Below are positions 1 through 18,086 of a DNA stretch of 18,086 nt, one piece after another. Both the position numbers and the translations under genes were made by a program. This stretch comes from Calditrichia bacterium (lineage in GTDB: Bacteria > Calditrichota > Calditrichia > JAJRVZ01): NCBI GenBank assembly GCA_963777955.1, contig CAVZSQ010000007.1, positions 1 through 18,086 on the forward strand, given 5' to 3'. The first letter of the stretch is position 1. Each line of letters begins with the position of its first letter. The notes below the pieces were generated by a model. That model saw nothing but the letters and a program-made list of their open reading frames with translations. It was not told where the DNA came from and made no database searches.

Positions 1-272
1 TTGTCATAAAAACCGAAAATATTCCACTGCTTCTCCGTCGGAGATACAAAGACCGCCTGAATATCGATCTCGGCGGGATCAAAAGGATTATTATAAACAG
101 CGCCATTTAAATTCAGTATTGCTTCGAATTTGGTGTAGAGTGGGATTGAGGTTGAATTTACAGATTTGATCTGTACCTGCGCAAACACGGGTTGATACAG
201 GGAAACTAATAGTAAAAGCAACAGAAATAAACCTGAATGGTTCCAGGATTTCAACCGATCAGTTATAAACAT
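1..272 (-). CDS. N-terminal part of a secreted DUF5060-domain protein (probable glycoside hydrolase-associated N-terminal domain); truncated by the window edge
   Basis: Not in the ORF track; read by hand from ATG at 272: MFITDRLKSWNHSGLFLLLLLLVSLYQPVFA-QVQIKSVNSTSIPLYTKFEAILNLNGAVYNNPFDPAEIDIQAVFVSPTEKQWNIFGFYD. It has a Sec signal ending VFA and the NPFDP..I...F.SP......GFYD pattern typical of DUF5060. An SD-like AGGGGGA lies upstream. Confidence 0.8.
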   Translation of the reverse strand, partial: MFITDRLKSWNHSGLFLLLLLLVSLYQPVFAQVQIKSVNSTSIPLYTKFEAILNLNGAVYNNPFDPAEIDIQAVFVSPTEKQWNIFGFYD

Positions 273-355
273 AAGTTTCCCCCTGAACTAAGATTACGAT
301 GTAGGATCATATTTATAAATATAATTAAAACTCACAGAATTCCTATTCATAATAA

Positions 356-391
356 TAAAAAGAGCCGCGGTTTATAAATAAATCGCGGCTC
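356..391 (-). terminator. Rho-independent terminator after the CBM/T9SS gene
   Basis: Minus strand reads GAGCCGCGATTTAT-TT-ATAAACCGCGGCTC followed by TTTTTATT. This is a GC-rich stem plus U-tract about 22 nt after the stop at 414. Confidence 0.85.
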
Positions 392-413
392 GGTATTCAC
401 TAAATATCACCAA

Positions 414-2953
414 TTATTTAAGCAGTAGCATTTTACCCGTTTTTTCATAGTCGGGAGCAGTCATACGGATAAAATAAACACCGGTACCAACTGCTTTACC
501 GGCATTATCACGGCCGTTCCAGGTTACGGTATATTTTCCACGAACCTTGGATTCATTGACCAGAGTTTTAACTACCTGACCCAGGATATCATAGACTACC
601 AGTTTTACATCGCCGTTCCTGGCAATCTGGTAATTAATCGTGGTGGTCGGGTTGAAGGGATTGGGATAATTCTGACGCAGTTCAGTGGTGAACGGAACGG
701 CATCAAAGTTATCCTCGATCGCTGAGGCCAGCGGTGTGCTGGTGATCATGACCGGAGTCCAGGCTTCGGCGCGCTGCCAGTCGAGGAAATTACCCGGCAC
801 TGCGCCCCAATGGCACTGCAGACTGCGGCTTGAATCTGAAGCGGCAGTCGGATCACTGTCATTCACATCGACTTTCAGCAGCAATTGCATACCGGTAGCC
901 GGTACGAAAACATCGCCGCCAAATTCATTGGCCAGAGAGGTGAAAGGCATCATCAACTCGACCGTATATTTATTTTCGAGTTTATCCACATCATGATCAA
1001 CACCGGTAGCGTCAGTCCATGCTCCGCCGCCATTCTTCTGCAACTGTGAAGCGTAATCCGCAGCATTGATGGAGTAACTTACCCGGAATCCACCTTCGCC
1101 ATTAGTCGTAGCATTGGTACCGAAGAAAGCGACTGCTCAAATCGCTGGCATCGGTCAGCACCGCAAATATGTCGAGGCCATCACCTTCCCATGGCTGACG
1201 GGCACCGTTGGGATCGTCATCGGTCACTTCAATACCGAAATAAAAATTGGCATTATCCATTACACAATAGGCTTCGATATCAAGATCCGTTGATTCTGAC
1301 GTCCATCCGGTGGCATCATTACCGCTTGCTTCTTCCGTAACGAGAGTCGAACGGGTAAAGGTACCGGCCAGTGCCCGGAATTCCTGCAGATCACCATCGA
1401 TGCCAAAATCGGTGAAGTCGGCCAGCAGCGGGATTTCACGCATATAATTCGAGGCACTGCTGATTGGACCGGCATTACTGATGCCATCGCGAACCGGCGT
1501 TTCAATTAATTCACTATTATCGATGGCGGTCAGAGTGACAGTATAGTAATAGCTCTACCTGGCTGCCGTCGACAGTTTCCGGTCTTTCGTGCCAGATCTG
1601 TGTTCCGCGGGGAACCTGCTCGGAAATCAATATTACATCGGCTGCCAGAACATCGGTGATCGGAGCGGATTTGCTCATGTAGATATTATAGGTTTCGCCC
1701 ATATCGGCAGACAGGTCGGTCCATTCGATAATATGTTCATAAATTGGCGTACCGGTAGTGGCATTCAGTACCGTATCCATGGCTACCGCCGTTATAGCCG
1801 GCGATTCCAGTGCAACCGTCACGACCTTGTGGACACCAATAAGTTTAATATTATCGGCATAAAGCGAACCGGTCCAGCCAGTGGCCGAATCAGCAGAATT
1901 GAATTTAACCTCTACCCCGCATTTCACACCGTTACCGACAAGATACAGGGGATCTTCTGCGATGGTTGTCTGAATGTCGAAAGTGAGTGTATTCCAGGCA
2001 CCCAGGGTCAGAGCACTCAGATCGGACCATACAGCATGCCACGCCCAGTTAGTCCTGTCCTGGGCAAAAATCTGTAAACCACCGCCCGTCGGCAAATCAG
2101 CCGGAAGATATACATCCATTTGCAGAGTATGGGCTGTATCTCCTTCGATAATAAAGTTTACACTTTCATTGGCAAAACAAGCATTATGGCCGCCGGCAGC
2201 GCCCAGTGCAGGATTCATTTGCATTTCCAGAACGCCGGTGCTGCCGCCCGTTCCGATCGGATCGGCGATGCGGGTCGGTGAACCAACCCGGGAATCACCC
2301 CAGCCGCTGTTCCAGCCATTGGCACCCAGTGCTTCCACTTCAAAATCGGCCAGTATCTCTTCAGCAGGATTTCTTACACCGCTAAGAGTAATATTATCCG
2401 CAAAAATAGCACCTGTCCATACGGTACCATCAGCAAAATAAAACTCAATTCCTGCCTGCAGACCGTCTGATATATCTCTGCCGGCCGCGACACGTGAAGC
2501 GATATCGAAACTCACCGTGGTCCAATCACCCAGATTCAAATTCGCACCGCCATAGGTATCGGACTCCCAGGCCCAATTTACACGATCCTGGCCGAATACC
2601 TGAAGATTCCCATCAGACGGAAAATCTGACGGCACCCAGACATCAAATGTCATGGTAGTTGCAGTATCGCCATTCACGATTACTGACAAATTTCCATTGG
2701 AAAATGCCGCCTTGTGGTCTCCGCTGGCACCCAGCGAAGCATCGATGGACATCTTCAAGGCACCAGCCGATAAACCACTGGTATCAGCAGCCCAAACCTG
2801 ATTTCCAACCTTGGAACCGCCCCAGCCGCTGCTCCAGGCTCCAACACCCTGAGCCTGCGATTCAAAGTTCTGGACAACCCATTTGTCTGCGGCAAAGGCG
2901 GACCCGATCATAAAAAATACTAAAACCAGTAAAATCGTTATCTGTCTGAACAT
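414..2953 (-). CDS. Secreted multi-module carbohydrate-binding protein (~845 aa): 2 tandem beta-jelly-roll CBM-like modules, an Fn3-like linker, a CBM9/DOMON-like domain and a T9SS type A/FlgD-Ig C-terminal domain; split by 2 frameshifts (~1552, ~1127)
   Basis: Joins ORFs 1517..2953, 1102..1443 and 414..1043. The junctions read QVE/YYYTVTLTAIDNSELIETPVRDG...MREIP and SSR/FFGTNATTNGEGGFRVSYSINAADYASQLQKNGG. Signal peptide ends AFA; SD AAGGAGA. CBM9-like motifs: IDGDLQEF, FYFGIEVTDDD, YTVELMMPF, DVNDSD. C-terminal domain: QNYPNPFNPTTTINY...GVYFIRM...KMLLLK. Confidence 0.8.
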
Positions 2954-3099
2954 ACAAATCTCCTTCTTGTTGTGTTAAACCATCCAATTAATGAATACCT
3001 ATGCTATGTCTTCAATTTGTTCTGAAATTTCACCCCCTTTCATACTTTTAAGGTTGATTTAAAAACAGATTATATCTATTCCCGACTCTACTCAATCAT

Positions 3100-4119
3100 T
3101 TATTGTTTCTCTACTCTGGCTACCTTTGGATTCATTACCGATTCCCGTTCGATCAGTTTGACCGGAATAATTGTCGTGACCGGTACCTCTATGCCATCCT
3201 GGATGTATTTTAAAAGCATCCGCACGGCAAAAGAACCCATGACATCCTTGTAAACGTGGATAGTGGTCAGCGGCGGGATGGCGTACCTGGCCATGGCAAT
3301 ATCATCGAAACCCACCACGCTGATATCCTGCGGAATACGCAGGCCAAGGTCAAAAACCGCGCGATAAACATGCATGGCATTTATATCATTGGCTACGAAA
3401 ATAGCCGTGACCTTCTCACTCTGTAATAGTTTTCTGGCCAGCGCATACCCGTCTTCTAATCCGCCACAACATATTATTTTTTCATCTATATCAATTCTGT
3501 GATTCTGCAGTGCTTTCAGGTAACCATCATAACGCTGCTTAAAACTGTTGCGGGACAAATCTCCGGAAATGAAAGCGATGCGCCGGTGACCGGCATCGAT
3601 CAGGTACTTGGTAGCCAGGTAGGCACCCTGATCATTCTCGATGATTATCTTCGAATAGCTGACATTGCTATTCTGCGGATCGACGAACACGATGGGGAGT
3701 TTTACTTTTTTTAATCCGGCAAACAGTTTATTACAGAAAGCGCCCAGTAAAATAATCCCATCCACATTGTTTTCATGAACCATTTTAGGCAGGAAAAACC
3801 TGGAATTATTTCCTACGGTGGTCAGTACCAGATTATAATTGTTGATATTCAGTTCGCGCTCGATACTCTCCAGCACGCAGGAATAAAAAGGATTGGTCGA
3901 AAGTGAATTTTCCTCGCGGCTGAAAATAATACCGATGTTTTCTTTTGTCTTGCCTTTGTGAGTTCCATGAGATTTCAGCGGATAGTAATGATGCTGTCTG
4001 GCGATACGGATAATATCCCGGCGGGTCGTCTCACTGATGTCCAGGCGGTTATTCAGCGCTTTGGAGACCGTTGACGGCGCCACTTTGGCTAATTTCGCTA
4101 TTTCTTTTATCCTGATCAT
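3100..4119 (-). CDS. LacI/GalR-family transcriptional regulator
   Basis: N-terminal HTH IKEIAKLAKVAPSTVSKALN. Periplasmic-binding-protein-like effector domain with GHRRIAFI, AIFVAND, IPQDISVVGFDD, PPLTTI and LIERES. Intact, 339 aa. Confidence 0.96.
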   Translation of the reverse strand: MIRIKEIAKLAKVAPSTVSKALNNRLDISETTRRDIIRIARQHHYYPLKSHGTHKGKTKENIGIIFSREENSLSTNPFYSCVLESIERELNINNYNLVLTTVGNNSRFFLPKMVHENNVDGIILLGAFCNKLFAGLKKVKLPIVFVDPQNSNVSYSKIIIENDQGAYLATKYLIDAGHRRIAFISGDLSRNSFKQRYDGYLKALQNHRIDIDEKIICCGGLEDGYALARKLLQSEKVTAIFVANDINAMHVYRAVFDLGLRIPQDISVVGFDDIAMARYAIPPLTTIHVYKDVMGSFAVRMLLKYIQDGIEVPVTTIIPVKLIERESVMNPKVARVEKQ

Positions 4120-4147
4120 TGTTTTAAAATATTTGAGTTATATACCT

Positions 4148-5605
4148 TTAGTTCAAACTCAATCTATCATAATATTCATGGATGACCTGTATATGTTTCG
4201 TAATGGCCTGACTTTGCCGCAGATCCTGCAGGGTATCGTTTAACAGTGCAATTTTTTTCTGATTCAAAATCATTTGTCCGATCGTTGCCCGCAGGTCCTG
4301 CCCGGGTGGATTAACGGAAGTCGCGACCTGATTTTTTTGAACATATGCATTAATATCCTGATCGGTTACCGTGACGTTACGCAGCAGATCAGACTTGTAA
4401 TCTGATTGTAAATTATAGCTGGCGAAGAGATCCGTTTTGATCTTTACCTGCGGATCTTTCCGATCCAATTGCATTTTTCGAGCTTCTTCGGTCAGAACGA
4501 AGTCACGCATGGCATAATCGAGGGTGGTTTTCAGACTCCGCTGCATAGCCTGGTACGGGATATAATTTAACATCCCGGCAAACCTGGCCATGGTCAGATC
4601 CTGTCCATCAATAGTCGCCAGAACCTCATTCCGGTAATCCCAGATATTATCCTCAACTTTTTTCAGTTCCTGCGCCGTGAGTTGCTGTTCATTCATTTGA
4701 TCGAAGGCTTTGGGTTCGCGGGTCAGGATCAGACGCAACTGCTCACCGACCTGCTGCAACCGTTGCGGATTAATCTGAATCTTGACGTTTTTCATCAGGG
4801 TAGTAATATAATCATAGGCGATTTTCTCGCCTTTTTTGTATTCCACCATCTGCTGTGTTTTGGCATAATGACTCAGATAATCATCCTGGCTGATCAGCGG
4901 ATCGATTTCGAAGTTATCCACACAGAGCAGATGATATCCCCAGGTGCTGTGCACCGGTTTACTGATTTGATGGAGCGGCAATCGGAAAGCAGTCATGGCC
5001 AGGTCGTATTCCAGTTGATCCCAGTACAGCCAGCCCAGATCACCCCCGCTCCCTGCCAGAGTCTGTATCAGCGAATGTCATGACGAGCCTGAAAATTCCA
5101 ATCACCCCCCTTGCTCAATAAATTATAAATACTTTCGGCGGTCGTACTATCCGGATAAAACAGGTGTCTGATCTTTCGTTTTTGCCGGGTAAAAGCATAG
5201 ATCTCTTTTATTTCAGTTGAATCAAGAGAAATTCGCGGCTGGATTACATATTTATAATGAGCATCGCGTAAACATTTATCCCGGTACGCCTCCAACCGCA
5301 ACTGAAAGCGTTCCTGATCGGCCATTCCTTCTTTCCTGGCTTGTTCCGCAAGTAAGTACTGATCGATCAGTTCGTCCAAAAACTTTTCCCTTATTTCGGC
5401 AGAGTCATAAGCCCGGGGTTGTTTAAGCACTTGCAAGTATGCCTCTTTGTATTGATCCAGAGTAATTTTATGACTGCCCACAGTTGCCACCGTGCTTTGA
5501 TCACCGGAACAACTGCTAATGAATTATGATTCCTATCCCGCTAAAAAGGACAGATATCAAATTTGAAAAATTATTTGTTCGAACTAATCTGATACTGCAC
5601 ATCAT
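4148..5605 (-). CDS. Parvulin (PpiC/rotamase)-type peptidyl-prolyl isomerase, PrsA/SurA-like lipoprotein (~485 aa); split by frameshifts (~5523 and ~5060-5085)
   Basis: Its ATG overlaps the upstream stop (ATGA, 5602-5605). Rejoined N-terminus MMCSIRLVRTNNFSNLISVLFSGIGII/FISSC-SGDQSTVATVGSHKIT has a lipobox-like ISSC. SurA-N-like segment FLDELIDQYLLAEQARKEG. Rotamase motifs KIRHLF, GSGGDLGWLYWDQLE..LAMTAFRL..HQISKPVHSTWGYHLL. Confidence 0.8.
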
Positions 5606-8600
5606 TTAATAATTAAAATTCTTCCTACTTTTTCCCCGATCCCCTTTGCTTCAACGTGATAAACATAAACACCATAGGCAATTTCCATATTATCTTTGGA
5701 GAGCAGATCCCATTCTTCGGCGCCATCGGTCATGTTTGAGTTATGCTCAAGTTTCCTGACCAGAGTCCCATCGATGGAATAAATCCGAATGGTGCAGCGC
5801 TGCGGCAGATGAATGAACTGGATCAAGCGGGGTCCCCGGCCGCTGCTGTATGGATTTTCTGATTCCCACTCGGCGGTGACCACATAGGGATTGGGCACTA
5901 CTTTGATTCTGTCCATATTCTGCCCGGCGAGATCTGTGCTGATTTTACCAGAGGTGGTGATAAAACGATAGCGCGTATCGCCATTAAAGGGAAAATCATA
6001 ATAGAGATTCAGTGTATCCCCTGTCCCCAGCATATGGCCATATATCCTGTAGAAACTTGTATCATTCAGACTCTCATTGGTCAGACTCATGGTCACATAA
6101 GTTGAATCATTTGGCATTTTTTCTACAAAAATTAATCTGGTCTTTGGCTGAGAAATAGCCGGGACTGACCACATCTGTATTGATAGTCCGGTCGACAAAA
6201 CCGAATTTAACCGGATCACCGCTTTGACTGTCAAATATTTCAAAATTAACATTTACTGGCCGGTACAGTTGAGGTCTGCCGGTGGTTCTGTTAATTACAT
6301 AGACCGAATCAGACATACCTATGATTTGATCATAAAATCGTATTTGTAACTGGCGTGGATAAAATACACCAGGATAGAATCTGGGATTGTCAAAGTTGGA
6401 ATAAATCAATTGGTAGGCAGTTTCATAGTCCAGACCTGCACTCCAGTGAATTCCATCGAAGATATTCAACTCGGGTGCATTGATGACAGCCGGTGCCGGA
6501 TTATAGACATAAAACTGCAGACCATTTATAATCGTTGTGAAGGTACGGGAATTACCATCATTATCATCATAAATATCGCGGATCATAGCCAGGGTATCCC
6601 CGATCCTTCCGTAATCATAGAACCACACCGTATCGATCACCTGGTCCAGAGTAATATTTTTCAGCAGCAGGCCTGTGGTCAGTGTCGGCAATAATTCATC
6701 ATCATCCAGACCATCTATATTTCCATCCTGGTCATTATCCCGGCCGTCCATCGACTGATCCAGAAATTGAATTTCAAATTCCTGGCCATCAGTTACGGTA
6801 CTGGCATCAAGATAATTCAGCCAGACTTCACCTTCGGTCAAATTGGTTCCCTGCTGGATGGCTTTTTGAGTATAAGTAGGAGCTATATAACCAAGTGTCG
6901 GTGCATTAGGAACTACGGCAACAACATTCAAGCCGGTCCGTATTTCACCGGAAGCATCCAACGTTATGTATTTGTTGGTCTCAGACGGAGAAATATTCTT
7001 CAGGCCATCCCCCTTATCATAAGCAGTCACTGCATAATAGTATCTTTTGCCATTGACCAGCGGCGAATCGACATAAGCATGCACCAGTCCGCTTTCATTG
7101 CCAAGATTGAATTGAACCCCCCGCCCGAAAGTAAGCGGGAAGAAGCCAAAAACACTATCCACTTTATCATAAATAGCCAGTGGTTTAACATACTTAGAAT
7201 AACCATAACCATCTGTAATTTCACCGGCATCGGAAAAGCCGGGATCCTGCGAACGATAGATCTTATACCCTTCGAAATCATTTTGCTTTAAATAACGGTC
7301 AAAACTGTATTCGGCCCGGTCATCCCAGTAGATCGTAACCTTGCGATCGCCGGCCACTGCTTTTAAGGCCGGGAGTTCCGGCGCTATGGCAAAGTTATAG
7401 TTGGCATCATATATATCCTGGACAATATTTTTATTTCTGACAATATCCTGTTCGTCCCAACCATATATCATTGCAACAGAGAAGAATTCTTTTTGTCCCG
7501 TTAAGAGAGGAAAATAACCGCAGGAGAAGATATAATCGGCATCGACATTCTCCAGATGTCCGTCAAAGAATCCCGGCCGGGATACCTGCCAGATATCCTG
7601 ATCATTGGAATAAGTGAGGGTGCCGTATTCATAGAAAATGAAACTGGTCAGACCAATCTGATCCGATTCGTTGACATCAACTTTATCAATATTCGGTTCA
7701 CCCGGTAAATCCCCGCTGCCACCTGTAGGGATACCGTCACCCTCTCCTTCATCCCCGGTCGCCGATTTTCCATCGAGTCCGACATCATCAATCTGTACGT
7801 CCCAGTCCTGATCATTATCAATTCCATCATCACGCCGTTCATCGATCAGCCAGTTGCCGGTACCTTCGCCGCTAATGTAATCCACCGCCAGATAATCTTT
7901 CTTGTTATATACAGGATCACGCACATATAAATAATAATGAACTGAATCGGGTGCAATGGCACCGTCAGACTCATCAATTAATCCGTTCAGGTTATCGTCC
8001 ATACCATTTCGTTCAATTTCAAACAGCGGCGTACCGGCCCGCTTGGGATATTCCATGCCGTTAAATTCGATAACTAGAGTATCCGGCATGGTAGTGACTG
8101 TGCGCTGGTAAGTCTGATAATCGATGAGAACAATGTTTTCACCTACCTGATATGATTTGAAAAAATCTGCAGTCGTAATAAGGTGTCCGCCTCCGGGTGC
8201 ATTGTAACTGTCGCCATCATTATCGATGCCGTCATAGGGATTACCCGGGCTTTCCAGAAAAGCGAATCCTACCCATGGTACCGGTGTGTAACCACTTGTA
8301 CCGACATTATCCCAGTCATAATTCACGGTAAGATCAATTTCACGGTAAAAAGTGGCGCAATCATCATCCCAATCAGTGTGGGCAGTCATCAGCGCACCAA
8401 TGGAGGCGCCTACGTTTAAACCAAAAACCGTCTTGGTCAGATTAAGTTGTCCGATATTCTTAATGTCATAAATCCAGAAGATACAATCTTCCGCGTCTGG
8501 ATTTGCCCATTGCAGGCCGCGTATCTGTTGTTTAAGTCCTAATCCACCCCGGTCCGGCTTGGATGGAATGGGAAGAGGCATATCGTAACCCATGACTTGT

Positions 8601-9201
8601 TTTTTAAATTGATAATCATCCAGTACATAAAAACTTTCCTGATCGGCATTCTTCTGGTCTTTGCCGAAATATCCATTCCAGGCACTGCGCCAGCCGGGAT
8701 CGGAGGCGTCTTCCATCTTGTCAGGCCAGAAAGACGGCCAGGTAAATGGTTCATGACTCATAGCCACGGCATGGTGGGGATCTTCTTCTTTTTGACCATG
8801 TTATAATAACCCGGCAGCGGTTCAAATCCCAGGAAATTACCCAGGGAATCGTGAGCGAACACATTCGCATCCCAGCCCTGGCAGAAAATAACAGGTGTAA
8901 TCGTGACATAGGATGTATCGCTGCTGGTTTGTTCTTCGATTACCCGTAATTCACTACCCACAAAACTGGAAGCATTACCCATCTGGACCATACCGCTGTT
9001 AATCGGCCATTCACCGGCGTAAATCAGACTGTTGTCACCGTTGATGGACCCCATCATACCATGATTATGAAAGGTGACCCGGATCAGGTTTCCGGTATGA
9101 TCATTGCGGGCCCGGTATTTGACATCACCATTGGTATCCTGAGCCTGTACACTCATGATCAATACTGCTATGACTATGACAATTGGCAGACCGACTTTCA
9201 T
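5602..9201 (-). CDS. Large secreted Asp-rich protein (~1200 aa) with DxDxDG Ca-binding-like repeats, an Fn3-like domain and an atypical T9SS-like C-terminal sorting domain; split by 2 frameshifts (~8790, ~6133)
   Basis: Joins ORFs 8758..9201, 6107..8767 and 5602..6252. The junctions read YYNMVK/KEEDPHHAVAMSHEPFTWPSFWPDK and SAKDQI/IFVEKMPNDST. Signal peptide ends VQA; SD AGGAGAG. Asp repeats DGIDNDGD, GMDDNLNG, DGIDNDQD, DGRDNDQDG. Fn3-like LKAVAGDRKVTIYWD...FEGYKIYRS...YYYAVTAYD. C-terminus IKVVPNPY...IRIYSIDGTLV...WDL...GVYVYHV...GRILIIK. Confidence 0.8.
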
Positions 9202-9222
9202 TGTATTATCTCTCCTGATTTT

Positions 9223-10284
9223 TTAAAGAGAAAGAATTAGCGAGAATTTATTCAAATAATCCAGTCGCCCAAAATCGACAGCGGCATAATCGAGACGCAA
9301 CCCGATATTTTGAATCATCAGATTCAGACCAAAGCCGAAGGTCAGACCACCCTCCGCATCTTCCAGGAACAACCGGCGGTAGCCACCGCGCAGAGAGAAC
9401 AGATTATTATATGTATATTCCCCACCGACATTCATATATTCATAATTGTCATTGGGATGGACCACATCACAGGCCAGGATCAGGTCATTTTTCTCCAGTC
9501 CGAAAAAATCACGGGTGAGATTTCCCGAAATTCCCACCCTGAACAGGACCGGCAAACTGAATTCACCGGTTTCCAGTTTTCCGTTAATATTGGAATTGTT
9601 GCCATCGCTGAGGGGATCGATATCGTGTTGAATCAGCAGGTCACTGCCATCCATTTGCATGGTGGTGCCGAAATTGGAGATCGACATACCGATGCGGACA
9701 TTCTTAAAAACCGTGCGATAATTGACCCCTATGTCAGCAGCAAAACCGTTGGCCGTGCAATGCCAGATTTTTTCTCCGATGAATTTAAGGGTTACGCCCA
9801 GATCGAACCGGTCGGTCAGGGTTCGCCCGTAACTGAATCCGGTGCTGAAAGAATAGGCTGTGGCTTTTTCCCCTGTACCTTCCGGCTCCATGACGGTAGT
9901 GCGATCGATATCCGGCATACCCAGGAAAGCAAAATGGAATCCGAATGTTCCCAAAGCACCAAATGATATGGCTGCGCCGGCATAATCATAATAGATGTCG
10001 GCGATGAAATCATAATGACTGACCAAAAACTGGCTGTTGGAGATCTGGGCCAGTCCGGCTGGATTCCAATAAAGAGCGGTTACATCCGAAACCTGGGTGG
10101 AATAGGCTTCGCCCATGGCCAGAGCCCGTCCGCCCACACCGATCTTTAAAAAAGAAGCAGCAGACGTACCCACCAGCGAGACAGACTGGGCGGAGAGGTT
10201 AATTACCGTTAAGCAGATTAAAATGCTGATAAAAAGGATTCCGGTTGATCGGATTCTCTCTTTGCTGGTATCTGAAAAATGCAT
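9223..10284 (-). CDS. PorV/PorQ-family (UPF0164, FadL-like beta-barrel) outer-membrane protein
   Basis: Signature GTSAASFLKIGVGGRALAMGEAY...DVTALYWNPAGLA, LPVLFRVG, GGEYTY...SLRGGY and alternating beta-strands to the C-terminus. The ATG at 10284 has SD GCAGGAG and is preferred over the GTG at 10311. Confidence 0.9.
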   Translation of the reverse strand: MHFSDTSKERIRSTGILFISILICLTVINLSAQSVSLVGTSAASFLKIGVGGRALAMGEAYSTQVSDVTALYWNPAGLAQISNSQFLVSHYDFIADIYYDYAGAAISFGALGTFGFHFAFLGMPDIDRTTVMEPEGTGEKATAYSFSTGFSYGRTLTDRFDLGVTLKFIGEKIWHCTANGFAADIGVNYRTVFKNVRIGMSISNFGTTMQMDGSDLLIQHDIDPLSDGNNSNINGKLETGEFSLPVLFRVGISGNLTRDFFGLEKNDLILACDVVHPNDNYEYMNVGGEYTYNNLFSLRGGYRRLFLEDAEGGLTFGFGLNLMIQNIGLRLDYAAVDFGRLDYLNKFSLILSL

Positions 10285-10313
10285 AATTGACTCCTGCATG
10301 TGCAGCCTCACTT

Positions 10314-13259
10314 TTATCTGGTGATTCTAAGACCCAATTGAACAAAACGCGGAGAACTATAATAATCCGGCCTGGCGAAATATTCATTTAAATCGGAGAT
10401 CTCGATGATCCGGCCTGCCTGAGTGTAACCGGCCAGGGTATAATCAGGTTGACCGCTGTCGGAATAAACATTGCGGGCATTACGGATATCGAACAGATTG
10501 GTAACGTTCAGATATAATTCGGTAATAAAAACTTTCCAATCAAATCGTTTCCCGATTCTCAAATCAACATTATAAGTTAATGGTTTGTATTTACTATTCT
10601 CGCGAAGCCCGACAAAGGTTCCCGAACCGGCAACTTCACCGCGGGCAAAACTGGGGGTATATGGTAAGCCGCTGTTAACCGTACCTATCACCGCGGCTAC
10701 CCAGCCTGTTGAATTATAAGTTATTACTGTATTCAGGGCATGCCGTTGGTCCCAGGCCAGATTGATCAGTTCGAGACGAGGTTCACGTTTGGCAATAGCA
10801 TCATTATAGGCATCCTGTGGATTGGAAGAGGTACCTTTCAGCTGTCATGAAGGTATAATCAACACTCAGGTTCAGATTCTGATGACGGTAAGTTCCGCTG
10901 AGGGTTATCCCTTTGGCTGCAGCATGATCTTTATTTTCATATTGATAATAGGTCACACCGCGATAGGTATCGATCGGTTTGCCGGTTCCGACCCAGTCTC
11001 TGATATCGCGGTAGAAACCAGTCAGGTGCAGATACAGGTTATCCTGCAGTTGCTGCTGCAGCCCGAGTTCATACATGATAGTACGTTCGGCATCCAGATC
11101 GGCATTGCCAACCAGGTTGGTGGCGCCGGCGCCTTCGATCCAGAAATTCGGATTATCATAAAGGAAACTGAATTGCGGATTCTGAAAGAAATGCCCATAT
11201 GAAAAATGGATGACCCCCCGGTCGGTAATTGGGAAAGACAGGCCAAAACGGGGACTGACCTGGTATTTGGCCTCCGGTTTTTTATACCAGAACGTATTAC
11301 GTTCTGCGGTGGTATACTCAACTAATTCACTATCCGGAATTCCTTCGTAATAATTAGTATAAATATGATCAAGTTTAAAAGGCCTGTACAGTTGAGGATC
11401 CTTTGCATCCGCCAGCACCTTCCCATCCGAGTAGAAGTAATCGAAACGCACGCCCAGATTGATGATAAAATCCTGAAATTCGACTTTATCCTGCAGATAG
11501 AAAGCATATTCCTGTGGTTTAGCGCTGTACAAAACATGATAAGGACTGTTTTCACTGGGGGAGAAGAAACTCTGGGTATTATCGTCCCATTGCATATTGT
11601 ACCAGTCATTGGTCAGGTCATGCAAAGTGGCCGATACACCTGATTTAATCTGGTGACGTTTGGTAACCTGGCTGGTTAAATCCAGTTTAAGAGACCAATA
11701 GGCAACATCCGTTTTGCTGCGATCAGTCGGATTACCGGCATAGATAAAATCATAGGGATTGGAAGTAAGACTATAGTTATTATCCGGATCCGGTCCGAAT
11801 ACATACAATTCAAAGTCGCTGCTCTCCGTAGGCATCAGACGATAATCATCAGGATCGGCATACATGTAATTCTTATGATTTTTCTGATAATAACTGCATT
11901 TAAAGTCATAAAAAGTACTTTGCGCCAGAACCTGTTTCAGGGAGAGAATATGAGTCATGGTATGAGTATAGTAATGCTTACCTGCATCGGGTACGTATTT
12001 ATAATTCCAGCCATTACTGCCAAAACTATGGTCATAGTTATAATAGAATCCATAGTTCAAATTTATCTTATCGGTCAATTCAATAAATAATTTTGATTGT
12101 GAAGAGAATCCTTTATACCAATTCAAAGCCACCAGTTCATTATCTGCAGTCTTGAAGTTGCGGGTAGAATCCGCATACGGTGTTCGATAACCCCAGGGCA
12201 TAAAATACCTTCGCCCATACTGATAACCCGGACTATTATTATAACGGGCCGATATAAAATAAGTAATCTTATTATTCAAAAATGACAGGGGCCGGAGATG
12301 TTCAATTGAACATCCGTGGATTTTAAAGGATTATAGGAATTAAGATAAGCTTCCTTTTCAAGGTACTTCTTTTGACCAAAGATTGTTTCATAATCGGATC
12401 CATACTTGCTGAAATCGAAATATCCCGGTTGTCCGCCGGTCATGGCCCGGACAATAAAATTGGCCCACTCAGCATTGCCCATGACCGAATAGACCTTATC
12501 ATCCAGACTGAAATAATCACCCATATAGGCAATAACATTAATCTTGAAATCTTCACTGCCGCGCTTGGTCACGATATTGATCACTCCGGACAGAGCCTGT
12601 CCGTATTCGGCATTAAATGTTCCGGTGATCGTTTTTAATTCTTCGATGGCCTGATCGTCGATATTGATACCGGGCCGGCGATTCAGGGGATCAATAATCT
12701 GCACACCATCCACCAGGTATGAAATTTCGGTCGTGCGGCCGCCGCGAATATGAATGTCACCCCCGGCATCCCTGATCACACCAGCCTGCAAACTCACTAT
12801 ATCGTTGATCCCGCGAACGGGCAGCATCTCGATTTTATCGGTGCTGAAACTTGTCTCAGAAGCGGTCAGGTCTTTCTGAATGGCATCGCGATTGGCTGAA
12901 ACCACCACCACGTCGTTCGATTCCAGGATCTGCTGTTTTAAGGTGGCATCCACCCGCGTGGTCAGATCCGCGCTGACCCTTACATCTTTGACTGCAATGG
13001 TCTGATACCCTATAAACATGAAGCGGACCTGGTAATTGCCCGGCGGGATATTGATAATATAATATTCTCCGGTTATATCGGTCATGCCACCTAGTTGCGT
13101 ACCTTCAATCAGTACATTGGTTCCGACTAAAGGTTCACCCTTTTCATCTACAACAATACCGGCAATCTTCCCGGTGGTTCCGGCCCGGGACAAACCATTG
13201 TAGAACAAGATAATAAGTAAAATTATCAGTACATCTTTCAAGATGGAATGAATTCGCAT
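10314..13259 (-). CDS. TonB-dependent outer-membrane receptor with N-terminal carboxypeptidase-regulatory-like domain (~980 aa, non-SusC type); split by 2 frameshifts (~12289, ~10837)
   Basis: Joins ORFs 12276..13259, 10804..12279 and 10314..10691. The junctions read NISGP/LSFLNNKITYF and FMTAE/GTSSNPQDAYND...WDQRHALN. Motifs: GTTGKIAGIVVDEKGEPLVGTNV, plug HIRGGR.TEISYLVDG and GTFNAEYGQALSGVINIVTKRG, barrel NLGVRFDYF, SPRFGLSFPI, GNADLDAERT, NLFD. SD AAGGGAGG. Confidence 0.92.
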
Positions 13260-13351
13260 GAATCCTCCCTTAATATGCAGAATTTTGAATACCTTTTAAA
13301 TGCAGTCGTTAAGTATCTGAGATTGATGTTATATAAGCGAAAGTAATACTC

Positions 13352-13415
13352 TTCGGTCTTGTTGAAGGTATTGTCAAAGGTATTTTCGAAGGTATTTTCG
13401 AATGTTTCGAAAACA
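13352..13415. repeat. Tandem 12-bp repeats (GAAGGTATTTTC consensus) in the receptor leader; candidate repressor operator
   Basis: GAAGGTATTGTC (13364), AAAGGTATTTTC (13376) and GAAGGTATTTTC (13388), with degenerate flanks TTCGGTCTTGTT and GAATGTTTCGAAAACA. TTCGAA palindromes occur at 13385, 13397 and 13406. Confidence 0.7.
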
Positions 13416-13473
13416 ACTGCGATAATTTTCGTAAAATCCCCGCTCGATATATATTTGAAAAATATTATGCCCT

Positions 13474-13538
13474 AATATAACAACAACAATCAAATCAACT
13501 CTAACACCTGCGTCTCAAAATTTGCCACGGATGTTGCA
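13474..13538 (-). promoter_or_regulatory. Putative HTCS(AraC)-activated promoter: 21-bp-spaced direct repeat next to a weak -35 and an extended -10
   Basis: Minus strand TGCAACATCCGTG-N8-TGAGACGCAGGTG gives TGnnACnnnnGTG twice with an exact 21-bp period (13538-13505). It is followed by TGtTATATT (-10 hexamer at 13479-13474). Confidence 0.5.
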
Positions 13539-13686
13539 TACTATATGTAAGATTTTAATAATTAAAGATTTGACTACTTCAGTAAGTTTCCCCCTTTTTT
13601 GAAAAAATATTCTTGAGCTTTATCGAAAAGTGGTTCGCTTAGTTCATAGAATGAACAATTTTCCCTGATTGCAAACTTATCGAAAA

Positions 13687-16600
13687 TCAGGATTTTTCAG
13701 ATGAATGAATCTGCCGGTATTCCCTCGGTTGAATACCAAAATGTTCCTGGAACAGTTTGGCAAAATGCGAGGGATAGTTAAATCCTACTTCATAACAGAT
13801 CTCGGTGATATTTAAGTTTGATTTTTCCAGCAACTGCGCTGCCCGTTTCAGGCGCATGGTCTGAATAAATTCATTGGGTGTCAGGGTGGTAATTACCTTG
13901 ATCTTTCTGAACAACTGGGCCCGGCTTAATCCTATTTTCTGACTGAGAATCTGAACATCAAATTTCTTATCGGCCAGGTTGTCTTCGACAATTTCCATGG
14001 CCTTTTTGATAAACTTTTCATCCGGCGAAGTTATCGGCACCTGATTGGGCATCAGCCAGATCTGCCGGCTGAAACGCTGGCGCATTATTTTCCGTGATTC
14101 CAGCAAATTATGGATCCGGATTTTCAGGATTTCCAGGTTGAACGGTTTGATCAGATAATCATCAGCCCGGGTACCCAGCCCTTCAATCTGCTGTTCTTCA
14201 GTCACACGGGCCGTCAGCAGAAAAACCGGGATATGATTGGTCAGTTCAGTCTCCTTGATTTTACGGCACAGTTCAACCCCATTCAGGCCATGCATCATCA
14301 CATCACTGATGATCAAATCGGGCAGGTATCTTTGCGCCAGTTGCCAGCCTTCATCCCCATGGCGTGCCGTCAAAATTCTGTAATTTGCCATCAACTCTTC
14401 TTTTAAAAAGTCCCGTAGTTCCTGTTCATCTTCTACAATTAACAGCAGAGCAGCATCCTCCTGGCCGGCGGGCAGGTACTCTTCCTGCTGCTCCGGCAAA
14501 CTTAACATACTGGTCTCCATTGCGGAGGGAGTGCCATGCTCACCACCATAGATGGCAATGTCCCCCACCGGTAGAGTTAAACTGAAACAGGCGCCGTGAC
14601 CCAACCGGCTTTCGACCATCAGCCGGCCATTATGTAATTCAATTAATTCCTTGCTCAGCGCTAATCCTATCCCTGAACCTGAGGGATGATTGATGCCGGG
14701 ATGATTGAACTGATAAAAACGGTTAAAGATGGAGTCGAGATGTTCTGCCGGAATACCAGGACCGCTGTCCTGCACTTTTAATTGAATTTCATCATCGCTT
14801 ATTTTCTGCACCAACACGGTTATTTCGCCCCCGACAGGTGTGAATTTGAAGGCATTGGAGAGCAGATTAAATACGACCATATCAATTTTATCCGGATCGA
14901 CCAGAGCCCATTGTTTTGAAAAATCGGATTCAAATTTCAAGGCAATATTTTTATCCACGGCCAGGGGGGTAAATGTATCGACAATACTTTTGACGAATCC
15001 GCTGAAATCTATTTCCTTCTTATTCAATTTCATCTGTCCGAGTTCAATACGGTTGAAATCGATCACCTGATCGACCAGACGCATCATTCGCTCGGCACTT
15101 TTTTTCATCAGACCATACCGCGCCTGTACTTTGCTCCACTCGACGCCCGGTCCTTTCTTCAATAAATCGTTCAAAGGAGTCAGAATCAGCGTCAGGGGCA
15201 TGCGGAACTCGTGGGAAATATTCGTAAAAAAACGGGACTTTAACGCTTCGAGTTCGCTGAGTTTTTCTTTATCCAGTTTCTGACGTTTCAAATCGATACG
15301 CAAATGCATCAATTTTACATAATAGTTGTGCCCAAAATACAGGATCAACAACACAAGTATGATATAGACCAGGTAGGCATACCATGCTTGCCACCAGGGG
15401 GGCAATACTTTTATAAACAGGGTGGCATTATGGTGGCTCCAGTTGCCTTCTTCATCTGTGCAGGTCACATATAAATCGTACTTACCCGGTTGCAGATTAA
15501 AAAAAGTTGCCGACCTGCTCGAACCCACTTCCATCCAGTTTTCGTGATATCCTTTCAGTAAATAACGGTAACGGATTTTTTCAGGCAGAAAGAATTCCAA
15601 CGCTGAAAAATCGACGGACAATACCCTGGCTTGTTCGGCAGTAAGGGTAATCTGGCCATGGACAGGAATAGCACTGGAAATTGTTGTCTGGGTCAGATCC
15701 GGTTGCTGCCTGGCGCTGTAATAATGTATCCGGTTAATAAAAATTGGCGGAGCGGCATGCGACCTTTTTACCGCGGCCGGCAGGAATATATCAAAACCAT
15801 CCGTGCTGCCGAAAATTAATTCGCCGCTGGAAAGCCGGTTATAAGCACCCTGGATGAATTTATTCCCGCGCAGGCCATTATGCACCGTAAATACTTTTAA
15901 GGAGTAGTCGCGTGAATCGAAACGAACCAGGCCTTTATTGGTACTGATCCACAGGAAACCTTCACTGTCTTCCAGGATCCCGCAGATAATTTCACCCGGT
16001 AAACCTTCTTTAATCCCGAAGGAAGTAAAAGAATGATTGGAGCTGTCGAAGATATTTAATCCGTCAGCAGTACCGATCCACAGCTTCCCCCGCGTATCTT
16101 CCAGAAAGCAATAGATCCAGTTATTGCTCAGACCATTGGCATTGACACCATTGACGCCATAGTTGACCAGTACTTTACGTTCCCGGTCCAGGACACTGAT
16201 ACCGTTATAGGTGCCGATCCACAGCAGGCCATTTTTATCTTCAAAGACCACTGTACAGAAATTCGTGGCAATCTCGTCCGGGAAGGTCCGGTTGCTTGAA
16301 GTATAGTGCATGTACTGGTTTAGATTTACCGGCAATAAAGCGGAACAATCCGTCACCATTAGTGGCAATCCAGATATCGCCCTGGCGGTCCTCATAAATA
16401 CAGCGCACATCGTCATGTTTGATTTTGATCAAGCCATCCCGCGAGTGCAGGATATGTTTAAATGATTTTGCTTCGCGGTCAAAGATATCAAGTCCTAATA
16501 AAAATCCGCCGATCCACAGCCGTTGGTGACTATCCTCCAGCAGACTCAGTACCGAATTCGAATGCAGGGTACTCTTTTCATCGAAACGGGACAGGTAACT

Positions 16601-17800
16601 CTGAACTTTTCCTGTTTTCCGGTTAAACATATGCAATCCGCCGCCATCAAGGCCCAGCCAGATATTATGATCTCTGTCTTCTTCGATGCAACTCACCGGT
16701 TGATCGGTAAAAGGATTAGGCTGATCGATAATATCCTGGACAATGATAAAAGGATTGCTGCTGACTTTAATCAGGTTCAGTCCTTTGAGTGTTCCAACCC
16801 AGATGTTATCGCTATTTTCTACATAAATTGTCTGGACCGAATTGTTATCCAGGCTGTACTTATCCTGAGCATCATGGCCAATCCGTATAAAATGATGCGA
16901 AGCCTGCCCGGTTTTTAGCAGGTTTAATCCACCGCCATTAGTCCCCACCCATAATTGTTCATTTTGATCAATGGCCAGGCTATAACAATCATTGGCGGAC
17001 AGTGAATAAGGGTTCTGTGGATTATTGCTGAAGACTGTTACCTGGTATGTTTGCGGATCAACCCGGTACAATCCACTGGAAGAGGCTACCCAGATATTAT
17101 CCTGCCGGTCCTGCACCAGGTCAAGAATATGGTTTGAAGGTAATCCGTAGGGCTTGCTGCTCGAAAATCGAAGAATAGATCCGCTGGCTTGTTCATAACA
17201 CAGCAATCCCGCCGAAGTAAATCCAAGCCAGATATTATTTTTGCGGTCCAGGTAGATTTTATTCAATACATCATCATGATCCAGATAATTATCCAACGGT
17301 GGAATAGAGAGGGGTCTGACCAGACTATCGTTGAAATCTACCTGATATATTCTCGATTTTGATAAAACATAGATCCGGCCATCGAAGCCTTCTATTATCT
17401 GATTGCTGGTTATTTGATATCCGGCCTGATCGGGGAAGCGGATAAAGCGGTCTCGCTGGACATCATACAGGTGCAGTCCCAATTGCGTCCCGATCCATAA
17501 GCGGCCCTCCCGATCGACTAAAATATCGCGGACCACATTATCGGAGAGTGATAAAGAGTCTTCCGGGTTACTCAGATAATGGACAAACTCAACGCCGTCA
17601 AACCGGTCCAGACCTGATTCCGAACCAATCCAGATGTAACCGCGTGAGTCTTTAGCGATACAATCGATTTTGCTGCTGGATAATCCCTGTTCAGTTGAGA
17701 AATGTTTGAATATATATTGTGTATCTCTGGCGGGAGCAGAAAAAGAAAAATTAATTAAAAAAATGCTAAATAATATATACAGAATGAACAGCTTAGTCAT
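13687..17800 (-). CDS. Hybrid two-component system sensor kinase/response regulator (beta-propeller Reg_prop repeats, Y_Y_Y, TM, HisKA, HATPase, REC, AraC HTH), ~1370 aa; split by one frameshift (~16326)
   Basis: Joins ORFs 16241..17809 and 13687..16416; the junction reads FIAG/NLNQYMHY. Repeated D..G.IWIGT..GL blades, YRYLLKGY..NW, TM after PPWWQAW, SRFFTNISHEFR, NLLSNAFKFT, DSGPGI, GSGIGLAL, LIISDVMM, DDYLIKPF and AraC-type YEVGFNYPSHFAKLF. Likely start is ATG at 17800 (the track uses TTG at 17809). Confidence 0.95.
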
Positions 17801-17839
17801 AATTCTCAAGTCCTATACCAGGACAATCGTCCCCCGCGA

Positions 17840-17868
17840 ATATTACTAAGCCCGGTTCAGCATGTCAA
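17840..17868 (-). promoter_or_regulatory. Sigma70-type promoter for the HTCS gene
   Basis: Minus strand TTGACA-(17 bp: TGCTGAACCGGGCTTAG)-TAATAT, about 40 bp upstream of the ATG at 17800. Confidence 0.65.
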
Positions 17869-17881
17869 ATATTTTTAAATC

Positions 17882-17928
17882 CCGGTCATCGAGTTCCCCG
17901 ACAGGCCGGGGAGTATCGAGACGACCGG
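17882..17928. repeat. Imperfect palindrome, REP-like element
   Basis: CCGGTC-A-TCGA-G-TTCCCCG-ACAGGC-CGGGGAG-TA-TCGA-GAC-GACCGG forms nested stems with bulges and has no clear U-tract. Confidence 0.5.
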
Positions 17929-17936
17929 TGTTTCTG

Positions 17937-17977
17937 ACCCTCCCCTTAATCCCCTCCCTTATACATAAGGGAGGGGA
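17937..17977. repeat. Perfect 13-bp inverted repeat, REP-like element
   Basis: TCCCCTCCCTTAT-AC-ATAAGGGAGGGGA (17950-17977), preceded by a partial direct copy CCCTCCCCTTAAT. Confidence 0.55.
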
Positions 17978-18086
17978 CACGGGTTTGGTGAGATATCCTT
18001 ATTACCCTGCATCAAAACACAGAGTTATAATTATTCAAGAGTAGTGCCGTACAAGGGAAAAAGTATCCAGAGGATCAGATAATAAG

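Follow-up and report, generated by a model that had tools for sequence, protein, structure and literature searches.

The window, by which is meant the whole 18,086-nt stretch of DNA that was analyzed, was found to carry a run of four genes on the minus strand, encoding in order a TonB-dependent receptor, a barrel of the PorV/PorQ family, a large protein referred to here as the cargo, and a PPIase lipoprotein. The initial annotation had described these genes as tightly coupled, and the junctions were confirmed from the sequence: 29 nt separate the receptor stop codon from the ATG of the barrel gene, 21 nt separate the barrel stop codon from the ATG of the cargo gene, and the cargo stop and PPIase start share an ATGA overlap. 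The hybrid two-component (HTCS) gene reported upstream of the run is also present (17809-13687, split). The features are as follows:

3..272, minus strand: DUF5060-type secreted protein, start only (the contig end cuts the gene), recognized by homology to L121:3-1280
414..2953, minus strand: secreted protein in three pieces, with a CBM9-like domain (weak PF06452) and an ordinary type A tail (type IX secretion system, T9SS; PF18962, TIGR04183)
3100..4119, minus strand: LacI-family regulator common to orthologous loci (Pfam)
4148..5605, minus strand: SurA/PrsA-like PPIase lipoprotein in at least three pieces, accessory (SurA_N_3, weak Rotamase matches)
5602..9201, minus strand: cargo, ~1200 aa, in three frames (AlphaFold2 model of homologue P0005, fold searches)
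5602..5925 (start approximate), minus strand, inside the cargo gene: T9SS-type C-terminal tail, apparently of a cassette-specific subtype (fold match, trio-tail profile)
9223..10284, minus strand: small outer-membrane barrel of the PorV/PorQ family (NF033709), intact, 353 aa, a paralogue specific to the cassette
10314..13259, minus strand: TonB-dependent receptor (~980 aa; N-terminal extension, plug and barrel), in three frames (PF13715, PF07715, PF00593)
13355..13426, strand unassigned: candidate regulator sites upstream of the receptor, consisting of three tandem units of 12 nt plus an inverted partner
13687..17809, minus strand: hybrid two-component sensor-regulator, split in two frames, a neighbor outside the conserved module (Pfam)

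The frame of the receptor is broken near 12285 and 10839 and that of the cargo near 8794 and 6134. Short-read contigs of near-identical strains have one-base indels at 6134, 8794, 10839, and 12283-12288, which coincide with these breaks, and in a genome of the same genus (G093) the locus has open frames, the receptor being cut by the contig start. The breaks are therefore most likely assembly errors, and a pseudogene reading was ruled out on the same evidence.

Receptor, cargo and barrel genes (the trio) occur in 13 copies in this genome (G000). Conservation of the trio, as predicted, held across 80 cargo loci from GTDB, with complete trios identified by script in 58 (55 in the order receptor-cargo-barrel and 3 as receptor-barrel-cargo) and three more by eye (L061, L073, L080). 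The receptor-barrel-cargo order of the window is a clade-specific variant, the usual order being receptor-cargo-barrel. Contig ends cut 15 of the 80 loci, and four are exceptions: two are without an upstream receptor (L024, L097), one is without a barrel (L076) and one has no barrel downstream (L041). In 73 of the 76 loci with judgeable upstream sequence, the cargo or barrel is immediately preceded by a receptor of one family; L041 (only 859 nt upstream) was scored as a miss in this count. One receptor of this family in the genome (L012:12465) stands without cargo or barrel. The cargo family is present in 84/86 genomes of the same phylum, and the trio was found in many little-studied bacterial groups. 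Matching stretches in GTDB are estimated at about 8300, and going by record titles, isolates of Ignavibacteria, Calditrichota and Rhodothermia are among the carriers; L121, L123, and L124 are examples of intact trios, which total about 2500 residues.

Matches above cut-off to plug (PF07715) and barrel (PF00593), shared with the orthologue in L120, identify the first gene as a TonB-dependent receptor; it has an N-terminal PF13715 extension and is 51–59% identical to intact orthologues. The polysaccharide utilization loci of Bacteroidota are organized around SusC/SusD (RagA/RagB) pairs. The plug motif of the window receptor had been read as other than that of SusC, and this proved correct: GTFNAEYGQALSGVINIVTK is present, the trio-type plug pattern has 8 matches in the genome, all in trio receptors, and the pattern KDA..A.YG, which we take to be the SusC motif, has 0. 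Membership of SusC was rejected, as the N-terminal piece of the window receptor scores 88 bits on TIGR04056 (SusC/RagA) against a cut-off of 368; the best score in the genome, intact paralogues included, is 110 bits, and a control genome passed the cut-off. Directly downstream of the receptor lie the barrel and cargo genes and no SusD-family lipoprotein gene, in agreement with the initial annotation. The SusD family had no match among the 15 window ORFs scanned, PF07980 and PF14322 had 0 matches genome-wide (genome 92% complete, control genome positive), and none was listed among 150 neighbors of the wider loci. The absence of SusD thus stands for this genome but not as a general rule; SusD matches coexist with the trio in 10/50 and 31/86 trio-bearing genomes, and strict mutual exclusion was rejected.

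The barrel scores 194 bits on NF033709 (PorV/PorQ family, cut-off 90) and matches solved PorV 6h3i_F with E 2.3e-9 (phmmer). On the equivalog models (NF033710, NF033711) it reaches 70 bits for PorV (cut-off 250) and 83 bits for PorQ (cut-off 220), and it does not qualify as housekeeping PorV or PorQ. By the same scores, better candidates for these roles are other genes of the genome, namely L018:7444, with 173 bits on the PorV model (below cut-off), and L017:7077, with 235 bits on the PorQ model (over cut-off), so the window barrel is evidently not the sole housekeeping copy, which would have undermined the original proposal. A tree of 17 PorV-family proteins separated the 10 trio barrels from the rest, but the branch concerned is weakly supported (50/95, recovered in 49% of bootstrap trees), and a single origin cannot be concluded from it.

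The cargo could be assigned to no Pfam or NCBIfam family. Intact relatives are ~1200 aa long (e.g., P0002, 1207 aa, 82% identical), and the layout consists of a signal peptide (a hydrophobic N-terminus read from the sequence), a predicted beta-supersandwich with an Asp-rich insert, FN3, a variable beta region and a PorZ/PorU-like tail. In the AlphaFold2 model of homologue P0005, from which the fold results are taken, the N-terminal domain aligns with the supersandwich, itself non-catalytic, of GH15/GH94/GH65 enzymes (best Z 20.0, rmsd 3.2, 260 aligned); it also resembles GH174 (Z 14.6), mutarotase-like (Z 13.1) and PL26 entries and the YidC periplasmic domain (Z 13.3). The fold is catalytic in some of these families (GH174, mutarotase-like). 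Fold matches span the supersandwich only, the model has short isolated helices only, without an (alpha/alpha)6 catalytic barrel, and conserved Asp and Trp residues lie within the supersandwich. Two stand-alone relatives of this domain (L013:8245-10341, L011:58-1941) have ordinary type A tails and no adjacent receptor or barrel gene. The middle of the cargo gave less: its sequence had 0 matches to solved structures, the variable region folded alone with pLDDT 86.7, and its best fold match, to flagellar junction proteins, was not clear (Z 7.6, rmsd 2.6, 87 aligned). Foldseek with the whole model returned only multi-Ig/FN3 matches of low TM-score, and the 30 nearest ESM Atlas clusters have no common Pfam family.

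Residues 1089-1198 of the homologue model align with the CTD of PorZ (5m11; Z 11.7, rmsd 2.1, 87 aligned) and of PorU (6za2; Z 10.0, rmsd 2.6, 86 aligned), and weak NCBIfam matches to PorU and PorZ tails were also obtained. The tail is accordingly predicted from the model to have the PorZ/PorU CTD fold, and with its signal peptide the cargo has the makeup of a T9SS cargo. A profile built from 51 trio tails of other genomes placed the 13 trio cargos among its top 14 matches in this genome at 35–154 bits (152 bits for the window tail), all other tails scoring ≤33.5 bits, and by these scores the tail appears to be a cassette-specific subtype of its own. Type A CTD profiles (TIGR04183/PF18962) found no match in window 5602-6252 or in P0002; the second tail of the window, at 414-1043, does match them. 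The cargo tail has no CHU_C or type B match and the window barrel no match to TIGR03519 (PorP/SprF), for which the best score in the genome is 30.5 bits against a cut-off of 90.55 (no control genome positive). Type B/SprF membership was rejected on these grounds, and with it the SprB-SprF analogy first drawn for this pair. PorQ holds PorZ, whose CTD remains uncleaved and belongs to neither of types A and B, according to PMC10947112, and PorQ-PorZ is the proper precedent for the cargo and its barrel.

The PPIase is ~480 aa in intact orthologues, five of which have Rotamase matches (L120, L121, L124, L021, L023), and a lipobox-like Cys was seen by eye in those of L120 and L121. It directly follows the trio in the window and in L021, L023, L120, L121, L123, and L124; among the 80 wider loci it is adjacent in just 6 (by script). 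It is an accessory, conserved solely in this orthologue clade, and its original inclusion in the module was dropped. The two-component sensor, noted at first as lying upstream of the run, does not immediately precede the receptor in those orthologous loci for which upstream sequence is available (L021-L023, L121, L123, L124), and foldase and sensor were both rejected as core parts. The LacI gene is shared instead: that of the window is 97, 52, and 50% identical to those of L120, L123, and L124, respectively, against 25–36% to four other LacI genes. A TTCGAA-type motif upstream of the receptor recurs in the intergenic DNA of 3/6 orthologous loci only, and no claim is made for it as an operator.

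Neighbors of the trio in the window include the CBM9-like protein, LacI and the two-component sensor, and no GH26 gene lies within the window. Orthologous loci carry GH26 (L021, L023, L121), GH130 and a GlcNAc-2-epimerase-family gene (both L121), a sodium:solute symporter (L124) and LacI. Homologues of the CBM9-like protein are encoded just before the receptor in L021, L022, and L023 (tblastn), and the DUF5060-type protein is 41% identical over 76 aa to L121:3-1280, which has PF16586 and belongs to a mannan locus. Taken together with its orthologues' neighbors, the window qualifies as a polysaccharide utilization locus in the broad sense. Since the orthologous loci carry GH26, GH130 and the epimerase, beta-mannan oligosaccharides are a fairly likely substrate. 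Across trio copies the contexts include starch, dextran, xylan, beta-glucan, mannan, peptidase and amidase; a CAZyme or CBM match lies within two same-strand genes in 23/65 wider loci, a lower bound given the strict E-value limits, and 3/13 copies in this genome have no sugar genes close by. The description as a glycan-uptake module therefore holds insofar as the trio is often near carbohydrate genes, but not in restricting it to glycans.

Core T9SS genes, whose presence had been made a check on the proposal, were recovered in part. SprA and PorU are above cut-off in this genome, and SprA in 48/50 genomes of the cargo loci. GldK gave sub-cut-off matches only and GldM and GldN none, and GldM had no match in 31 other genomes, in searches in which no control genome passed the cut-off. 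Bacteroidia power export with a motor that is not evident here.

The expected co-phylogeny of the three genes was found, independently of SprA as a species marker. Over 39 genomes, the correlations are 0.77 for receptor-cargo, 0.71 for receptor-barrel and 0.55 for cargo-barrel, against r 0.17–0.36 for the trio genes with SprA, and they are almost unchanged once SprA is removed. Nearest neighbors agree between receptor and cargo in 20/39 genomes and with SprA in 8–9/39. A post hoc comparison of domains in 58 trios gave the N-terminal supersandwich a partial r of 0.68 with the receptor and 0.09 with the barrel, and partial r with the barrel was highest for the tail (0.30), although the receptor has more alignment columns than the barrel and is favored in such correlations. 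Co-divergence cannot separate contact from linkage, because linked genes inherited as a block co-diverge without touching. A complex prediction was made with L008, a smaller paralogous trio used because the window's own pair is above the 1000-residue limit; receptor barrel (229-823) and cargo supersandwich (40-394), each with an alignment and with plug, FN3, tail and small barrel left out, scored 0.00 twice against a mark of 0.32 (controls not folded), which counts neither for nor against docking. A fusion search among proteins of 2114–5000 aa gave 0/3034 scored candidates at E 1e-10, which is weak evidence.

The reading preferred here, to which a probability of roughly 55% is given, is that receptor, PorV-family barrel and cargo are a conserved three-gene unit for export, tethering and docking in substrate import. 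The cargo would be exported through the type IX translocon and stay bound by its tail to its own barrel, which is highly probable, and it quite probably works jointly with the receptor in uptake. Its beta-supersandwich would likely dock on the receptor and capture substrate, probably beta-mannan oligosaccharides at the window locus, for TonB-driven import; the chances that it docks directly, in the manner of a lid, are about even. By analogy, the cargo would likely do for the channel what SusD does in gut Bacteroides, namely food capture, and the PPIase lipoprotein would likely be an optional periplasmic folding helper. More tentatively, the trio may represent lidded TonB-dependent transporters of a second class that evolved independently, whose lid is a T9SS-exported beta-supersandwich protein on a private PorV-family barrel that recognizes a new tail subtype. 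In Calditrichota-like, KSB1, Marinimicrobia and Ignavibacteria lineages it would be the principal means of taking glycans, peptides and cell-wall fragments across the outer membrane, and the type IX system serving it would lack a recognizable GldLM motor. Counted against the proposal were the four exception loci, L012:12465, SusD coexistence, the 23/65 CAZyme/CBM loci, the lack of GH26 in the window, the GldK, GldM, and GldN results, the catalytic supersandwich families, and the stand-alone relatives, which indicate that the domain can be encoded without a neighboring receptor.

It is possible, if unlikely, that the exported and barrel-tethered cargo does not close over the channel but works next to the receptor, as a binding protein or an enzyme of the cell surface (SusE/F/G-like). 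The supersandwich is common to carbohydrate-active proteins including the GH174, PL26 and mutarotase-like entries, it has the conserved Asp and Trp, and its stand-alone relatives bear ordinary type A tails. However, one cargo family sits beside receptors in all the contexts listed above, which fits a structural role better than a single catalytic activity; the model is without the catalytic helical barrel, the supersandwich tracks receptor divergence, and the ordinary surface enzymes encoded alongside carry type A tails. It is improbable that cargo, barrel and PPIase are instead a biogenesis or stabilizing set for the receptor family (folding, insertion, large-loop protection). The PPIase position in the orthologous loci, the YidC resemblance and a weak BamG match of the barrel (E 0.0023) would suit such a role, but the PPIase is rarely adjacent in the wider loci, a general helper would need no 13 receptor-specific paralogues with a variable middle region, and the predicted tail fold points to outer-surface export. 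FN3 and Asp-rich repeats are common in adhesins. Least probable of all is that the cargo serves as an adhesin or surface-coat protein, has a shuttle of its own and stays beside the receptor only through co-regulation and block inheritance. Cognate cargo-shuttle pairs are known for adhesins (PMC12618676; PMC9143113), but the adjacent receptor is always of one family and agrees with the cargo in nearest neighbors more often than SprA does.

No description of the trio was found in literature titles and abstract beginnings (mostly non-subscription papers), nor is it mentioned in passages from the genome paper on Caldithrix abyssi (PMC5317091) or from the Lipocone preprint (10.1101/2025.01.14.632903); the word TonB is absent from the main text of PMC12618676. 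The trio would serve as a marker gene set by which loci for nutrient uptake can be recognized in several phyla that are widespread in sediments, wetlands and the sea, with neighboring genes suggesting the substrate of each copy. Prediction of polysaccharide utilization loci rests on SusC/SusD pairs, so lineages that use the trio are under-read. If the three-gene unit works as proposed, type IX secretion would be tied directly to TonB-driven import, and cognate tail-barrel pairing, so far a matter of one or two pairs, would occur a dozen times over in a single cell, which would make the trios well suited to studying what encodes tail-barrel specificity. Clear SprA without detectable GldM/GldN raises the question of the power source for export in these phyla.

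Several known systems invite comparison. As with type B cargo and PorP/SprF (SprB-SprF, PG1035-PorP), for which barrel-mediated surface anchoring has been proposed, a cargo and its private barrel lie side by side; type B cargos are known or predicted adhesins, unlike the role proposed here (PMC12618676, PMC9143113), and barrel and tail of the trio come from different families, with no PorP/SprF gene above cut-off in this genome. PorQ-PorZ and PorV-PorU belong to the secretion machinery itself, in the T9SS attachment complex of Porphyromonas gingivalis (PMC10947112), whereas there are 13 paralogous pairs per genome here, each tied to a TonB-dependent receptor. The cargo shares the N-terminal beta-supersandwich (galactose-mutarotase-like fold) of GH15/GH65/GH94 at Z 16–20 over ~230–280 residues, but with <13% identity, no catalytic helical barrel, and a 200-residue Asp-rich insert followed by FN3 and a secretion tail. 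As in SusC/SusD, the TonB-dependent receptor of the trio bears a PF13715 extension at its N-terminus and is followed by a large partner gene dedicated to it, each genome has many paralogues, and CAZymes, LacI or two-component regulators and inner-membrane symporters are close by. Unlike SusC/SusD, the receptor is far under the SusC cut-off and differs in plug motif, there is a third gene, for a barrel, and the partner, neither a lipoprotein nor TPR/helical, is predicted to be all-beta and to end in a T9SS-type tail.

The Calditrichia genome under study (G000) is 4.24 Mb in size and 92% complete, and the window is its full contig C7. All of the predicted genes lie on one strand:

17809-13687, minus strand: hybrid two-component gene, split
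13259-10314, minus strand: TonB-dependent receptor, in several frames
10284-9223, minus strand: PorV/PorQ-family (barrel) gene
9201-5602, minus strand: cargo, a large gene that matches no family, in several frames
5605-4148, minus strand: PPIase (foldase) gene, in several frames
4119-3100, minus strand: LacI gene
2953-414, minus strand: CBM9-like protein ending in a type A tail
last gene of the window, minus strand: DUF5060-type gene, start only

The junctions of 29 nt, 21 nt and ATGA claimed in the initial annotation were read with the same values from the window sequence. Split genes were found throughout the genome (SprA, for example, spans several frames). The frame breaks in the window receptor, cargo and PPIase are read here as probable assembly errors, because one-base indels were found at four of the break points in short-read contigs of near-identical strains and because receptor, barrel, cargo, PPIase and LacI are all in open frames in the same-genus genome G093. 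Candidate sites for a regulator lie upstream of the receptor, at 13355-13426 and 13620-13686: two copies of TTATCGAAAA and three tandem units of 12 nt each, together with an inverted partner. Of six orthologous loci, only three carry a motif like this in intergenic DNA.

The expected conservation of the trio (receptor, cargo and barrel) was borne out. Thirteen copies were found in G000, twelve in the order receptor-cargo-barrel, with the window copy alone being receptor-barrel-cargo. The cargo was matched in 84 of the 86 genomes of the same phylum, and the named relatives of the window cargo are from Marinimicrobia, KSB1, Ignavibacteria and Calditrichota. A GTDB genome scan using an alignment of 112 cargo relatives took in 5 of 64 collection parts with two Asp-rich motifs as selector, giving a bias to insert-bearing subfamilies; of the 147 loci that it confirmed, the best 80 were output. 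The full trio was identified by script in 58 of these best 80 (plus three by eye), with contig ends cutting 15 and four being exceptions (L024 and L097 without an upstream receptor, L076 without a barrel and L041 without a downstream barrel). According to record titles, the groups among the GTDB loci include Ignavibacteria, Marinimicrobia, KSB1, Calditrichota, Rhodothermia, Kryptonium and Stahlbacteria. A trio-family receptor with no cargo or barrel gene is present in G000 (L012:12465-15749, contig C23) behind two tandem trios, whose partners it might borrow, and has a GH13-family gene after it.

The receptor-barrel-cargo order with a PPIase behind is kept in six of the closest orthologues (L021, L023, L120, L121, L123 and L124), while L022 and L122 stop short of the PPIase position. 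In the wider family (best 80 of 147), the PPIase was adjacent by script in only 6 of 80 loci (L098 being a possible seventh) and at any place in 16, and therefore the foldase, initially counted as part of the module, is an accessory that is constant only among the closest orthologues.

The three genes also co-diverge. Among 58 complete trios (the 51 of 58 GTDB trios passing length filters and seven from the same phylum), pairwise distances correlated at 0.79 for receptor-cargo, 0.70 for receptor-barrel and 0.63 for cargo-barrel, and the gene trees had 29-35 of 55 splits in common. When SprA served as an approximate species marker (39 of the 40 genomes sampled), its correlations with the trio genes reached only 0.17-0.36, and the three genes kept partial correlations of 0.53-0.77 with one another once SprA was removed. 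This co-divergence, shared little with SprA, indicates that the trio duplicated and moved as a unit. It is no proof of contact, since block inheritance by itself produces co-divergence. In post hoc comparisons of non-independent loci, the N-terminal supersandwich diverged along with the receptor (partial r of 0.68, against 0.09 with the barrel); of the cargo domains, the tail shared most with the barrel (0.30, against 0.36 with the receptor). These domain-wise values hint at which cargo part may face which partner, short of proving contact.

No Pfam or NCBIfam model was found for the cargo family. P0005, an intact homologue that shares 66% identity with the middle piece of the window cargo, was modelled with AlphaFold2 (mean pLDDT 85.8). 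The model comprises a beta-supersandwich (~residues 20-320 and 515-600, with an Asp-rich insert between), followed by an FN3 domain at 604-765, a beta region of variable sequence at 766-1092 and the tail at 1089-1198. In fold searches the supersandwich resembled the domain at the N-terminus of enzymes from GH15, GH94 and GH65 (Z up to 20.0), whose catalytic helical barrel is absent from the model; the FN3 domain resembled that of contactin (Z 9.3) and the tail the CTDs of PorZ (Z 11.7) and PorU (Z 10.0). A profile of 51 trio tails from other genomes placed all 13 G000 trio cargos within its top 14 matches, the one outsider being a stand-alone 541-aa secreted protein beside a GTPase-like gene (G000:C13:79492-81117; tail 50 bits), with no barrel gene nearby. 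Two supersandwich relatives in G000 (L013:8245-10341 and L011:58-1941), without adjacent receptor or barrel, have an ordinary type A tail. Because the profile singles out trio cargos and these relatives are type A, the trio tail fits a putative subtype read by private barrels.

The core T9SS genes SprA and PorU both scored above cut-off in G000, as predicted, and SprA was found in 48 of 50 genomes picked from the 80 GTDB loci. GldM and GldN gave no match and GldK only sub-cut-off matches in G000, with control genomes likewise passing no cut-off; GldM also gave no match in 31 other genomes, where controls were silent too. If real, the absence of GldM and GldN would mean a type IX system that has clear SprA and PorU but lacks the known motor. 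The PorV/PorQ family model had 38 matches in G000, 18 of them above cut-off. The window barrel is not the housekeeping copy, because among 15 barrels scanned both the top PorV-model score (173 bits; cut-off 250) and the single PorQ-model pass belong to genes outside the trios. Three further G000 loci were observed. A few genes downstream of sprA, at L014:4563-7865 (C13), a protein whose tail is PorU-like is encoded together with two members of the PorV family, possibly an attachment-complex equivalent. L015:4737-9322 (C22), with a second PorU-like gene (PorU2-type match) and its own PorV2-like barrel, is another cognate cargo-barrel pair, and L019:7000-8931 (C24), which lies behind a giant protein with a tail, is a PorV-family barrel extended by 300 residues at its C-terminus. 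The proposed absence of SusD held for G000 (zero matches to two Pfam models) but not as a rule, as PF07980 was found in 10 of 50 genomes of cargo loci (1-5 matches each) and 31 of 86 own-phylum genomes (1-3 each). The trio is thus common where SusD is scarce, yet not exclusive.

A role in glycan uptake agrees with the sugar genes seen, from neighbour annotations, near 10 of the 13 G000 copies (GH53/GH2, GH94/CBM9, GH16/GH30, GH130, PL9-like, melibiase, GH31/GH13 and xylose-isomerase-like with UxuA), but not with the other three. L008 has M20, S51 and M14 peptidases nearby (S51 and M14 in its orthologue L127), L007:117-6073 (C22) has CotH, VTC and DUF4956 genes ahead, a possible link to phosphate or polyphosphate, and L010 has no clear context. 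Among 65 wider-set loci scanned, a CAZyme or CBM lay within two same-strand genes in 23 and an N-acetylmuramoyl-L-alanine amidase in five. In one subfamily (L070, L072, L078, L092 and L095) this amidase follows the trio, often with FG-GAP proteins before the trio, and cell-wall-fragment uptake is possible. Neighbours in the window's clade include GH26 (L021, L023 and L121), GH130 and a GlcNAc-2-epimerase-family gene (L121), a symporter gene (L124) and orthologous LacI (L120, L123 and L124), a set typical of beta-mannan use; the incomplete DUF5060-type gene has a homologue in the L121 mannan locus.

It is proposed that the cargo would cross the inner membrane by Sec and then pass through SprA, that its own PorV-family barrel would collect it and hold it by the tail, and that the supersandwich would sit on the outside of its cognate receptor, passing on oligosaccharides for TonB-driven import. 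The entire chain is given a probability of roughly 55%; export and tethering are well-founded inferences, and lid-like docking is less certain than any other step. A cargo that is tethered next to the receptor and acts there as a binding protein or an enzyme is considered unlikely. A biogenesis set is improbable, and a co-regulated adhesin slightly more so.

No description of the trio was found in a literature search at title and abstract level, and it is judged real, widespread and undescribed in the literature searched. The initial annotation drew an analogy with type B cargo, which PMC12618676 and PMC9143113 describe as working with PorP/SprF shuttles. PorQ-PorZ is preferred as the precedent for the cargo-barrel pairing; the PorZ CTD is described in PMC10947112 as uncleaved and of a kind other than type A or type B. 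The trio is similar to SusC/SusD in working context, yet falls outside that system by both tests of membership, and it puts a pairing like that of PorQ and PorZ to a new use.
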